Sequence record: KJ019152.1
Strand: one strand, 5' to 3'
Length of the DNA: 64,000 nt
Position 1 is the first letter of the stretch; every line of letters starts with the position of its first letter. The position numbers were made by a program, and so were the translations under genes. The notes beneath the pieces were generated by a model that worked only from the letters and a program-made list of their open reading frames with translations, had not been told where the DNA came from and did no database searches. This document shows positions 1 to 64,000 of the stretch, one piece after another.

Positions 1-2
1 TC

Positions 3-3000
3 TCTCTGACAACACTTGGCAGTGAGAATCTTTATACTGCCTTTGAACTTACACAAGATGTAAGTATTGATGATACTATTATTCATGTTAATACTACAAG
101 TACCTTCCCCAACGAATGGGGTCTTCTAAAGATTGATGATGAGATTGTCACCTATACCGGTCTCACCACAAACACCTTCACTGGAGTTGTAAGAGGTTTT
201 AGTGGCATTTCTAGTTACAGAGATTCTGATAATCCTTCCGAACTTGTATTTGAAACCACAACCGCTGCCACTCACACTACAGAAACCAATGTTGAGAATC
301 TATCAACACTCTTCCTAAAGAATTTCTACGACAAACTCAAGTATACCTTTGCTCCTGGTTTTGAGAACCTAGAGTTCAATAGTGAAGTTAGTGTTGGTCA
401 GTGGATTCGTCAGGCAAGATCATTCTACCAATCTAAGGGTAGTGAAGAGTCCTTCAAGATTCTATTCAGAGTATTATATGGTGAAGATCCTCTAGTTATT
501 GATCTAGAGCAGTTCCTTATCAAACCTTCCCAAGCAGAGTACTCTAGAAGGGACTATGCGGTTGCTATTCCAGTCAGTGGTAACCCTATAACCCTCAAGG
601 GTAAGACAGTGTATCAGAGTGATGCAGAGGACGTGTTTGGTGCCATCTCAGAGATTGAGACATTTACTAGAGATAACAAATTATATTACAGAATCTACTT
701 CTTTGTTAGTAATGATGAAATTGCTAATGAGAGAAAACTATTCACTATCCCTGGTAGATCAAGAACACAGAGAGGATGGAATCAGGGTGACACTACAATC
801 ACTGTAGATACTACTCTTGGGTTTAGGGATAACAACGAGTTTATCACTGAAGATGGAACTAAGTTTACTTACTTGGAAAGGACTGTTAATCAGTTCCTAG
901 GTGTTGAATGTAGTGATACAGAGAAAACACTAGGTACTAATGAAGATATCATTGATGATATTACTATCTTTGGTATTAATGATGATGGTGAGACTGTCTC
1001 ACTACGTATGACTGGTGTTATCTCTGATATTGAGTTCCCCGATGAAGTCCCATTCACTACACCTGGGGAGAAGATATCTGTAGATACCTTAGGTGAGAAT
1101 ATCATCTCTGCTGATGTAACTAGAAGTGAGCCTACACAGAGACAGATCATTGCTAATAGTTTCATCTATAACACTTCAGTAAGAATGGAAGTAGATGAAC
1201 TCAATGGTTCTGATTTCCAAATCAATACTGCCTACTTAGATAAAGCTTTCATTTCTCCTGGTGACTCTGTTGATATTCTCCAAAGAGGCTCGCAGCTTGT
1301 CTATGTCGCTAATCGCAAAGTAACCTCAGTTGACTATCTCAATAGTATTATAACAATCAATGACTCATTTGGCATCCCTTTAGATCAATCACTTGATATC
1401 AGAAGGAATCAGAACTATGCAAAGAGTAGCACTACAGATATTGAGTATGGTCAGAACTCTGTTCTATCCAATGTTCTGAACCTTTATGATGCAACAGAGT
1501 TTGATGGTAACTTCTATGTTGCAACTAACTCCCTACCTTCCTATGATATGGAAGTTAAAGTTGTTGAGAGTATTCTTACTGGAGTTACTACTTCTAACTT
1601 TGAAGGATATAACTCATTCACTGATCAGTACTCAACAATTATCTTTGATTCTGCCACTTCATTCATAACTGGTGATCTAATTTCATATAGAGTTATCTCA
1701 GTAGAAAGAACAGGTATTCCCCTTATCACTGAAGGTGAATACTTTGTAGAGGTTCTCAGCAACCCCAGAAAGATTAAACTATATGTATCACCTTCCTTTA
1801 TTGGAAGTGATAACTTTGTTGGATTCGTATATAACGATGCAGTAGGTGCTCATGCATTCACTCTAGAGGAACAGAAAGATAGAAGAATCAATACTAAGAA
1901 TGTATTCAAGAAGATTCCCTTCACAGCAACCAAACAGAATATCACTATCCCTAGAACACCCGATGTAACCCCCTCAGGTTCCCCTGTGGCAGTTCTTACT
2001 AATGGTGTAGAGGTATTGTCATATAAGTCACCAGATAAGGTGTTCTTGGGTCCTTTAGAAGAAGTTGTTCCTGTTGCTTCTGGTGAGGGTTATAGTGTTA
2101 TTGGACCACCCAATATCCTAATCACACCACCTAATATTCAAGTTACAGATCCAACTGGTATTCCTACTGATGGTGGTGTTGCTAGAGTATCACCAGTTAT
2201 CTCTGGTAGGTTGAAGAAGATCTATATCGATCCACAAGACTTTGATATTGAGGAAGTATTCTCAATCACTGTTGTTGGTGGTAACAGTCGTGGTGCCACA
2301 GCAAAACCACAGATTTCTAAGAGAACTCGTTCTATCCCCTTTGATACGAGACTTGATATCTACGGTGGTGGTATTAATCCAAATGAAGAGACCATCCTAT
2401 TCTTAACTGAACACAAACTCGCCAAGGGTGATGCAATTATCTACGAAAACAACGATACACAAAGTATTGGTGTTAATGTTGCTGGTGGTAGTAACATCTA
2501 TAATGGCCAGACACTATCTAACGGTGCTGTGTATTTTGCAGAACCCCTTAATAATGTAACCATTAAGATCTATGAGACTCTAGAAGATTTGAACTTGGGT
2601 ATCAATACCGTTGGGTTCACTTCAAGTCAAACTGGGTTTGGTGTTCAGGACTTTACTACTATTCCTAGAAACCAACTCACTGGTGCTCTCATCACAGATG
2701 ATGGTGGTGAGTTTGTATATCGTAAGATGGAGTTCCAACCAGAGAACATCTATCCTGAGTATGATGAGTTGAGATACGACGGTCATGGTTTCTCCAGTGG
2801 TGATTTGGTGGAGTATGGAACCTTTGGTTCTGTTGTTGGTGGTCTATCTACTGAGAAGCAATACTATGTTGATGCTTTAGATGAAAATATCATCAAACTA
2901 TCTGATGCCGGTATTGGTGGAACAAGTAGGTTTGACTATGATAGGAAGGACTATGTTGATTTCACCAACATTGGTGTTGGAACACAGTTTATCAAGTACC

Positions 3001-6000
3001 CTGATGTCACTGTCAATGTTGTAGTATCCTATGCCTCGTCTATCACTGGTATCATTACAGCAACACCTATTATCCGCGGTGGTATTATTCAAACTTATGT
3101 TGATACTGGAGGATACTATGGTTCTGATATTCTCAACTTCGCCAAGACACCAGAAGTAACAGTTCAGACTGGTGAAGGTGCTAGAATCAAACCAGTTATT
3201 GTTAATGGTAAGGTTACCACAGTTCAGATTCTAAGTAAGGGTATCAACTACCCACCCACACCAGATCTTCGTGTTATTGATAAGTCTCGTAAAGGTGCTG
3301 GTGCTCTTCTTCGCCCAGTAGTTATTGATGGTGCTATCCAGAGTGTTGTTGTTATTAGCACTGGTGAAAACTATGATCCATTGAATACTGATATTACAGT
3401 AATTGATACTGCTAGACGATGTATTCTTGTTCCTAGAATTACACCTCTCACAGTTAATACCTTTGCTAGATTTGGATTCGAAGGTCTATCTAATAATGAC
3501 TACTCGGTTGTTGCCTATGACAGAAAGATTCGTGAGGATGTATATGGTGACCTAGGTGCTTCCCACTCACCCATCATTGGTTGGGCAAACGATGGTAACC
3601 CCATCTATGGTGGTTTTGGTTTCGATGATCCAGAGAACTCCAGTTCTGGTTTCCGGGCGATGAGAACTTCCTATGAACTCTTCCCTGGTGAGATCTATGG
3701 TCGTCCCCCACTAACACTATATCCTGCTGGTTCTTTTGTTGAGGACTACAAGTTTACAGATAATGGTGATCTAGACATCTATAATGGTAGGTATGGTAGA
3801 ACTCCTGAGTACCCTAATGGTGTGTATGCATACTTCGCTGGTATCTCCACTGATACTCAGTCACTAGCAAGAGAACCACAATTCCCTTACTTCATTGGTC
3901 CTGAGTTTAGGGATGGATTGGGTATTCAAGATAATACTGTATCCCAAGATTTTGATATTAATAATAAGGATATTTTCCGTAATACTTTCCCATATGCCGT
4001 AGGTAACCCTATTATCGGCAGTGAGTTCCTAGATCAATCATACTTAGAGGATACTCAGGATTCTATTATACAATCTATCAATAATGGTACTGTTGATAAC
4101 TTAACCATCGTTGGTGCTGGTGTTAGTTACTCTGTTGGTGATATTGTTAATTTTGATGATACTTTCGACTACATTAGTGTAGTTGTAGATCAGGTAGATG
4201 GTCCCGAGGTAACACAGATTCAAACTCTCATCAAGAGTTATGGTAAAGCAGAAACCAAAGTCATTAAAGTTGATAACACAACTGTTCGTGTTTATGTTGA
4301 TCCCTTCCACGAGTATCTTGATGGAGATAAAGTTGTAATTAGTGGTCTATCAACAAACACAGATCAACTCAACGGGACTCATGAGATTAACTTCATGAGG
4401 GAGCAAATGACAATGTTTGCTCCTATTCCTCCTACTTTGTTTGAGACAGTATCTGATATCTTTGTCAATACTATTTCAGATAAGGTTTCTGTTGGTTCTA
4501 GTATTACTGTTGGTCTTGGCACTCTATCGGAGGATATGGAAGTTATCAACATCTTCCCTATTAATAAGGCACTTCGGGTTAAGAGACCAGTAGGTTATGG
4601 TTTCACACACCCAATTGGTGATGCTGTTAACATTGCTCCTAATTACTTTGATATTAAGAAGAATGTAGATTCATTCCCGTCTGAGATTGATGTTGAGTAC
4701 TACTTCAACCCACACCAAACAGTGGCAGTTGGATTGGAGACTGGTGTAAGTGTTGGTTTGGTGTATTCAATTGGTACTATCGATAAGAATATCTCAGTAC
4801 AGACTCAAAGAATATATGCACCATCCCATGGTTTCAGAACTGGTGAGGAGATTACTTTTGAGAAGAATGATACTGATACTGCATTAGTTGTAACAGACGG
4901 TAGTACTGTATATACACTACCTGGTGTAGGTAATACAAGTAACGCATATGTTGTATCACTATCCAAGAACTATATTGGTATTAGAACAGTAACAGATGGT
5001 CCTGATCTATTCTTCTCTACTGATGGTTCCGATTCTCCTCTATATTCTATTAAGACTAATCGTTTCGCTGAGACTGCATTAGTAGATAGAATTCAGGCAG
5101 AAGTTAAAACGAAAACGGATCATAGGTTGGGGAATGACGATCAGATATTTACTGATGTTATTTCTTCTGGAAAATCAGGTGTAGGTACTAACCCCAACAT
5201 CAAACTTGAGTTCGATGATTCATCACAATCACTTATTGTAGATCCATACTTCACACAACCTAGTGATATTGATACGGTTAATAACCTAATTAATATCAAT
5301 AACCACGGTTATACTAATGGGGATATTGTTCTATATCAAAACTATGGAAGTTCTATTGGTGGTTTAACAACTCATCACAAATATTACACTATTCCCTTTG
5401 ATAGGGATAAGTTCTATGTTGCTGAAACATTTGTTGATGTAAGACCCGGAACTAAACTACCTGTGAATCTAACTTCTGTTGGTATTGGTTCCCATAAGTT
5501 CTCCAAGGTCAATCCACCACTACTCATCACTAATAATAATGATATTGAGTTTGATGTGTCATCACCAACTCTATTTGGTAAAACACTAGAATTCTTCTTT
5601 GATCGGACTCTAACTGAAATATTTGATAATAACAGTATAGACAATGTATTTGTTGTTTCTGGTGTATCTACTGAGGGATACGAGGATGCTAGGAAGTCTA
5701 TTAGATACTCTGATAACAATCCAGATGTATTCTTCTATGGTATTACTGAAGGTGGTTATATTTCCACTGCAGATACTGAAGTATCTAGAAACAACTCTAT
5801 TAGATATGAGGCAAGTGAGTACGCAATTGAAGGTAGAGTAACCGTTATAGACGATAGCACCTTTACCTATACACTCAATACTATTCCCGAGAAGCCACTA
5901 TACACTAATCCTGATACACAACTCTCATACAAGACTTCCTCTAGTACTGCTCTAGGTGGTGTTGGTAGATTGAATATCATCTTCAGTGGTAATAACTTCC

Positions 6001-9000
6001 CAGCTCTACCTGAGTTTGAGGGTATTCAAACTGAGTATGGGCAGAACGCAACTATCAGAGCAGAGTCTGATGATATTGGAACACTTGCTTCCTTCAGAAT
6101 CCAGAACGCTGGTTGGGATTACTCCGCTGATAATACACTTCGCCCCTTTGGTGTTATTCAACCAACCATTAGATTTGATAATAGTGACTTTGTTACTGAG
6201 GTTACTGTTCTTGATGGTGGTAATGGATATCAGAACCCCCCTAATGCTGTTCTAGTAGACTCTGTAACAAGAGAAGTAGTAGATAATGGATCTATCATCC
6301 TAGAGGTACAATCATCCACCATCACAGATGTTATTGTTGAGGTTGCTCCTTCTGGTTTATCCAAGGATCTCCAAGAACTATGGACTGTCAATAATAGTAA
6401 TGGTATTCCTATCCTACTAATTGGTAACATTGATAATGTTGCTGGTGTAGTTACATATACAGTACAGACTCCTATTGAGGGTTATGCAACACCACCATTC
6501 TCAGTTGGTGATAGAGTATTTGTTGAGAATATTCTAGTAGATCAAGATGCTCCCCCCTCTAAACTCAATTCTGGTGATTATGGGTATCAGTTCTTGGAAG
6601 TTGTTGCCGTAACACCAACAAACCCAATCACTATTGGTATTCAGTATCCTGAAGAAGCTATTGGTAACCTAGGTTATGGTGTTACTTTCCAACAGGCTTT
6701 CTCTGGTATTGTTAACGAGGATATCTATCCTAAGTTTGCAGTACAACAGACAACTGCAGTCTTCCTAGAGGGTGAGAGACTTTCTATCTTTGATTCCTTT
6801 GGTAATCTTGATGAGACTGACCTAGTTGTGGAAGAGTCCAACACTAGTTTCTTTAAAGTTACTGGAAACTATGATTTATTGGTTGGTGATGTACTCAAGG
6901 GTAACAATAGTGGTGTTATTTTAACTGTTACTGAAATTGACAGTAGTAGTTGTAGATATCTAGTTGATTCTATCTCCAGAATCAACACTGGTTGGAACGA
7001 TAAGACAGGTTTCCTTAATGAGGAGACACAGAACCTACCAGATAACGATTACTATCAGAATCTATCTTACTCAATTAAGAGTACAATTAACTTCGAGGAA
7101 CTTATCAACCCAGTCAATAGATTGGTACATCCTTCTGGTCTAAAGAACTTCTCTGATACCAAGATTGAGTCCATTGGTGATATTGGTGTTGGTAGTAGTG
7201 AGAGCTCTGAGTCAACAGTTACTATTGACTTTATTGGTCTAACTGATATAGCAGAAACTCCACTGAGAGTTGATCGCATCAATGTATTCGACTTGGGTTG
7301 GGATGCCAATGTCAATAACAACAGATCTAACGCCATTAGACTTCAGAGTAGAACTCCTAACAAGAGACTAACTGACTATATCGAAGTTCGTACTAACAGA
7401 GTATTGATGCATGACGACATCAGTAACGAGTTTATTGACTCAGATAACGCCTCTTCCAAGTCCCCCTATAGTGAGTTCAATATTATCACTGGTGAATATA
7501 CCAGAGGATTGGTTCAGGCAAGAAATCCCTTCACTGATCAAGTTCAATTCACTGAGATTATTGTTTTATCAGTTGATAACAGTGCCTTCACTTTACAGAA
7601 GGCGAGTATCTCTGATAATGATCTTGGTTATGGTATCTTTGAGGGTAGATCTTTAGCTAGTAGTGAATATCAAATGAGATTCACTCCCTTCAACACAGAT
7701 GATTTTGATATTGACCTAAAACTACTATCCCATAAGTTTATCTTTAGTGGTGAGTCAGCTGAAGAGATTGGATATGTAAACCTAGCCGGTAATACACTAT
7801 CTACACCAGACGCTGCTAGTACTCAAATATATGGAGCTAGTAATAGTAATAATAGAGCAGTTGTTGTTCACGCAAATATTACCACAATTGATGGTCTTCT
7901 TTATTACTATGAGATATATGCTTTTACTGATGGTACTGATGTATACTATGCACCTTATGGTTATAGTAGTGATGTACTAAAGGGTTTCAATAGTGAGTTG
8001 GATGGTGATTTTAACGCCACACTACAAGGTGGTAAGTTGGCAATCTACTTCACTAATAATACTGGTGGTCCAGTTAGTATCACCACCAAGTCTATTGAGT
8101 TCAAGCAGTCTTTCAGTGGAACATCACCTTATAGATTTAAGAAAAATAATGTTCCTGATACTGAAGAAAGAAGTATTATTCTAGACTCAGTATCCACTGC
8201 GGGTGTTAGTACACAAACCACTGAGGTATTCAGATACGACACCACTCTATTTCAGAGTGTTAGATCTATCGTTCATATCTCTGGTACGGATGTTGGTGCC
8301 ATTCATCAGGTAATGACTATCAATAGTGATGGTTCTACTTATTGTGAAGTGTATCCTTTCATTACTGAGGGTGATGAGGTAGATTCTACTTCTGGTATTG
8401 GTACCTTTGGTTCATCAATTGATGGAACTGATATGGTTCTAACTTTCTATCCAGATGCAGCTATTGGAAGTCAGGCACTAACTCTCACCTCCTATAACGA
8501 AACATTCTATAGAGAATTGGATGAAGTTAACTACACATTCGGTAGACCATTAGTTTATTCTGAGAGTGAGGAGAACTACTACTTAGAGAGGTATATTGCT
8601 CCTCTAGGTTTGAGAAACAACCTACTTAGATTCCCTCTGACATACGAAGGTATTCCCATCTATGAGAAGGCATTTGATCCAGCAACTACAATTAGCATAA
8701 ACAACGGTAATTTGACATTGTTCAACATTACTGAGCACTTCTTTAGTCCAGCTGAAGAACTATATTACCTACCAGATACAACTTTAGCTAACAACCTCAA
8801 ATCTCCTATCGAGATTCAACCAGTTGTTGATTATAGAGGTATAACAACTTCTACAATGCCTGACAGAGTGTATGCCATCAAGAGGGATCTAAATGTATTC
8901 CAACTAGCACCAACTGCATCTGATGCACTTGCTGGTCAAGCAATTGTTATCACTGGGTTTGGTACTGGTATTTCCCATAGATTGGGTATGATGAAGAAGC

Positions 9001-12000
9001 TAGAGAAGACTATCATTACCATTGATGGTGTTATCCAGTCTCCTATTACTAGCGCACTCAAAACATTCAATCTAGATGCACCACTAGGTTTTGATGACGA
9101 ATATGCAGTTCTAACTGGTATTGGTACTATTCGTGTTGGTGATCTATTTCTAATTGATGAGGAGTACTTAAAGATTGATAATGTTGGATTATCTACATCA
9201 CAGACTGGTCCTATTAGTAATACTGGTACTATTCCTCTAATTGAAATTAGTAGAGGTGTTGTTGGTTCTTCCGCAACTAGTCATACTAGTGGTTCTGATC
9301 TCGATCTATACAGAGGTAGCTTCAATATTGTTGAGAGTGACGTTGTATTCACCGAAGCACCTGCTGGTAGGGGTGAGATTAATATCAATGAGTCCAACCT
9401 AGTACAGGTTAACTCATCATTCCAAGGTAGAACATTCCTACAGAGAGAGTATGATCAGATTGCACTATTTGATGATATCAGTGATTTGTTCAATGGTTCA
9501 GATTATGAGTTCAACATTACTTCCGCTGGTAGTACTATTGGTGAGATTGAGAATGGTTCTGGTGTTCTAACCATCAACGATATCTACCAAACTCCAACTA
9601 CCGATAACAACGCAGGTAACAACTATTTCTATAGTTATGGAGCACAAACTGGTATCAATACTCTAACCTTTACTGGTATTACTTCCACTAATGGTCAGAG
9701 AGTTGAGTCTAGATTTGATATCAATCAGAACCAGATTCCTCGCGGTGGTGTTATCGTATCACTAGGTTCTACACCTGGTTTGGGATACGCCCCACTCTAT
9801 GGAGCAAAGATAACTCCAGTAGTTACTGGTGGTGTTATTACTGATATTGTAACAACCAATAGAGTTGGTTTTACAACTGATGTTCTTTGGGCAGACTATG
9901 ATAACGAAACTGGTGACTTGGTTGTTTCTGGTATTGGATCGGCACTAACCACACAGTTCAACATCACAGATGCCGACTATCGTAACACCTCCGGCGTCCT
10001 AATTATCACGAGCGCAACTTCTCTAATATCTGCTGGTATCAACCCAGGTGATATTATGTATCTGAGAGGTATGGACTTCTCCTGTACTTCAGGTGGAGCA
10101 CCTGCCACACTTACATACCCAGACCAAGACCCAGTATACGCTGTGGATAGGATTGTAGATGAGTTTAGGTTCTCAGTGAACGCTGGAATATCTACTATTC
10201 CACATACTTATGTTTCTGGTGGTACCTGGCAAAAGTATTCACCATTCCAGTTTGGAAGGGAACAGATTAACCCCAAACAGGTTTATCTAAATGGTTTGGA
10301 GTTTGATTGTACCAATAGTCCATTCATCACTACCAATATCTTCCCTGATAGTTTCGAGTCAGCATCTTTTGTTACTCGTGATGATGATGCACACTTCAGA
10401 CTAAACGTTGGTATCGCAAGTTTCACACACGACTATGTTGGTAGTGGAATCTTTGGTCAGTATATTGAAAACAACCCAGGTTCTGGTTATATCGATAGAG
10501 TTTCTATCGCAGTTACTGATCCCAACCACTCTGGAACACCTGCAGAGATTGTGGGTATCCCAACTGCTGGTGGTGAGTTATCATTCACAATTATTGGTGG
10601 TGGTTCTGGATATAACCAACCAACCACAGATACCTTTGCTCCTGATCCAGCATACTTTAACCTTCCAGTTATTGGTGTATCTAGGAGAAATGTTGGATTC
10701 ACAACTATCACTGGTAAGAATCTCTTTGTAACTGTTGAGGTATCTGCAGCAACCACCACGGCAATCGGTCGTAGTGAGTTCTTTGAAGTTAGTGGTTACC
10801 AAATCACTAACCAGGGTTATGGTTTTGAAGAAGGTGATGTTATTGAGGTTGTTGGTATTCCTACTGATAAGAATCTATCCCAACCAATTGAACCCTTCCA
10901 ACTCACAGTTCTAGACACCTTCACCGATAACTTCTCCGCCTGGAACTTCGGTGAAACTGATTATATTGATAGTATCAAGACTCTACAGGATGGTTCAAGA
11001 CTTAACTTCCCACTTTCATACAAAGGTGAGGAACTATCCTTCGAATCAAATCCCTCCAATGAAGACTCTGCGGCAATTGATTTGGACGCTATCCTCCTCA
11101 TCTATGTGAATACAGTACTACAAGTACCTGGTGTAAGTTATGAGTTTACTGGTGGTAACACCTTTACATTCTCACAACCACCATTCCCACAGGATGATGT
11201 TGATATTTACTTCTATAGAGGTAAGAGGAATATTGATAGTACAGTTATTACTGAAATTGATGAATCTATTAGACCTGGTGATCAGTTACAACTTGTTAAA
11301 AACAATAAGTACAATGACAATGTATTCATTGACCTAACCAGAACACAGGACCTTAGAACAGTCACAGAGATTGCTTCTTCTGACACAGTTAGAACTAATA
11401 TCTACTTTGGTAACAAAGACTTAGATACTCTAAGAGAAAGGCAAGTCGGTTGGGAAAAACAGAAGAGAGATATCTTCATCTATGGTGAACCAGCACCTAA
11501 GACTAGAGATAGTCTAGAACCTGTTATTGTACCAACAGCGGCAATCATCAGAGATACCTCCAAATCACAAACAGAACTCTTTGTTAGTAACTCTGAGATA
11601 TTTGTTTATGAAGAAGATGTTCCTGGTTCTAGTATTGTTCTAACCAATATCAGTGGTGAGATCTATAGACCAGTTGAGTATAAGTACAATCCACCAGTAC
11701 TATTCGAACCCGCGTCAATACGCGCGAATGTAGATGGTAATGGTAAAGTAACTTCACTCACAATCCTAGACGCAGGACAAGGTTACCCAACAGGTACTGA
11801 AATCACTATTGGTATTTCTTCCACGGGTGATAGGGCAGAGGTTGGTACTACTATCCTCAATCCAATTGATGGTTCTATTATCTCTGTTATCCTATCTAAG
11901 AGTGGATCTGGTTACAATCAAAGTAACCCACCATTCGTTCTTATTTCAGAACCACAGGTAGATATTGAACCTTTGGAACTTATTCCAAATATCCAAGGTT

Positions 12001-12497
12001 TCAGTGGTATTGTTACTGGTATTCAGGCAACTACAGGTTCCTCTGGGGCAACCAAGGGTATCCGGGTATTCTACACAGTAGATTCCACAGTTGTTGCTTC
12101 TGAACTAAATGCAGGTTACTCAGTTGTTCTATCTAATACTGTTGTTGGTAATGGTGTTGAAACTATCGGAACTAACGCAGCAACCGTGGTTGGTTTGGGA
12201 ACACAGTTCCTAGATGCTGTTTATGAGATTAGGTCTAATGGTAACCTAGGAATAAATGGTGTATGGGAAGCAAATGTATCCAATGGAACTAACATATCTG
12301 GTATTGATATTTCTGGAGATAACCTCGGAAGTTTCAGCTGGGGTAGGTTATCCAATGTTCCAAGAGATATTGATTTGGCACTCTCATACAATGTAGATGG
12401 AACTACATACTCACCCAATATGGATAACTACCCAACTCTCAAGAGAAGTAGTGAAGGTCTCCGTAACGAAGGTGGTATCGCTAAGAGGGTTCTGTAG
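3..12497 (+). CDS. gp7: Baseplate wedge initiator gp7-like giant virion protein, 5'-truncated (at least 4164 aa)
   Basis: The frame of the 609..12497 ORF is open back to position 3 (SLTTLGSENL...RSFYQSKGSEESFKILFRVLYGED), so the GTG at 609 is not the start. It carries a gp7-type 'SKG..SF..LFRVLYG' motif and many GxGY beta repeats, and lies directly upstream of gp8. Confidence 0.85.
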   Translation, partial: SLTTLGSENLYTAFELTQDVSIDDTIIHVNTTSTFPNEWGLLKIDDEIVTYTGLTTNTFTGVVRGFSGISSYRDSDNPSELVFETTTAATHTTETNVENLSTLFLKNFYDKLKYTFAPGFENLEFNSEVSVGQWIRQARSFYQSKGSEESFKILFRVLYGEDPLVIDLEQFLIKPSQAEYSRRDYAVAIPVSGNPITLKGKTVYQSDAEDVFGAISEIETFTRDNKLYYRIYFFVSNDEIANERKLFTIPGRSRTQRGWNQGDTTITVDTTLGFRDNNEFITEDGTKFTYLERTVNQFLGVECSDTEKTLGTNEDIIDDITIFGINDDGETVSLRMTGVISDIEFPDEVPFTTPGEKISVDTLGENIISADVTRSEPTQRQIIANSFIYNTSVRMEVDELNGSDFQINTAYLDKAFISPGDSVDILQRGSQLVYVANRKVTSVDYLNSIITINDSFGIPLDQSLDIRRNQNYAKSSTTDIEYGQNSVLSNVLNLYDATEFDGNFYVATNSLPSYDMEVKVVESILTGVTTSNFEGYNSFTDQYSTIIFDSATSFITGDLISYRVISVERTGIPLITEGEYFVEVLSNPRKIKLYVSPSFIGSDNFVGFVYNDAVGAHAFTLEEQKDRRINTKNVFKKIPFTATKQNITIPRTPDVTPSGSPVAVLTNGVEVLSYKSPDKVFLGPLEEVVPVASGEGYSVIGPPNILITPPNIQVTDPTGIPTDGGVARVSPVISGRLKKIYIDPQDFDIEEVFSITVVGGNSRGATAKPQISKRTRSIPFDTRLDIYGGGINPNEETILFLTEHKLAKGDAIIYENNDTQSIGVNVAGGSNIYNGQTLSNGAVYFAEPLNNVTIKIYETLEDLNLGINTVGFTSSQTGFGVQDFTTIPRNQLTGALITDDGGEFVYRKMEFQPENIYPEYDELRYDGHGFSSGDLVEYGTFGSVVGGLSTEKQYYVDALDENIIKLSDAGIGGTSRFDYDRKDYVDFTNIGVGTQFIKYPDVTVNVVVSYASSITGIITATPIIRGGIIQTYVDTGGYYGSDILNFAKTPEVTVQTGEGARIKPVIVNGKVTTVQILSKGINYPPTPDLRVIDKSRKGAGALLRPVVIDGAIQSVVVISTGENYDPLNTDITVIDTARRCILVPRITPLTVNTFARFGFEGLSNNDYSVVAYDRKIREDVYGDLGASHSPIIGWANDGNPIYGGFGFDDPENSSSGFRAMRTSYELFPGEIYGRPPLTLYPAGSFVEDYKFTDNGDLDIYNGRYGRTPEYPNGVYAYFAGISTDTQSLAREPQFPYFIGPEFRDGLGIQDNTVSQDFDINNKDIFRNTFPYAVGNPIIGSEFLDQSYLEDTQDSIIQSINNGTVDNLTIVGAGVSYSVGDIVNFDDTFDYISVVVDQVDGPEVTQIQTLIKSYGKAETKVIKVDNTTVRVYVDPFHEYLDGDKVVISGLSTNTDQLNGTHEINFMREQMTMFAPIPPTLFETVSDIFVNTISDKVSVGSSITVGLGTLSEDMEVINIFPINKALRVKRPVGYGFTHPIGDAVNIAPNYFDIKKNVDSFPSEIDVEYYFNPHQTVAVGLETGVSVGLVYSIGTIDKNISVQTQRIYAPSHGFRTGEEITFEKNDTDTALVVTDGSTVYTLPGVGNTSNAYVVSLSKNYIGIRTVTDGPDLFFSTDGSDSPLYSIKTNRFAETALVDRIQAEVKTKTDHRLGNDDQIFTDVISSGKSGVGTNPNIKLEFDDSSQSLIVDPYFTQPSDIDTVNNLININNHGYTNGDIVLYQNYGSSIGGLTTHHKYYTIPFDRDKFYVAETFVDVRPGTKLPVNLTSVGIGSHKFSKVNPPLLITNNNDIEFDVSSPTLFGKTLEFFFDRTLTEIFDNNSIDNVFVVSGVSTEGYEDARKSIRYSDNNPDVFFYGITEGGYISTADTEVSRNNSIRYEASEYAIEGRVTVIDDSTFTYTLNTIPEKPLYTNPDTQLSYKTSSSTALGGVGRLNIIFSGNNFPALPEFEGIQTEYGQNATIRAESDDIGTLASFRIQNAGWDYSADNTLRPFGVIQPTIRFDNSDFVTEVTVLDGGNGYQNPPNAVLVDSVTREVVDNGSIILEVQSSTITDVIVEVAPSGLSKDLQELWTVNNSNGIPILLIGNIDNVAGVVTYTVQTPIEGYATPPFSVGDRVFVENILVDQDAPPSKLNSGDYGYQFLEVVAVTPTNPITIGIQYPEEAIGNLGYGVTFQQAFSGIVNEDIYPKFAVQQTTAVFLEGERLSIFDSFGNLDETDLVVEESNTSFFKVTGNYDLLVGDVLKGNNSGVILTVTEIDSSSCRYLVDSISRINTGWNDKTGFLNEETQNLPDNDYYQNLSYSIKSTINFEELINPVNRLVHPSGLKNFSDTKIESIGDIGVGSSESSESTVTIDFIGLTDIAETPLRVDRINVFDLGWDANVNNNRSNAIRLQSRTPNKRLTDYIEVRTNRVLMHDDISNEFIDSDNASSKSPYSEFNIITGEYTRGLVQARNPFTDQVQFTEIIVLSVDNSAFTLQKASISDNDLGYGIFEGRSLASSEYQMRFTPFNTDDFDIDLKLLSHKFIFSGESAEEIGYVNLAGNTLSTPDAASTQIYGASNSNNRAVVVHANITTIDGLLYYYEIYAFTDGTDVYYAPYGYSSDVLKGFNSELDGDFNATLQGGKLAIYFTNNTGGPVSITTKSIEFKQSFSGTSPYRFKKNNVPDTEERSIILDSVSTAGVSTQTTEVFRYDTTLFQSVRSIVHISGTDVGAIHQVMTINSDGSTYCEVYPFITEGDEVDSTSGIGTFGSSIDGTDMVLTFYPDAAIGSQALTLTSYNETFYRELDEVNYTFGRPLVYSESEENYYLERYIAPLGLRNNLLRFPLTYEGIPIYEKAFDPATTISINNGNLTLFNITEHFFSPAEELYYLPDTTLANNLKSPIEIQPVVDYRGITTSTMPDRVYAIKRDLNVFQLAPTASDALAGQAIVITGFGTGISHRLGMMKKLEKTIITIDGVIQSPITSALKTFNLDAPLGFDDEYAVLTGIGTIRVGDLFLIDEEYLKIDNVGLSTSQTGPISNTGTIPLIEISRGVVGSSATSHTSGSDLDLYRGSFNIVESDVVFTEAPAGRGEININESNLVQVNSSFQGRTFLQREYDQIALFDDISDLFNGSDYEFNITSAGSTIGEIENGSGVLTINDIYQTPTTDNNAGNNYFYSYGAQTGINTLTFTGITSTNGQRVESRFDINQNQIPRGGVIVSLGSTPGLGYAPLYGAKITPVVTGGVITDIVTTNRVGFTTDVLWADYDNETGDLVVSGIGSALTTQFNITDADYRNTSGVLIITSATSLISAGINPGDIMYLRGMDFSCTSGGAPATLTYPDQDPVYAVDRIVDEFRFSVNAGISTIPHTYVSGGTWQKYSPFQFGREQINPKQVYLNGLEFDCTNSPFITTNIFPDSFESASFVTRDDDAHFRLNVGIASFTHDYVGSGIFGQYIENNPGSGYIDRVSIAVTDPNHSGTPAEIVGIPTAGGELSFTIIGGGSGYNQPTTDTFAPDPAYFNLPVIGVSRRNVGFTTITGKNLFVTVEVSAATTTAIGRSEFFEVSGYQITNQGYGFEEGDVIEVVGIPTDKNLSQPIEPFQLTVLDTFTDNFSAWNFGETDYIDSIKTLQDGSRLNFPLSYKGEELSFESNPSNEDSAAIDLDAILLIYVNTVLQVPGVSYEFTGGNTFTFSQPPFPQDDVDIYFYRGKRNIDSTVITEIDESIRPGDQLQLVKNNKYNDNVFIDLTRTQDLRTVTEIASSDTVRTNIYFGNKDLDTLRERQVGWEKQKRDIFIYGEPAPKTRDSLEPVIVPTAAIIRDTSKSQTELFVSNSEIFVYEEDVPGSSIVLTNISGEIYRPVEYKYNPPVLFEPASIRANVDGNGKVTSLTILDAGQGYPTGTEITIGISSTGDRAEVGTTILNPIDGSIISVILSKSGSGYNQSNPPFVLISEPQVDIEPLELIPNIQGFSGIVTGIQATTGSSGATKGIRVFYTVDSTVVASELNAGYSVVLSNTVVGNGVETIGTNAATVVGLGTQFLDAVYEIRSNGNLGINGVWEANVSNGTNISGIDISGDNLGSFSWGRLSNVPRDIDLALSYNVDGTTYSPNMDNYPTLKRSSEGLRNEGGIAKRVL

Positions 12498-12502
12498 GGT
12501 GT

Positions 12503-12510
12503 TATAAATA
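12503..12510 (+). promoter_or_regulatory. T4-type late promoter TATAAATA
   Basis: Exact gp55 consensus in the intergenic gap 36 nt before the gp8 start. Confidence 0.85.
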
Positions 12511-12546
12511 GGGTTTAGGTACTGTATCCTAAATCCTGTATATACA

Positions 12547-14091
12547 ATGGCTGCTTTAATCACAGATGATTTTAGGCTGTTTAACGCCGACAACTTCATC
12601 GAATCTGTAACTGATCCGAATAACTCATATTATATCTTTGTAGGTCTTCCCAACCCGGTTGGTGGAGGCTATGGTAGATCCCTTAATTGGAATAATGATC
12701 CACCACAACCCATCGATAACTTCGCATACCTCCGTCATTGTTATGACACTATGATGTATGGACGAAGAATCACGCCTGGAAATGTCAAGAGGGTGATTCG
12801 TCGTATCAACTGGGTCAAGGGGACCAGATACGATCAGTATCGAGATGACTATAGTGTGAATAACGTTTCACCTAATACTGGTTCCACCAGACTATACGAT
12901 GCCAACTATTACATTATTAATAGTGAGTTTAAAGTATATACTTGTTTGAGTAATGGTTCTAACGGCAATAACCCTAAGGGTGCTGGATCTGAGGATGAAC
13001 CTAACTTTGTAGACACTGAACCGTCCGCAGCAGGTTCCAGTGGTGATGGATACATATGGAAGTATTTGTTTACAGTATCTCCTTCCGACGTTATCAAGTT
13101 CGATAGTACCGACTACATCACTGTACCCAATGACTGGGGTACAACTGATAACTCACAGATTGTTGCCATTAGAGAAAGTGGAGACTCCCTCATCAATGAT
13201 AGTCAACTAAAACAAGTTTATGTTGATATCCAAGGTGTTGGATATGCTGGAGGTATAGGTCAGGAGTTACCTATTATTGGTGATGGTGAAGGTGCTAGAG
13301 CCATTGTTGATGTCAACTCTGGACGTGTTACTAACGCTATTATTGCCAAGGGTGGTAAGAACTATAGTTGGGGTTTGGTTGATCTTGGTACTATCAATCA
13401 GAGTGCTACAACAGCAGCCAAACTAGATGTTATCATCCCACCCTCAAGAGGACATGGTTATGATATCTACCAAGAACTAGGTACCGACAGGGTTCTAGTA
13501 TATGCTAGATTTGATGACTCTACTCAAGACTTCCCTATTGATACTAAGTTTGCTCAGATTGGTTTAGTTAGAAACCCAACAGTTAATGGATCTAACCAGA
13601 TCTTCACTGAGAACACATTCACTTCCTGTGAATCACTCAAGATGTTATCTTTCAGTGGTGGTGTAGAAGTTGGTGATATTATCAATCAAGATACTACAGA
13701 AGGTACCGCTAGAGGATATGTTGTTTCCTTTGATGAGGAAACAAAGGTTATGAAGTATATCCAGGATAGGTCACTATACTATAACCCCAATACATATGAT
13801 AATACTGACTATGTTGGTATTACTACTAGTGGAAAGAAGATATCCTTTGAGTCTAATCTAAACCCAGTTATTACTAACGACGGTTTCCTATCTACTATTG
13901 ATACAACCTTTAATGGATCTACCGAAACAGTGGGTGCCAAATCAGTAGAACTCGGTGTAGAATTCACAAATGGGGTTGCAGTATCGGAGATAAATACTCA
14001 GAGTGGTGAGATACTTTACTTGGATAACAGACCAGTAGTACCCAGGAATCCACGACAAAAAGAAGACGTTAAGATCATCTTGGAATTCTAA
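12547..14091 (+). CDS. gp8: Baseplate wedge subunit gp8
   Basis: N-terminus MAALITDDFRLFNA, RRINW, DGYIWKYLF and C-terminal EDVKIILEF are typical of gp8; synteny. Confidence 0.92.
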   Translation: MAALITDDFRLFNADNFIESVTDPNNSYYIFVGLPNPVGGGYGRSLNWNNDPPQPIDNFAYLRHCYDTMMYGRRITPGNVKRVIRRINWVKGTRYDQYRDDYSVNNVSPNTGSTRLYDANYYIINSEFKVYTCLSNGSNGNNPKGAGSEDEPNFVDTEPSAAGSSGDGYIWKYLFTVSPSDVIKFDSTDYITVPNDWGTTDNSQIVAIRESGDSLINDSQLKQVYVDIQGVGYAGGIGQELPIIGDGEGARAIVDVNSGRVTNAIIAKGGKNYSWGLVDLGTINQSATTAAKLDVIIPPSRGHGYDIYQELGTDRVLVYARFDDSTQDFPIDTKFAQIGLVRNPTVNGSNQIFTENTFTSCESLKMLSFSGGVEVGDIINQDTTEGTARGYVVSFDEETKVMKYIQDRSLYYNPNTYDNTDYVGITTSGKKISFESNLNPVITNDGFLSTIDTTFNGSTETVGAKSVELGVEFTNGVAVSEINTQSGEILYLDNRPVVPRNPRQKEDVKIILEF

Positions 14092-14094
14092 TCA

Positions 14095-17000
14095 ATGTCT
14101 CAGATTAACCTAGATACCAGCCCATACTTTGACGACTTCGATCCGTCAAAGGACTACTATAAAGTACTCTTCAAGCCAGGATTCCCGGTTCAAGCAAGAG
14201 AACTTACCACTCTGCAATCAATTTTACAGAACCAGGTAAGTAACTTTGGAAAGCACCTCTTCAAAGAGGGATCCATGGTTATCCCTGGTAGTATAACTTA
14301 TAATGCAAAGTATGAGTCTATTGTCATAAACAAACAACAGGGGGGTATCGACGTTTCTCTATATGCTTCTCGACTAGTTGGTAAAACTATTCAGGGTAAA
14401 ACTAGCGGAGTTACCGCTAAGGTTATTAACTTCCTACTACCACCAAATAACGGAGTAACAAGCCCAACAATCTTTGTTTCATATATCAATAGTGGTTCGG
14501 ATGCGGCAACAACTGTTTTCGACAATAACGAGGAGTTAATTTCCACTTCCGACATTGTATATGGTAATACTACAATTACTGCCGGGACTACATTTGCTAG
14601 TACTATTTCAACTCTATCCACAGCGGTAGGTTCTGCTGCCCAGATCAGAGATGGTATCTACTTCATTCGGGGTTTCTTTGCTCAGGTTCGTGAAAGTGTA
14701 GTAATCTTAGAACCTTTTAGTAATACTCCTTCATATAGAGTTGGTCTACAGATCACTGAACAGGTTATTACTGCTGGTCAGGACAACTCACTATATGATA
14801 ACGCCAAGGGGTTCAATAACTTCTCAGCACCAGGTGCGGATAGACTAAAAATATCCACCAAACTTATTAAGAAACCACTAGACGATTATAATGATACTAA
14901 CTTTGTAGAGTTATTACGTGTTGATAACGGTGAAGTTAAGAAAATTGCGGAGAATAGTGACTATAATATCATTAAGGACTACCTAGCACAAAGAACCTAT
15001 GAGGAGTCTGGTGACTATACCCTGTTTGGTATGGGTATTAAAGTTGCAGAGTCATTAAGTGATAACTTAGGTAACGGTGGTGTATATCAGTTTGATCAGA
15101 AAACAGAGCAAGGGGGAACACCCACTGACGATCTAGCGGTAGTTAAAGTATCTGCTGGTAAGGCATATGTTCGAGGTTATGACATCAATAATCCTGGAAC
15201 TGTTAACCTAGACATCAACAAACCCAGAACAACAGAGAACGTCGAAGCAAGTTCCGTTCCCTTTGAGATGGGAAGTAAGTTCTTCATCAATAACGTTACA
15301 GGAACTCCTGTTATTGGTCTAGACGTTAATGATAATATCGTCGAACTATACAATGGTCGTGTAGATGGTGCAGGGTCCTCCACAGGAGACCTTATTGGTG
15401 AGTCTCGTGTATATTCCTATTCCCTAGAAGACGCACCCTATACAGGTCCTTCTACACCTTGGAACCTATATCTATATGATACTCAGATCTTTACCAAACT
15501 AACTCTAAATGTAGATGCAACTGGTAATATCCTAACTTCATATAAGGTGAGGGGTCTCAGTAGTAACGCTACTGGTTATGTTCGTTCTGTTAGTACCACA
15601 GAAGTAGTTCTAACTCAGGTATCTGGTGAATTTATCAGAAACGAAGCTATTTCTGTTAATGGAAAGATATCCAGTTCACTTAGTGTATCTTTAGTTGATA
15701 GTTACAGGAATAACGATGTTAGATCCATTAGCCAGGCAAGTTCCTCACTAGATCCAAACATTGAAGTTGACTTTAGTGCAGATACTCTCCAATACTCTGC
15801 TATTCCAACTGGTTTCACAGCTTCAGATTCAGTTACAATCACTACTGGTGGTGTTGTTACTTGTCCTGGTAGAATATTTGATGCTTTCCGAGTTGGTGAT
15901 GTTATTGGATATCAGAAAGCTGGATCAGAAGTAATTACATACAATCAAGTATTATCACTCAACGCCACTAACACCAGTATTACTGTTGATGCAGTTGCAA
16001 ATGTTGCTGGTGTTTGTGATGGAACTTTACCTTCATCCGAAACTAGATCTGGTATTAGGTTATACAACTCTAGACTCCTTAACCAAGAGATTTCTCAGTT
16101 ATATGCAACTTTAGAAGAGAGGAATATTTCCAGTGTTGATTTGGCATCATCGTCATTAACCTTCGCCAAACAGATCAACAACTTATCTACAGATGCTAGT
16201 GGTGTTCTAACTGTAAATGTATCCGACCTAGATGTTTCTGGTGCGGTATTTGAAGCCTTTGATCAAGAGAGATATAGTATTCATTATTCCAATGGAACTA
16301 CACAATCTCTTAGTTCTAGTCAGGTAACTATTACATCCTCAACAGCAGAATTTACAAACTTACTCCCAAGTCAGACAACCAACGTAACACTCAATTGTAC
16401 TGCTATCAAGACTGGTATTAAGTCTAAGACTAAAGTTCTACTTAGGTCTCAACTATTAGAAGTTACCAAGGCAAGCAGTGGTATTTCTACTGTGGCTCAG
16501 GGTTTGGGACAAAATGACTACTATGGTTTAAGGGTTGATGATGAAGAGATCTCACTAAATGTATCAGATGTAACTAATATTGTTGCTGTATATGAGTCAT
16601 TGGATGATGGTACCCCAACGTTTGATGTTCTAGGTTTTGTCAATGGTTTAGAACTAGACACTAGAGTTGCAGTTGGAGAACAGATCAAGGGTGATGTATC
16701 TGGTGCTATTGCTCGGGTTGTTACAGTTGCAACACCTGCTTCAGTCAATATTGTATACCTAACTGAATCAACTTTTGAAGTTGGTGAATTAGTTACGTTT
16801 ATGGAATCCAAGATTGAAACTAATCTTCAATCTATTACAGAAGGTAACTACAGTAACATTACAAACAGATTTACACTTGATAAAGGACAACGTGAACAGT
16901 TCTATGACTATTCTCGTCTAGTCAGGAATAAGAATGCTAAAGCACCTAACAAGAGAATACTAATCATCTATGATAGATTCGCTGTTCCAGTGAATGACAA

Positions 17001-20000
17001 AGGTGATTTCTACACTGCCAATAGTTACTCCGAAGAAGACTTCAGTAAAGGTGTTCCTATGTTGGCTGGTGGAACTCTCCGTGCCTCGGACACCCTAGAT
17101 TTTAGACCCAGAGTCGCCGCCTTTACCTCACTCAACTCCTCACCATTTAACTACACTTCTCGTGACTTTGGTGACAATGGTAATACTGTTATCCTAGTTA
17201 CCAAACCAAGTGAAAGTATGGTTCTAGGTTATAGTTACTTTGTTGGAAGAAGGGATCGTATTGTACTAGGATCTAATGGAAAATTCAGTGTAATTGAAGG
17301 TACACCCGCTGAGTTCCCAACATTACCCACAATTGGTGATGGTGTAATGGAACTCGCCCAAATAACTTATCCACCATACCTATACTACATCGAAGACGTT
17401 CAAATTATCGAGGTTGATAATAGACGATATACGATGAGAGATATTGGTAAGTTGGAAGATCGTATTGAGAACTTAGAAGAAGTTACGTCACTTTCACTAC
17501 TAGAAAGGGAAACAGAATCACTACAAGTTTTGGATGAAGATGGTAACGACAGATTTAAATCTGGTTTCTTTGCCGATGATTTCACGAATGCAGAATTTAT
17601 TGATAATGATTATGAAGATACCAACATTGATGTTGAACCTGCAACTTCTTCCCTAGTCACTAGACAGTTATTTTCCACCATTCCATTAAGAGCTCAACTA
17701 TCAGAAAGTATTGATGAGAACATAGTTGATTTGAGTGATAACTTACCTCTAGTAGATACTAATCTACAAAAGACTGGTGATATAGTTACCCTATCATATG
17801 TTGAAGTTCCTTGGATTACACAACCACTATCTTCGAGAACAGAAAATGTTAACCCATTCAATGTTATTCTATTCAATGGTAGTATTACATTAAACCCAGC
17901 TTCTGATGATTTTGTTATTACTAGACAGATTCCAGGCAATACTCAAACTATTGATGTATTTGGTGATGGAAACAGTTCTAATTTCGATCAGACGTTTGTT
18001 GAGAGTGTAGAAACTGCTCAGTGGATGAGATCACGTAACATTGCTTTCCACGGTCGTGGAATCAAACCCTTCACTCAGTTCTATGCGTTCTTTGACGGAA
18101 CTTCTGGTATTGATATTATCCCCAAACTTATTGAAATCACCATGACTAACGGTGCTTTCTCCGTTGGGGAGAGGGTTGTTGGTACTACTGGAGGTAGAAG
18201 AATCTTTGCAGCTAGAGTAGCTACACCTAATCATAAGGAAGGTACTTTCAATAGTCCAGATAGAACTTTTGAGACAAATCCATATAATAGGGACGCTCAG
18301 TTGGCGTCTTCATACTCAGCCTCGTCTACAGTTCTCAATATTGATACCAACTCACTAGCAGATATCACTGACTCACGTTTCTTTGGTTATATCACACCAG
18401 GAACTAGATTAGTTGGTCAGTCTAGTGGAGCTATTGCTGATGTTACAGAAGTAAAATTAATCGCTGATACATTTGCTGAACTATATGGTGCTATTTGGTT
18501 GAGGGATCCATACGCATCCCCAACACCATCATTCAGACTTGCTACCGGTGTTCGTACACTAAAACTAACCTCTAGTACAACTAACGCACAATCTACACTT
18601 GGTGGAACAACGATCTCCTTTGCAGAGTCTAACTTCCAATCTAGTGGTTTGGTTCAGAACAGGCAGACTGATACTACTGTGGTAACAGTTAGACCCCTAC
18701 CACCACCACCCCCACCAATTATTATTGACCAAACAGTTACTATTGTCAATAACAATACGACAGTTATCGATAATACTGTTACTCAAAATATCGATAATAC
18801 TCAAACTATTATCCGAGAAGTGGAAGTTGACGATGACGACCCATTGGCACAGACCTTTATGGTTGATGAGACCGGTGCGTTCCTAACCAGTATTGATCTG
18901 TTTATGGCTACTAAGTCTGAAACAGATAACTTAATTGTTCAGGTTAGAACTACTGAGTTGGCAACTCCAACCAACCTTCTTATTCAAGATTTTGCTGAGG
19001 TTGTTCTATCACCTGATCAAGTTAATGTATCAGAAGATGGGACTGCGGTAACTAAAGTTACTTTCCCCTCTCCCATATATCTTGAGTCAGGTATAACATA
19101 TGCCGTTGTACTACTTGCCCCAACTACTGACGAATACACTTCGTTTATTGCTGTTATGGGTGAGGAAAATATCTCTGGTGAGATTGATCCTAACTTAGAT
19201 CTAAACGCAACACTACCTGAAGGTTCTACTCAGAGTAACTCCAATCTCCCAGGAACTGCTATTATTTCTCAGCAGTATCTAGGAGGATCACTCTTTAAGT
19301 CTCAGAATGGTACTATCTGGACACCAACTCAGTTTGAGGATCTTAAGTTCACTCTCAACAAAGCACAGTTTAACCAGACTCCAGGAACTCTATTCCTCAA
19401 CAATCCACCACTAACTGAGACCGGAATTCTACCACCTGATCCAATTGAAACACTACCTAGAAAACTCAAGGTATCTGTAAGTTCTAATACTTACAACTTC
19501 AGTGAAGGTGATATCATTTCTTCTGTTGGTTCAGGTGCTACCAATACCGCGTTGGTAACTGGTGACCTAGAGACCCTAGGTGGTCCACTAGCAACACTCG
19601 ATGTAACTGACCCTGGTGTTGGTTTCATTGATGGTTCCTACAGTAGTGTAACTGTATATCCAATTACCAGTTCTGGTTCAGGTGCTGAACTCAATGTTAC
19701 CATTTCTGGTAATGTAATTACAGCAGCAACAGTAACTACTGGTGGTTCTGGTTATAGAGTTGGAGATACCATTGGTATTACAACCGCTGATGTTGGTGCC
19801 GCTGGTGGTGACTCTGTATTGACTCTCGATACCATTGGTGATACAGATACACTATTCCTCACTAACGTACAAGGTGAGAAGATGGTTATAACAGAGAGTA
19901 TTAAGGTATACGATACTGTTACTGAATCCCTAAGGACAACTGGTGTAGATATTACAACAGAATCTGAAGTTCTCAATCCAATGTATAATGGTAGTATCTT

Positions 20001-21315
20001 TGTTGCTAACATACCCAATCATGGTATGGAAGCAGACAACAATGTGGTTAGTATCACAGATATCCAACCAGATACAATTGGTAGCCCACTAACACAGAGA
20101 GTTGATGTTTCCTCTAGTAGTTTGACAATTCAGGACTCTTCCTCATTCTCCACCTTTGAGGGTATTACTACCAGTATTGGTTATGCTCTAGTTGGTGGTG
20201 AGATTATTGAATACTCCAACAGTGGTAGTGGTACTATTGGTATTACTTCTAGAGGTGTAGATAATAGTATTATTTCTACTCATAACGCTGGTGAGAGAGT
20301 ATTCAAGTATGAACTCAGTGGTGTATCACTAAGGCGTATCAATAGGGAACATTTGATTCCTAATGATAGTCTCTTAGGTAATACTAGAGAGATTAATAAC
20401 TTACCCATACAGATTAGTAGAAGTCCAAGAGTATCTGGTAGAGATCAATTGAGCTTCAATCAGGAACAGACCGCAGGTGGAGCATTTGGTAGATCCTCTC
20501 AAAACTATGAGTATACTAGAATCCTACCCAATCTAGCAGCCTTTGGTTTCGGTGATTCTACTAGTATTAGATCCGTAGCAAGAACCATATCAGGTACAAG
20601 TGCTGGTGGTTCTGAAGTATCTTTCCTAGATCAGGGAAGTATACCTGTGAATCTAAACACCTGGAACACTTTCCCCAGTGTGAGAATGGTTGCTTCTCAG
20701 GTCAATGAGATTGAATATCTACAAGATCTTCCTAGACAGAAGTCGTTTACACTAGGGTTGACACTAACCAGTACAGATCCCAACCTCTCTCCAGTAGTTG
20801 ATCTTCAACAGGTTAGTTTGATTACCTCTAGAAACTCCCTAAACAAACCAATCACCAACTACGCAGATGATTCAAGAGTTAACTTACTAGTAGGTGATCC
20901 TCACGCTTCTATCTATGTTTCACAGGTGATCAACTTAGAAACACCAGCTACCTCACTTGAGGTCATCATTAGTGCTTATCGTGATGTATCAGCTGACTTC
21001 CGTGTTCTCTATAGGTTGTATGGTCCCAACTCCAATAACTCCACAGAACCAACTTGGGAGTTATTCCCTGGTTACACCAACATGCTAGATACTACTGGTG
21101 ATGGTGTTGGTAATAGAATTATTGATCCTTCCAAGAACAATGGTTTACCAAATGCAAGAGTTAGGGATAGTAACATTGGTGAAGTTCTAGAGTATGGTTA
21201 CCACGTAGATGAGTTATCTGAGTTTTCTGGTTTCCAACTTAAGATTGTCTTTAGTGGAACCAATGAAGCAAGACCACCACTATTTACCGATATTAGAGCA
21301 ATCGCGTTGGCTTAA
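14095..21315 (+). CDS. vrlC: VrlC-like (DUF4815-type) large virion structural protein, 2406 aa
   Basis: N-terminal PYFDDFD...YKVLFKPGFPVQARELT.LQSILQNQ and internal DPLAQTF motifs; position after gp8 as in cyanomyoviruses. Confidence 0.85.
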   Translation: MSQINLDTSPYFDDFDPSKDYYKVLFKPGFPVQARELTTLQSILQNQVSNFGKHLFKEGSMVIPGSITYNAKYESIVINKQQGGIDVSLYASRLVGKTIQGKTSGVTAKVINFLLPPNNGVTSPTIFVSYINSGSDAATTVFDNNEELISTSDIVYGNTTITAGTTFASTISTLSTAVGSAAQIRDGIYFIRGFFAQVRESVVILEPFSNTPSYRVGLQITEQVITAGQDNSLYDNAKGFNNFSAPGADRLKISTKLIKKPLDDYNDTNFVELLRVDNGEVKKIAENSDYNIIKDYLAQRTYEESGDYTLFGMGIKVAESLSDNLGNGGVYQFDQKTEQGGTPTDDLAVVKVSAGKAYVRGYDINNPGTVNLDINKPRTTENVEASSVPFEMGSKFFINNVTGTPVIGLDVNDNIVELYNGRVDGAGSSTGDLIGESRVYSYSLEDAPYTGPSTPWNLYLYDTQIFTKLTLNVDATGNILTSYKVRGLSSNATGYVRSVSTTEVVLTQVSGEFIRNEAISVNGKISSSLSVSLVDSYRNNDVRSISQASSSLDPNIEVDFSADTLQYSAIPTGFTASDSVTITTGGVVTCPGRIFDAFRVGDVIGYQKAGSEVITYNQVLSLNATNTSITVDAVANVAGVCDGTLPSSETRSGIRLYNSRLLNQEISQLYATLEERNISSVDLASSSLTFAKQINNLSTDASGVLTVNVSDLDVSGAVFEAFDQERYSIHYSNGTTQSLSSSQVTITSSTAEFTNLLPSQTTNVTLNCTAIKTGIKSKTKVLLRSQLLEVTKASSGISTVAQGLGQNDYYGLRVDDEEISLNVSDVTNIVAVYESLDDGTPTFDVLGFVNGLELDTRVAVGEQIKGDVSGAIARVVTVATPASVNIVYLTESTFEVGELVTFMESKIETNLQSITEGNYSNITNRFTLDKGQREQFYDYSRLVRNKNAKAPNKRILIIYDRFAVPVNDKGDFYTANSYSEEDFSKGVPMLAGGTLRASDTLDFRPRVAAFTSLNSSPFNYTSRDFGDNGNTVILVTKPSESMVLGYSYFVGRRDRIVLGSNGKFSVIEGTPAEFPTLPTIGDGVMELAQITYPPYLYYIEDVQIIEVDNRRYTMRDIGKLEDRIENLEEVTSLSLLERETESLQVLDEDGNDRFKSGFFADDFTNAEFIDNDYEDTNIDVEPATSSLVTRQLFSTIPLRAQLSESIDENIVDLSDNLPLVDTNLQKTGDIVTLSYVEVPWITQPLSSRTENVNPFNVILFNGSITLNPASDDFVITRQIPGNTQTIDVFGDGNSSNFDQTFVESVETAQWMRSRNIAFHGRGIKPFTQFYAFFDGTSGIDIIPKLIEITMTNGAFSVGERVVGTTGGRRIFAARVATPNHKEGTFNSPDRTFETNPYNRDAQLASSYSASSTVLNIDTNSLADITDSRFFGYITPGTRLVGQSSGAIADVTEVKLIADTFAELYGAIWLRDPYASPTPSFRLATGVRTLKLTSSTTNAQSTLGGTTISFAESNFQSSGLVQNRQTDTTVVTVRPLPPPPPPIIIDQTVTIVNNNTTVIDNTVTQNIDNTQTIIREVEVDDDDPLAQTFMVDETGAFLTSIDLFMATKSETDNLIVQVRTTELATPTNLLIQDFAEVVLSPDQVNVSEDGTAVTKVTFPSPIYLESGITYAVVLLAPTTDEYTSFIAVMGEENISGEIDPNLDLNATLPEGSTQSNSNLPGTAIISQQYLGGSLFKSQNGTIWTPTQFEDLKFTLNKAQFNQTPGTLFLNNPPLTETGILPPDPIETLPRKLKVSVSSNTYNFSEGDIISSVGSGATNTALVTGDLETLGGPLATLDVTDPGVGFIDGSYSSVTVYPITSSGSGAELNVTISGNVITAATVTTGGSGYRVGDTIGITTADVGAAGGDSVLTLDTIGDTDTLFLTNVQGEKMVITESIKVYDTVTESLRTTGVDITTESEVLNPMYNGSIFVANIPNHGMEADNNVVSITDIQPDTIGSPLTQRVDVSSSSLTIQDSSSFSTFEGITTSIGYALVGGEIIEYSNSGSGTIGITSRGVDNSIISTHNAGERVFKYELSGVSLRRINREHLIPNDSLLGNTREINNLPIQISRSPRVSGRDQLSFNQEQTAGGAFGRSSQNYEYTRILPNLAAFGFGDSTSIRSVARTISGTSAGGSEVSFLDQGSIPVNLNTWNTFPSVRMVASQVNEIEYLQDLPRQKSFTLGLTLTSTDPNLSPVVDLQQVSLITSRNSLNKPITNYADDSRVNLLVGDPHASIYVSQVINLETPATSLEVIISAYRDVSADFRVLYRLYGPNSNNSTEPTWELFPGYTNMLDTTGDGVGNRIIDPSKNNGLPNARVRDSNIGEVLEYGYHVDELSEFSGFQLKIVFSGTNEARPPLFTDIRAIALA

Positions 21316-21539
21316 TGGGAAAGAAAAGGGTACAGGGTTACAATAACCTTTATCGTAACGAATCCGGTGCTATCGTTAATACCGATACCACTGGTTATGT
21401 TGCATACAAAAAGAAAAGAGATTCCTCCAAACTGAAACAGGATCAAATTGAATCCTTAGGAACTCAGTTAGAGGAAGCAAAGAATGAGATCAATGAGCTC
21501 AAGGATCTGGTCAAACAGATGATTAATAAGAACGTCTAA
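21315..21539 (+). CDS. Conserved small phage protein with C-terminal coiled coil
   Basis: ORF coupled to vrlC (TAATG overlap); 'LYRNESGAIVNTD..GY..YK' followed by a heptad-rich tail. Confidence 0.75.
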   Translation: MGKKRVQGYNNLYRNESGAIVNTDTTGYVAYKKKRDSSKLKQDQIESLGTQLEEAKNEINELKDLVKQMINKNV

Positions 21540-21542
21540 ATA
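21536..21542 (+). promoter_or_regulatory. Late promoter variant CTAAATA
   Basis: TAAATA core about 25 nt before the next ATG. Confidence 0.6.
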
Positions 21543-21566
21543 TTAGAGTAATACTAGCTAATTCTC

Positions 21567-22100
21567 ATGGCAAGTGCCTACGTATCAAATATAACTATTG
21601 ATCAGGGTGCTGACTTTTCTGCTTATTTCACATTAGATGATGCTGGAACCTCGGTTCCTATCAATCTAACTAGATTTACTGCATATGGGCAACTTAGGAA
21701 ACATCCTACTGCCCCTTTTGGTGTGCAGTTTGATATTAAGATCGCTAAGCCAAAAACTGGCGAGATTATTATCTCATTGAACTCAGCACAGACCTCCGCT
21801 TTAGATGAGGGTCGTTATGTATATGATGTATATCTCAGAAGCACCACGAACGCTAAAGTGTATCGTGTTGTGGAGGGAATGGCACTAGTTAACCCCGGTG
21901 TAACCGACATGCAAACTGGAATTATCCCACCATCATACCCACCCGTCGCTATCGGACCAACTCCACCCGCAGATCCCATCGAAGGGAATCTCTGGTGGAA
22001 CTCTGAAGATGGGCGTATGTATATCTACTATATTGATAAAGACTCAGCACAGTGGGTACAGACCAATCCAAGTAGTAAAGACACAGAGAGGACTAACTGA
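21567..22100 (+). CDS. Virion structural protein (BppU-like N-terminus, fibre-associated C-terminal motif)
   Basis: 'ITIDQGADFS...QLRK...GEIIISL...T.AL..GRYVYDV...RVVEG.A.V.PGVT' then 'GPTPPADPIEGNLWWNSEDGRMYIYY...QWV'. Confidence 0.75.
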   Translation: MASAYVSNITIDQGADFSAYFTLDDAGTSVPINLTRFTAYGQLRKHPTAPFGVQFDIKIAKPKTGEIIISLNSAQTSALDEGRYVYDVYLRSTTNAKVYRVVEGMALVNPGVTDMQTGIIPPSYPPVAIGPTPPADPIEGNLWWNSEDGRMYIYYIDKDSAQWVQTNPSSKDTERTN

Positions 22101-22357
22101 TGGCAAACTTACTCGATCAAATCGGTCAGAGAAATGTTGTTAGGGTAGTATCCCAAGGTGTCCCAGCAACATTATCTGGACTTTCAGATACAGACTTTAG
22201 TGGTATTGGTACTGGAATGGTACCAGTATGGGATGGTGATGCTTTCACACCAATAGTAGGAGGTGCCAACCAAAGTGTCTCCAATATCATTCTAACGACA
22301 AACCCAGTCACACACGCAACTGCATGGACTGATACTATTGATGGTGGATTCTTCTAA
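22100..22357 (+). CDS. Small hypothetical virion protein
   Basis: ORF overlaps both neighbours; 'LSGLSDTD..G...GMVPVWDG..F' and terminal 'IDGGFF' resemble fibre-type motifs. Confidence 0.7.
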   Translation: MANLLDQIGQRNVVRVVSQGVPATLSGLSDTDFSGIGTGMVPVWDGDAFTPIVGGANQSVSNIILTTNPVTHATAWTDTIDGGFF

Positions 22358-23250
22358 TGGCAAAACCTCACACACGACAAGAACTTGTCAATTATGGATT
22401 GAGGCAGTTGGGCGCTCCAGTTCTAGAGATTAATATTGCAGATGAGCAAATTGATGATCTACTAGACGATACTATCCAACACTTCCAAGAAAGGCACTAC
22501 GATGGTGTTGTTAGAACATATCTAAAGTATGAACTAACAAAAGAAGATATTGCACGCGGTGGTGACATCAATCCAATGGTGAATCCAGGTATCACTACAG
22601 TAGGACCAGTAACATATCCAAACCCACCCAAACAAGTAGAAGACAGGTACATAGAGAACTCCAATTGGATTCATCTACCTGATTATGTTATCGGTGTTGA
22701 GAAGGTCTATGTACCCCGAGAAGCGACTGGTGGTGTAGGTGGATATATAAACCTGATTGGTCCCGATGGGGGTCTTGGAGGAGGTTGTGGCGGTGGCGGA
22801 CTCGGTGGTGGTGGTCTAGCCGGTATGGGTTATCTTGGTGGTGGAGATATAATTTCATATTTTATGGCTAAGCAATGGATGGCAACATATGACTATATGT
22901 TCAACCCAGACGCTGCTATTCGGTTCAATAAGAGAATGGATCGTCTATATCTTGACATCAACTGGCGTCGCCTAACAGCAGGTGAGCTTATTGTTGTTGA
23001 TTGCTACAGAGCACTTGATCCTGAACAATTTGTAGAAGTCTACAATGATAGTTGGGTGAAGAAGTGGTTTACTGCTCTATTGAAAAAGCAATGGGGTCAG
23101 AACCTAATGAAGTTCAAAGGAACTAGACTTGCTGGTGGCATTGAGATGAATGGTAGAGAAATCTACGATGAAGGTGTCAAAGAACTTGAGATCATTAAGA
23201 ATGATATGTCTAGTCATTATGAACTTCCTCCATTGGATATGATTGGTTAA
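22357..23250 (+). CDS. gp13: Neck protein gp13
   Basis: 'LRQLGAPVLEIN..DEQIDD', 'KKQWGQNLMKF.G..L.GGI..NG..IY'. Confidence 0.95.
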   Translation: MAKPHTRQELVNYGLRQLGAPVLEINIADEQIDDLLDDTIQHFQERHYDGVVRTYLKYELTKEDIARGGDINPMVNPGITTVGPVTYPNPPKQVEDRYIENSNWIHLPDYVIGVEKVYVPREATGGVGGYINLIGPDGGLGGGCGGGGLGGGGLAGMGYLGGGDIISYFMAKQWMATYDYMFNPDAAIRFNKRMDRLYLDINWRRLTAGELIVVDCYRALDPEQFVEVYNDSWVKKWFTALLKKQWGQNLMKFKGTRLAGGIEMNGREIYDEGVKELEIIKNDMSSHYELPPLDMIG

Positions 23251-23255
23251 GTAAA

Positions 23256-24734
23256 ATGGTTGTTAATCCCTTTTTCCTACATGGTTCCACTCAGGAACAA
23301 AACCTGATGCAGAATCTGGTCAATGAACAGATTCAAATGTACGGGATCGATGTATATTACATCCCTCGTACATTTATTAGGGATGCGACCATCATGCGGG
23401 AGGTCACTTCCTCTGCATTTCGATCATACTTTGTTCTAGAAGCATACCTAGAGAACTTTGATGGATATGGTGGTCAAGGAGACCTCATGTCCAAGTTTGG
23501 TATTCAAGTCAAAGATGAAGTTACACTTACTATCTCTAGGGATAGGTATGAGAATTATATTGCCCCATTCCTGAACTCCAGGATGTTGTATTTGATGGAC
23601 TCACCCCAAGATGATGGGCAAATGATGACCATCCAGAGACCCAAGGAGGGGGATCTAATCTACTTCCCACTGGGTAGAAGACTATTTGAGATTAAGTTTG
23701 TAGAGCATGAGAAACCCTTCTATCAGTTAGGTAAGGGATATGTTTATGAACTTCAGTGCGAACTATTTGAGTATGAAGATGAAGTCCTCGATACAAGTGT
23801 CGATGAGATCGATAGTACTCTACTTAATAAGGGTTATATTACAACTATTAACCTTGTCCCCGTTAGTAACAGAGCTGTTGTTACACCCAAAACTGGCACT
23901 GGATACATCACAGAACTAACTATCTTCAATGAGGGTAGTGGATATAAGTCACCACCTAGTATTGTTATTGATCCACCACAACTGGGAACAGATCCTAGTG
24001 TTGTTGCACTACTCACTAGACCAGATTCTAGTACCCCTGAACCTGCAATCAAACAGGTTGTAGTATTTAATAGTGGTTCTGGATATGTGGAACCACCTAG
24101 TGTTATTGCAGTTGGTGGTGAAGGAGAGGGTTCTATTATTAGAGCAGGTATCAATAGCCTATCTGATGGTATTATTGATTTTGTTGTATCTGAGAAGGGT
24201 GCTGGTTATCCAGAAGATGTGGATATCATTGTATATGATGATGACAATAATATTGTGGCACAGGGTAAAGGGCTATCTGATGGTGATCAGATTGTATCTG
24301 CTATTATCACAAACCCAGGAAAAGACCTACCATCCAGTGTGAGGGCTATTGTGGCAAAACCAGCAGATGAGGGTGATGGTGTCTTTGTCTACAATGAGAT
24401 TGTAGTGGGACAACAGTCCGGTATGAGAGCGAGAGTTCGTGGATGGGATCAACCCAATTACCAACTACATATCACTAACTTAGATCCCACTCAGAAGTCT
24501 ATTAACTTCCAAGCAGGTGAGACTATTGTTGGTGAAACCAGTGGTGCCAAGTATTCCCTCAAGAACTTTGTGGATACACAATCCAAAGCAGACTTCTACT
24601 CCGATAACGATAATATTGGAAATGAGGGTGAGGATATTGTGAATACAGATGACGAATATAACCAATTCTTTGATACTAATAGGAACTACTTTAACCCTGA
24701 TTTCAGTAACAACGATCCCTTCGGTGAACAGTAA
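23256..24734 (+). CDS. gp14: Neck protein gp14 (extended)
   Basis: 'NPFFLHGS..EQ.L.Q.L..EQI.MYG.DVYYIPR', 'PKEGDLIYFP', 'FEIKFVEHEKPFYQLGK'. Confidence 0.95.
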   Translation: MVVNPFFLHGSTQEQNLMQNLVNEQIQMYGIDVYYIPRTFIRDATIMREVTSSAFRSYFVLEAYLENFDGYGGQGDLMSKFGIQVKDEVTLTISRDRYENYIAPFLNSRMLYLMDSPQDDGQMMTIQRPKEGDLIYFPLGRRLFEIKFVEHEKPFYQLGKGYVYELQCELFEYEDEVLDTSVDEIDSTLLNKGYITTINLVPVSNRAVVTPKTGTGYITELTIFNEGSGYKSPPSIVIDPPQLGTDPSVVALLTRPDSSTPEPAIKQVVVFNSGSGYVEPPSVIAVGGEGEGSIIRAGINSLSDGIIDFVVSEKGAGYPEDVDIIVYDDDNNIVAQGKGLSDGDQIVSAIITNPGKDLPSSVRAIVAKPADEGDGVFVYNEIVVGQQSGMRARVRGWDQPNYQLHITNLDPTQKSINFQAGETIVGETSGAKYSLKNFVDTQSKADFYSDNDNIGNEGEDIVNTDDEYNQFFDTNRNYFNPDFSNNDPFGEQ

Positions 24735-24741
24735 CTAAATA
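24735..24741 (+). promoter_or_regulatory. Late promoter variant CTAAATA
   Basis: TAAATA core upstream of gp15. Confidence 0.6.
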
Positions 24742-24769
24742 ACTTATCTAGTTATTATCATTAATACCC

Positions 24770-25570
24770 GTGGGTGAATATTTTTATCATGAGATCATCA
24801 AGAGAACTGTTGTCGGTTTCGGCAATCTCTTCAATGGTCTTACTATCCAAAAGGTAGACAAGAAGCAAAACGTCATTAACGTGATGAAGGTGCCTCTTGC
24901 ATATGGTCCTACCCAGAAGTTTCTGGCAAAGATTACTCAGCAGGGTGAGTTAAACCAACCTACTGAGATTACTTTACCACGTATGTCTTTTGAGATGAAC
25001 TCTCTTGCGTATGATGGATCGCGGAAGACCGCACCCACTCAGATGTTTAAGACACTAGATAACGGGGAGACACTTAAGAAGGTTTATCTTCCAGTTCCAT
25101 ATAATATTGGTTTTGAACTTAATATTATGACCAAGTTGAATGAGGATGCTCTACAACTTGTCGAACAAATTCTTCCATATTTCCAACCTTCCTTTAATAT
25201 TACTGTCGATCTAGTTGATCAGATTGGTGAGAAGAGAGATATCCCTGTGGTACTCGACTCCATCAACTTCACTGACGACTATGAAGGAGACTTCACAGGT
25301 AGACGTATTCTAATCTATACTCTATCATTCACTGCCAAATCCTACATGTTTGGACCTGTCAGTGAATCTGGGGATGGTCTTATTCGTAAGGTTCAGGTTG
25401 ATTATCACACTTCAACCGAGAGGGATTCACCTCGTGAGGTTCGTTACACAGCCACACCAGACCCAGTTGATGCCGAACCCACTGATGACTTTGGGTTTAG
25501 TGAAGAAACTGTAGTATACTTTGATTCTAAAGTATACAGTCCAACTCAAGGTGAGGATTACACTCCATGA
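24770..25570 (+). CDS. gp15: Tail sheath stabiliser / tail terminator gp15
   Basis: 'YFYHEII..TVV.FG.LFN', 'VPLAYGP.QKFLA', 'TLPRMSFE', 'PVPYNI.FEL'. Confidence 0.95.
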   Translation: MGEYFYHEIIKRTVVGFGNLFNGLTIQKVDKKQNVINVMKVPLAYGPTQKFLAKITQQGELNQPTEITLPRMSFEMNSLAYDGSRKTAPTQMFKTLDNGETLKKVYLPVPYNIGFELNIMTKLNEDALQLVEQILPYFQPSFNITVDLVDQIGEKRDIPVVLDSINFTDDYEGDFTGRRILIYTLSFTAKSYMFGPVSESGDGLIRKVQVDYHTSTERDSPREVRYTATPDPVDAEPTDDFGFSEETVVYFDSKVYSPTQGEDYTP

Positions 25571-25992
25571 GCTTTGAATCAATAGATGATGCACTGGATA
25601 TTGAATCCAGTATTGTGAAAAAAGAAGAAGAGGTGGAGGTTACTCCTACCAATTCTAAAGAGAAACCATCTACTCCCCAAACTGAACAAGATTACAACTA
25701 TAGTAGGGGACAACTCTATTCTCTCATTGAGAAGGGACAAGAGGCGGTTAACAACGCATTAGAACTCGCCAACGAAGGTTCTAGTGCTAGATCATATGAG
25801 GTTGTTGGTGGTCTTATTAAGAATGTCGCAGACGTTACTGATAAACTACTAGATCTCCAAAAGAAGGTTAAGGATCTGGATGAAATTTCAGTTACTAATA
25901 ACCAAACCAATGTAACCAACAATTCGGTATTCGTCGGATCAACTACTGAACTCCAGAAGATGTTGAAAGAAGGATTGTTGAATAACGATTAA
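25567..25992 (+). CDS. gp16: Terminase small subunit gp16
   Basis: 'DY.YSRGQLYSLIEKGQEA', 'RSYEV..LIK.V.D', 'NNSVFVGST.ELQK'. Confidence 0.93.
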   Translation: MSFESIDDALDIESSIVKKEEEVEVTPTNSKEKPSTPQTEQDYNYSRGQLYSLIEKGQEAVNNALELANEGSSARSYEVVGGLIKNVADVTDKLLDLQKKVKDLDEISVTNNQTNVTNNSVFVGSTTELQKMLKEGLLNND

Positions 25993-25997
25993 CTACT

Positions 25998-26411
25998 ATG
26001 GCTTACGAAGAAGAAAATCAGTGTAACTCTACACCTGAGGGTGAAGATTGCCCTAAGCACAAGAAGAAGTGCTGCAATTCTGAGGAAAAGAAACGCAAAA
26101 AGGGGATGTACGGTCTCCAGGATGAGGATAGTGAAGGCGATGAGTCCTCACAAGAGAATGGTGGCATGCCTCAGGATAGTGCCAATGAGGAAAGACAACT
26201 TAACCCAGACACTGACCTGAAGGACATGTCCAGTGATAGTAAGAAGAGGGCTATGGATTCTTTCCGTGAAAGAAGTTCTGAAGCTAAGAAAAGAAAATCA
26301 GATAAAGATAAGAAGGATGAATTGGCAACTGAACGCATGACAAAGGGCATAAGGTTCTTTGACAAACAGGGTTCAGGTTATATTAAAAAAGGTAAAAAGA
26401 GTTACGACTAA
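25998..26411 (+). CDS. Highly charged hypothetical protein with Cys cluster
   Basis: 137-aa ORF directly after gp16; CxxxxxGxxCPxHxxxCC; Lys/Glu rich. Confidence 0.75.
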   Translation: MAYEEENQCNSTPEGEDCPKHKKKCCNSEEKKRKKGMYGLQDEDSEGDESSQENGGMPQDSANEERQLNPDTDLKDMSSDSKKRAMDSFRERSSEAKKRKSDKDKKDELATERMTKGIRFFDKQGSGYIKKGKKSYD

Positions 26412-26413
26412 CC

Positions 26414-27025
26414 ATGACACTAATTAACGAACATAATCTTGGAGCTTGGAAAGCTTTAAACCCCCAAGACAAAAGACTACAAGCATTAACACTCTCAGAA
26501 CTATTGGAGAATGCCGATCCAACTAGCGTAGATTTCAGTAGTATTACCTTTAAGGGTCGTACAGACGGTCTACTCGGAGATGGTCTCGATTGTGCTGAAA
26601 GTATTGGTTTTGTTGTATTTGATTGTGTATGTCTGTTCCTAGGAGCAGCAACACTAAGAGCTTCAGCCACTGCTGAGGTAGCCGAAGATATGGCTAAAGC
26701 TGCAGAACCTGTTGTTAACCAACTAACACAGTATATTAGAACCATTTCTGATTCAGCATCATCAACATATGATGTTGCTTATGCTGTGTTTAAGGTAATC
26801 TCTACCATCTACAGTGGAGGTGCTTTAGGTGCTGTTTGTGGTGTGTTCTTCACGTCCCTAACTTGGTACAACGCTATTCTCTATGGAATGACTGCTGTTG
26901 GTACTATTATGGCTGCTTTGGCAACTGATGGTGCTGCTGAAATTGGTATTATTGTTGTGGAAATAGCAACAGCTGGTTTCCTAATTTCCGACAGTGTTGC
27001 CTGCTCTAAAGCATGCAACTACTGA
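26414..27025 (+). CDS. Hypothetical hydrophobic helical protein, 203 aa
   Basis: ORF 2 nt after the previous stop; long Ala/Gly/Val/Ile-rich hydrophobic segments. Confidence 0.75.
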   Translation: MTLINEHNLGAWKALNPQDKRLQALTLSELLENADPTSVDFSSITFKGRTDGLLGDGLDCAESIGFVVFDCVCLFLGAATLRASATAEVAEDMAKAAEPVVNQLTQYIRTISDSASSTYDVAYAVFKVISTIYSGGALGAVCGVFFTSLTWYNAILYGMTAVGTIMAALATDGAAEIGIIVVEIATAGFLISDSVACSKACNY

Positions 27026-27029
27026 GTTG

Positions 27030-27036
27030 CTAAATA
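27030..27036 (+). promoter_or_regulatory. Late promoter variant CTAAATA
   Basis: Immediately after the 203-aa gene, upstream of the 936-aa gene. Confidence 0.55.
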
Positions 27037-27126
27037 TATCTGAAAGGCAATCTAGTCGTGGGCGGTATTTTAATATCGTTAACAATTGTCCATTGAAGCC
27101 TTTCCCACATTTACGGTTCAATAGAT

Positions 27127-29937
27127 ATGGGTAATCTACACAAATGGTTTTCAGGTTCCAAGTCCAAAGACGGCAAGTCTGGATGGGTGAATGTAAAGAC
27201 TGGTGGTACCTGTGCAAGTGATGAACCCGGAGAGGGCACACCCAAGTGTGTGTCTTCATCTAAAAGAGCTAGTATGACCAAATCCGAAAGGGAGTCTGCT
27301 TCTCGTAGAAAGAAAGCTGCTGACCCTGGACAACAACAAAAGTCAGGTGCTGCTAAACCAACTTACGTATCTACCGACAAGCCTAAGAAGATGAAAAAAG
27401 AACATTTTTCTAATTGGAGGGATGATACACCAGAACCAATGGTCAATGAACTCTTTGGAATGGGTAAGAAGAAGGAAAAGAAAAACAACGGTTCTGGTGG
27501 TTCTTTCTCAGCTTCTACGGCAGAGGCGAATGCTAGATCCAGGGGGTGGAAACCTGAAAACGAAAAACCAAAACCCATGGGTGCTTTTGGTCCAGAAAAG
27601 GGAACGAGTAAATCCCCAGACCAATTCAGAAATGTGAAGAAAGCTTTGGGTATTCGTCCAAAACCAGAACCCAAAGTTACAAGTCAAACAAAACCAGAAC
27701 CCAAAGTTACAAGTCAAACAAAACCAGAACCCAAAGTTACAAGTCAAACAAAAACAGATCCTACACCCAAGTCCAATCCATATTCTGGAAAGGATAAGTT
27801 AAAACCCCAAAGTTTTAGTACTGCAGTTAAATCTGGTACTAAAATGAAAAAGAGTACTCCATCAGCCCCAGGTAAAATTGTGACTCAACAAGGTAATCAA
27901 AAAGAGCAGTTTTCTAACTGGAGAGATAACTACGTAGCCACTGAGCACGAGTTCATCGATCTCATCAAACCAGAACCTATGGTAGGTATCTCTGAAACCA
28001 AGGAAGGTCAGATGAAATCTGGTAGGGAGCAGTATAAGAAAGAGAAGGAGGAAGGTCGTTATGGTGGAACCAAACCTTCTAATGAGAGAGTCGCAAAACT
28101 CATGAAGAAGCTGAAGGAGGAGACCAAGCAAGATGGTCCCGAACCTACAAGGAAACAGACTCGTGGTGCTATGAAGAACATTCGTAGTAAAATGAATACT
28201 GCAAGTCACAAAGACCCAGATAAGAAGAAGACAAAGCAAGAACTAGCTTTCCAAAAGGCTAGAGCTAAGGCTTGGGGTATGACTGAAGGAAAGGAAGAGA
28301 AGAGAAAGGATGCAATGCCCGAGGGTGATGTTGGATATGAGATTCATAAGAAAGCAGTTGCCCAATACAACAAACAGAACCCTAGTAAGAAGGTGAAGGA
28401 GGAAGTAGAAATCTCCGAAGAGGATAAGAAAGGTTCAGGTAGTGGTAAGAAAGACGCCTGTTACAATAAGGTGAAGGCATCAGCTTCTGTATGGCCATCA
28501 GCTTATGCTTCTGGTCGTTTAGTTCAGTGTCGTAAGAAAGGTGCTGCCAACTATGGCAAATCCAAGAATGAGGAGTTTATCAGTATTGTAGCCTCCGAGT
28601 ATTTCATCAATGAAGGACTCAATGATGAGGGAGTGGCAGAACTAGTTGATTTGTTGGGACCTATTCAGTTTGGTGAATTGGTTAATGAGATTGCTGAGGG
28701 TGTAGAAGAAGATCTACTTACTGAAGCTAGAGCTGGTGGAGTTAAGATTGAACCCAAGAATAAGTCTGGTACTAGAGTTTCAGATCTATCCAAGGGAGCT
28801 AGAACTAGAGCTATTAACACACTCCGTAAAGAGAAGGCAGCTAAGAGAGCTGGTGAAGGTGAAGGTGGCAAGGGCAGTCTAAAGGACTCCCTAAAATCAC
28901 AAGCAAAGGCAGCTAAGAAACCAGAACCCAAAAAGGCTAAGAAGGAAGAACCCAAAAAGGAAGCAGCTAAACCAGCAGTTGAGAAGGCTAAAGCCACTCA
29001 ACCTAAGAAGAGAGGTTTCTTAGATTCTGTAGCCCGTCAAGTTAATAAGGGTATGGATCGTCATAGAAAGGCAATGGAACTAGCCCGTGAAACTGGTAAG
29101 GTAGCTAAGAAGGCAGCCAATATTGGTGGTCAAGTTGCTAAAGGTGCAGTTCAAGGTGTTAAGGACACCGCCAAGACAACCAAAAACGTAGCTGATAAAC
29201 TAAAAGAAGAATACGTATTGGTTGTATCTGAAGAGTGGAAGCCTGATCCCACTGAGAAACGTGAAAAGAAAGCTGCTAAGCTAGGTAGGGATGAAGAGAT
29301 CGAGAAAGGCAAGTCCAAGAAATATGGACGCGATGAATCCAAGATTGACAAACTCTACAAGCGTCGTATGGCTGTTCAGTTCAAAAAGAAAATGAGTGAG
29401 GAAAGACTAGACGAACTCAAGTGTTGGAAAGGTTACAAGCGTAAGAAGGGTTCTACACCTGGAGCTCCTGGTTCCTGTGTGAAAGAAGGTTTCTCCAGTT
29501 GGAGAGACGACCTTGACCTTATGGAAGGTGTTGCAGCTTGGCAACGTAAGTTTGTTTCTGAAGAATCCAAAAGAGAACTTCAGATTCGTGCTTCGAAGGG
29601 TGACAAGGCAGCCATGAAGAAACTTCATCAACTTCGTGCCGATGGTAAGATTGGTAAAGAACCTGGTTTTGAACCTAAGAGAGATCTTCCTGAAGGTGCA
29701 GCATGGACACGTAAAGAGGGAAAGAATAAAGCCGGGGGGCTTAACGAGAAGGGACGTAAGTCTTACGAACGAGAGAACCCCGGCAGTGACCTCAAAGCAC
29801 CACAACCTGAGGGTGGTAGTCGCAAGAAGTCGTTTTGCGCACGTATGAGCGGAATGAAGAAGAAACTAACCTCTTCTAAGACTGCTAACGATCCCGATTC
29901 AAGAATCAATAAGTCACTAAGAAAATGGAACTGCTGA
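27127..29937 (+). CDS. Lys-rich modular protein (candidate internal head polyprotein) with C-terminal DUF6321-like module
   Basis: 936-aa ORF of short basic modules separated by Glu-ending linkers; C-terminal 'AWTRKEGKN..GGLNEKGR.SY...GSDLKAP...R.KSFCARM.GMK.KLTS.KTA.DP.SRINKSLRKWNC'. Confidence 0.8.
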   Translation: MGNLHKWFSGSKSKDGKSGWVNVKTGGTCASDEPGEGTPKCVSSSKRASMTKSERESASRRKKAADPGQQQKSGAAKPTYVSTDKPKKMKKEHFSNWRDDTPEPMVNELFGMGKKKEKKNNGSGGSFSASTAEANARSRGWKPENEKPKPMGAFGPEKGTSKSPDQFRNVKKALGIRPKPEPKVTSQTKPEPKVTSQTKPEPKVTSQTKTDPTPKSNPYSGKDKLKPQSFSTAVKSGTKMKKSTPSAPGKIVTQQGNQKEQFSNWRDNYVATEHEFIDLIKPEPMVGISETKEGQMKSGREQYKKEKEEGRYGGTKPSNERVAKLMKKLKEETKQDGPEPTRKQTRGAMKNIRSKMNTASHKDPDKKKTKQELAFQKARAKAWGMTEGKEEKRKDAMPEGDVGYEIHKKAVAQYNKQNPSKKVKEEVEISEEDKKGSGSGKKDACYNKVKASASVWPSAYASGRLVQCRKKGAANYGKSKNEEFISIVASEYFINEGLNDEGVAELVDLLGPIQFGELVNEIAEGVEEDLLTEARAGGVKIEPKNKSGTRVSDLSKGARTRAINTLRKEKAAKRAGEGEGGKGSLKDSLKSQAKAAKKPEPKKAKKEEPKKEAAKPAVEKAKATQPKKRGFLDSVARQVNKGMDRHRKAMELARETGKVAKKAANIGGQVAKGAVQGVKDTAKTTKNVADKLKEEYVLVVSEEWKPDPTEKREKKAAKLGRDEEIEKGKSKKYGRDESKIDKLYKRRMAVQFKKKMSEERLDELKCWKGYKRKKGSTPGAPGSCVKEGFSSWRDDLDLMEGVAAWQRKFVSEESKRELQIRASKGDKAAMKKLHQLRADGKIGKEPGFEPKRDLPEGAAWTRKEGKNKAGGLNEKGRKSYERENPGSDLKAPQPEGGSRKKSFCARMSGMKKKLTSSKTANDPDSRINKSLRKWNC
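27661..27750 (+). repeat. Three perfect 30-bp tandem repeats encoding KPEPKVTSQT
   Basis: aaaccagaacccaaagttacaagtcaaaca x3, in frame, followed by a degenerate partial fourth copy. Confidence 0.97.
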
Positions 29938-29948
29938 GAACCGCCCTG

Positions 29949-29975
29949 TCCCACACTTGGTTTGTGGGAATTTTG
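29949..29975 (+). terminator. Probable intrinsic terminator
   Basis: TCCCACA-7nt-TGTGGGA stem then ATTTT, 11 nt after the 936-aa gene stop; the U-tract is weak. Confidence 0.5.
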
Positions 29976-30010
29976 TCATACTTACTGGTAACAATTCCCG
30001 TTATTGGAAT

Positions 30011-30019
30011 TGATATAAT
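30011..30019 (+). promoter_or_regulatory. Sigma70-like extended -10 (TGA-TATAAT)
   Basis: TGn-TATAAT 24 nt upstream of the ATG at 30044. Confidence 0.55.
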
Positions 30020-30043
30020 CCACAGACAAGAAAACAACTAACA

Positions 30044-31255
30044 ATGTCTATCCTAACTCACACTAATAATAACTACGAAAGGTACGATGAGGACAATGTT
30101 CTAGCGTCACCTCAGCCTGCATTTAGGAGTGAGAGTATGGATGCAGTTGGTTGGACTAATTTTACCTGGAAAGATTTTGATGGTGATTATGTCAAGACTC
30201 TAGTGGGTGGTGGTATAACTTCTATTAATGAGTATGTGAAGAGAGACGTAGATAATAATATAGTCACTCAACCCCAATACATCAGGCACGATATAGACAA
30301 TAACCCAGTAGGTAGTTTGAATCCACTAGAAATTGTAGGTGTTGGTAATATCACAGCACCTAACGGATTTGCTGTCGGTAGGGATATGGCTGGTCAGGTT
30401 GCTGGTTATCAGGGTGGTACTGAACCCATCACTGTTGAAGGTCAGTTACAGAAACAAGAAACCCCTGGTGGTGCTTGGATTGGTATTAGTCCTTGGACGG
30501 CAGTTGATACTGCAGTAAAAGAAATAGACTCTTCTTTGGTGGGAGCTAAACTTCGTATTTCTACTAGAATTCAAGATGCCATAATCGCTCCATCATATCT
30601 CACTACCAATACTCCTGCTTCGGATGTTGTTGTTGGTGAGATGACTCCCGATGTGAAAGGTACTCTTACTTCTAGTGGATCGGACCCTGCATATCCAGGA
30701 GATGTACTTACTCAGACAGAAGGCACTATAACCGGTGGTATCGCTCCATTTACTAAGTCATATCAATGGTTTAGAAGAGAAACTGGCACCACGAATGCGT
30801 ATGCATTCTTTGGTGCTCCAGATGGATTGACTTATACTATTCAGTATAGTGATATTGGTTATGATGTTAAATCAAGAACTAGGTGGCAAGATTCATATAA
30901 CTATCTTAGAACCGTCGGTACGATTCCAAACCACATTGAGGTTATAGCAGAACCACTAGAATTAGTATCAAAGGGAACTCTCGATGGAGTTGGTCAGTCA
31001 GGCACAGTCCTAACACAAACTGCAGCAGTATTCAGTGGTGGTGTTCCCCCATTCACTTATAGATATGAATGGGTTAGGAGAGTGACTGGTGAGTCTGGAT
31101 TCTTCGAGTTTGGTGCTCCAGATGGTCTTCAGTATATTATTAGGTCTTCTGATATCGGTTATGATATTAGAGGAAGAACCGAAATCTTTGACTCCCTAGG
31201 AAATTCGAAGAGTAGTAGTTCTACTATTCCTGGAGATGTTTCAGTAACATCATAA
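30044..31255 (+). CDS. Virion-type protein with tandem Ig-like domains
   Basis: Two repeats 'Y.W.RR.TG....F..FGAPDGL.Y.I..SDIGYD(V/I)..R' plus a third degenerate one ('SSLVGAKLRI'). Confidence 0.75.
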   Translation: MSILTHTNNNYERYDEDNVLASPQPAFRSESMDAVGWTNFTWKDFDGDYVKTLVGGGITSINEYVKRDVDNNIVTQPQYIRHDIDNNPVGSLNPLEIVGVGNITAPNGFAVGRDMAGQVAGYQGGTEPITVEGQLQKQETPGGAWIGISPWTAVDTAVKEIDSSLVGAKLRISTRIQDAIIAPSYLTTNTPASDVVVGEMTPDVKGTLTSSGSDPAYPGDVLTQTEGTITGGIAPFTKSYQWFRRETGTTNAYAFFGAPDGLTYTIQYSDIGYDVKSRTRWQDSYNYLRTVGTIPNHIEVIAEPLELVSKGTLDGVGQSGTVLTQTAAVFSGGVPPFTYRYEWVRRVTGESGFFEFGAPDGLQYIIRSSDIGYDIRGRTEIFDSLGNSKSSSSTIPGDVSVTS

Positions 31256-31284
31256 CCCCTACATAAGGTAGGTATAATATTATT

Positions 31285-32931
31285 ATGGCGGATACTAAGT
31301 ATCTTGGGAATCCAAACCTGAAGAAGGCGAACGTTGCTGTCAACTTCACTTTGGAACAGGTGAAGGAGTATGTTAGATGTAAAGAAGACCCAATCTTTTT
31401 TGCCAGGAACTACATTAAGATTGTGTCCCTGGACCATGGTCTTGTGCCATTTAAGTTGTATGATTTCCAGGAAGACTTAGTTAGAAGTTTCCATGAGAAG
31501 AGATTTACTATCTGTAAGATGCCTAGACAGACAGGTAAGTCTACAACCTGTGTGGCGTTTCTTCTCCACTACTTGGTATTCAATGATAATGTCAACGTCG
31601 GTATCCTAGCAAACAAAGCAGCAACTGCTAGAGAGATTCTAGGACGACTACAGATTGCATATGAAAACTTACCGTCGTGGATGCAACACGGTATTGTTTC
31701 TTGGAATAAAGGTTCAGTGGAGTTGGAGAATGGCAGTAAGATATTGGCAGCTTCTACGTCTGCAAGTGCTGTCCGAGGTATGTCTTTTAATATCATCTTC
31801 CTCGATGAATTTGCGTTCGTTCAGAACAATATTGCAGAGCAGTTCTTTGCCTCTGTTTATCCTACTATTACTTCTGGTAAATCAACGAAAGTAATCATCG
31901 TTTCCACGCCACATGGTATGAACCACTTCTACCGAATGTGGCATGATGCTGAGAGGGGTATAAATGAGTACAATCCAATTGAAGTTCACTGGTCTCAGGT
32001 ACCGGGAAGAGACTCCATATGGAAAGAACAAACTATTAAGAACACTTCTGCTGAACAGTTCAAGGTTGAGTTTGAGTGTGAATTCATTGGTTCTGTTGAT
32101 ACTTTGATTGCTCCATCTGTTCTCAGGGCGATGGAATACAGAGAACCAATTAGGAAGCAAAAGAGTTTAGATATATTCTACGAACCAGAAAAAGATAACA
32201 TCTATGTAATCACCGTAGATGTCGCCAGAGGGGTCGGAAAGGATTACTCTGCCTTTGTGGTGTTTGATGTCACAAAGTTCCCCTACAAGGTCGTGGCGAA
32301 GTATAGAGACAACGAAATCAAGCCAATGGTATTCCCCAGTATCATTGAGAGGGTGGCAAAGTCATATAATAGGGCGTGGTGTCTTATTGAGGTGAATGAT
32401 ATTGGTGACCAAGTTGCCTCTATCCTAAACTATGATTTGGAGTATCCCAACCTCATGATGTGTGCTATGAGAGGTAGGGCTGGTCAGCAACTAGGTGCGG
32501 GTTTCAGTGGGTCCAAGACTCAGTTGGGTGTGAAGATGAGTGTTGCCACCAAGAAACTAGGTTGCTCCAACCTCAAGACTCTGGTGGAGGAAACTAAACT
32601 AATCTTTGAAGACTACAATATTGTTCAGGAACTGACGACCTTTATTCAAAAGAACAACTCATTCCAAGCGGAAGAGGGGTGTAATGATGACTTGGCTATG
32701 TGCTTGGTTATCTTCTCTTGGGTAGTGGCTCAGGACTACTTCAAAGAGATGACTAACAATGATGTGAGAAAGGAGATATACAATGAAAAGGAGAACCAGA
32801 TTGAACAGGATATGTCACCATTTGGTTTCTTCTCTGACGGAACTGAAGAGGGTACCTTTGTAGATAATAGTGGGGACGTGTGGCACACTGATGAATATGG
32901 GGATATGAGCCACATGTGGGAATATATGTAG
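31285..32931 (+). CDS. gp17: Terminase large subunit gp17
   Basis: YLGNPNLK, Walker A 'MPRQTGKST', Walker B 'IIFLDEFAF', nuclease 'VDVARG', 'DDLAMCLV'. Confidence 0.98.
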   Translation: MADTKYLGNPNLKKANVAVNFTLEQVKEYVRCKEDPIFFARNYIKIVSLDHGLVPFKLYDFQEDLVRSFHEKRFTICKMPRQTGKSTTCVAFLLHYLVFNDNVNVGILANKAATAREILGRLQIAYENLPSWMQHGIVSWNKGSVELENGSKILAASTSASAVRGMSFNIIFLDEFAFVQNNIAEQFFASVYPTITSGKSTKVIIVSTPHGMNHFYRMWHDAERGINEYNPIEVHWSQVPGRDSIWKEQTIKNTSAEQFKVEFECEFIGSVDTLIAPSVLRAMEYREPIRKQKSLDIFYEPEKDNIYVITVDVARGVGKDYSAFVVFDVTKFPYKVVAKYRDNEIKPMVFPSIIERVAKSYNRAWCLIEVNDIGDQVASILNYDLEYPNLMMCAMRGRAGQQLGAGFSGSKTQLGVKMSVATKKLGCSNLKTLVEETKLIFEDYNIVQELTTFIQKNNSFQAEEGCNDDLAMCLVIFSWVVAQDYFKEMTNNDVRKEIYNEKENQIEQDMSPFGFFSDGTEEGTFVDNSGDVWHTDEYGDMSHMWEYM

Positions 32932-32949
32932 TTCTAAAATACATATTTC

Positions 32950-32957
32950 TATAAATA
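32950..32957 (+). promoter_or_regulatory. T4-type late promoter TATAAATA
   Basis: Exact consensus upstream of gp18. Confidence 0.85.
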
Positions 32958-32999
32958 TTTCTAGATTAATTTCGGACTTTCAAAAGGGAGAACCAAAAG

Positions 33000-35195
33000 A
33001 TGCCAGTAAACTTAGCATCGCCCGGAATTGTCGTAAGAGAGGTGGACCTTACCCTAGGTAATGTACAGACTTCTACGGACAAGACCGGCGCAATTGTTGC
33101 CTCTTTCGCAAGAGGACCTGTTGATAAGCCAACCCTAATCGCAAGCGAGAACGAGCTTCTCGATGTCTTCGGACAACCCTCATCTACTGATAGGCAGTAT
33201 GAAGGATGGCTATCCATTTCTTCTTATTTGTCATATGGCGGTATTATGCAGGTTGTTCGTTCTGACAACGAGAAACTCAATAATAGCTTTGTGGGCACGG
33301 CCAGCAGCATTAAAATTAAAAGCTTAGAGGATTATAACGATCTAGCTTATGATGAGAACCAGATTCCTGGTGTCACGGTAGCATCCAGAAACCCAGGATC
33401 CTGGGCAAACGGTATTAAGGTAGCGTTTATTGATGGTAAAGCTGACCAATATGTCAGTTCAGTGGGTCTTGGCACTTCAGCCACTTCTTCCATTGCTCTA
33501 GGACAGGGTGTAATTCAAACTATCAGCAAAGTTGCTGCTGGTGCGGGTACTACACAATTAGTAGAAGGAGACCTTAAGGGTATTATTACTGGAGTAAACA
33601 CCTCCACGGATCAACTAGAAGTTAAAGTCCTTTCATTCACTCCCTCAACTGGTTCAAACGCAGGTGTACAATTCGAAGTTGATTATCAACAGGGTGGTAC
33701 TTGGTCGTTTGTAACTGGACTCTTCCAGGTATATTCTAGCGTAGGTCTAGTGACCTCAGTAGTAGCCGGTGGAGCATCAGATTGGTTTGATGATCAAACT
33801 ATCTCCGTTCAAGGTGGTAGAACAACAGTTAATTGGAACTCCCTAGCCAACAGACCAACCACAACTGAGTTCGCAAGAACTAGAAACGCTCGTTTCGATG
33901 AATTCCACATTGTCATTTTTGATGACACAGGTGATGTTACTGGTAATGCCGGTACTATTCTAGAGAAGAATATTGGAATGTCCAAGGGTACAGATGCTGA
34001 GTTCTCAGCTGGTACTCCTTCTTACTGGAGAAAGTATCTAGCTAACACTTCTTCTTATCTCTTTGGTGGATCATCCCCAGTTGGTGTTGTTACAACTTCC
34101 TTTGAGCCCGATAACGGTAATGGTTTCGTTCCTGAAACTGGCGGTGAGTGGGATCAACAGACCCGTAATAAGAACTTCTATTCCTGTGGTAACCTAGCGG
34201 TAACTATGGAGGGTGGTAAGAACTACGACGGTGGAACTGATATCGATGCAATCGGTGCGTTAAGAGTAGATGTTGGTGATATCGCAGCAGGTTACGACAA
34301 CTTTGAGTCCGATGACGAGACTGATATTGATTTCCTAATTATGGGATCAGCAGCCTACAACGAACCTGAAACTCAGTCACTAGCTAACAAGATCATCTCG
34401 ATCGCAGAACTACGTAAGGACGCTATGGCGTTCATTTCACCTTACAGAGGTTCTCAGATTACTGATTCTGGATCAGGTGCTCAGGTTACTATCAACTCTA
34501 ACAAGATTACTGATAACCTAATCAGTTTCTACTCAACTGTAGCTTCTTCCAGTTACGCCGTATTGGACACTGGTTACAAGTACATGTATGATAGGTTCGC
34601 AGACAAGTTCAGATATGTTCCTATGAACGGGGACATCGCTGGATGTTGTGCAAGAACCGATCAAGTAGCTTTCCCTTGGTTCTCACCAGCAGGAACTACA
34701 AGAGGAGCAATCCTCAATGGTGTAAGACTAGCTTACAACCCAACACAACAACAGAGAGATCGCCTCTACTCCGCTAGAATCAATCCTGTCATCTTCGCTA
34801 ATGATGTTGGTGGTATTGTTCTCTTCGGTGATAAGACAGCCCTATCAGCCTCTTCCGCTTTCGATAGAATCAACGTTCGTCGTTTGTTTATCTACGTAGA
34901 AGACGCTGTTAGTTCAGCCGCCAAGGATCAACTCTTTGAATTTAACGATGAAGTTACTAGAACTAACTTCGTGAATATTGTAGAACCTTTCCTTCGTGAT
35001 GTTCAAGCGAAAAGAGGTATTACAGACTTCATTGTAGTTTGTGACGAAACCAATAACACACCTGCTGTTGTTGATAGAAACGAGTTCGTCGCTGACATCT
35101 TCATCAAACCAACCCGTTCCATTAACTTCATCGGTCTAACGTTTGTTGCTACCCGCACTGGCGTAAGTTTCGAAGAGGTTGTTGGTACTGTTTAA
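33000..35195 (+). CDS. gp18: Tail sheath protein gp18
   Basis: 'LASPGIVVREVDLT', 'PWFSPAG..RG', 'FDRINVRRLF', 'FVADIFIKPTRSINFI'. Confidence 0.98.
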   Translation: MPVNLASPGIVVREVDLTLGNVQTSTDKTGAIVASFARGPVDKPTLIASENELLDVFGQPSSTDRQYEGWLSISSYLSYGGIMQVVRSDNEKLNNSFVGTASSIKIKSLEDYNDLAYDENQIPGVTVASRNPGSWANGIKVAFIDGKADQYVSSVGLGTSATSSIALGQGVIQTISKVAAGAGTTQLVEGDLKGIITGVNTSTDQLEVKVLSFTPSTGSNAGVQFEVDYQQGGTWSFVTGLFQVYSSVGLVTSVVAGGASDWFDDQTISVQGGRTTVNWNSLANRPTTTEFARTRNARFDEFHIVIFDDTGDVTGNAGTILEKNIGMSKGTDAEFSAGTPSYWRKYLANTSSYLFGGSSPVGVVTTSFEPDNGNGFVPETGGEWDQQTRNKNFYSCGNLAVTMEGGKNYDGGTDIDAIGALRVDVGDIAAGYDNFESDDETDIDFLIMGSAAYNEPETQSLANKIISIAELRKDAMAFISPYRGSQITDSGSGAQVTINSNKITDNLISFYSTVASSSYAVLDTGYKYMYDRFADKFRYVPMNGDIAGCCARTDQVAFPWFSPAGTTRGAILNGVRLAYNPTQQQRDRLYSARINPVIFANDVGGIVLFGDKTALSASSAFDRINVRRLFIYVEDAVSSAAKDQLFEFNDEVTRTNFVNIVEPFLRDVQAKRGITDFIVVCDETNNTPAVVDRNEFVADIFIKPTRSINFIGLTFVATRTGVSFEEVVGTV

Positions 35196-35235
35196 TTCAC
35201 TTCTACCTAAACAAATTTTCAAGGAGCAACCCTAA

Positions 35236-35832
35236 ATGGCAAGCACAAGATCTCAGGTAGAGGGTCCAGTATTGAGGACGCTGAGTGACTTTAAAGCTAA
35301 AATGACTGGTGGCGGTGCCCGCCCCAATCTATTTGAAGTCGTTCTTCAGTTCCCAATCTCAGCACCTACCGATACCGATACACTACAGAAAACACGTTTC
35401 TTAGTTAAGGCAGCTGCACTTCCAGCTTCAAACATTGGTCCCATCGAAGTTCCCTTCCGTGGTCGTGTTTTGAAACTAGCAGGTGACAGAACCTTCGATA
35501 CCTGGACTATTACAGTTCTAAACGACACGGATTTCTCAATCCGTTCAGCGTTCGAGAAGTGGATGAACTCCATGAATCGTATGGAAGACGCAACTGGTAC
35601 TCAGGATCCAGCTTTCTATCAGTCAGACGCATATGTCTATCAGTTAGACAGAGATGGTTCAACTCTACGTACCTATCGTTTCCACGACGTGTTCCCCAAT
35701 AACCTATCTTCTATGGATCTCAACTATGAGACCACAGATAGCATCCACGAATTCACAGTGGAAATGCAGGTTCAGTGGTGGGAAGCAATCAGAGGAACCG
35801 GACGTAATGCCGGTGGTGAAGATATCTTCTAA
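35236..35832 (+). CDS. gp19: Tail tube protein gp19
   Basis: 'GGARPNLFEV', 'PFRGR.LKLAGDRTFDTWTITV.ND.DF.IR.AFE.W'. Confidence 0.98.
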   Translation: MASTRSQVEGPVLRTLSDFKAKMTGGGARPNLFEVVLQFPISAPTDTDTLQKTRFLVKAAALPASNIGPIEVPFRGRVLKLAGDRTFDTWTITVLNDTDFSIRSAFEKWMNSMNRMEDATGTQDPAFYQSDAYVYQLDRDGSTLRTYRFHDVFPNNLSSMDLNYETTDSIHEFTVEMQVQWWEAIRGTGRNAGGEDIF

Positions 35833-35848
35833 ACCTAGTTCAGTACAA

Positions 35849-35879
35849 GAGACCTCCTCAAAAAGGGGGTCTTTTTTTA
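35849..35879 (+). terminator. Intrinsic terminator after g19
   Basis: GACCTCCT-caaaa-AGGGGGTC stem followed by T7. Confidence 0.85.
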
Positions 35880-35883
35880 TGCG

Positions 35884-35890
35884 CTAAATA
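35884..35890 (+). promoter_or_regulatory. Late promoter variant CTAAATA
   Basis: Directly after the terminator, upstream of g20. Confidence 0.65.
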
Positions 35891-35940
35891 TATTCACGGG
35901 TCGTACCCATACATGTTATTATAGGAAGAAAATACTCGTT

Positions 35941-37701
35941 ATGGGAAGGTTATTCGGTTTTTCAATTGAAGAAGACGACATCCAACGCCCTGGATCGATA
36001 AGTCCGGTTCCCGAAAATAACCAGGATGGTGTAGATTACTATGCCTCTGGTGGTGCGTTTGGTTCTTCTTACGTTGATATTGAAGGTGTATTTAGAACAG
36101 AGTATGATCTGATTCGTAGATACAGAGAAATGGCACTCTACCCCGAAGTGGATTGTGCGGTAGAAGATATTGTCAATGAAGCAATTGTTAGTGACCTATA
36201 TGAATCACCAGTTCAGATTGAACTCAGTAATGTAGATGCTAGTGAGAAAGTAAAGAATATTATTCGTGATGAGTTCAAATACATCAAGGAGATGTTGGAC
36301 TTTGATAAGAGAGCACACGAGATTTTCCGTAACTGGTATATCGACGGTCGTATGCACTACCTAAAGGTTATCGACTTCGAGAGACCCCAAGATGGTATTA
36401 TGGATCTACGATATATTGATCCTATGAAGATCAAGTTTGTTCGTAAGATCAATAATAAAGCACAAAATAGTCCCATTGCAAGTAAGGTACTAACACTAAA
36501 CAATACTGGAGCACAGATTCCTAACGGTAGAAACGATGCTTTCAGTGCTGGTATTGATGAGTATTATGTTTATACTCCTGGTGCATCTACTGGTGGTTGT
36601 GGAACTGCGGGTATGGCAGTTGGTAACTCAGCACAATCATCTATCAAGATTGCTAAAGATTCAATTGCCTACTGTAACTCTGGTCTAGTTGATAGGAACG
36701 CACAGACAGTTTTGTCCTGGATTCACAAGGCAATCAAAGCGGCCAATCAACTCCGTATGATTGAAGACTCTATTGTTATCTACAGACTATCAAGAGCACC
36801 AGAAAGAAGAATCTTCTATATTGATGTTGGTAATCTACCCAAAGTAAAGGCAGAGCAATACCTACACCAGGTGATGCAGAGATATAGAAATAAGATGACG
36901 TATAACGCATCTACTGGTGAGATGAAGAGTGATAAGAAAGTACTTTCTATGTTGGAAGACTTCTGGTTGCCTAGAAGAGAAGGTGGTAGAGGAACAGAAA
37001 TCTCTACACTTCCCGGTGGTCAGAACCTAGGTGAGATCAGTGACCTAGAGTATTTTAGGAATAGACTATATGATTCCCTAAACGTACCTCGTTCCAGACA
37101 ACCTGGTTCCAGCGATGGTTTTAGTTTGGGACGTTCCAGTGAAATTCTAAGGGATGAAGTTAAGTTCTCCAAGTTCGTAGCTAGACTCCGTAAGAGATTT
37201 GCTGGTCTATTCAATGATATCCTAAAGACTCAACTGATTCTCAAGAATATCATTACTCCCGAAGATTGGGAGATGTTAAAGGATAACATTCAGTATGATT
37301 TCCTCTATGACAACCATTTTGCCGAACTCAAAGATACTGAACTTATGCAGGAGAGATTCAATCTCCTAGCACAGGCAGAACCTTATATCGGTAAGTATTA
37401 TTCTCAACAGTATATCAGAACTAAAATCCTCCGTCAAACTGACGGTGAGATGGTAGAGGAAGATAAGCAGATTGAGAAAGAGATTGAGAGTGGGGCTATT
37501 CCAGATCCCGCTCTTATTGATCCCATTACTGGGGAACAAATGATTCCTGGTGGTGAATCTTCACCTGTTCCAGGAGAAGATCAACCTCAAGATGGTGTTG
37601 GTGGTAAAGCTGAAATGGGAGCCCCTATTCAAGATAATGATGTAAAGGTTAACATTGATCGGTCTACCAAAATGCCTGAAAAGGGATTAGGTGAAATCTA
37701 A
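35941..37701 (+). CDS. gp20: Portal protein gp20
   Basis: 'LIRRYREMALYPE.D.A.EDIVNEA', 'RLSRAPERRIFYIDVGNLPK.KAEQYL', 'EDFWLPRREGGRGTEI.TLPGGQNLGE'. Confidence 0.99.
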   Translation: MGRLFGFSIEEDDIQRPGSISPVPENNQDGVDYYASGGAFGSSYVDIEGVFRTEYDLIRRYREMALYPEVDCAVEDIVNEAIVSDLYESPVQIELSNVDASEKVKNIIRDEFKYIKEMLDFDKRAHEIFRNWYIDGRMHYLKVIDFERPQDGIMDLRYIDPMKIKFVRKINNKAQNSPIASKVLTLNNTGAQIPNGRNDAFSAGIDEYYVYTPGASTGGCGTAGMAVGNSAQSSIKIAKDSIAYCNSGLVDRNAQTVLSWIHKAIKAANQLRMIEDSIVIYRLSRAPERRIFYIDVGNLPKVKAEQYLHQVMQRYRNKMTYNASTGEMKSDKKVLSMLEDFWLPRREGGRGTEISTLPGGQNLGEISDLEYFRNRLYDSLNVPRSRQPGSSDGFSLGRSSEILRDEVKFSKFVARLRKRFAGLFNDILKTQLILKNIITPEDWEMLKDNIQYDFLYDNHFAELKDTELMQERFNLLAQAEPYIGKYYSQQYIRTKILRQTDGEMVEEDKQIEKEIESGAIPDPALIDPITGEQMIPGGESSPVPGEDQPQDGVGGKAEMGAPIQDNDVKVNIDRSTKMPEKGLGEI

Positions 37702-37705
37702 ACCT

Positions 37706-37713
37706 AATAAATA
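37706..37713 (+). promoter_or_regulatory. Late promoter variant AATAAATA
   Basis: ATAAATA core upstream of the prohead core genes. Confidence 0.6.
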
Positions 37714-37732
37714 AAACATATATCTTTTTATT

Positions 37733-37960
37733 ATGGAAATCGACACATCGGTTGTGGATGCCATTGTGAGTGGTGAAACACCCGCAGGTATTACACAATC
37801 CATTAAGGATCTTCTGTATGCAAAAGCAAGCGAAAGGGTTGATACCTATCGTGATGTAGTAGCAGACAGAATGTTTGGTGGTTCCGAAGTTCCCGAAGGG
37901 GAAACAGAAGAACCAGTAGCCGAACTTGAGAGTGATGAGGAAGGGGTAGAAGAAGAGTGA
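37733..37960 (+). CDS. gp67: Prohead core protein gp67-like
   Basis: Small acidic protein after the portal; 'I.DLLYAKA.ERVD...V...MFG' and Glu-rich tail. Confidence 0.7.
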   Translation: MEIDTSVVDAIVSGETPAGITQSIKDLLYAKASERVDTYRDVVADRMFGGSEVPEGETEEPVAELESDEEGVEEE

Positions 37961-38214
37961 TTAAGATTGTATTCTCCGAGGTTGATAGTCCAACGGACTC
38001 TGACCAGGCAATCAGTCTCAACAACTCTAGTGGTGTTAGGGCAATTAATTGTTCTAAAAAACCATATCTACTCTACCTAATCGATAACATAAGTGGAGAG
38101 ACTAGATCACTTACATTAGTGAGTAATGAAAGTCTTATCCTCAAAAAACACAGTTACGATAAGGTATATGCTTCATCGAAAACTGTTCGTATCGCTGGAG
38201 TAAGCATCTACTAA
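37957..38214 (+). CDS. Conserved small protein between g67 and g21
   Basis: GTG start overlaps the previous stop; beta-rich 85 aa; same position as in other cyanomyoviruses. Confidence 0.7.
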   Translation: MIKIVFSEVDSPTDSDQAISLNNSSGVRAINCSKKPYLLYLIDNISGETRSLTLVSNESLILKKHSYDKVYASSKTVRIAGVSIY

Positions 38215-38215
38215 C

Positions 38216-38866
38216 ATGAAACTAATTACAGAAGAAATTAACAAGGTTGAATTTATTGTCGAAGAAAACAATGGCAAACAGTCATGTTTTATTGAGGGAA
38301 ACTTCCTTCAGGGCAATATTAAAAACCGAAATGGTCGTGTCTATAGAACCGAGACACTAGCTCGTGAAGTTGCTCGTTACAATGAACAGTATGTTCAGAA
38401 CGGACGAGCTCTCGGTGAACTTGGGCATCCTGATGGACCCACAGTTAACTTGGACCGAGTATCACATAACATTATTTCACTTCGTCAAGAGGGAAATAAT
38501 TTCATAGGTAAGGCAAAACTTCTTGATACTCCTATGGGAAATATCGCTAAGAGCCTTATTGGTGAAGGTGTTAAACTTGGAGTTTCTTCTCGTGGTGTTG
38601 GTTCCATTAGTGAAACGAAGCAAGGATATAAGCTTGTTGGTGAAGACTTTATGTTGGCAACCGCAGCTGATATTGTAGCTGATCCTAGTGCCCCAGACGC
38701 TTTTGTTCAGGGTATCATGGAAGGAAAAGAGTGGGTTTTTGTTAATGGACTCTTGAGAGAGAGTGACATTAAGAGCACACAGTCTACAATTGACAAACTA
38801 GTTGTCACAAAGGAACTTGAGGAGAAGAAGATTCAACTTTTTCAAGATTTTCTTTCAAATCTATAA
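38216..38866 (+). CDS. gp21: Prohead protease gp21
   Basis: 'MKLITEE', 'KNRNGRVY', 'ALGELGHPDGPTVNLDRVSH', 'LGVSSRG.GS', 'DIVADPSAPDAFV.GIME'. Confidence 0.98.
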   Translation: MKLITEEINKVEFIVEENNGKQSCFIEGNFLQGNIKNRNGRVYRTETLAREVARYNEQYVQNGRALGELGHPDGPTVNLDRVSHNIISLRQEGNNFIGKAKLLDTPMGNIAKSLIGEGVKLGVSSRGVGSISETKQGYKLVGEDFMLATAADIVADPSAPDAFVQGIMEGKEWVFVNGLLRESDIKSTQSTIDKLVVTKELEEKKIQLFQDFLSNL

Positions 38867-38870
38867 ACTC

Positions 38871-38878
38871 TATAAATA
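38871..38878 (+). promoter_or_regulatory. T4-type late promoter TATAAATA
   Basis: Exact consensus upstream of g22-g23. Confidence 0.85.
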
Positions 38879-38935
38879 AACATAGATTTATATTATATAA
38901 ATTACACTCGTCGGTAGCAACCTATTTTACAAGAC

Positions 38936-40039
38936 ATGGAAAACGTAGTAACGAAAGGTGCTAAGTCGGCTGAGGCTATGGATAAAGTCTCACCCAGCGT
39001 AGTACCCGGACAGTCAATCACCGATCTCGGTGGTCCTACTCCCGAAAACTATACTAATGAGCCTGACGGCTCTGCGAAGCTTAATGACGCCGGTGGTCCC
39101 CTCAAGAAAGTTGAGGATGTGGTCACCAAAGGCGCTAAGAAGTCAGAAGGTATGGAAAAGGCATCCCCAGAACCACCATCTGGTGGAACAACTGATGCCC
39201 GATCCGCTTCTTCACAAGCTGAGAAAGTAACAACCAAACCCCCCGGTCAAACCACTAAGGAAGAGACTGAGGTAGAGGAAGAGGAAGTTCTTATTTCAGA
39301 AATTGATATTGAAGAAGACGTAACTGCACTTCTAAGTGGTGAGGAGCTCTCTGAAGAATTTCAGAGTAAGGCTCGTACCATCTTTGAAGCGGCCATCCGT
39401 AACAAGGTTGCTATCGCTAAAGAAGAACTCCAAGTAGCATACGAAACTCGCCTAGTTGAAGAACTAGAGCTAGTACGTGAGTCAGTCGCTAGTCGAGTTG
39501 ACGCATACTTAGAGTACGTAGCCGATGAGTGGATGGCTGAAAATGCCATCGCCGTCGAACATGGACTAAGAACTGAAATGACAGAGAGCTTTATCTCTGG
39601 CATGAAGCAACTATTTGACAGTCACTATGTTTCAATCCCTGAAGAGAGATTTGATGTAGTAGAGTCCATGGTTGAGAAACTTGATGAAATGGAAGAAAAA
39701 CTCAATGAGCAAATTGAGCGTAACATCACCCTAAACAGCCGTTTAGGTCAAACTGTTGCTGAAGGTATCTTCATAGAAGTATCTGAAGGATTAGCTGAAA
39801 CCCAAAAGGATAAGCTTATCGCCCTTGCTGAAAACGTTGAGTTTGATAGTGAAGCAGGTTATCGTGAGAAACTAGAGAGTCTCAAGGAATCTTATTTCCC
39901 TGGTAGACCCTCAACTATCGCGAGCAGAAACAGTGTAGAGGACCTTACTGAAGAGGTTAACGTTGGTGGGGAAGCCCGTCAGGTTACCGGTTCAATGGCC
40001 GCCTACCTACAGACACTCGATAGAGTTTCTAAAAAGTGA
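38936..40039 (+). CDS. gp22: Prohead core scaffold gp22
   Basis: 'LGGPTPENY', 'ELSEEF..KA.TIFEAA', 'VD.YLEYV.DEW..EN', 'G.LRTE..ESF..G.K.LF'. Confidence 0.96.
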   Translation: MENVVTKGAKSAEAMDKVSPSVVPGQSITDLGGPTPENYTNEPDGSAKLNDAGGPLKKVEDVVTKGAKKSEGMEKASPEPPSGGTTDARSASSQAEKVTTKPPGQTTKEETEVEEEEVLISEIDIEEDVTALLSGEELSEEFQSKARTIFEAAIRNKVAIAKEELQVAYETRLVEELELVRESVASRVDAYLEYVADEWMAENAIAVEHGLRTEMTESFISGMKQLFDSHYVSIPEERFDVVESMVEKLDEMEEKLNEQIERNITLNSRLGQTVAEGIFIEVSEGLAETQKDKLIALAENVEFDSEAGYREKLESLKESYFPGRPSTIASRNSVEDLTEEVNVGGEARQVTGSMAAYLQTLDRVSKK

Positions 40040-40092
40040 ATTCTAAATTATTAGATCAAACAAAACATTTTTAACAATAGGTTTTAAAACAA

Positions 40093-41496
40093 ATGTACAA
40101 TTCCGCAAACTCCGAATTTCTCCAGGAGAAGTGGGCACCAATCCTCGAGCACGGTGAGTCCATCCAGGACGCACACAAGCGTGCCGTAACTGCCCAACTT
40201 CTAGAGAACCAGGAAGTAGCCCTTTCCGAAGAGCGTGCTTTCCTTTCAGAAGCTCCAACAGTAAACACCGACCCTAACGCAACTGGCAACGCTGGTTTCT
40301 CTGGTAATGGTGATCAATCAGTAGCTGGTTTCGATCCAGTACTCATCAGCCTCATCCGTCGTTCAATGCCTAACTTGATGGCATACGACCTTTGTGGTGT
40401 TCAGCCAATGAACGGTCCTACCGGTCTTATCTTCGCGATGAGAAGCCGTTATGACTCTCAGACAGGCGACGAGACCTTCTACAACGAAGTCAACTCTGCC
40501 TTCTCCGCACAGAACCAGTCCGGTACAGCTACTCAGGGTAACTACTCTGGTCAGGTTGGCGCTGGTAACACAGTTGGTTTCGGTACAACCGCACAACGTG
40601 GTTCTAACCCCTCCATCCTCAACCCCGAGCCCGGTGACCAAGTTGGTTACAACGTAGGCCAGGGTATGTTGACCCAGGACGCTGAGAACCTTGGCGAAAC
40701 TGGTACAGAGTTCAATGAGATGGGCTTCTCAATCGAGAAGGTCACCGTAACTGCTAAGTCACGGGCACTCAAGGCTCAGTACAGCATGGAATTGGCTCAG
40801 GATCTCAAAGCGATCCACGGTCTAAACGCCGAAGCTGAACTATCTAACATCCTCGCCTCTGAAATTCTTTCAGAGATCAACAGAGAAGTTGTTAGAACTA
40901 TCTACAAGTCAGCTGTATTCGGTGCTCAGAACAACGTAGCCACTCCTGGTGTATTTGACCTAGACGTTGATTCCAACGGTAGATGGTCAGTTGAGAAGTT
41001 CAAAGGACTTATCTTCCAGATCGAAAGAGACGCTAACGCGATCGCGCAACAAACTCGTAGAGGAAAGGGTAACTTCATCCTTTGTTCCGCGGATGTTGCT
41101 TCAGCTCTAACCATGGCTGGTGTACTTGACTACACCCCAGCACTTAACGCTAACCTTAACGTTGATGACACCGGTAACACCTTCGCAGGTGTTCTACAGG
41201 GTAAGTATAGAGTCTACATTGACCCATACGCAGCTAACGTCAGCAACAACCAGTACTATGTCGCTGGTTACAAAGGTTCCTCACCTTATGACGCTGGTCT
41301 CTTTTATTGCCCCTATGTCCCACTACAGATGGTACGTAGCGTTGGTCAGGACACCTTCCAGCCACGTATCGGATTTAAGACCCGTTACGGCATGGTCGCA
41401 AACCCATTCGCAGAAGGTCTTGAGGCTGGATACGGACGTATCACCCCTAACTCCAACGTCTACTACAGACGCGTTCAAGTCAAAAATCTTATGTGA
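40093..41496 (+). CDS. gp23: Major capsid protein gp23
   Basis: 'EKW.PIL.H', 'FDPVLISLIRRSMPNL.AYD.CGVQPM.GPTGLIFAMR', 'AKSRALKA.YS.ELAQDLKAIHGL.AE', 'PRIGFKTRYG'. Confidence 0.99.
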   Translation: MYNSANSEFLQEKWAPILEHGESIQDAHKRAVTAQLLENQEVALSEERAFLSEAPTVNTDPNATGNAGFSGNGDQSVAGFDPVLISLIRRSMPNLMAYDLCGVQPMNGPTGLIFAMRSRYDSQTGDETFYNEVNSAFSAQNQSGTATQGNYSGQVGAGNTVGFGTTAQRGSNPSILNPEPGDQVGYNVGQGMLTQDAENLGETGTEFNEMGFSIEKVTVTAKSRALKAQYSMELAQDLKAIHGLNAEAELSNILASEILSEINREVVRTIYKSAVFGAQNNVATPGVFDLDVDSNGRWSVEKFKGLIFQIERDANAIAQQTRRGKGNFILCSADVASALTMAGVLDYTPALNANLNVDDTGNTFAGVLQGKYRVYIDPYAANVSNNQYYVAGYKGSSPYDAGLFYCPYVPLQMVRSVGQDTFQPRIGFKTRYGMVANPFAEGLEAGYGRITPNSNVYYRRVQVKNLM

Positions 41497-41535
41497 TCCA
41501 ATAGCTCCGACGAGTTATCACATATGTGTTTCACG

Positions 41536-41559
41536 AGGACCCTTCGGGGTCCTTTTTTT
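41536..41559 (+). terminator. Intrinsic terminator with C(UUCG)G tetraloop after g23
   Basis: AGGACCC-TTCG-GGGTCCT followed by a T-run. Confidence 0.93.
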
Positions 41560-41628
41560 ATGCACTTATAATTGGGAGCAAAGTGGTGATATCCCTACAT
41601 CATGTTGCCGGACGCAAATACTTAATGT

Positions 41629-41669
41629 TATAAATACTAGGAATACATACCTAGTGTATGTGTTATACT
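41629..41669 (+). promoter_or_regulatory. Tandem late (TATAAATA 41629-36) and sigma70-like (TGT-TATACT 41661-69) promoters
   Basis: Both motifs lie upstream of the beta-barrel gene and are separated by an ACATAC/GTATGT inverted repeat. Confidence 0.65.
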
Positions 41670-41696
41670 TAACAGTCCGTATTCGGAGAAGAATTA

Positions 41697-42104
41697 ATGA
41701 GTCTTAAAATGATTGCGCTAGCTAGTCTAGCTGCCCCCGCTGCACTACTAGCAGCACCTTCAGCACAAGCTGAAGTAATCTTTGCTGGCGAACCACAAGA
41801 ACTAAGTGGTTTCTATGTAACCACCGAAGCCAACTCTGGTTGGACCGGTGATGACTACAGAGGATCCATCATTGATGTTCGCGCTGGTTACGAAGCCGCA
41901 CTTACAGACACAATCGACGCATATGTCGAAGTAGGTCCTGCCTTCCTAATGCCTGATGGTAGTGACAACACAACCGAAGTCGGAGCTGAGGTAGGTGCAT
42001 CTATTGCCGCCACCGATCACCTAGAATTCTACGGAGAATTCGAAGTCATCTCTGGTGATCTTAATGATTATGGCACCAAGTTTGGCGCTACATATCGCTT
42101 TTAG
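41697..42104 (+). CDS. Small outer-membrane beta-barrel protein with signal peptide
   Basis: Sec signal ending AQA; alternating beta strands; C-terminal 'GTKFGATYRF' ending in Phe (BAM-type signal). Confidence 0.75.
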   Translation: MSLKMIALASLAAPAALLAAPSAQAEVIFAGEPQELSGFYVTTEANSGWTGDDYRGSIIDVRAGYEAALTDTIDAYVEVGPAFLMPDGSDNTTEVGAEVGASIAATDHLEFYGEFEVISGDLNDYGTKFGATYRF

Positions 42105-42113
42105 TGTTATAAT
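42105..42113 (+). promoter_or_regulatory. Sigma70-like extended -10 (TGT-TATAAT)
   Basis: Directly after the barrel gene stop. Confidence 0.65.
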
Positions 42114-42118
42114 GTAAG

Positions 42119-42169
42119 TAGCTTGGGAAGCTGAGTTACTCACCCCTACCCAAGCGGTGGGGGTTTTTT
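42119..42169 (+). ncRNA. Candidate ~50-nt sRNA or attenuator leader ending in an intrinsic terminator
   Basis: Promoter upstream; 5' hairpin AGCTT-GGG-AAGCT; terminator ACCCCTACC-caagc-GGTGGGGGT plus T-run. Confidence 0.5.
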
Positions 42170-42188
42170 ATTGCCTAGATAAACAACT

Positions 42189-42449
42189 ATGAACGGATCA
42201 TTAGACCCAGACGAAAGAGTGTTGAGTGCTAACTCCAAACTATCAGAAGTACCAGTATCCCTACAAAGGGCTATTGATATTCTTGGTTGGGATGATGTAG
42301 ACGACATTCGTGTAGAGATTGGTGGATGTGCTACTAGTGGTATTCACCAGAAAGAAGACGCAAACCCAAAGTGGTCTCGTGAATTTGGTGATACTGTCTA
42401 TAACAAGGACGCGTTTATTGTTATCAAAAATAGAAGCAGAAGTCAATGA
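42189..42449 (+). CDS. Conserved hypothetical phage protein
   Basis: 86-aa ORF overlapping g3 (ATGA). Confidence 0.75.
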   Translation: MNGSLDPDERVLSANSKLSEVPVSLQRAIDILGWDDVDDIRVEIGGCATSGIHQKEDANPKWSREFGDTVYNKDAFIVIKNRSRSQ

Positions 42450-43027
42450 CCAACATCTACTACAAACAACTAGATAATAGAAACTTTATGAGTCCTATTG
42501 GATTCCAGTTTTCTATTGCTAGATATCCTAAAGTTTCTTTCTTTAGTAATAAAGCAGGACTACCTGAGATTCGTTTGGGTGGGGCAGAACAAGCCAACTA
42601 TCTAAAACAGATTATGCACCCTGGAGACAGGGTAGAGTATGGTGAACTCAATATTGAGTTCCTAGTTGACGAAGATATGTTGAACTATACTCTCATTCAT
42701 AACTGGATTACTGGTTTGGGATTCCCAGAGACTCCCCAACAATTCAAAGATATCACCACCAATCAAAAAGGTGAAGATGATATGAAGATCCAGTATAGTG
42801 ATGGAACACTTGCTATTTTGAATAGTAACTATAATACTATTGCGAAAGTTAAGTTCTGGGATCTATATCCCACTTCACTATCAACTCTTGAGTTCTCTGC
42901 TACAGATGCTGATATCAATTACTTCATTGCAAGTACAACATTCAGTTTCTTGTACTATCAGATCTTGGGTAAGGATAATGAACCCCTAACTCCTGAATTT
43001 GTAAACCAATCATTGAATACTCGATGA
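42446..43027 (+). CDS. gp3: Tail completion / tube terminator gp3
   Basis: 'NRNFMSPIGF.F...YPKV.FF...A.LP.I.LG', 'PGDRVEYG.L...FLVDEDM.NY..IHNWI.GLGFPE'. Confidence 0.93.
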   Translation: MTNIYYKQLDNRNFMSPIGFQFSIARYPKVSFFSNKAGLPEIRLGGAEQANYLKQIMHPGDRVEYGELNIEFLVDEDMLNYTLIHNWITGLGFPETPQQFKDITTNQKGEDDMKIQYSDGTLAILNSNYNTIAKVKFWDLYPTSLSTLEFSATDADINYFIASTTFSFLYYQILGKDNEPLTPEFVNQSLNTR

Positions 43028-43458
43028 ACCTTGATGAACTTCAATCCATGTGGGAGCGTGACTCCAAGATGGATATGGATAACTTACACGATGAATCACT
43101 AAAGATACCCCAACTTCACCAGAAATACTTTACCCTGTATACCACTACCAAACTTCTAAAGAAGAAGGCAGAGGATACTATCAGTAAGGTGAGGTTGGAA
43201 CGCCACAACTACTATAGTGGCAAAGCCCCCGCAGAGGTATATGTGGAGGAACCCTTTCCATATAAGGTAAGGGACAAAGAATCTATGAGTCTACACCTGA
43301 ACGCAGATGAAAAGCTGACGAAGGTGAAGTTGAAAATACAGTATTACGATATGATGTTGGAGTATCTTGAGGATGTCCTCAGGATGATTCATGCACGTGG
43401 ATACCAAATCAAGAACTCAATCGATTTCCTCCGGTTCCAGGCAGGAATGGGAATGTAA
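43024..43458 (+). CDS. uvsY: Recombination mediator UvsY
   Basis: 'W..DS..D...L..ESLKIPQLH.KY', 'RGYQIKN.I.F.RF..G'. Confidence 0.93.
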   Translation: MNLDELQSMWERDSKMDMDNLHDESLKIPQLHQKYFTLYTTTKLLKKKAEDTISKVRLERHNYYSGKAPAEVYVEEPFPYKVRDKESMSLHLNADEKLTKVKLKIQYYDMMLEYLEDVLRMIHARGYQIKNSIDFLRFQAGMGM

Positions 43459-43463
43459 CAACT

Positions 43464-43652
43464 ATGAAACAATACGACTATTCAGTAGATCTCACAATAG
43501 ATGATGTAAAACTCATCCATCATTGTGTAACCAAGAGGATTGAAATGTGGGAGGGTTCTCCTGCACGTCCCCCAGAAGAACAAGAACACTTGTGGGCACT
43601 GAGGGATGGGTTTTTCACTATCATCCTAGAAGAAACATTTAATAGAAAGTAA
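43464..43652 (+). CDS. Small conserved hypothetical protein
   Basis: 62-aa ORF between uvsY and uvsW; 'W.GSPARP.EEQEHL'. Confidence 0.7.
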   Translation: MKQYDYSVDLTIDDVKLIHHCVTKRIEMWEGSPARPPEEQEHLWALRDGFFTIILEETFNRK

Positions 43653-43699
43653 TACTATTTGATGGCATATACATACTAATAGGTTATGCCTATTACATT

Positions 43700-45163
43700 A
43701 TGTCATCTGACTTGACTATAACCAAAGTTAATGAAGTATATTTAAAAGTAGATTGTGACCCTCATATTCAGTATGAGTTGAGGGATGCCTTCTGCTTTGA
43801 AGTTCCTGGTGCTAAATTCCATCCGTCATACAGAAAGAAGTTCTGGGATGGAAATATTCACCTGTTCTCACCACAGACTAGACAACTATACGTAGGTCTA
43901 TTGGATAGACTGATTGCCTTCTGTGATCAGTATGGGTATACGTATGCCTTTAAAGATAATAAGTTCTATGGTCTCCCATATGAGATTAACGAGAACATCT
44001 CCCCAGAAGGGGTTACAGACTGGGTGAAGTCTATTACCAGTTATAAACCCCGTGACTACCAGTTGCATGGTATCTACGCCGCTCTAAGGTCCAATAGGAA
44101 GTTGATTGTATCTCCTACTGCATCTGGTAAGTCATTAATGATCTATGCCTTGGTGGCATACTACACACAGAAACACGAAAATATATTGATTGTTGTTCCT
44201 ACTACATCCCTAGTGGAACAGATGTATAAGGATTTTGCTGACTATGGGTTTGATGTGGGAACGAACTGCCATAAGATATATGCTGGTAGAGAAAACACAA
44301 CAGATAAACAAGTAACTATTACAACCTGGCAGTCTATCTACAAGTTACCTAAGACATACTTTCAGAAGTATAGTGTAGTGATTGGGGATGAAGCACACAA
44401 CTTTAAGTCCAAGTCTCTAGTATCCATTATGAGCAAGTTGTGTGATGCAAAGTATAGATATGGGTTCACAGGTACTTTAGACGGGTCACAGACCCATAAG
44501 TGGGTGTTAGAGGGGTTGTTTGGTCCTTCATACAATACCATCAGAACAAAAGAGTTGATGGAGGCAGGTCATGTTGCTAAACTAGACATCAAAGTTCTTC
44601 TACTAAAACATGATGAACAAATCTTTCCAAGATTTGAGGATGAAATCCAATATCTAATTGGACATGAGAAGAGAAACAAGTTTATCAGTAACTTATCTTT
44701 AGATCTAAAAGGTAACACTCTAGTTCTCTTTGCTAGGGTGGAGAAACACGGAGAGGTCCTCTACAATCTAATAAATAGTAAGGCAGAAGAGGGTAGAAAC
44801 GTCTTCTTCGTTCATGGTGGTGTTGATGTAGAGTCCAGAGAACAGGTACGAACTATTACTGAGAGGGAGAACAATGCTATTATCATTGCCTCTTATGGAG
44901 TTTATAGTACGGGTATTAACATTAAAAACCTACACAACGTTATCTTTGCTTCCCCATCTAAGTCCAGGATCAGGAACCTGCAATCGATTGGTAGGGTACT
45001 GAGAAAGGGAACAAATAAAGATAAGGCAATGTTATATGACATTGCTGATGACTGCACAAAAGGATCAAGAAGAAACTACACACTTAATCATCTTATAGAG
45101 AGGATCAAGATTTACAACAATGAAAAGTTCAATTATGACATAGTAAATATCAATCTAAGGTAA
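43700..45163 (+). CDS. uvsW: RNA-DNA/DNA helicase UvsW
   Basis: SF2 motifs 'SPTASGKS', 'IGDEAH', 'FTGTL', 'QSIGRVLR'. Confidence 0.97.
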   Translation: MSSDLTITKVNEVYLKVDCDPHIQYELRDAFCFEVPGAKFHPSYRKKFWDGNIHLFSPQTRQLYVGLLDRLIAFCDQYGYTYAFKDNKFYGLPYEINENISPEGVTDWVKSITSYKPRDYQLHGIYAALRSNRKLIVSPTASGKSLMIYALVAYYTQKHENILIVVPTTSLVEQMYKDFADYGFDVGTNCHKIYAGRENTTDKQVTITTWQSIYKLPKTYFQKYSVVIGDEAHNFKSKSLVSIMSKLCDAKYRYGFTGTLDGSQTHKWVLEGLFGPSYNTIRTKELMEAGHVAKLDIKVLLLKHDEQIFPRFEDEIQYLIGHEKRNKFISNLSLDLKGNTLVLFARVEKHGEVLYNLINSKAEEGRNVFFVHGGVDVESREQVRTITERENNAIIIASYGVYSTGINIKNLHNVIFASPSKSRIRNLQSIGRVLRKGTNKDKAMLYDIADDCTKGSRRNYTLNHLIERIKIYNNEKFNYDIVNINLR

Positions 45164-45167
45164 TCTT

Positions 45168-45572
45168 ATGAATGAGGTAAGACTAGCAGCAATCAAATTA
45201 GATAGTGGTGAAGAAATTATATGCTATGTCGTAGACGTAGTAGATAGGGGTTTGAATAAGAACCTTATAATTAAAGATCCACTTAAAGTTGAATATGTAG
45301 AAAGTACTAGAAAGAAAGCATATAAATTTACTCCATGGTTTCTACTAACTACAAGTAGGGAACATGAAATAGACATGAATAAGATCTTTGCTATCACAGG
45401 TGTCTATGATGAAGAAGTTAAAAAAGAATACACTAAATCATTTCACTTACAAATTGGACCACATAGTTTCAACCATACCAGTGAAACTGGTTATGTTGGA
45501 TCAGTGAATAGGTTTAGAAAGCTTTTGGAGAAGATCTATAAGGAGGTGCCAAGTTCTCCTGATGAATGCTAA
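45168..45572 (+). CDS. Sm-like-fold hypothetical protein
   Basis: 'IKL.SGEEII', 'PL.V', 'F.PW', 'I' pattern; usual position between uvsW and g55. Confidence 0.7.
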   Translation: MNEVRLAAIKLDSGEEIICYVVDVVDRGLNKNLIIKDPLKVEYVESTRKKAYKFTPWFLLTTSREHEIDMNKIFAITGVYDEEVKKEYTKSFHLQIGPHSFNHTSETGYVGSVNRFRKLLEKIYKEVPSSPDEC

Positions 45573-45651
45573 GCGACCCCTTTTCAACTCCACAAGAGTA
45601 TTATAACGACCACCTGTTCAAATGGCAAGTATGAACCCCAAGGGATTCGTG

Positions 45652-45660
45652 TGTTATAAT
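45652..45660 (+). promoter_or_regulatory. Sigma70-like extended -10 (TGT-TATAAT) for g55
   Basis: 30 nt upstream of the g55 ATG; AAGGAAA RBS. Confidence 0.7.
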
Positions 45661-45690
45661 ATAGACATACTCAGATCCTAAGGAAATGAC

Positions 45691-46167
45691 ATGGCAAAGG
45701 CTAAATCAGAACACTACGTAAACAATAAAGAGTTGCTAGCAGCACTCATCGATTATCGTGATAGGTTGGATATCGCAAGAAGAAGAGATTTACCTAAACC
45801 ACGTATCAGTAACTACGTAGGAGAGTGTTTCCTTAAGATTGCCACTCACCTTTCATACAAACCCAACTTCGTTAACTACATGTTCCGTGAGGACATGATC
45901 TCGGATGGTATCGAGAACTGCGTACAATACATTCACAACTTTGACCCTAATAAGTCCAGAAACCCCTTTGCCTACTTCACTCAGATCATCCACTATGCTT
46001 TTCTGCGTAGGATCCAAAGAGAGAAGAGACAACTAGACATCAAGAACAAGATTGTCGAGAAGACTGGTTTTGAGTCTCTGATGACAAGTGACACTAACTT
46101 GACAAACGAGTATAGGAACGATTATAATGCCATCAGGGAAAACATTATTAACAAACTGAACTCATGA
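45691..46167 (+). CDS. gp55: Late sigma factor gp55
   Basis: 'HYVNNKE.L', 'YVGECFLKIA.HLS..PNF.NY..REDMI.DG.ENC..YI.NFDP.KS.NPFAYFTQI'. Confidence 0.98.
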   Translation: MAKAKSEHYVNNKELLAALIDYRDRLDIARRRDLPKPRISNYVGECFLKIATHLSYKPNFVNYMFREDMISDGIENCVQYIHNFDPNKSRNPFAYFTQIIHYAFLRRIQREKRQLDIKNKIVEKTGFESLMTSDTNLTNEYRNDYNAIRENIINKLNS

Positions 46168-46328
46168 ATCAGTACCCCACATCTTCTGATAATAGAAGGA
46201 ATGATGCACATCAAGAAGGCAGAACAACTTATATCAGTGAATCTGAATGCAAGGAATGTGGGTGTGTAGTCAAACTCGTATGGTCCAATCGGTGTCATTT
46301 CTGCACCATCAATAAATCAAACTCATAA
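46164..46328 (+). CDS. 54-aa zinc-ribbon microprotein (not in ORF track)
   Basis: ATGA overlap with the g55 stop; MNQYPTSSDNRRNDAHQEGRTTYISESECKECGCVVKLVWSNRCHFCTINKSNS; fills the gap to g47. Confidence 0.6.
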   Translation: MNQYPTSSDNRRNDAHQEGRTTYISESECKECGCVVKLVWSNRCHFCTINKSNS

Positions 46329-46343
46329 AGGGAACAAACTAGA

Positions 46344-47393
46344 ATGGCATTGATCGCAGTTATCACGGATACTCATTATGGGGCGAGAAAAGGTGCTCAG
46401 TATCTTCATGATCACTTTGAGAAGTTCTACTCTGAGGTATTCTTCCCCACACTAAAGGAGAGGGGTGTTAAAACCATTCTCCACATGGGTGACGCCTTTG
46501 ATAGTAGGAAGTCTATTGGGTTTGAGGTACTCAACTGGGCAAAGAGAGTTGTATTCGATCCTATGGCAGAATACGATGTACATATGATTGTGGGAAATCA
46601 TGATTGTTATTACAAATCTACCAACAGAACTAACTCTCCAGACCTACTACTCAAAGACTACGACAATATCACCACCTATCATAGACCTACAGAGGTAACT
46701 CTAGAGGGTATGAATACACTTCTATTGCCTTGGATTTGTGATGAGAACCGGGAAGAGTCCCTGAAGATGATCAAGTCTTCCAAGTCTAAGTTTGCTGCTG
46801 GTCACTTAGAACTGGATGGGTTTGAGGCATATAGGGGACATACTTACAGAGATGGTAAGTTGGACAATGGAGTATTCAATAACTTCGATAAAGTATTCTC
46901 TGGACACTTCCATACTCGTTCAGACAACGGGAAGATCTTCTATGTGGGTAACCCCTATGAGATGTTCTGGAACGATGTAAATGACCCCAGAGGGTTTGTT
47001 CTACTGGATACTGAAACTCTAGAGGTTGAGTATATCAACAATCCACATACTCTTTTCTCCGTTATCTACTATGAAGATACCAACTATAAACTCTTCAATG
47101 CCAAAGAGTATGAAGGTAAGATTGTAAAGGTTATTGTCAGAAAGAATACTGACAGGAAACTCTTTGATAAGTTTCTAGACAAACTTATGAAGACCAATAT
47201 CCTAGACATGAAGATCGTAGAGAACTTCAATATTCAGGAGGGGGAGGACTTCCAGGTAGAAGATATCGAAGAGAACACCCTATCAATTCTCAACCGATAT
47301 GTAGATGAAGCAGACTATGAAGATAGTTCTATTCAGAAAGATGATATTAAGAATCTTATCTCTCAAATCTACCGAGAGGCATGTGAAGTATGA
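46344..47393 (+). CDS. gp47: Recombination endonuclease subunit gp47 (Mre11/SbcD-like)
   Basis: Phosphoesterase motifs 'ITDTHYG', 'HMGDAFD', 'VGNHD', 'VFSGHFH'. Confidence 0.97.
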   Translation: MALIAVITDTHYGARKGAQYLHDHFEKFYSEVFFPTLKERGVKTILHMGDAFDSRKSIGFEVLNWAKRVVFDPMAEYDVHMIVGNHDCYYKSTNRTNSPDLLLKDYDNITTYHRPTEVTLEGMNTLLLPWICDENREESLKMIKSSKSKFAAGHLELDGFEAYRGHTYRDGKLDNGVFNNFDKVFSGHFHTRSDNGKIFYVGNPYEMFWNDVNDPRGFVLLDTETLEVEYINNPHTLFSVIYYEDTNYKLFNAKEYEGKIVKVIVRKNTDRKLFDKFLDKLMKTNILDMKIVENFNIQEGEDFQVEDIEENTLSILNRYVDEADYEDSSIQKDDIKNLISQIYREACEV

Positions 47394-47683
47394 GAGACGC
47401 GTGTTATATCATTACTGCATCAGAAGCAAAGGGTATGGATGTATACACCATCAAGTCTGAGGGTGTGAAGAATGTTCTAATCTTTGAGAAAGGTGAAGAC
47501 GCTGAGAGGTATGTTATAATGTTGAATGAAGATGAAGGATACATTGTGGGTGAAACACTAGAACTGGAAGTTTTTGAGGTTCCACTATCTGCCGTGGTAG
47601 AATCCCTGAACGAGAAAGGCTATAGTTACATCTATGTTAAACCCGATGACCTGTTTATTCCACCTGATGCCAAGAAAGTTTAA
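47390..47683 (+). CDS. DUF3110-like hypothetical protein
   Basis: 'VLIFE..EDAERY..ML', 'GY.Y..V.PDDL.IPP'. Confidence 0.65.
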   Translation: MRDACYIITASEAKGMDVYTIKSEGVKNVLIFEKGEDAERYVIMLNEDEGYIVGETLELEVFEVPLSAVVESLNEKGYSYIYVKPDDLFIPPDAKKV

Positions 47684-47685
47684 TT

Positions 47686-49413
47686 ATGTTGTTGTTTAAG
47701 AAACTAAGATGGCAGAACTTCCTATCCACTGGAGACAAGGGTATTGAAGTTGATTTCCTAATGAACAATACCAATCTTATCATTGGTAGTAATGGTGCTG
47801 GTAAGAGTACCCTTTTGGATGCTCTTACCTTTGTTCTATTCAATAAGCCATTCAGGAAGATCACCAAACCTCAACTAGTTAATAGTATCACTGAGAAGAG
47901 GTGTGTAGTTGAGATTGAGTTTGAAACAAACAATAAGAGTTACTTGGTTCGCCGTGGAATCAAACCTAATGTATTTGATATCGTAGTAGATGGGAAACTA
48001 TTAGACAAGCGTGGTGATGACAGGGATAACCAGAAACTATTAGAAGAGAATATTCTTAAGGTTAATTATAAATCATTCACTCAGGTAATTATCCTTGGGG
48101 CATCTACCTTCGTCCCCTTTATGCAACTCACTGCCTCCAATCGTAGAGATGTGATTGAGGATCTACTAGACATCCGTGTATTTAGTCAGATGTCAGGTAT
48201 CGTCAAGGATCGTATCAGACAACTCCGTGAAGATATCAAGATTCTAGATCTCAAGAGGGGATCTCTTAGAGATAAGTCTGAGATGCAGAAGAACTTTATC
48301 AATGAGATTACTAAGAAGGGTGAGAGTAATATTGAATCCAAAGGAGAGAAGATCAAGACTCTATTGTTTGAGAAGCAAACTCTAGAAACCGAGAATATCA
48401 CAACTCTAACTAAACTGAAAGAACTTCAGGATGAGTTGGAAGGACTAGAAGACGCTTCTGATAAACTACGTAAGTTGGGTAGTCTAAGGGGTAAGATTTC
48501 CCAGAAGATTACTACACTCACTAAGGAACACAAGTTCTTCAAAGACAATGCTTCCTGTCCTACCTGTACTCAGGATATTGATGAAGAGTTTCGTAGTGTC
48601 AGACTAAGTGAGTTGGGTGACAAAGCAAAGGAGATGAACAAAGGGTTTAAAGAACTAGAAGATACTATTGAACGTGAAGAGAACCGAGAGCAAAAGTTCA
48701 AGAGTATCTCCAAACAAATCCTAGAACTCAACACTCAGGTGAGTACTAACAACACAAAAAACACTAGTATCAGTATGAATATTGGTGATCTTGAGAGTGA
48801 GATTGGATCTATCAGGCACTCCATTGATAACCAAACAGAGGAGAAAGAGAAACTAGATCGTTTCCAAGATGACCTGAGTCGAGTATTTGATACCCTCTCC
48901 ACTAGAAACTCTGAGATGGATAACAATAAGTTTGTCTATGAGTTACTGAAAGATGGTGGAGTGAAGACTAATATCATCCGCAAGTACATCCCCTTCATCA
49001 ACAAACAGGTGAATAGGTATCTCCAGATGATGGAGTTCTATATTAACTTCGAGTTAGATGAAGAGTTTAATGAGACTGTAGTATCACCTATTCATGAGAA
49101 CTTCTCATACTCTTCCTTCTCTGAGGGTGAGAAGATGAGAATTGACTTGGCACTTCTATTCACCTGGAGAGAAGTTGCTAGGGTTAGAAACTCTGTGAAT
49201 ACAAACCTCCTAATTATGGATGAGGTGTTTGATAGTTCTCTAGATGGTTTTGGAACAGAAGAGTTCCTCAAAATCATCAGATATGTTGTACAAGATGCTA
49301 ATGTATTCATTATTAGTCACAAACAAGAACTCCACGAACGTTTCGATAGTGTTCTACGATTTGAAAAGGATAGAGGGTTCTCCAAACTAACTCTAAATAA
49401 AACAAACGATTAA
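47686..49413 (+). CDS. gp46: Recombination ATPase gp46 (Rad50/SbcC-like)
   Basis: Walker A 'GSNGAGKST', zinc hook 'CPTC', signature 'FSEGEKMRIDLAL', 'LIMDEVFDSSLD', 'ISH'. Confidence 0.98.
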   Translation: MLLFKKLRWQNFLSTGDKGIEVDFLMNNTNLIIGSNGAGKSTLLDALTFVLFNKPFRKITKPQLVNSITEKRCVVEIEFETNNKSYLVRRGIKPNVFDIVVDGKLLDKRGDDRDNQKLLEENILKVNYKSFTQVIILGASTFVPFMQLTASNRRDVIEDLLDIRVFSQMSGIVKDRIRQLREDIKILDLKRGSLRDKSEMQKNFINEITKKGESNIESKGEKIKTLLFEKQTLETENITTLTKLKELQDELEGLEDASDKLRKLGSLRGKISQKITTLTKEHKFFKDNASCPTCTQDIDEEFRSVRLSELGDKAKEMNKGFKELEDTIEREENREQKFKSISKQILELNTQVSTNNTKNTSISMNIGDLESEIGSIRHSIDNQTEEKEKLDRFQDDLSRVFDTLSTRNSEMDNNKFVYELLKDGGVKTNIIRKYIPFINKQVNRYLQMMEFYINFELDEEFNETVVSPIHENFSYSSFSEGEKMRIDLALLFTWREVARVRNSVNTNLLIMDEVFDSSLDGFGTEEFLKIIRYVVQDANVFIISHKQELHERFDSVLRFEKDRGFSKLTLNKTND

Positions 49414-49418
49414 ATCTT

Positions 49419-49547
49419 ATGAAAAGGTTCTTGTTATTTGGTGCTATATTTGCACTAGTTGGGGCTGGACTATCACATGGTCAGTTTCACCTCTACAACT
49501 CTTCTGTTCCACATGTTCATGAAAATGGAGTAATTCATTCACACTAA
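49419..49547 (+). CDS. 42-aa His-rich secreted or membrane-anchored peptide (not in ORF track)
   Basis: MKRFLLFGAIFALVGAGLSHGQFHLYNSSVPHVHENGVIHSH; fills the gap between g46 and the oxygenase. Confidence 0.65.
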   Translation: MKRFLLFGAIFALVGAGLSHGQFHLYNSSVPHVHENGVIHSH

Positions 49548-49551
49548 TATT

Positions 49552-50274
49552 ATGCAAGGTCTAGATCTAGTTATTGAATACCCAAACGTATTTCCCGATG
49601 ATCTATGTGATGAGATGATCGAGAGGTTTGAGAAGGATGATAGGAAAAGTAAGGGACATAACGGCTCCTTTGGACCTGAATTTACAACAGATAAGGTATC
49701 AATAGACCTATACTATACAGGACTACCCGAATGGGTTGATATTGATACTAAATCATTTGAGTTAATAACACCCTATGTTGCGGAATATGTGAATTTATTG
49801 AGTGATAACTTCCACATGAAGGAAACTGCTTTTATAAATGACCAGGGATATCAGATACAGAGAACTGATCCTGGTGGTTTCTTTAGTTGGCACTGTGACC
49901 ATACTTCATATCCAATACTAGACCAACGCCTTATCAATACGCAGGGTGGTGATTCATATTGTATTCGTGATAGGATAGCTACCTATATCATATACCTAAA
50001 TGACAGAACTGGACTATCTGATGGAGTTACAGAGTTTGGGTTTGGTGATAACTTGAAGACAGTCACTGCAGAAAAAGGAAAACTCATCATGTTTCCTGCT
50101 AACATTTTATATCCACATAGGGGAACTACCCTGGAAAATGGAGTAAAATACTTAATGACAGGTTGGGTAGTCCGTGACGCAGTGATGAGATCTGAAATTT
50201 CACCACAAGATTATGAAGAAAGGTTTGAGAGATACGAGAGGATGCCCTACCTCACTCCAGTGGACAATCGATAA
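49552..50274 (+). CDS. 2OG-Fe(II) oxygenase (prolyl-4-hydroxylase-like)
   Basis: 'YQIQR...GG.F.WH.D', 'YLND', 'G.TEF', 'GKLIMFP....YPHRG......KY..TGW'. Confidence 0.92.
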   Translation: MQGLDLVIEYPNVFPDDLCDEMIERFEKDDRKSKGHNGSFGPEFTTDKVSIDLYYTGLPEWVDIDTKSFELITPYVAEYVNLLSDNFHMKETAFINDQGYQIQRTDPGGFFSWHCDHTSYPILDQRLINTQGGDSYCIRDRIATYIIYLNDRTGLSDGVTEFGFGDNLKTVTAEKGKLIMFPANILYPHRGTTLENGVKYLMTGWVVRDAVMRSEISPQDYEERFERYERMPYLTPVDNR

Positions 50275-50318
50275 ACTGTCCACCCCCACCAGTCATGGGG
50301 GTTTTTCTATGCCATAAT
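50260..50318 (+). promoter_or_regulatory. Early-type promoter: GTGGACA-N10-TGTCCAC palindrome plus TGC-CATAAT
   Basis: Perfect 7-bp inverted repeat at 50260-50283; extended -10 at 50310-50318. Confidence 0.6.
50282..50306 (+). terminator. Intrinsic terminator overlapping the next promoter's -35 position
   Basis: ACCCCCA-ccagtca-TGGGGGT followed by TTTT. Confidence 0.7.
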
Positions 50319-50342
50319 AGGTTCATACCAAGGGAAACACCT

Positions 50343-52487
50343 ATGATCAACCTAGAAGTCAAAGGACAACTAGCGAAGCTCCTAGCAACTGAGGATCTTA
50401 TTGTGGAACACCGCAATGTAGATACCGCTATGTTCAATGTAGATACTCGTGTCCTGACTCTTCCTAGGTGGGAAAAGGCAAGTAATACTGTATTTGATCT
50501 TCTAATCTCACATGAGGTTGGCCACGCTCTCTTCACTCCCAATGAAGACTGGACTAGTAAGGTATCTTGTCCAAAGATGTTTGTGAATGTAACTGAAGAT
50601 GCTCGTATTGAGTCTCTGATGAAGCGTAGGTTTGGTGGACTACCCAAGACTTTCTATAACGGATATAAAGAGTTATACAATGAAGACTTCTTTGGTATTG
50701 GTGATGAAGATCCATCTGGTATGCAGATCGCAGATAGGGTAAACCTACACTTCAAAGTTGGCAACTTTATCAAGATCCCCTTCACTAAAGAGGAACAGGT
50801 TGTTGTTGATCAGATTGCTAGTGCAAAGACTTTCAAAGACGCATTAGAATCCGCTGAAGCGTTATACGCCCTTCATAAAATAGAGAAAGAAGAGAAGGAG
50901 AAAGAGGTGGTGGCACCAATATCAGGTGATGATGGTGGCGGTGAATCTGATCAAGAAGATACAGATGGTGAGGAAGAAACAATCCAAACAGAAACTGATA
51001 GTGGGGTTGAGGGTGGAGATAATACTGATGATGAACCAGGAGATTCTGAATCTAATACAGAAGACACAGTAGATAGTTCTGGTGGTGGAGATCAGAGTGA
51101 TATAGATGATGACATAGTGAAGACTATGGAGAATGTGGAGGATAAACTAAAAGATCTAACCAACCCAAACCTCAGTGGTGAACCAATATATCTTACCCAC
51201 CCTAAGATTGATTTGGATAAAGTTGTTATTTCCAATGAAACAGTTCACGAACGCATTGCCAGACACTGGAATATTCGTTTGTCACTACTCAAAACTGAGG
51301 ATGAATCGAAACTAAAGGAAGTTGAATACTTTATCCATAGGGATTATGGTAGACATGAAGAAAGTTTCAGGAAGTTTAGGAAAGATATTCAACCTGAAGT
51401 TAACTATATGGTGAAAGAGTTTGAGTGTAAGAAGTCCGCAGATGCATACTCACGAGCAACAGTTTCTAAGACTGGTGTTCTGGATTGCACCAAACTACAT
51501 ACTTATAGATACAATGAAGATCTGTTCAGGAAAGTTACCACTCTCCCTGAAGGTAAGAACCATGGTTTGATATTTGTTCTTGACTGGAGTGGTTCCATGT
51601 GTGAGGTTCTTTCCAACACTGTGAAGCAACTCCTATCACTGGTTATGTTCTGTGATAAAGTTGGTATTCCTTTTGATGTGTATACCTTCACCAATGACTA
51701 CAACAAATATGATCCATATGCTCCCAGAGAACTTGGGGAGGTGAATACCTTTGATCTAGGTGGCAATTTCAATATGGTGAATATTCTAACCAGTAAGGTT
51801 AACCGTAAGACTCTAACCAAACAGATGGAGAGAATCTATATGATTGCCGAAATGTTTACCTATGGTAACTATGGATGTGTTCCTGATTGTATGTGCCTCT
51901 CAGGAACTCCCCTGAATGAAGCTATCCTTACTCTTCACTCAATTCTCCCTAAGTTCCAGAGTGAAAACAATGTTCAGAAAACACATACTATCATTCTTAC
52001 TGATGGTGAAGCGGGTGGTTCTAGATGTGTAAAGGAAAATAACCAGGAAGGTGGACGTGGTAAGTATGTTAGTCGTTTTGTTGGTAACCATACTTACCTC
52101 CGTAATAGGAAAACAGGTGTAACTCGTAAGATTGAAACCTTTGGTGTTACTAAAGACCTATTAGAAGATCTCCGTGAAACCTTCCCCCACAGCACTTTCA
52201 CCGGGTTTCGTATTCTAGAAATTGGTGGTAGTTGGTTTGTTCGTCAGGCTGTTGGTTATGATCAACAGAAACTAACAGAATGGAAAAAGAACAAATCAAT
52301 TTGTTTAGAAAACCAAGGTTATAATAAATACTTTGTTATACAATCAAACAAACTCAAGTATGATACTGAGTTTGATGTTGATGAAGGAGCTACAAAGGCG
52401 AAGATCAAATCCTCATTCGCCAAGTCCCTTAAAGGGAAGAAGAACAACAAACGTATCCTAGGTGATTTTATTGGAATGATCGCCTGA
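50343..52487 (+). CDS. CobT-like metallopeptidase / vWA-domain protein
   Basis: Likely start MINLEVKGQLAKLLATEDL (ATG 50343 after AGGGA); HEVGH zinc motif; acidic linker; MIDAS 'LDWSGSM', 'GTPLNE', 'ILTDGE'. Confidence 0.85.
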   Translation: MINLEVKGQLAKLLATEDLIVEHRNVDTAMFNVDTRVLTLPRWEKASNTVFDLLISHEVGHALFTPNEDWTSKVSCPKMFVNVTEDARIESLMKRRFGGLPKTFYNGYKELYNEDFFGIGDEDPSGMQIADRVNLHFKVGNFIKIPFTKEEQVVVDQIASAKTFKDALESAEALYALHKIEKEEKEKEVVAPISGDDGGGESDQEDTDGEEETIQTETDSGVEGGDNTDDEPGDSESNTEDTVDSSGGGDQSDIDDDIVKTMENVEDKLKDLTNPNLSGEPIYLTHPKIDLDKVVISNETVHERIARHWNIRLSLLKTEDESKLKEVEYFIHRDYGRHEESFRKFRKDIQPEVNYMVKEFECKKSADAYSRATVSKTGVLDCTKLHTYRYNEDLFRKVTTLPEGKNHGLIFVLDWSGSMCEVLSNTVKQLLSLVMFCDKVGIPFDVYTFTNDYNKYDPYAPRELGEVNTFDLGGNFNMVNILTSKVNRKTLTKQMERIYMIAEMFTYGNYGCVPDCMCLSGTPLNEAILTLHSILPKFQSENNVQKTHTIILTDGEAGGSRCVKENNQEGGRGKYVSRFVGNHTYLRNRKTGVTRKIETFGVTKDLLEDLRETFPHSTFTGFRILEIGGSWFVRQAVGYDQQKLTEWKKNKSICLENQGYNKYFVIQSNKLKYDTEFDVDEGATKAKIKSSFAKSLKGKKNNKRILGDFIGMIA

Positions 52488-52488
52488 T

Positions 52489-52547
52489 GTGACACTCCAC
52501 AAACTGGCACAATGGGGGGTTGCAGGAATCCCCTTCCCGTGTATAAT
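52489..52547 (+). promoter_or_regulatory. Early-type promoter: GTGACA-N10-TGGCAC, TTGCAG-16-TATAAT
   Basis: Same layout as the element at 50260. Confidence 0.7.
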
Positions 52548-52580
52548 AGTTGTATACCAAACAAGGAAACCACAAACTCA

Positions 52581-53714
52581 ATGGCCCGACTCGCTATGAC
52601 AACTGATCAAATTGTTGAGAAACTGAAAGAGACCTATGGTGAGAACGTAACTACAGCTGAACTCAAAGCCTTCTGTGCTATGAATGATTGTGGTTACCCT
52701 ACAGTCACTCGTCGATTGGAAGAATATAAGTCTGGTCGTGGTCGTTGGAATCTAACCCTAAACGAGAAGTTGGAACAAACCTATCAAGGACCATCTGGTG
52801 TCCCTGCTGTTATGGATATTTCAGAAACAAACCTTGTTCCAGACAAAGATAGTAACTTTGTTTCATTCGGTAACTTCACTGATTTGAAACAAGTCATCAA
52901 GTCTGGTATCTTCTATCCTACCTTTATCACTGGTTTATCTGGTAACGGAAAAACCTTTGGTGTAGAACAAGCTTGTGCTCAACTTGGTAGGGAACTGATT
53001 CGAGTAAATATTACAATTGAAACCGATGAAGACGATCTTATTGGTGGTTTCCGTCTCATTGATGGTGCTACTGTTTGGCATAATGGTCCAGTCATCGAGG
53101 CTCTGGAACGGGGAGCTGTTCTTCTTCTAGATGAGATTGACTTGGCATCTAACAAGATCCTTTGTCTTCAGTCTATCCTAGAAGGTAAGGGTGTATTCCT
53201 GAAGAAGATTGGTAAGTTTGTGAGACCTACCAATGGATTCAATGTGATTGCCACCGCAAACACAAAAGGTAAGGGTTCTGATGATGGACGTTTTATTGGA
53301 ACTAACGTTCTGAATGAAGCATTCCTAGAACGTTTCCCTGTAACCTTTGAGCAGGAATATCCAGTAGCATCAGTAGAAACTAAACTCCTGAAGAAGTATG
53401 CTTCTTCATTGGGTATCGTAGATGATAAGTTTTGTAAGTATCTGGCAGACTGGGGTGATATCATCCGAAAAACATTCTATGATGGTGGTGTGGATGAGGT
53501 CATCTCCACACGACGTTTGGTTCACATCCTTAGGGCATATAGTATCTTTGATGACAAATCAAAGGCAGTTGCTATCTGTCTAAACAGGTTTGATGATGAA
53601 ACCAAACAAGCCTTTATGGATCTTTACGACAAGATTGACAACGAAGTCACCTTTCAATTTGGTGAAGGTACAGATAACGTTCAGTACTCTGAAACACCAG
53701 ATACAAACTTCTAA
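52581..53714 (+). CDS. cobS: CobS-like MoxR-family AAA+ ATPase
   Basis: Start ATG 52581 after AAGGAAA; Walker A 'GLSGNGKT', 'ETDEDDLIGGFRL', 'WHNGPV.EA.ERGA.LLLDEID', 'NEAFLERF'. Confidence 0.93.
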   Translation: MARLAMTTDQIVEKLKETYGENVTTAELKAFCAMNDCGYPTVTRRLEEYKSGRGRWNLTLNEKLEQTYQGPSGVPAVMDISETNLVPDKDSNFVSFGNFTDLKQVIKSGIFYPTFITGLSGNGKTFGVEQACAQLGRELIRVNITIETDEDDLIGGFRLIDGATVWHNGPVIEALERGAVLLLDEIDLASNKILCLQSILEGKGVFLKKIGKFVRPTNGFNVIATANTKGKGSDDGRFIGTNVLNEAFLERFPVTFEQEYPVASVETKLLKKYASSLGIVDDKFCKYLADWGDIIRKTFYDGGVDEVISTRRLVHILRAYSIFDDKSKAVAICLNRFDDETKQAFMDLYDKIDNEVTFQFGEGTDNVQYSETPDTNF

Positions 53715-54155
53715 ATGATTTATCCTACTATGAACTCCTGGTCTATGTTATTCGATGAAATTGGTGAAATCAATTTTGATGACTCCGAATACACTGAAGA
53801 CGTTATTATTCAACCCAACACTATGAAAGAAACAACTAAAGACGAAACATTCTGGAGGTATGATGAGGGTAAAATTCTCCGTGAAGTAGAAGCTTACCTC
53901 TCAAGTACATACAAAGGTCACTATGTTGGTGGTGAAACCAAAATCCAAACACTAGACCTTATTGATTCTATTGGTGACTCTGAATCCTTCTGTAGATCCA
54001 ACGCAATCAAATACCTCTCTAGGTTTGGGAAGAAGGAGGGCAAAAACCAGAAGGATCTCCTAAAGGTTATTCACTATGCCATCCTCCTTTACCACTTCGC
54101 AGGACTACCCTTCACAGAAGACGCTGTGGAAACTCACTCGCCTACTGGGCGTTAA
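53715..54155 (+). CDS. DUF3310-like (SaV-like) hypothetical protein
   Basis: 'TY..HY', 'F...NAIKYLSR.GKK.G....DL.K..HY'. Confidence 0.75.
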   Translation: MIYPTMNSWSMLFDEIGEINFDDSEYTEDVIIQPNTMKETTKDETFWRYDEGKILREVEAYLSSTYKGHYVGGETKIQTLDLIDSIGDSESFCRSNAIKYLSRFGKKEGKNQKDLLKVIHYAILLYHFAGLPFTEDAVETHSPTGR

Positions 54156-54162
54156 CCCATAT

Positions 54163-54180
54163 CTGTGTTATAATACACAG
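54163..54180 (+). promoter_or_regulatory. Sigma70-like -10 flanked by inverted repeat (CTGTGT-TATAAT-ACACAG), upstream of g45
   Basis: Perfect 6-bp inverted repeat around TATAAT, with TG extension. Confidence 0.65.
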
Positions 54181-54211
54181 GAAACCATCTCATCCTTTAT
54201 CTTTTATATTA

Positions 54212-54880
54212 ATGAAACTATCTGACGAAACTATTGCAGTGTTGAAGAACTTCTCTTCTATCAACCAGAGTATTATTGTGGGTGAGGGTAACACCTTAAG
54301 AACTATCTCAGTGATGAAGAACATCCTTGCTGAGGCAAAAGTCTCTGAGAACTTTGAGAAGTCCTTTGCTATCTACGACCTCAATGAGTTTCTAAATGGT
54401 TTATCGCTTCATGACAACTACGCATTGGATTTCTCCAATGACACCTTTGTTGTTATTCGTGAAGGTCGTCGTCGTGTGAACTATCACTTCGCAGACCCTG
54501 AAGTTATTGTTGCTCCACCTGATAAGCAACTCCAACTTCCCTCTGAGGATGTATGTTTCCAACTAGATCACAGCCAACTCTTACAACTAGTGAAGGCTGC
54601 TTCTATCTACAAACTCCCTGATTTATCTGTTGTTGGTGAGAATGGAACTATCTCCCTAGTTGTTCGTGATAAGAAGAACGACTCATCCAATGTGTATTCT
54701 GTGGATGTTGGTGAGACTACCGATGACTTCACCTTCAACTTCAAGGTTGAGAATACTAACAAGATTCTCGCTGGTAACTATGATGTAGTTATCTCCCAGA
54801 AACTACTCGCCAAGTTCACTGGACAGAAGAACAATGTTGAGTATTTTATCGCTTTAGAACCAGACAGCACCTTTGGGTGA
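54212..54880 (+). CDS. gp45: Sliding clamp gp45
   Basis: 'MKLS..T..VLKNFSSINQSI', 'F.IYDLNEFL', 'G.Y.V.IS', 'YFIALEPDS'. Confidence 0.97.
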   Translation: MKLSDETIAVLKNFSSINQSIIVGEGNTLRTISVMKNILAEAKVSENFEKSFAIYDLNEFLNGLSLHDNYALDFSNDTFVVIREGRRRVNYHFADPEVIVAPPDKQLQLPSEDVCFQLDHSQLLQLVKAASIYKLPDLSVVGENGTISLVVRDKKNDSSNVYSVDVGETTDDFTFNFKVENTNKILAGNYDVVISQKLLAKFTGQKNNVEYFIALEPDSTFG

Positions 54881-54915
54881 TATTATGGGAGGGTAACAAC
54901 AACCCCCCAGCAACT

Positions 54916-55032
54916 ATGTGTAATATCGTGTATCTCTCAGGAAATACTTTTTATTACACTAGGTGCTTGGCAAAACAGAATATTCGTGTTATACTGGGTA
55001 GGGATATAGAGTATTGTTTTGTTGGGGAATAA
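54916..55032 (+). CDS. Possible 38-aa ORF
   Basis: MCNIVYLSGNTFYYTRCLAKQNIRVILGRDIEYCFVGE; no clear RBS. Confidence 0.25.
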   Translation: MCNIVYLSGNTFYYTRCLAKQNIRVILGRDIEYCFVGE

Positions 55033-55086
55033 AAGAATACCTAACCTATATCTCCCCTATAATACACAGCAAACCTGTGGCACTAG

Positions 55087-55115
55087 TTGCCGCAGGTGTT
55101 TTTATGCGTTATAAT
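55087..55115 (+). promoter_or_regulatory. Sigma70-like promoter TTGCCG-17-TATAAT for the HNH cassette
   Basis: Canonical spacing; the -35 lies in a 10-bp hairpin (ACCTGTGGCA/TGCCGCAGGT). Confidence 0.7.
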
Positions 55116-55147
55116 AATAATACCCCAATAAAACAATAGGTATTATT

Positions 55148-55306
55148 ATGAGTATGATAAAACAGCGCCTGTATGAGGATACAGAGGCGCCTAGCGCAAC
55201 AGATATGGCAGAGTATGAGTTATACTGCTACTACCAAGATATGGTAGAGAGATACAATACTACCGCCCCAGAGAAGTTTTTAGAAGAGGCGTTTGGTAAT
55301 GAGTAA
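55148..55306 (+). CDS. 52-aa acidic microprotein coupled to the HNH gene (not in ORF track)
   Basis: MSMIKQRLYEDTEAPSATDMAEYELYCYYQDMVERYNTTAPEKFLEEAFGNE; its stop overlaps the HNH start (ATGAGTAA). Confidence 0.6.
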   Translation: MSMIKQRLYEDTEAPSATDMAEYELYCYYQDMVERYNTTAPEKFLEEAFGNE

Positions 55307-55892
55307 TACAACCTGCGCTCAGTGTAGCGGCACCCTAGGCAAACGCCAGAAGAAGTTTTGTTGTGTAACCTGCGCCAACCTATACAACGCAGAGGTTTGG
55401 AAGAAACAACATAAAGAGGAATACCCAGATAGGTATATTGTATGTGATATTTGTGGTGTAGAGAAACCGCAAGCAAGGTTTAGTTTGCTAGATAAAACCA
55501 GAGCAACTGGTTGTGAGAGGCGCACAACCTGCAAACCCTGCTCTAAAAATAGAAGAGAGCGAGAGAGAAGAGATAGAGGTTGGCAGCATGATGCCAGAAA
55601 CATACTCTGGCGGGTGAGTAGGGCGAGAGCGAAACGCTGTGGTATAGAATACACAATAACCAAAGAAGATATTGTTATACCAGAGTATTGCCCTGTGTTT
55701 GGTATGAAACTACACAGAGAAGATAGGGCAACTTGGTATGCCGCCCCAAGTATAGATAGAATAGATAATACAAAGGGTTACATACCTGGCAATATTGTTA
55801 TTGTGAGTAGAAGAGCAAATATACTAAAAAAAGATGCTACAATAGAGGAGTTGGTTTTGTTGGCGGAATATTACAAGCGATATAGGGGGTAG
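55299..55892 (+). CDS. Free-standing HNH-like (beta-beta-alpha-metal) endonuclease with two N-terminal Zn fingers; probable homing endonuclease
   Basis: CxxC...CCxxC and CxxC...CxxC; C-terminal 'CPVFG...PSIDRIDNTKGYIPGNIVIVSRRANILK'; inserted in the normally compact g45-g44 interval. Confidence 0.85.
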   Translation: MSNTTCAQCSGTLGKRQKKFCCVTCANLYNAEVWKKQHKEEYPDRYIVCDICGVEKPQARFSLLDKTRATGCERRTTCKPCSKNRRERERRDRGWQHDARNILWRVSRARAKRCGIEYTITKEDIVIPEYCPVFGMKLHREDRATWYAAPSIDRIDNTKGYIPGNIVIVSRRANILKKDATIEELVLLAEYYKRYRG

Positions 55893-55909
55893 GCACGCTG
55901 GGTTATTAC

Positions 55910-55918
55910 TGGTATAAT
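55910..55918 (+). promoter_or_regulatory. Sigma70-like extended -10 (TGG-TATAAT) in a hairpin loop
   Basis: Upstream of the ATG at 55941; flanked by TTACTG...CAG-GAGTAA. Confidence 0.55.
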
Positions 55919-55940
55919 ACAGGAGTAACCCAAACTCACT

Positions 55941-56468
55941 ATGAATATTTTTGTTACAGAGCACTCACCCTATGCTAGTGCAGTTGTATTACCAGATAAA
56001 TACCAAACAAAAATGCCAGTAGAGGCAGCACAGATGCTCTCTATCATCTACTCTCACTGGTATTACAACTGGGGTAAAATTCACAAGGCAAATGGAGAAC
56101 CATACTCTACTGAGAAGGGTGCGTTTCGCAACCACCCCTGCACCAAGTGGGCAGCAGAGAGTATGTACAACACAGCCTGGTTGATCGCTCATGGTCTAGC
56201 ACTCTGTACTGAATACACTGCTAGGTATGGTAAAGTTCACTCTTGTGCTAAGACCTTGTTTGAAGCCAAGAAGATGTTCCATAGATACACTGGTGAGACC
56301 ATCCTATGTTACAATATGGTGGAGGACTTCACCCGTGCCATGCCTGATGAGTTCAAGCTTGACACTGGTATCTCTACCTTTGATGCGTATAAGATGTATA
56401 TTTCATCCAAACCTTGGGTGAAAGACAACTATCTCCGCAAACCTGAACGCAAACCCTCTTGGGTTTGA
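55941..56468 (+). CDS. Pyrimidine-dimer DNA glycosylase (DenV)-like family protein
   Basis: 'MNIFVT', 'LPD....KMP.E..QML', 'HPCT.W', 'L..HG..LC.EY..RYGK.H.C', 'RAMP', 'AY..Y...K'. Confidence 0.7.
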   Translation: MNIFVTEHSPYASAVVLPDKYQTKMPVEAAQMLSIIYSHWYYNWGKIHKANGEPYSTEKGAFRNHPCTKWAAESMYNTAWLIAHGLALCTEYTARYGKVHSCAKTLFEAKKMFHRYTGETILCYNMVEDFTRAMPDEFKLDTGISTFDAYKMYISSKPWVKDNYLRKPERKPSWV

Positions 56469-56489
56469 TTACTTTATTATCTTTTTATT

Positions 56490-57440
56490 ATGAACGAACG
56501 CACTGATTTCCTATGGACAGAGAAATACCGCCCACAGGTTATTGATGATTGTATTCTCCCCGATCACGTAAAGAATACATTCAAGGAGTTTGTTGCTAAG
56601 GGTGAGATCCCTAACCTCTTGTTATCTGGTCCTCCTGGTATTGGTAAGACCACAATTGCCAAAGCTCTTTGTAATGAGATTGGTGCCGACTACTATGTAA
56701 TCAATGGATCCGATGAGGGAAGATTCCTTGATACAGTCCGTAACCAAGCAAAGAACTTTGCTTCCACAATGTCCCTTACCTCGGAAGCAAAACACAAGGT
56801 CATCATTATTGATGAGGCAGATAACACAGGTAGTGATGTTCAGATGTTGCTTCGTGCAAACATCGAGGCATTCTACAAGAACTGTCGTTTCATCTTTACC
56901 TGCAACTATAAGAACAAGATCATCGAACCCCTCCACAGTAGGTGTGCAGTGGTTGAGTTCTCCGCTAAGGGTAAGGATAGACAACAGATCGCCGCGTCCT
57001 TCTTCCAGAGACTCTCTGGTATCTTAGAAAAGGAACATGTAGAGGCTGACAAGAAGGTTCTGGTAGAACTAGTTCAGAAACACTTCCCTGACTTCAGGAG
57101 GGTTCTAAATGAGGTTCAGAGGTATTCCAGTAGTGGTAAGATCGACTCTGGTATCCTAGCAACCTTCTCTGAAGTTAAGGTAGAGGACCTTATCAAACAC
57201 CTTCGTGAGAAGAACTTTGTTGAAGTCCGTAAGTGGGTTGTTGCTAACTTAGATAACGATACTAATAGTATCCTCCGTAAGTTATACGACACCCTATCTA
57301 CACAACTAAAAGGTCCTTCTATCGCTGCTGCTGTATTGGTTATCGCCAAGTATCAGTATCAGGGAGCCTTTGTAGCTGACCAGGAGATCAACCTCCTAGC
57401 AGCTCTAACCGAAATTATGATTGAATGTGAGTTTTCCTAA
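56490..57440 (+). CDS. gp44: Clamp loader large subunit gp44
   Basis: 'LW.EKYRP....DCILP', Walker A 'GPPGIGKTT', 'IIIDEAD', 'IIEPLHSRC'. Confidence 0.98.
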   Translation: MNERTDFLWTEKYRPQVIDDCILPDHVKNTFKEFVAKGEIPNLLLSGPPGIGKTTIAKALCNEIGADYYVINGSDEGRFLDTVRNQAKNFASTMSLTSEAKHKVIIIDEADNTGSDVQMLLRANIEAFYKNCRFIFTCNYKNKIIEPLHSRCAVVEFSAKGKDRQQIAASFFQRLSGILEKEHVEADKKVLVELVQKHFPDFRRVLNEVQRYSSSGKIDSGILATFSEVKVEDLIKHLREKNFVEVRKWVVANLDNDTNSILRKLYDTLSTQLKGPSIAAAVLVIAKYQYQGAFVADQEINLLAALTEIMIECEFS

Positions 57441-57442
57441 TT

Positions 57443-57733
57443 ATGAATGTCAAACTAATCCGTATGAACTCTGGCGAAGATGTTATCGCCGACCTCATCA
57501 GTGAGACTGATGATACACTAGTTCTATCCAACCCTATTGTTTTAGTTCCTGGTCAAGGTGGAACACTAGGTTTCGCACCATGGTCACCAGTTATCTCCCC
57601 AGATGTTAAAGAGATTACTATTCGGGCTAACTATGTTGTATTCATGAGTGAGCCAAATGAGGATGTAGTGGATAACTACAACCAAATCTTTTCCCCCATT
57701 GTCACACCAAGCAGTAAAGGATTAATCTTATGA
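57443..57733 (+). CDS. Sm-like-fold hypothetical protein
   Basis: 'VKLIRM.SGEDVIA', 'L.NP.V', 'GFAPW.P'. Confidence 0.75.
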   Translation: MNVKLIRMNSGEDVIADLISETDDTLVLSNPIVLVPGQGGTLGFAPWSPVISPDVKEITIRANYVVFMSEPNEDVVDNYNQIFSPIVTPSSKGLIL

Positions 57734-57972
57734 TGGATACAGTTGTACTCTATACAAACAACGGTCAGGAGTCGGAGAGAATCCAACAACTACTGACTAG
57801 TGTAGGTGGTGAGTTTCATATCTATACCTTAGATCAAGACTTCACACAGGACCAATTCCGTAAGGAGTTTGGTGTATCTGCGGAATACCCACAGGTCGCC
57901 ATAGGTTATAATCATATTGGGGGTCTCAAGGAAACCCTACATTATCTAACGGACGAAGGACTTATTAAATGA
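57730..57972 (+). CDS. Glutaredoxin-fold protein lacking cysteines
   Basis: 'EYPQV.I....IGGL.E' cis-Pro and GG motifs; 'YTNNGQESER' in place of CxxC. Confidence 0.75.
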   Translation: MMDTVVLYTNNGQESERIQQLLTSVGGEFHIYTLDQDFTQDQFRKEFGVSAEYPQVAIGYNHIGGLKETLHYLTDEGLIK

Positions 57973-58379
57973 CCCTGGAACTCAAAGACTGGTTGAATAG
58001 TTTAAACATGAGTAAGGAAGACCTTATTGATGGAGATCCTGATGTGGAGAAAGAGTATCCACCATTCATTGTCAATAAGTGTATGTCTGGTCAGATGGAC
58101 ACACTTATGTTTGCTAATGAGATGAATAAGTTCCCCTCACTAGATAAAAAGTTACAATATGATTTTTATCTAAATAGTTTGCGGAAGAGAAAGCGTTTCT
58201 CTCCTTGGTTAAGGAAGGATAAGATTAAACACCTTGAGACCGTTCGTAAGTTTTATGGCTTTTCCACTGAAAAAGCAGAACAAGCTTTGAATATTTTATC
58301 CAATGAACAACTTGACTTTATCTATGATAAGCTTGACACTGGGGGAACCAAACCATGCAAACGGACGAAAGGGGGGTAG
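57969..58379 (+). CDS. gp62: Clamp loader small subunit gp62
   Basis: 'LKDWLNS.N..K', 'YPPFIVNKC.S...DT..FANEMN', 'QYDFYLN.LRKRKRFSPW'. Confidence 0.96.
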   Translation: MTLELKDWLNSLNMSKEDLIDGDPDVEKEYPPFIVNKCMSGQMDTLMFANEMNKFPSLDKKLQYDFYLNSLRKRKRFSPWLRKDKIKHLETVRKFYGFSTEKAEQALNILSNEQLDFIYDKLDTGGTKPCKRTKGG

Positions 58380-58783
58380 TATCTTGGGACCCCTCATATA
58401 TGATAGAAGTATTTTTGTCAGAACCTGACGACTTCTTAAAAGTAAGAGAAACTCTTACTCGTATTGGTGTGGCATCTCGCAAAGAGAAGAAGATATATCA
58501 GTCTTGTCATATTCTACATAAACAGGGAAGATACTTTATAGTTCATTTTAAGGAACTCTTTGCCCTTGATGGTAAGCATACTACAATTACCTTGAATGAT
58601 ATACAGAGACGCAATCGTATTGTTAAACTACTATCCGATTGGAACTTGATTGAAGTTTCAGATAGTATCGATATTACAGATGTTGCCCCTCTGAATCAAA
58701 TAAAGGTTCTCTCATATAAAGAAAAGGAAGACTGGATACTGGAACCGAAATATAACATTGGAAGTGTGAAACGTTCAGAATAA
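58355..58783 (+). CDS. regA: Translational repressor RegA
   Basis: 'EPDDFLKVRETLTRIGVASRKEKK.YQSCHILHKQGRYFIVHFKELFALDGK'. Confidence 0.98.
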   Translation: MQTDERGVVSWDPSYMIEVFLSEPDDFLKVRETLTRIGVASRKEKKIYQSCHILHKQGRYFIVHFKELFALDGKHTTITLNDIQRRNRIVKLLSDWNLIEVSDSIDITDVAPLNQIKVLSYKEKEDWILEPKYNIGSVKRSE

Positions 58784-58788
58784 CAGGG

Positions 58789-58816
58789 AGGGGGGGGTAT
58801 CCACACCCCCTTTTTT
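58789..58816 (+). terminator. Intrinsic terminator after regA
   Basis: GGGGGT-atccac-ACCCCC stem followed by T6. Confidence 0.8.
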
Positions 58817-58836
58817 GTGCTTTTTTGTAATTTGGG

Positions 58837-58844
58837 CATAAATA
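58837..58844 (+). promoter_or_regulatory. Late promoter variant CATAAATA upstream of hsp20
   Basis: ATAAATA core; AGGAGA RBS downstream. Confidence 0.55.
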
Positions 58845-58903
58845 GATGAGTAGTTGCCACTCAGGGACTACACCTTATACATCTCGCTTATTAGGAGAAA
58901 CAC

Positions 58904-59347
58904 ATGTCTGGATTAGCACGCTATTATGGTTCTGGGGATATTGAGAAGTTCCTCAAGGACGTTGATAAGTATTCAATCGGAATGGATGAATGGTTCCACA
59001 GGTTCGGAGCACTTCACCAAACAGAAGCAAACTACCCACCCTACAACGTTATTCAGGAGAATGCAGTCTCCTATCGTGTAGAGGTTGCAGTTGCTGGATT
59101 TGCAACAAAAGAACTAGAAGTATTCACAGAGAACAACAAACTCTATGTGGAGGGTCAGAAGGAACTGGCAGAGCCTAAGGAGGGTGAGTCTTATGTCCAT
59201 CGTGGAGTGGCTGCAAGGTCCTTCAAGAGGGTCTGGACCATCTCTGACGACGTGGAAGTGAAGGACGTGGAGGTTTCCAATGGTCTCCTCACCATCCGAC
59301 TCTCTCGTATCGTTCCTGACCACCAGAAGAGACGTTCCTATCTCTGA
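58904..59347 (+). CDS. hsp20: Small heat-shock protein Hsp20
   Basis: 'NYPPYNVI', 'EVAVAGF...ELEV', 'YVHRGVA.RSF.R.W.ISDDVEV......NGLLTI.L.R..P'. Confidence 0.95.
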   Translation: MSGLARYYGSGDIEKFLKDVDKYSIGMDEWFHRFGALHQTEANYPPYNVIQENAVSYRVEVAVAGFATKELEVFTENNKLYVEGQKELAEPKEGESYVHRGVAARSFKRVWTISDDVEVKDVEVSNGLLTIRLSRIVPDHQKRRSYL

Positions 59348-59432
59348 CCTATATACCAGTGAGACTATTTTCTCCGGGAGTATTGATCTCCCAAATATCG
59401 TCGCACCTGGGGGGTCCTGTCACAAAACAGGG

Positions 59433-59460
59433 TTGCCCCCTTTTTGGTGCATGTTATAAT
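59433..59460 (+). promoter_or_regulatory. Sigma70-like promoter TTGCCC-16-TATAAT with TG extension
   Basis: Upstream of the Sm-like genes and g43; preceded by TGTCAC. Confidence 0.7.
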
Positions 59461-59475
59461 ATAGTATAAACTAAA

Positions 59476-59862
59476 ATGAACAATGATTATGATAGGGAAC
59501 TTCCTTCCCCAACCGGATCTACGGGGGCAGTTGAACTAATGATTGAATCTATTGACCAGATGAGCAACAATGATCCAGTAGTAAAACTAGTTCTACTGAA
59601 GAATAATGAAACTATTATTGCTGAGGTTCGTGAGAGTATTGATGGAAGTAGTGTTCAGCTCATTGACCCTCGTGTAGTTCTACTACAGGCAGCAAGACCA
59701 TCTGATGACGGACAGACCACAACAACTGCCATCTCATATACCGACTGGTTACCTTTGTCTGAGAGTAGAAACTTCACTATTGCTGGTGATTATGTGGTCC
59801 TTATCACTGATCCCATTGAAAGTTTAGTAGAAAGTTATACACAGGCACGACAAAATGGATGA
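59476..59862 (+). CDS. Sm-like-fold hypothetical protein
   Basis: 'VKLVLLKNNETIIAEV', 'L.DPRVV', 'W.PLS', 'VV.I.DP...L...Y'. Confidence 0.75.
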   Translation: MNNDYDRELPSPTGSTGAVELMIESIDQMSNNDPVVKLVLLKNNETIIAEVRESIDGSSVQLIDPRVVLLQAARPSDDGQTTTTAISYTDWLPLSESRNFTIAGDYVVLITDPIESLVESYTQARQNG

Positions 59863-60136
59863 AACTATTAGAGTATTGGTCTTGACCAATGGAAAAGTCC
59901 TTATCAGTAAGATCGAAGAGATAGGAGGTGCTGATATCGGGGAGCCAGACTGCCGTCTAACCGACCCAGTATGGTATAATGATGAGGTGGAGGAAATGAC
60001 TGAAGGGTTCAAACGCTTTCCTGGTAAGGGGATAACACCCGATACCAAGTTGGCCATCTCTTCTGTCAATATCTTGACTCTGGTTACCCCAGATAATAAA
60101 CTCCTCAGTGAATACCTCGTGTTTATTAGTGATTAA
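59855..60136 (+). CDS. Sm-like-fold hypothetical protein
   Basis: 'LVL.NG.VLIS.IEE.GGADIGEPDC.L..P', 'ILT.V.P...L...Y'. Confidence 0.75.
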   Translation: MDETIRVLVLTNGKVLISKIEEIGGADIGEPDCRLTDPVWYNDEVEEMTEGFKRFPGKGITPDTKLAISSVNILTLVTPDNKLLSEYLVFISD

Positions 60137-61611
60137 TGTCTAACAAGTTCTACACCAATGTTCAGCTTTATGGTAACAACATCCTCCTACGCGGGTATGA
60201 GAACGGAGAGAAGTTTCACACTAGGGAACAATACTCTCCCACACTATATGTGAGTTCTAAGAAACCTAGTGAGTGGAAAACACTTACTGGTGAGAATGTT
60301 CAACCAGTGAAACCCGGATCTATTAGAGATTGTAGGGATTTTATCAAGAAGTATAAAGATGTAGAGAACTTTAATGTGTTTGGTAATGAGAGGTTTGCCT
60401 TTCAATACATTGCAGACAACTATCCTGGGGAGATTGAATATGATCCTCAGTTGATTAATATCTTGAGTTTGGATATTGAGGTTGAGTCTGAACATGGTTT
60501 CCCAGATCCAGAGTCTGCTAATGAGGAAGTACTACTCATTACTATTCAGGACTATGTTACCAAACAAATCATTACTTGGGGTCAGATAAAGCATGGGGAG
60601 TTTGATAACCAACAGGATAATGTAGATTTCCGTCCCTGTGAGAGTGAGTATCACCTACTGAGTGCCTTTATTCAGTGGTGGCAACAGAACCCACCTGATG
60701 TTATCACTGGGTGGAACATTGACTATTACGATATTCCATACCTCGTTAGACGTATGAAGAGGGTGTTGGGTGATAAACTAGCAAGCACTATCTCCCCTTG
60801 GAAGTTCGTAACAGACGAAGAGCACTTCTTCAAGGGTATGAATAAACTATATTATAATATCGCTGGTATTACCCAACTAGACTACCTAGTTTTATACACT
60901 AAGTTCACATATACGAACCAAGAGTCATACAGACTAGACCACATTGCTAATGTGGAGTTGGGTCAGCAGAAGTTAGACCACTCTGAGTTTGAAACTTTCA
61001 AAGACTTCTACCGAAAAGGTTGGCAGAAGTTCGTAGAATATAACATCGTTGACGTGGAACTGGTTGACAGGATGGAAGAGAAGTTGAAACTCATTGACCT
61101 TGCCATCACTATGGCGTTCGATGCCAAGGTTAACTTCCAGGATGTATTCTCACAGGTGAGACTATGGGATACTATTATCTACAACTATCTCAGAGATAGA
61201 AACATTGTTATCCCTCAGAAGGAACAGACTAGTAAGAGTGAGAAGTTCGCTGGAGCATATGTAAAAGAACCCAAACCCGGTCTATATGAATGGGTGGTGT
61301 CCTTTGACCTCAACTCCCTGTATCCTCACCTACTAATGCAATACAACATCTCTCCAGAAACATTGATGGAAGAGAGGTGTCCTAATATCTCCATTGAAAA
61401 GGTTCTCAATGAAGAAGTAACCTTTGAGATGTATAAAGACTATGCTGTTTGTCCTAATGGGGCAATGTATCGCAAAGATGTCCGCGGGTTCCTACCAACC
61501 CTAATGGAAAAGATGTATGATGAACGAAAGGCGTTCAAACAAAAGATGTTGAAGTCCAAACAAATCCTCGTTGATATCGAGGCTGAAATGAAAAGAAGAG
61601 GTGTATTATGA
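60136..61611 (+). CDS. gp43: DNA polymerase gp43, N-terminal half (43A-like: exonuclease to first fingers helix)
   Basis: Exo I 'LDIEV', Exo II 'GWN...YDIPY', Exo III 'YNIVDV', motif A 'SFDLNSLYPH'; stops after 'EMKRRGVL'. Confidence 0.95.
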   Translation: MSNKFYTNVQLYGNNILLRGYENGEKFHTREQYSPTLYVSSKKPSEWKTLTGENVQPVKPGSIRDCRDFIKKYKDVENFNVFGNERFAFQYIADNYPGEIEYDPQLINILSLDIEVESEHGFPDPESANEEVLLITIQDYVTKQIITWGQIKHGEFDNQQDNVDFRPCESEYHLLSAFIQWWQQNPPDVITGWNIDYYDIPYLVRRMKRVLGDKLASTISPWKFVTDEEHFFKGMNKLYYNIAGITQLDYLVLYTKFTYTNQESYRLDHIANVELGQQKLDHSEFETFKDFYRKGWQKFVEYNIVDVELVDRMEEKLKLIDLAITMAFDAKVNFQDVFSQVRLWDTIIYNYLRDRNIVIPQKEQTSKSEKFAGAYVKEPKPGLYEWVVSFDLNSLYPHLLMQYNISPETLMEERCPNISIEKVLNEEVTFEMYKDYAVCPNGAMYRKDVRGFLPTLMEKMYDERKAFKQKMLKSKQILVDIEAEMKRRGVL

Positions 61612-61766
61612 GTTTTCGTCACAAAACATATGGTGGTCTAGTTCATTATGACCACAATGATAAGATTATAGTCATTGAACGTCGATTGAATCCAATGCAA
61701 CATCACGCTATGCTTGTGAGTAAGTTGAAGGAAGAGTATCCAGAGTATCAAGTAGTTACTGGATAG
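61608..61766 (+). CDS. 52-aa ORF inside the split polymerase locus (not in ORF track)
   Basis: ATGA overlap with the 43A stop; MSFRHKTYGGLVHYDHNDKIIVIERRLNPMQHHAMLVSKLKEEYPEYQVVTG. Confidence 0.6.
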   Translation: MSFRHKTYGGLVHYDHNDKIIVIERRLNPMQHHAMLVSKLKEEYPEYQVVTG

Positions 61767-61981
61767 TGAGTGGTTTAGTTGCTGAGATTATGCAAGTCGT
61801 TACTATGATTACTATGCTATTCAATATGTGCAATAGTAATGAGTTCAACAGACAAGCATGTATGAAAGACTGGGATACTTGGTTATTACCTGAGATATCC
61901 CGTGCGTGGCAAATTAAAACAGGTCAGGAAGCCCCTTACCAAAACGAGGAAGATGTGGTAGAATGGCACCAACAGCAGTGA
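61766..61981 (+). CDS. Second small ORF inside the split polymerase locus
   Basis: GTG start overlaps the previous TAG; hydrophobic N-terminus and two Cys (MCN...QAC). Confidence 0.6.
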   Translation: MSGLVAEIMQVVTMITMLFNMCNSNEFNRQACMKDWDTWLLPEISRAWQIKTGQEAPYQNEEDVVEWHQQQ

Positions 61982-61988
61982 GGTTCTT

Positions 61989-63152
61989 ATTGGTTATCTT
62001 ATCGGTGGAGACTCTGAGGAGAAGCAGGAGGAGATCATTCAGTCGGATAGTGACTACTCCAAACTATCTGATAAACAACTGATCTACCTACGTGGGCAAA
62101 CTATTAAAGATATTGCTAAGTTTTATAACTTCCAGCAAGTTCGTAAAATTACTCTAAACTCCGCTTATGGTGCTTTGGGTAACCAATACTTCAGATACTA
62201 CAAACTGGCGAACGCAGAGGCTGTAACCTTCTCTGGTCAGTTGAGTATCCGTTGGATTGAGAATAAGATGAATGGATTCATCAATGAGATTCTAAAAACA
62301 GAGGGTAAGGATTATGTGATCGCCTCTGATACTGACTCTATCTACATTAACTTTGGTGATGTGGTAGATAAGTTCTTGAAGAAGTTTGATGGTGATAAGG
62401 AGAAGACTGTATCAATGGTAGATAAGATCTGTAAGGATCAACTAGAACCCTTCATTGATAAGTGCTATTCTCAGTTGGGTGAGTATGTGAATGCATACGA
62501 ACAGAAGATGCAGATGAAGAGAGAGAATATTGCAGATAGGGGTATATGGACAGCGAAGAAGAGATATATCCTGAACGTGTGGGATAGTGAAGGTGTTCGT
62601 TATGAGGAACCTAAACTGAAGATGATGGGTATTGAGGCTGTGAAGTCATCTACACCTGCCCCTTGTAGAACTATGATCAAGGATGCTCTCCGTATTATCA
62701 TTGAGAAATCTGAGGATGAAGTCATTGACTACATTGATGATTGTAGGAAGAAGTTCAAACAGATGAAACCAGAGGAGATCGCGTTTCCTCGTTCCGTTAG
62801 TGATATGATCAAGTTTCGTTCTGGGACAACAATATATGCTAAGAGTACTCCTATGCATGTGAGGGGGGCGTTACTATTCAATCATCACATTAAGAAGGGT
62901 GGGTTGGAGAACAAGTATTCTCTCATCAATAGTGGTGAGAAGATCAAGTTCTGCTACCTCAAGATTCCTAATCTAATTGGTGAGAATGTTATCTCATTCA
63001 TCTCCGACTTTCCTAGGGAACTTAAGTTGGAGAAGTATGTTGATTATGATACCCAATTCAATAAAGCATTCCTAGATCCACTCAAGATCATCTTGGATGC
63101 TATTGGTTGGAACTGTGAAAAGCAGATGTCCTTGGAGTCATTTTTTACCTGA
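61989..63152 (+). CDS. gp43: DNA polymerase gp43, C-terminal half (43B-like); start inferred at ATT 61989
   Basis: Frame is open from 61962. Motif B 'RKITLNSAYGALG' lies upstream of the ORF-track TTG (62175), so the true start must be earlier. Also motif C 'ASDTDS' and 'AKKRY'. There is no in-frame ATG, GTG or TTG before motif B. Confidence 0.85.
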   Translation: MGYLIGGDSEEKQEEIIQSDSDYSKLSDKQLIYLRGQTIKDIAKFYNFQQVRKITLNSAYGALGNQYFRYYKLANAEAVTFSGQLSIRWIENKMNGFINEILKTEGKDYVIASDTDSIYINFGDVVDKFLKKFDGDKEKTVSMVDKICKDQLEPFIDKCYSQLGEYVNAYEQKMQMKRENIADRGIWTAKKRYILNVWDSEGVRYEEPKLKMMGIEAVKSSTPAPCRTMIKDALRIIIEKSEDEVIDYIDDCRKKFKQMKPEEIAFPRSVSDMIKFRSGTTIYAKSTPMHVRGALLFNHHIKKGGLENKYSLINSGEKIKFCYLKIPNLIGENVISFISDFPRELKLEKYVDYDTQFNKAFLDPLKIILDAIGWNCEKQMSLESFFT

Positions 63153-63180
63153 TATATAAAACCCCCAGAGGAGATCACCA

Positions 63181-63339
63181 ATGGAAAAACAAAATCTAGC
63201 GATGGATCTATTCATCGAGTCTGTAATCAAACCAGACAGTGACCTTAGGGGTCAAGCATCAGAACAGGGTTGTCTAGAAGAACTATTGCAAATCCGTGAT
63301 GATGTGATAAAATATCTTTATAACGAGAGGAAAAACTAG
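63181..63339 (+). CDS. 52-aa conserved hypothetical protein (not in ORF track)
   Basis: GAGGAG RBS; MEKQNLAMDLFIESVIKPDSDLRGQASEQGCLEELLQIRDDVIKYLYNERKN. Confidence 0.7.
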   Translation: MEKQNLAMDLFIESVIKPDSDLRGQASEQGCLEELLQIRDDVIKYLYNERKN

Positions 63340-63342
63340 TTT

Positions 63343-63576
63343 ATGGCGTTATCCCAATCAGTGGAGAATTCCCTCAGGGAGGCAAGTTCGTCCCTGAGGA
63401 ATGCTCTAGCTTTTGCTGCCAGACAGGAGAGATCACATACCTGTCAGCATATTGCTAAAGTATTAAACGATATTGATCTTATTCAGAGAACGGATGAGAT
63501 GTTTGATACCCTTGATAGTATCAAGGATGGTAAGGGTGGTAGCAACCCATTTGGTAAATTTGGTTTTGATGAATAA
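63343..63576 (+). CDS. Conserved hypothetical protein
   Basis: 'MALSQSVE.SL.EA...LRNAL.FAAR.E'; coupled to uvsX (TAATG). Confidence 0.75.
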   Translation: MALSQSVENSLREASSSLRNALAFAARQERSHTCQHIAKVLNDIDLIQRTDEMFDTLDSIKDGKGGSNPFGKFGFDE

Positions 63577-64000
63577 TGGATTTCTTAAAGGATATTGTAA
63601 ATGAAATTGGTGGCGACTTCACTCAGATTGCCTCAGAGATTGAAGAAAACGAAACATACGTGGACACTGGTTCGTTCATCTTTAATGCTCTTGTATCTGG
63701 GTCTATCTATGGTGGTGTATCTGGTAACAAGATTACTGCAATTGCTGGGGAAAGTTCTACTGGAAAGACTTTCTTCTCACTCGCCGTGGTCAAGAACTTC
63801 TTGGATACTAATCCCGATGCATATTGCCTTTATTTTGATACTGAAGCTGCAATCAATAGAAACCTTCTTGAGTCACGAGGTATTGACCTTAAGCGGTTGG
63901 TTGTCGTCAATGTCGTTACAGTAGAAGAGTTTAGGATGAAGGCACTTAAGTGTGTCGATATCTACCAGAAGAAACCAGAAGACGAACGCAAACCTTGTAT
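63576..64000 (+). CDS. uvsX: RecA-like recombinase UvsX, 3'-truncated (not in ORF track)
   Basis: MDFLKDIV...YVDTGSFIFNALVSGSIYGG..GNKITAIAGESSTGKTFF...LYFDTE. Confidence 0.95.
   Translation, partial: MDFLKDIVNEIGGDFTQIASEIEENETYVDTGSFIFNALVSGSIYGGVSGNKITAIAGESSTGKTFFSLAVVKNFLDTNPDAYCLYFDTEAAINRNLLESRGIDLKRLVVVNVVTVEEFRMKALKCVDIYQKKPEDERKPC

What the first reader, a model, noticed from the sequence alone, without database searches (positions are those of the whole stretch)
27127..29937. 936-aa Lys-rich 'beads-on-a-string' protein: candidate polyprotein cut by the prohead protease into internal capsid peptides
Seen: a series of short basic modules (e.g. KDACYNKVK...VWPSAYASGRLVQCRKKG, KCWKGYKRKKGSTPGAPGSCVKE, and the C-terminal DUF6321-like unit). 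They are separated by linkers ending in hydrophobic-x-Glu (MVNE, ISE, LKEE, MTE, VKEE, LLTE, VSEE, LDE, LME, LPE). A linker motif E-x-F-S-(N/S)-W-R-D recurs three times (about 27400, 27904, 29485), and one long acidic spacer is present. Established: T4 gp21 cleaves after Glu at (I/L)-x-E sites and matures internal proteins, which are small, basic, injected with the DNA, and can counter host defences (IPI*). Inference: this is a modular cargo polyprotein releasing many DNA-binding or anti-defence peptides on infection. The gene has a late-type promoter and sits between the terminase genes.
Basis: partly seen in the sequence, partly recalled or inferred. Interest (0 to 1): 0.72.

Follow-up and report, generated by a model that had tools for sequence, protein, structure and literature searches.

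The report
Modular lysine-rich cyanophage virion protein
This 936-residue gene of a marine T4-like cyanophage encodes small conserved basic domains joined by floppy linkers, and each domain is preceded by the short motif that the phage's head-maturation protease recognises, so it may be cut into small DNA-associated head proteins, though no cleavage has been shown.

Summary
Window 27127-29937 (+) is an intact 936-aa ORF with 17.7% Lys and pI 9.9. It lies between the terminase genes of Synechococcus phage ACG-2014f. It belongs to the T4-GC119 / PHROG 3477 / DUF6321 family, which has more than 5,000 clusters at 50% identity.

Four conserved two-cysteine modules (M1, S, K, DUF6321) are joined by disordered, lineage-specific linkers. 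AF2 gives 533 of 936 residues a pLDDT below 50. The order of S and K differs between homologues.

The main new result concerns 150 non-redundant relatives. In these, a hydrophobic-x-Glu triplet sits at a fixed register just before every module (63-81% per module, against 1.9% background). The triplet is depleted inside M1 and K and enriched in linkers. The phage encodes a gp21-type S77 protease, and its gp23 keeps L-S-E|A at the T4 maturation site.

Family members were found by mass spectrometry in virions of S-SM1 and S-SCSM1. In podoviruses, DUF6321 is a separate roughly 80-aa gene in the head-gene cluster.

Cleavage, internal location and DNA binding are still inferences, and nothing supports an anti-defence role. 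Verdict: a known uncharacterised family with a well-supported but unproven polyprotein model. Interest 0.62.

The parts
27127..29937 (+). Whole ORF, 936 aa: a Lys-rich modular protein of the T4-GC119 / PHROG 3477 / DUF6321 family
27030..27036 (+). Near-consensus late-promoter-like heptamer, 97 nt upstream of the ATG
   Evidence: Four of the six + strand copies in the window lie 31-97 nt upstream of structural-gene or long-ORF starts. Function not shown.
27127..27402 (+). Module M1 (aa 1-92), two conserved Cys (C29, C41). It is the most conserved bead and is found at variable positions in relatives.
   Evidence: pLDDT 64-89 over aa 1-70
27400..27450 (+). W-linker 1 (aa 92-108): the F-S-N-W-R-D motif, ending in V-N-E
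   Evidence: pLDDT below 50
27451..27903 (+). Linker L1 (aa 109-259): disordered and rich in K/P/T/S. It contains a 30-nt tandem repeat at 27659-27758 (3.3 copies).
   Evidence: It is absent from the 768-aa isolate variants.
27904..27996 (+). W-linker 2 (aa 260-290), ending in I-S-E
27997..28419 (+). Linker L2 (aa 291-431): basic and partly helical, ending in I-S-E directly before the S module
28420..28566 (+). Module S (aa 432-480), invariant C445 and C468, three short helices. It gives a weak sub-threshold DUF5872 match.
28567..28734 (+). Acidic helical spacer (aa 481-536) with six hydrophobic-x-Glu triplets in about 45 aa
   Evidence: It is lineage-specific (29 of 263 relatives).
28735..29415 (+). 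Lys/Ala-rich region (aa 537-763): mostly disordered with long helices at 631-664 and 737-762, ending in L-D-E before the K module
29416..29484 (+). Module K (aa 764-786): a beta-hairpin with invariant C766 and C784
29485..29526 (+). W-linker 3 (aa 787-800), ending in L-M-E
29527..29694 (+). Insertion X (aa 801-856): a two-helix unit that duplicates the A-A-W-x-R-K start of DUF6321 and ends in L-P-E. It is absent from the 839-880-aa isolate variants.
   Evidence: pLDDT 85-92 for aa 812-838
29695..29934 (+). Module D = DUF6321 (aa 857-936), invariant C904 and C936, a four-helix domain
   Evidence: pLDDT 75.8; no PDB fold match
29949..29969 (+). Terminator-like hairpin followed by a T-run, 12 nt after the stop codon
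38216..38866 (+). gp21-type prohead protease (Peptidase_S77), the proposed processing enzyme
   Evidence: E 6.8e-33
40093..41496 (+). gp23 major capsid protein. Its propeptide carries five hydrophobic-x-Glu triplets, and L-S-E53|A aligns with the T4 gp23 maturation site. It serves to calibrate the protease's specificity.

Best explanation
The gene encodes a late, virion-associated, polycationic modular protein of the T4-GC119/DUF6321 family. The most likely mechanism has four steps. [quoted passage not shown] In this protein those sites are V-N-E108, I-S-E290, I-S-E431, L-D-E763, L-M-E800 and L-P-E856. Cutting would release small basic two-cysteine domains of about 4-12 kDa (M1, S-containing, K, DUF6321) plus disposable linker pieces. 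The basic products would stay with the packaged DNA. This would fill the role that the internal proteins play in T4, since no T4-type internal proteins were recognised here by any family, PDB or fold search.

Shown: the architecture, the positional conservation of the triplet, the co-encoded protease, and virion presence of relatives.

Inferred: cleavage itself, location inside the head, DNA binding and delivery into the cell.
For: 1. Modules and disorder. Four modules are conserved in about 240-250 of 263 relatives, while the linkers are lineage-specific. All 8 Cys are invariant or nearly so, in four pairs. AF2 places confident beads between segments with pLDDT below 50, and all six junction sites fall in those segments.

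2. Conserved junction triplet. In 150 representatives of 50%-identity clusters, [LIVMF]-x-E sits at a fixed register before each module. The figures are M1 70% (Glu 83%), K 63%, D 55% at one register and 90% within 12 aa, and S 81%. Background is 1.9% per position. P2 is variable, and the wider flanks differ between modules.

3. Independence from context. The triplet is kept whatever lies upstream. Leaderless relatives, and this protein itself, begin exactly at the predicted post-site residue.

4. Distribution of the triplet. It is depleted inside M1 (15 against 51.8 +/- 6.9) and K (1 against 7.7 +/- 2.8), absent from S, and enriched in linkers (1360 against 958 +/- 24).

5. Protease and calibration. 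An S77 protease gene lies 8.3 kb downstream. The phage's gp23 has L-S-E|A aligned to the T4 gp23 maturation point. Five of the six junction sites in this protein are L/I-x-E.

6. Virion presence. T4-GC119 was detected in S-SM1 virions with 13 counts (PMC3037559 Suppl. Table 8). S-SCSM1 ORF29 is a family member annotated as a virion protein.

7. Podoviruses. In podoviruses, where no prohead-protease gene is annotated in the head-gene regions I fetched, DUF6321 is a stand-alone 81-101-aa gene in the head-gene cluster. One copy starts at the same A-W-x-R-K motif.

8. Literature. T4-type prohead proteases cut core and internal proteins C-terminal to Glu at a short motif (PMC5694885 and PMC9958956).
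Against: There is no direct evidence of cleavage or of an internal location.

This protein starts directly with M1 and has no capsid-targeting-type leader. Some relatives have leaders of only 3-5 residues that still end in the triplet, which could mean the triplet is part of the M1 fold rather than a site.

DUF6321 of the cyanomyovirus type carries one conserved internal L-N-E (70 of 100).

P3 is often Val or Met rather than Leu or Ile across the family.

Site density in this protein is no higher than in gp20 or gp17.

The Syn9 orthologue was not detected in virions.

In T4, small cleavage peptides mostly leave the head, so retention has to be assumed.

P0073 is encoded in a replication-gene neighbourhood.
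Confidence: 0.45

Rival explanations
1. The protein is an uncleaved internal or DNA-associated virion protein. It stays whole and binds packaged DNA through its many basic beads. The hydrophobic-x-Glu triplets are structural N-terminal caps of the modules, or partner-binding motifs, rather than protease sites.
For: Net charge is +87 and relatives are present in virions. Leaders of only 3-5 aa still end in the triplet. DUF6321 tolerates a conserved internal L-N-E. Triplet density is ordinary for this phage.
Against: Four unrelated modules share the same P3/P1 pattern, with variable P2 and different surrounding sequence. The triplets lie in segments with pLDDT below 50, outside the folded beads. 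Stand-alone podovirus copies lack the triplet and still encode the domain. The triplet is depleted inside M1 and K.
Confidence: 0.2
2. The protein is an external, flexible polycationic virion appendage, attached to capsid, neck or fibres. It would aid electrostatic contact with the negatively charged cell surface, and its two-cysteine mini-domains would be stabilised by disulfides in oxidising sea water.
For: Conserved Cys pairs in every module are typical of extracellular mini-domains. In S-SCSM1 the gp16-gp17 interval also holds tail-fibre genes. In S-SM1 the neighbouring gene is an abundant structural protein. The long disordered linkers would suit a tethered arrangement.
Against: The conserved junction triplets have no role in this model. 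The capsid of P-SCSP1u, whose relative P-SCSP1a encodes a stand-alone DUF6321 next to the capsid gene, shows no decoration proteins (PMC10575957). A Methylophilales phage DUF6321 copy lacks both Cys. No fibre, adhesin or carbohydrate-binding domain was found.
Confidence: 0.18
3. The protein is not a true structural component. It would be an intracellular DNA-binding or condensing protein made late in infection, which sticks to DNA or particles and co-purifies with virions.
For: It is extremely basic. One relative is encoded among replication genes. It was not detected in Syn9 virions.
Against: It was detected in two independent preparations, that of S-SCSM1 CsCl-purified. It sits within the structural and packaging gene block here and in a 35%-identical relative. 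Stand-alone copies lie inside head-gene clusters in four podoviruses and beside the terminase and portal genes in a fifth.
Confidence: 0.08
4. The released modules are specifically anti-defence cargo, by analogy with T4 IPI*.
For: Only the analogy with T4 IPI*, together with the family's rapid module gain, loss and shuffling.
Against: There is no sequence or fold similarity to any known inhibitor. M1, S and DUF6321 are highly conserved, at 70-90% identity across the family. That is the opposite of the fast divergence expected of counter-defence proteins. The variability lies in the linkers.
Confidence: 0.05

Closest known systems
T4-GC119 'structural protein' of cyanomyoviruses (Sullivan et al. 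2010) = PHROG 3477/727 = DUF6321-containing proteins
   Same: This is the same family. PHROG 3477 gives a full-length match. The protein shares the M1/S/K/D modules with S-SM1 SSM1_115, Syn9 gp114 and S-SCSM1 ORF29. It occupies the same slot after gp16.
   Different: It is one of the longest members, at 936 aa against a reported range of 92-995 aa. It carries lineage-specific linkers, an acidic spacer, three W-linkers and an insertion that duplicates the start of DUF6321. No function has been assigned to the family in the sources I could read.
T4 internal proteins IPI, IPII, IPIII and Alt
   Same: The proposed working principle is the same: basic proteins built into the prohead core, trimmed by gp21 after Glu, kept with the DNA and delivered to the cell.
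   Different: No sequence or fold similarity was found. The T4 proteins are single products with a 10-19-aa N-terminal targeting propeptide. This protein would be a multi-product precursor, and it has no leader.
T4 gp22, gp67 and gp68 prohead core proteins
   Same: They are cut at many sites into small peptides by gp21. The acidic helical spacer here has a similar site density (6 in about 45 aa) to this phage's gp22 (6.3%) and to the gp23 propeptide.
   Different: Those proteins are acidic scaffolds whose fragments largely leave the head. This protein is overall strongly basic, and its conserved beads look like end products.
Inner-body and ejection proteins of phiKZ, 201phi2-1 and SPN3US
   Same: These are many head-internal proteins processed by a gp21-related protease at x-x-Glu motifs, often at several sites per protein.
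   Different: The motif there has small residues at P3 (A/S/G). Those proteins show no homology to this one, and they are not built from shuffled mini-domains.

Membership tests
Pfam DUF6321 (PF19846) | Match to the family profile above the curated cut-off | tested here: met
   aa 865-934, E 8.8e-21, 74.8 bits against a cut-off of 28.5
T4-GC119 / PHROG 3477 | Full-length profile match and shared modules with named members | tested here: met
   phrog_3477 matches 1-936 against 1-928/928 with E 0. The modules are shared with S-SM1 SSM1_115 (GC 119), Syn9 gp114 and S-SCSM1 ORF29.
T4-GC119 / PHROG 3477 | Presence in purified virions | not testable with these tools
   Shown for relatives only: S-SM1 with 13 counts and S-SCSM1. 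Not detected in Syn9.
T4 internal proteins (IPI/IPII/IPIII) | Sequence or fold relationship | tested here: not met
   No named hit came back in Pfam, PHROGs, NCBI-independent PDB sequence search or Foldseek. The protein I had in mind was T4 IPI*.
T4 internal proteins (IPI/IPII/IPIII) | Short N-terminal targeting propeptide ending in a protease site | tested here: not met
   This protein begins M-G-N directly at M1. However, 22 of 33 relatives with an N-terminal M1 have 3-14-aa leaders ending in the triplet.
Substrates of the gp21-type (S77) prohead protease | Protease encoded by the same genome | tested here: met
   Peptidase_S77 at 38216-38866, E 6.8e-33. It is also present next to the 35%-identical relative P0021.
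Substrates of the gp21-type (S77) prohead protease | Hydrophobic-x-Glu sites in accessible regions, conserved in relatives | tested here: met
   All six junction sites lie in segments with pLDDT below 50. Positional conservation is 55-81% per register against 1.9% background. The triplet is depleted inside M1 and K.
Substrates of the gp21-type (S77) prohead protease | Observed mature N-termini after Glu | not testable with these tools
   No peptide-level data were available. The published tables give counts only.
Pfam DUF5872 (S module) | Profile match above the cut-off | tested here: inconclusive
   E 0.0039, 18.2 bits against a cut-off of 27.5. A BFVD DUF5872 protein matched at E 1.8e-3.

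The most novel reading that the evidence does not exclude
T4-like marine cyanophages may make their internal head proteins as a shuffled polyprotein. The prohead protease would cut conserved hydrophobic-x-Glu junctions and release a standard kit of disulfide-capable, polycationic mini-proteins (M1, S, K, DUF6321). These would travel with the DNA. Marine podoviruses would encode the same kit as separate tiny genes in their head modules. On this reading the family is a widespread 'phage protamine' set, present in some of the most abundant viruses in the ocean.
Probability: 0.3. Interest if true: 0.8.

Novelty: new variant of a known kind. Interest (0 to 1): 0.62.

Why it matters
The family is very large. 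More than 5,000 clusters at 50% identity match this protein, nearly all from marine samples. It is carried by T4-like cyanophages that infect Synechococcus and Prochlorococcus, yet it is annotated only as 'hypothetical', 'DUF6321' or 'virion protein'.

No T4-type internal head protein was recognised in this phage's head-gene block by any family search, and none came up in the cyanophage papers I read. If this family fills that role as a protease-processed polyprotein, two things follow. It would explain what neutralises and accompanies the packaged DNA in these phages. It would also add a polyprotein strategy to tailed-phage head maturation.

The conserved junction triplets make the idea directly testable with peptide-level virion data that at least two laboratories have already generated.

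Tried and rejected
1. Site density as evidence. [LIVMF]-x-E density in the target (2.46%) is no higher than in gp20 (2.56%) or gp17 (2.74%). I dropped this argument in favour of positional conservation.

2. Fold assignment. Nothing was found at E <= 0.001 for the full-length model against the PDB. The DUF6321-only model (pLDDT 75.8) had no PDB match even at E <= 10. BFVD returned only family members. PDB sequence search found nothing.

3. Pfam on the separate pieces gave only a sub-threshold DUF5872 hit and one spurious weak hit. An NCBIfam call failed because I gave an out-of-frame coordinate, and I did not repeat it.

4. Literature. 'DUF6321' and 'Syn9 gp114' returned no papers. A search for a cyanophage late-promoter paper was unproductive, so the promoter claim stays unverified.

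5. Decoration-protein idea for the podovirus copies. This is weakened by the P-SCSP1u capsid structure, which has no decoration proteins.

6. Zinc-binding modules. I rejected this as the default reading because each module has only two Cys and no conserved His.

7. Anti-defence reading. No supporting evidence was found. The high conservation of the modules argues against it.
Full report
**Identity and context**

The window is 100% identical over this gene to Synechococcus phage ACG-2014f (KJ019152.1). This is a T4-like cyanomyovirus of the Kyanoviridae, genus Atlauavirus.

The ORF 27127..29937 (+) is intact and encodes 936 aa. The gene order around it is as follows:
- gp13, gp14, gp15, then gp16 (small terminase)
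- two small ORFs of 137 and 203 aa
- the target
- a 403-aa ORF
- gp17 (large terminase), gp18, gp19, gp20 (portal)
- an 85-aa ORF
- gp21 (Peptidase_S77), gp22 and gp23

A terminator-like hairpin follows the stop codon. A 7-of-8 near-match to the late-promoter octamer lies 97 nt upstream of the ATG. Full or near matches also precede gp15, gp18, gp20 and gp22. I could not confirm the variant motif from the literature.

**Observation check**

- Lys is 17.7%, K+R is 217 against D+E 130, and pI is 9.9.
- The listed linker endings are all there.
- The W-R-D motif occurs at aa 92, 260 and 787.
- An acidic helical stretch covers aa 481-536.
- The C-terminus is DUF6321.

The eight cysteines form four pairs, one pair per conserved module. 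All eight are invariant or nearly invariant in a 110-sequence alignment.

**What the family is**

PHROG 3477 matches the protein end to end. The orthologues are Sullivan et al.'s T4-GC119, present in 15 of 16 cyanomyovirus genomes at sizes of 276-2985 nt.

HMMER against 1.84 billion representatives found 5,042 clusters at E <= 0.001. Segment-wise searches of 263 retrieved relatives gave these counts:

| Segment | Relatives with a match (of 263) |
|---|---|
| M1 (aa 1-92) | 251 |
| S (aa about 436-482) | 245 |
| D = DUF6321 | 235 |
| K | most relatives, by motif search |
| Other segments | 7-63 |

Module order varies. M1-S-K-D occurs 133 times, M1-K-S-D 55 times, and there are several rarer orders. 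The beads have therefore been shuffled.

Within the single species ACG-2014f the protein ranges from 549 to 936 aa. Whole units between repeated junction motifs are gained or lost.

At least 7 of the 30 listed isolate records annotate the gene as two CDSs. In the two I examined, one frameshifting indel each accounts for the split. In P-SSM3 the M1-bearing and DUF6321-bearing proteins are separate genes.

**Structure**

AF2 with the family alignment gave a mean pLDDT of 51.8, with 533 of 936 residues below 50. Confident islands are:
- M1 (aa 1-70)
- S (441-478)
- K hairpin (765-788)
- a two-helix insertion (812-838)
- DUF6321 (871-936)
- a few long helices

DUF6321 modelled alone is a four-helix domain with pLDDT 75.8. 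No solved structure resembles either model. No PDB sequence is related.

**The key test: do module boundaries coincide with Glu sites?**

I used 150 representatives of 50%-identity clusters and anchored on invariant motifs inside each module. The background rate of [LIVMF]-x-E is 1.9% per position.

| Module | [LIVMF]-x-E at the junction |
|---|---|
| M1 | 70% at one fixed register (Glu itself 83%) |
| K | 63% at one fixed register |
| D | 55% at one register; 90% within 12 aa, against 17.6% expected |
| S | 81% over two adjacent registers |

P2 is variable, and the wider flanks differ between the four modules. This is therefore not one inherited linker.

The triplet persists whatever lies upstream, whether a poly-Gly/Asn linker, another module or a short N-terminal leader. 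Relatives without a leader start exactly at the residue that follows the triplet in S-SM1 and Syn9. The present protein does the same.

A Pelagibacter podovirus stand-alone DUF6321 begins at the same A-W-x-R-K motif.

Control anchors inside the modules show the triplet in 0-1% of cases.

| Region | Triplets observed | Expected from shuffling |
|---|---|---|
| M1 bodies | 15 | 51.8 +/- 6.9 |
| K bodies | 1 | 7.7 +/- 2.8 |
| S bodies | 0 | 0.4 +/- 0.6 |
| Linkers | 1360 | 958 +/- 24 |

One exception exists. Cyanomyovirus DUF6321 has a conserved internal L-N-E in 70 of 100 cases. The podovirus copies have Ala, Lys or Gln there instead.

In this protein the six junction sites all lie in segments with pLDDT below 50. 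Five of the six are L/I-x-E.

**Calibration of the protease**

The phage encodes a Peptidase_S77 homologue. Its gp23 propeptide has five such triplets. The last, L-S-E53|A, aligns with the point where the deposited mature T4 gp23 chain begins, 65 residues into the precursor.

Reviews state that T4 gp21 degrades gp22, gp67 and gp68. It also trims gp23, gp24, Alt and the internal proteins. Related proteases of giant phages cut after Glu at short motifs, often at several sites per protein.

**Virion association**

T4-GC119 was detected in purified S-SM1 virions with 13 counts. It was not detected in Syn9 and is absent from S-PM2.

S-SCSM1 ORF29 lies between terS and terL and carries M1, S, K and D with junction triplets. 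It is annotated as a virion protein in a genome whose authors mark MS-detected products that way.

In five podoviruses the stand-alone DUF6321 gene has these positions:
- S-CBP4 and Eistla: between the scaffold and capsid genes
- P-SCSP1a and HTVC115P: just after the capsid gene
- MEP402: beside the terminase gene

In these phages it is flanked by other tiny, extremely basic ORFs. The P-SCSP1u capsid has no decoration proteins, which argues against an ordered external role there.

**Interpretation**

The best-supported model is a late virion protein that the gp21-type protease cuts at the conserved junctions into small basic domains that stay with the DNA. I put the whole chain at 0.45. The architecture, the family membership and the junction pattern are solid. 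The cleavage, the location and the DNA binding are inferred.

The rivals are:
- an uncleaved internal protein (0.20)
- an external polycationic appendage with disulfide-stapled mini-domains (0.18)
- a co-purifying intracellular DNA-binding protein (0.08)
- a specifically anti-defence cargo (0.05), which has no support and is disfavoured by the strong conservation of the modules

**Novelty**

The gene family is known but uncharacterised. A polyprotein route to internal head proteins would be a new variant of the T4 and phiKZ head-processing theme. I found no paper that proposes it.

I used them as search patterns.

I also used the finding's L/I-x-E rule, broadened to [LIVMF]-x-E, as a regular expression in scripts. 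The rule is corroborated only in part by tool output, namely the gp23 alignment and the review text.

In my private reasoning I also recalled a few short peptide-like strings from memory.

Noticed in passing
window 27659-27758: A 30-nt tandem repeat (3.3 copies, 98% matches) encodes a repeated 10-aa K/P/T/S unit in linker L1. The reference isolate NC_026927 differs by exactly one 30-nt unit.
   Followed up: partly
window 25998-26411: A 137-aa ORF directly after gp16. It has 16.8% Lys and 12.4% Glu, an N-terminal cysteine cluster, no Pfam family, and matches PHROG 3368 (unknown function).
   Followed up: no
window 26414-27025: A 203-aa ORF with a long Gly/Ala/hydrophobic C-terminal half that looks membrane-associated. 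It matches PHROG 3518 (unknown function).
   Followed up: no
window 30044-31255: A 403-aa ORF between the target and gp17. It has two internal repeats of about 95 aa, no Pfam family, and matches PHROG 3552 (unknown function).
   Followed up: no
window 37957-38214: An 85-aa GTG-start ORF between the portal and protease genes, in the slot where T4 has gp67 and gp68. No family match was found, so it may not be a real gene.
   Followed up: no
L005 5201-5377; L007 3205-3396; L008 2821-2970: In three podoviruses the stand-alone DUF6321 gene lies next to a second conserved tiny ORF of 49-63 aa (K+R 16-21, D+E 1-3). Eistla and MEP402 also have Lys-rich ORFs of 34-37 aa. Together these form a cluster of protamine-like genes in the head module.
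   Followed up: partly
L014 1060-4272 (Prochlorococcus phage P-SSM3): The M1-bearing protein (310 aa) and the DUF6321-bearing protein (345 aa) are separate genes with four small genes between them.
   Followed up: partly
ACG-2014f isolates (L010, L011, L012): At least 7 of the 30 listed isolate genomes annotate this gene as two CDSs. In two that I checked, a single frameshifting indel each accounts for the split. A third isolate differs by many indels. Whether these are real or assembly errors in the repeat region is unknown.
   Followed up: partly
window 29740-29748 (aa 872-874) and relatives: Cyanomyovirus DUF6321 has a conserved internal L-N-E (70 of 100 representatives). The five podovirus stand-alone copies I read have Ala or Lys in place of the Glu.
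   Followed up: partly
relatives P0036, P0045, P0049, P0065, P0087, P0100, P0105: Some family members also carry a PF02643 (DUF192) domain.
   Followed up: no
window 23256-24734 (gp14): The 492-aa gp14 homologue has an extra region (aa about 213-484) that weakly matches baseplate-wedge, fibre and structural-protein PHROGs. This suggests an inserted domain.
   Followed up: no
L015 (metagenome contig, 98 kb): The family member P0073 is encoded among DNA polymerase, RecA-like, helicase and ribonucleotide reductase genes rather than between the terminase genes. The family's genomic position is therefore not fixed.
   Followed up: no

What the first reader, a model, noticed from the sequence alone, without database searches (positions are those of the whole stretch)
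55055..56040. HNH endonuclease cassette with extreme strand-specific TC depletion and no GAC/GTC
Seen: I read this ~985-nt stretch line by line and found only 6 TC dinucleotides on the + strand, all as CTC (near 55319, 55542, 55606, 55936, 55965, 56038). ATC, TTC and GTC are absent, while GA occurs several times in most 60-nt lines. GAC is also absent from about 54866 to 56251. Flanking genes use TC and GAC normally. The zone covers the cassette promoter, the 52-aa ORF, the HNH gene and the first ~100 nt of the downstream DenV-like gene. That gene reads 'VTEHSP' where I recall family members having 'VTDP'; Asp-Pro requires GAC-C or GAT-C, both of which contain an avoided word. Inference: selection against a very short motif around the nuclease gene. 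Options are (a) self-immunity of a short-site nickase acting near its own locus or on a competing phage, (b) scarring by a TC-specific ssDNA deaminase during mobilisation, or (c) co-conversion from a donor genome under such pressure. I know of no description of such a motif-free halo around a phage homing endonuclease.
Basis: partly seen in the sequence, partly recalled or inferred. Interest (0 to 1): 0.85.

Follow-up and report, generated by a model that had tools for sequence, protein, structure and literature searches.

The report
TC-free homing-nuclease cassette in a cyanophage
A mobile nuclease gene cassette in a marine Synechococcus phage has had the two-letter word TC almost completely removed from its coding strand. 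The gap is real, is shared by related cassettes, is kept up by selection, and has no known cause.

Summary
The window is Synechococcus phage ACG-2014f isolate Syn7803C25. Positions 55055-56040 hold 6 TC, all as CTC, against 58.5 +/- 9.6 per 985 nt. The stretch without any ATC, TTC or GTC is 993 nt long; the genome-wide mean gap is 21.6 nt and the background maximum about 183 nt. Codon-shuffled controls do not reproduce it (nuclease gene: 3 TC observed, 24.5 +/- 3.5 expected).

The zone lies in a roughly 1.0-kb insertion between gp45 and a Pyr_excise (DenV-like) gene. About 49 sister isolates lack the insertion. It carries two promoters, a 52-aa leader ORF and a zinc-ribbon HNH/EndoVII-like nuclease, followed by a co-converted, diverged 5' end of the DenV-like gene.

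Forty-two homologues (33-61% identity) are unbiased. Unrelated nucleases in sister cassettes, their leaders and untranslated regions, and one non-nuclease cassette share the bias, always on the sense strand.

TC is replaced by TA, CC and GC rather than TT, which argues against deaminase scarring. The bias persisted through about 25% synonymous divergence, so it is actively maintained.

Best reading: nucleotide-level selection on the cassette's transcription unit against a strand-specific TC-reading activity. That agent was not identified.

The parts
54212..54880 (+). gp45 sliding clamp, the left flank. TC and GAC are normal here.
   Evidence: Pfam gp45-slide_C. GenBank annotation. TC 51 observed against 45.4 expected.
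54900..55940 (+). Inserted cassette DNA, absent from about 49 sister isolates of ACG-2014f.
   Evidence: Megablast: 1 of 50 records covers the whole query and 44 cover 68% at 95-99% identity. The left junction lies after 54899. The same insertion at the same site occurs in two metagenome contigs, L011 and L023.
54900..55002 (+). Left arm of the insert, upstream of the first cassette promoter's start site. It is not TC-depleted.
   Evidence: 5 TC in 103 nt, about what the genome gives. So the depletion does not begin at the insertion boundary.
54967..54995 (+). Promoter-like site P1 (TTGGCA-17-TATACT, with TG extension). It is conserved in all sister cassettes.
   Evidence: Promoter scan. Motif search and alignment across cassettes.
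55073..55097 (+). G+C-rich hairpin followed by a T run (terminator- or attenuator-like), overlapping promoter-like site P2 at 55087-55115 (TTGCCG-17-TATAAT).
   Evidence: Scan. Conserved in the psbA-psbD cassettes and in L011.
55148..55306 (+). 52-aa acidic leader ORF (PHROG family phrog_10005, function unknown). Its stop overlaps the nuclease start by 8 nt.
   Evidence: PHROG E=1e-34. Homologues head cassettes that carry three different nucleases. 0 TC against 5.5 expected.
55299..55892 (+). 197-aa zinc-ribbon HNH/EndoVII-like nuclease, taken to be a free-standing homing endonuclease.
   Evidence: PHROG endonuclease and endonuclease VII families, E about 1e-31. No Pfam or NCBIfam hit. AlphaFold2 pLDDT 89. 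Foldseek best hits are PacI (E=3.6e-4), Hpy99I and the Gme HNH nickase. TC 3 against 24.5 expected.
55890..55918 (+). Promoter-like site P3 (TAGGCA-17-TATAAT, with TG) supplied by the cassette for the downstream DenV-like gene.
   Evidence: Scan. A similar element flanks the TC-poor cassette orf52 elsewhere in the genome.
55941..56468 (+). Pyr_excise (DenV-like pyrimidine-dimer glycosylase family) gene. This is the conserved neighbour and probable target of the nuclease.
   Evidence: Pfam PF03013, E=1e-10. The order gp45 | HNH | Pyr_excise | gp44 recurs in many cyanomyovirus contigs.
55941..56093 (+). Donor-type (co-converted) 5' tract of the DenV-like gene. It is diverged from the cassette-free alleles and probably covers the nuclease's target, making this copy immune.
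   Evidence: All differences from the empty alleles except a single one (at about 56426, shared with one of the two) fall in 55946-56093; the sequence is otherwise identical beyond that. The same tract is present in L011, where ATC ATC is additionally ATA ATA.
55055..56037 (+). Zone depleted of TC on the sense strand.
54864..56251 (.). GAC-free zone. GTC is absent as well, through the TC depletion.
   Evidence: GAC/GTC-free zones of about 1.1 kb also occur in the psbA-psbD and US42 cassettes. They do not occur in the relatives L012 and L013.

Best explanation
**What the region is.** It is a selfish, mobile nuclease operon: tandem sigma-70-type promoters, a hairpin, a 52-aa leader ORF, and a translationally coupled zinc-ribbon HNH/EndoVII-like nuclease. 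It has inserted just upstream of the start of the Pyr_excise (DenV-like) gene. It brings its own promoter for that gene and a diverged copy of the gene's first ~150 nt. That diverged copy presumably removes the nuclease's target, so the cassette-bearing genome is immune.

**What the TC desert is.** It is a heritable trait of this cassette lineage. Sister cassettes in the same phage population share the trait and the same promoter-and-leader module, although they carry unrelated nucleases.

**How it is maintained (inferred).** Purifying selection at the nucleotide level acts against TC on the sense strand of the operon's transcription unit. ATC, TTC and GTC are hit hardest, TCA and TCG most of all, and CTC is partly tolerated. 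A separate avoidance of GAC is seen in the ACG-2014f cassettes.

**Most likely purpose (inferred, not shown).** Selection keeps a single-stranded form of the operon free of the target of a short-motif, strand-specific enzyme. That form could be the mRNA or the non-template DNA strand exposed during transcription. The nuclease operon would then stay expressed and intact when ordinary phage genes need not. The agent was not identified.
For: **Mobility and architecture.** The cassette is absent in about 49 of 50 sister genomes. It has a sharp left junction and a co-conversion tract to 56093. The same insertion occurs in two independent metagenomes. The pairing of this nuclease with Pyr_excise is conserved across cyanomyoviruses.

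**Not explained by codons or amino acids.** Codon-shuffle controls, codon junctions and untranslated leaders all show the depletion. One example is 208 nt of non-coding leader with 0 TC in the psbA-psbD cassette.

**Follows the sense strand.** A GIY-YIG gene on the minus strand of isolate US42 is GA-poor on the + strand, while its convergent leader ORF is TC-poor on the + strand.

**The unit is the transcription unit, not the inserted DNA.**
- The window's left arm upstream of P1 is normal.
- In the psbA-psbD cassette the insertion spans 47776-49092 of locus L009, but the desert spans only 47876-48953, from the P1 start site to the nuclease stop.

**Selection rather than decay.**
- rho(TC) is 0.25 against 1.08 in the genome, while TT is unchanged and TA, CC and GC are raised.
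- Ile is ATA rather than ATT.
- GAT-C became GAG-C. TGT-TCT in outgroups is TGC-TCT in the clade.
- Lineages of the clade differ at 37-43 synonymous codons per pair, yet each keeps 2-5 TC against about 25 expected.

**Trait of the cassette lineage, not of the enzyme family or of nucleases in general.**
- 42 homologues have rho(TC) 1.06 +/- 0.18.
- Three other nuclease genes in the same genome are normal (0.85-1.27).
Against: - No enzyme that reads TC was found. T4 endonuclease IV, a TCA-preferring single-strand DNA nuclease, has no detectable homologue in any Synechococcus phage. The cleavage signature of cyanobacterial RNase E is A at -3 and U at +2, not TC (PMC8682795).
- Any host-wide or phage-wide activity should also shape the core genome, which is normal. 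A reason specific to cassettes therefore has to be assumed.
- In the window the desert continues about 145 nt past the nuclease stop into the DenV-like gene. In the psbA-psbD cassette and in L012 it stops within about 10-70 nt. The 3' limit does not fit one simple rule.
- A gene behind a similar P1-type promoter (ORF218) is only mildly depleted.
- One TC-poor cassette, orf52, has no recognisable nuclease.
- No transcript data are available. Promoters and start sites are consensus matches only.
Confidence: 0.45

Rival explanations
1. Self-immunity to a short-site nickase, the first reader's option (a). The cassette's own nuclease, or a frequent-cutting phage nickase, nicks at a 2-3-nt word. Purging the word from one strand is enough to prevent double-strand breaks near the gene. 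The sense strand is the cheaper one to purge, because GA is needed for Glu, Asp and Arg codons.
For: - The fold is closest to HNH restriction and nicking enzymes.
- Phage HNH enzymes that nick sites of 3-5 bp are known (my own knowledge).
- The desert is local and includes the neighbouring target region.
- GAC and GTC are absent on both strands, as expected for a double-strand site.
Against: - 42 homologues of the enzyme show no bias.
- Three unrelated nucleases, plus a non-nuclease cassette, share the same avoided word.
- The arms of the inserts next to the genes are not purged.
- The rest of the genome is full of the word on both strands. A nickase of that specificity would need a genome-wide protection that would also cover the cassette.
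Confidence: 0.13
2. Mutational scar, the first reader's option (b). A TC-specific single-strand cytosine deaminase, or UV damage at TC, repeatedly hits the strand exposed during transcription or during homing-associated repair synthesis.
For: - The pattern is strand-coordinated, local and TC-specific, and TCA is the most depleted trinucleotide.
- Several changes in the DenV tract are C to T: TTC to TTT, GTC to GTT, GAC to GAT.
- TC depletion is the known footprint of APOBEC3 enzymes in animal viruses (my own knowledge).
Against: - TT is not enriched; TA, CC and GC are.
- Ile is ATA and ATT is depleted.
- TC is also removed by changing the T, as in GAT-C to GAG-C and ATC to ATA.
- The reading frames are intact and the proteins conserved.
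- Serine is kept as AGY, which cannot arise from TCN by C to T.
- Other strongly transcribed phage genes, such as psbA, are TC-rich.
Confidence: 0.1
3. Passive foreign signature, the first reader's option (c). The cassettes recently came from an unknown replicon whose whole coding strand is TC-poor, and they have not yet taken on the composition of their new genome.
For: - The cassettes are compositional islands with sharp edges.
- Several different genes share the signature.
- The leader ORF and HNH2 are almost confined to this phage population in the databases searched.
Against: - No TC-poor flank or genome was found. The cassette sits among normal flanks in ACG-2014f and in a different phage background, L012.
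- Apart from TC and its compensating dinucleotides, the nuclease gene has the same dinucleotide profile as its unbiased homologues.
- The bias survived about 25% synonymous turnover in three lineages. That requires continuing constraint, not inheritance alone.
Confidence: 0.15
4. Avoidance of double-strand palindromic sites that contain both GA and TC (GATC, GANTC, TCGA and the like). This could be to escape restriction, or to escape the phage's own three adenine methyltransferases. Removing TC from one strand removes all such sites.
For: - The genome encodes three DNA adenine methylases.
- The desert contains no GATC. The first GATC is at 56183.
Against: - Only a handful of such sites per kb would need removing (a rough estimate of mine, not computed), whereas about 55 TC per kb have been removed.
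- The core genome does not avoid these words.
- No reason specific to cassettes is apparent.
Confidence: 0.05
5. Chance, or a by-product of amino-acid composition and codon usage.
For: The nuclease is rich in Arg, Lys and Glu. That lowers the expected TC from about 35 to 24.5 per 594 nt (the figure of 35 is my scaling's window mean).
Against: - Codon-shuffle z is about -6, and none of 3000 shuffles reaches the observed count.
- Non-coding leaders and codon junctions are depleted too.
- The 993-nt gap compares with a 21.6-nt mean.
Confidence: 0.01

Closest known systems
Free-standing homing endonucleases of T4-type phages (T4 seg and mob genes; F-CphI next to psbA in cyanophage S-PM2)
   Same: - A nuclease gene with its own promoter, inserted between or at the start of conserved genes.
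- Present or absent among near-identical genomes.
- A co-conversion tract in the neighbouring gene, whose diverged sequence presumably gives immunity.
   Different: - No cleavage was tested here.
- The cassette also carries a conserved 52-aa leader ORF and tandem promoters that are shared with cassettes bearing unrelated nucleases.
- It re-encodes the 5' end of the target gene.
- To my knowledge no such element has been reported to lack a dinucleotide. Two full-text searches found nothing.
Promoter-early stem-loop (PeSL) mobile regulatory cassettes of T4-type phages (Arbiol, Comeau and Krisch 2010; cited from memory)
   Same: Hairpin-plus-early-promoter modules flank variable ORFs and recur at several loci.
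   Different: PeSLs were described as recombination modules. No compositional trait of the enclosed genes is part of that description. Membership was not tested against the published motif.
TC-depletion footprint of APOBEC3 cytosine deaminases in animal DNA viruses
   Same: Under-representation of TC, especially TCA, as an evolutionary footprint of a single-strand-specific enzyme that reads TC.
   Different: - Here the footprint covers 1 kb of a mobile element, not a whole genome.
- It is far more extreme (rho 0.14-0.27).
- There is no excess of TT.
- No deaminase is known in this system.
T4 endonuclease IV (DenB), a dC-specific single-strand DNA endonuclease that prefers dT-dC-dA (PMC1635256, PMC2095790)
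   Same: It shows that a T4-type phage can encode a single-strand-specific nuclease whose target is essentially TC(A). TCA is the most depleted trinucleotide here.
   Different: - No DenB homologue occurs in any Synechococcus phage record.
- T4 protects itself with hydroxymethyl-cytosine. Nothing of that sort is known for this phage.
Motif-free mRNAs that resist sequence-specific endoribonuclease toxins (ACA-less transcripts and MazF)
   Same: The logic is the same: a transcript that lacks a very short word survives an RNase that destroys other mRNAs.
   Different: - No RNase specific for UC is known.
- The analogy is inference only.
- The GAC/GTC avoidance on both strands looks like a feature of DNA rather than of RNA.

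Membership tests
HNH / beta-beta-alpha-Me nucleases (EndoVII-like) | beta-beta-alpha-metal fold | tested here: met
   AlphaFold2 model with pLDDT 89. Foldseek best PDB hits are PacI (E=3.6e-4, probability 1.0), Hpy99I and the Gme HNH nickase, though TM-scores are low at 0.2-0.44. PHROG endonuclease and endonuclease VII profiles, E about 1e-31.
HNH / beta-beta-alpha-Me nucleases (EndoVII-like) | Catalytic His at the end of the first strand, plus Asn or His metal ligands | tested here: inconclusive
   The invariant residues are D153-R154, N165 and N174. From my own knowledge, the usual Asp-His pair here reads Asp-Arg in all 34 aligned members. No residue-level superposition was done and no curated Pfam or NCBIfam model matches.
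HNH / beta-beta-alpha-Me nucleases (EndoVII-like) | Zinc-binding Cys4 modules, as in zinc-ribbon HNH enzymes | tested here: met
   C49, C52 and C78 are invariant and C81 nearly so. An N-terminal CxxC...CxxC is visible in the sequence. There are weak rubredoxin and zinc-finger matches.
Free-standing homing endonuclease gene | Presence/absence polymorphism at one site among near-identical genomes, with co-conversion of flanking markers | tested here: met
Free-standing homing endonuclease gene | The enzyme cleaves the cassette-free allele near the insertion site and not its own allele | not testable with these tools
   Needs protein expression and cleavage mapping.
Deaminase (APOBEC-like) mutational footprint | The lost TC reappears as TT, that is, C to T on the affected strand | tested here: not met
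   rho(TT) is 1.03 times the genome value, while TA is 1.45, CC 1.44 and GC 1.71 times. Against unbiased homologues, TA rises from 0.72 to 1.18 and TT does not rise. ATA, not ATT, replaces ATC.
Restriction-site (palindrome) avoidance | The avoided words are double-strand sites, equally rare on both strands | tested here: not met
   TC is depleted while its complement GA is not (73 GA against 6 TC; GA 51 observed against 50.6 expected). Only GAC/GTC behaves symmetrically.
Enzyme-specific self-immunity (the gene avoids its own product's site) | The bias tracks the enzyme family | tested here: not met
   42 homologues are unbiased. Unrelated nucleases and a non-nuclease cassette are biased.

The most novel reading that the evidence does not exclude
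Marine Synechococcus infections by these myoviruses involve an undescribed activity that is specific for single strands and reads TC. It could be an endoribonuclease, a nuclease acting on non-template-strand DNA, or a modifying enzyme, encoded by either phage or host. A family of selfish homing cassettes has become invisible to it by purging the dinucleotide from its whole transcription unit. This would be the first case of dinucleotide-level stealth by a mobile element inside a phage genome, and a sequence signature by which such conflicts could be found elsewhere.
Probability: 0.3. Interest if true: 0.9.

Novelty: new variant of a known kind. Interest (0 to 1): 0.75.

Why it matters
Short-motif avoidance is one of the few ways to read past molecular conflicts directly from sequence. 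Here the avoided word is only two bases long. It is strand-specific and confined to mobile nuclease operons, while the surrounding phage genome is normal.

If selection is the cause, some activity in the infected cell discriminates TC on a single strand. That activity matters to the selfish element but not to the phage. This is a level of conflict, element against phage or host, that has not been described for homing endonucleases.

The work also gives a simple, testable signature: sense-strand gaps in ATC, TTC and GTC of several hundred nucleotides or more. That signature could be used to scan other phage genomes.

The architecture is of interest in itself. A shared promoter-and-leader platform carries interchangeable nucleases and re-encodes the 5' end of the target gene, which here is either DenV-like or psbD.

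Tried and rejected
- **Amino-acid or codon composition.** Rejected by codon-shuffle controls and by the depleted non-coding leaders and codon junctions.
- **A general property of the HNH family.** Rejected: 42 IMG/VR homologues and 9 further orthologues at the same locus are unbiased.
- **A general property of homing-nuclease genes.** Rejected: a GIY-YIG gene, a LAGLIDADG-like gene and another endonuclease gene in the same genome are normal, as are nuclease genes in other cyanophage contigs.
- **A consequence of the P1-type promoter.** Weakened: ORF218, behind a similar promoter, is only mildly depleted. L012 lacks the leader and promoter but keeps the desert.
- **Selection for unstructured mRNA.** Rejected: the real genes fold as stably as synonymous recodings, or more so (z -1.4 and -6.1).
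- **Avoidance of RNase E.** The published cyanobacterial signature is A at -3 and U at +2, not TC.
- **A T4 endonuclease IV homologue as the agent.** No hit in any Synechococcus phage.
- **A known structured RNA in the leader.** No Rfam match.
- **Finding more cassettes through the leader ORF.** Only 1 IMG/VR locus and 2 JGI loci were found.
- **Prior description in the literature.** Nothing was found.
- **Rho-dependent termination through YC dimers.** Set aside without testing, because cyanobacteria lack Rho (my own knowledge) and CC is not depleted.
- **DarT-type TNTC targets.** Set aside, because the depletion does not depend on the base two positions upstream.
Full report
**Identity and context.**
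The window is part of Synechococcus phage ACG-2014f isolate Syn7803C25 (KJ019152.1, Kyanoviridae), a T4-type cyanomyovirus. Window position 54200 corresponds to record position 116200. The finding lies between the gp45 sliding clamp (54212-54880) and the gp44 clamp loader (56490-57440).

GA occurs 73 times. GAC is absent from 54864 to 56251.
- Windows of 985 nt average 58.5 TC (sd 9.6). The lowest value elsewhere in the window is 36.
- I fetched the rest of the genome. The gap free of ATC, TTC and GTC is 993 nt, against a mean gap of 21.6 nt. The next three gaps (352, 278, 208 nt) all lie in one other place, and no other gap exceeds 183 nt.
- Resampling synonymous codons from the genome's own usage gives 24.5 +/- 3.5 TC for the nuclease gene (3 observed) and 5.5 for the small ORF (0 observed). 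It gives 3.8 non-CTC TC for the first 99 nt of the DenV-like gene (0 observed, P about 0.004). gp45, gp44 and the rest of the DenV-like gene are normal.
- The avoidance is independent of reading frame. Only 1 of 59 T-ending codons is followed by a C-starting codon. Ser is AGY, Ile is ATA or ATT, and Asp is always GAT, although other C-ending codons (AAC, TAC, CAC, ACC, GCC) are used freely.

**What the DNA is.**
- Forty-four sister isolates match the flanks at 95-99% identity but lack about 1.0 kb.
- Alignment with two of them puts the left junction after 54899, 19 nt past the gp45 stop. It shows that homology resumes at the start codon of the next gene.
- The insert carries these parts:
  - a promoter-like site P1 (54967-54995);
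  - a G+C-rich hairpin with a T run (55073-55097) overlapping a second promoter-like site P2 (55087-55115);
  - a 52-aa acidic ORF (55148-55306, PHROG family phrog_10005, function unknown);
  - a 197-aa ORF (55299-55892) overlapping it by 8 nt;
  - a third promoter-like site P3 (55890-55918) in front of the downstream gene.
- The 197-aa protein matches no Pfam or NCBIfam model. It matches PHROG 'endonuclease' and 'endonuclease VII' profiles at E about 1e-31.
- An AlphaFold2 model built from 34 homologues (pLDDT 89) is most similar to the HNH restriction enzymes PacI and Hpy99I and to an HNH nickase.
- Two Cys4 clusters are conserved. The position of the usual catalytic Asp-His reads Asp-Arg in the whole family, so catalysis is inferred rather than shown.
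- The downstream gene (55941-56468) belongs to the pyrimidine-dimer glycosylase family.
- All but one of its differences from the cassette-free alleles fall between 55946 and 56093; the exception, at about 56426, is shared with one of the two empty alleles. They include Asp7 (GAT) to Glu (GAG). Beyond 56093 the sequences are otherwise identical. This is the pattern of a co-conversion tract next to a homing endonuclease gene. The tract probably covers the enzyme's target.
- The same insertion, with the same tract, is present in two metagenome contigs from independent samples.
- The gene order gp45 | this nuclease | Pyr_excise | gp44 is widespread in cyanomyovirus contigs.

**The bias is not a property of the enzyme.**
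- Homologous nuclease genes at the same locus in other cyanomyoviruses (51-61% identity) have 15-24 TC, which is what their amino-acid sequences predict.
- Forty-two IMG/VR homologues (33-61% identity) have rho(TC) = f(TC)/(f(T)f(C)) of 1.06 +/- 0.18, with a minimum of 0.67.
- Only the close clade is depleted (77-89% identity: the window, L011, L023, L012 and L013/L014). It has 2-6 TC, and rho(TC) is 0.14 for the window's gene, 0.29 for L012 and 0.19 pooled over the window, L012 and L013.
- A distant cassette that also has a leader-like ORF (L024) is not depleted.

**The bias is shared by other cassettes.**
- The upstream module (P1, hairpin, P2, leader ORF; 70-87% protein identity between leaders) heads two other cassettes in sister isolates:
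  - One lies between psbA and psbD and carries a different HNH-type protein (210 aa, phrog_12376). It is also present in this genome.
  - One lies after gp32 in isolate US42 and carries a GIY-YIG/NUMOD3 nuclease on the opposite strand.
- Both are TC-poor and free of GAC and GTC over about 1.1 kb.
- In US42 the leader ORF is TC-poor on the + strand. The convergent nuclease gene is GA-poor on the + strand, which means TC-poor on its own sense strand.
- Per-gene rho(TC) in this genome:

| Gene or segment | rho(TC) |
|---|---|
| Nuclease in the window | 0.14 |
| Both leader ORFs | 0 |
| The two untranslated leaders | 0.22-0.25 |
| Second HNH (HNH2) | 0.27 |
| US42 GIY-YIG gene | 0.49 |
| orf52 (125 aa, no recognisable function; present in about half of the isolates; flanked by hairpin-promoter modules) | 0.25 |
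| Other nuclease genes (a GIY-YIG, a LAGLIDADG-like 'cox1-i7' and a 'putative endonuclease') | 0.85-1.27 |
| 160 ORFs of 100 aa or more | 1.09 +/- 0.19 |

**Extent of the desert.**
- In the window the first 103 nt of the insert, upstream of the P1 start site, have normal TC (5 TC).
- Comparison with a cassette-free isolate shows that the psbA-psbD cassette occupies 47776-49092 of locus L009. It sits inside the 5' end of psbD, leaves a 43-nt remnant of the native start, and supplies a new promoter and a new start. Its desert runs only from 47876 to 48953, from just after P1 to the nuclease stop.
- In L012 the nuclease has no leader and is fused to the first five codons of the DenV-like gene. 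There the desert equals the nuclease ORF plus about 70 nt.
- So the depleted unit is the nuclease operon's transcription unit rather than all co-transferred DNA.
- The extension into the DenV-like gene is specific to the window's cassette lineage. In L011 it is longer still, because ATC ATC there is ATA ATA.

**Mutation or selection.**
- Normalised for base composition, the cassettes differ from the genome in TC (0.25 against 1.08), and in raised TA, CC and GC. TT is unchanged.
- Against unbiased homologues of the same gene, the changes are TC 1.12 to 0.19, TA 0.72 to 1.18, and AC and GT slightly up. TT is not up.
- Ile shifted to ATA rather than ATT.
- TC is sometimes removed by changing the T: GAT-C to GAG-C, and ATC to ATA.
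- A conserved Cys-Ser pair reads TGT-TCT in outgroups and TGC-TCT in the clade. This turns TTC into the tolerated CTC.
- Three lineages of the clade differ from each other at 37-43 synonymous codons and about 45 residues, yet each has 2-5 TC where about 25 are expected.
- These facts fit continuing selection against the word. They fit poorly with a C-to-T deamination scar or with a signature merely inherited from a donor.
- The most avoided trinucleotides are TCA (6 against 61 expected), TTC, ATC, GAC, GTC and TCG.
- GAC avoidance is separate, because L012 and L013 keep GAC.

**Mechanism.**
- An activity that reads TC on one strand only is needed. The complement GA is not avoided even where synonymous choice would allow it.
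- The coincidence with the sense strand and with the transcription unit points to the mRNA, or to the non-template strand exposed by transcription.
- I could not name the agent:
  - The one phage enzyme known to target TC(A) on single-stranded DNA is T4 endonuclease IV (PMC1635256, PMC2095790). It has no homologue in Synechococcus phages.
  - Cyanobacterial RNase E has a different signature.
  - The genes are not less structured than recoded controls.
- Why only these cassettes are affected also remains open. A general host or phage activity would be expected to shape the core genome too.
- One possible answer is conflict. The element would gain by escaping a control that the phage tolerates or uses, such as shut-off of early mRNAs. 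This is inference only.
It does not explain why unrelated nucleases share the word.

**Verdict.**
The object is a new member of a known kind, a free-standing HNH homing-nuclease cassette. It carries an unusual trait that two full-text searches did not find described: a sense-strand dinucleotide desert maintained by selection and shared by a family of cassettes. The cause is unresolved.

Noticed in passing
L009 47733-49100 (KJ019152.1 172733-174100), outside the window: The psbA-psbD cassette is inserted inside the 5' end of psbD. A 43-nt remnant of the native psbD start remains on its left. The cassette supplies a new promoter-like site and a re-encoded psbD N-terminus (MTASLAPPKSNGGW instead of MTTSTLTTPQRGW).
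   Followed up: partly
L012 65-740 (Logan SRR19888796 contig): In another phage background the same nuclease clade has no leader or promoter. It is fused in frame to the first five codons of the DenV-like gene (MNIFV). A second copy of that start, behind a P3-like promoter, follows the nuclease. This looks like the primary insertion event.
   Followed up: partly
L008 36306-36872 (KJ019152.1 36306-36872): orf52 (125 aa, no family match) is TC-poor (5 TC against 19 expected). It is flanked by hairpin-promoter modules resembling the one after the nuclease gene in the window, and it is present in only about half of the isolates.
   Followed up: partly
window 55299-55892, residues 151-187: The C-terminal nuclease motif also matches the PHROG family named after T4 Srd (E=5e-8). 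From memory, that protein is reported to stimulate RNase E. Some database homologues are annotated as 'Srd anti-sigma factor'.
   Followed up: no
window 55792-55765 and 55748-55724, minus strand: A promoter-like site and a terminator-like hairpin lie on the antisense strand inside the nuclease gene. An antisense promoter-like site also sits in the leader of the psbA-psbD cassette (L009 48079-48051). From memory, an antisense RNA over a homing-endonuclease gene is known in cyanophage S-PM2.
   Followed up: no
whole genome KJ019152.1: The core genome is strongly depleted in the dinucleotide GC (rho 0.61) and in CG (rho 0.49). The nuclease gene family is not depleted in GC. The genome encodes three DNA adenine methylases and its own sigma-70-family protein.
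   Followed up: no
L025 4497-5207, minus strand (KJ019152.1 54497-55207): A gene annotated 'cox1-i7 protein', presumably a LAGLIDADG-type intron endonuclease relative, lies on the minus strand in a + strand genome. Its TC content is normal.
   Followed up: partly
L008 7530-8324 (M23 peptidase gene): A second stretch low in TC (12 in about 800 nt). GAC is normal there, and the depletion against the codon-shuffle expectation is only mild (ratio 0.77). It is probably mostly an effect of amino-acid composition.
   Followed up: partly
L009 32215-32663: A near-copy of the cassette promoter P1 (GTGTTATACTGGGTAGGTATT) precedes a 98-aa ORF that is only mildly TC-poor.
   Followed up: partly
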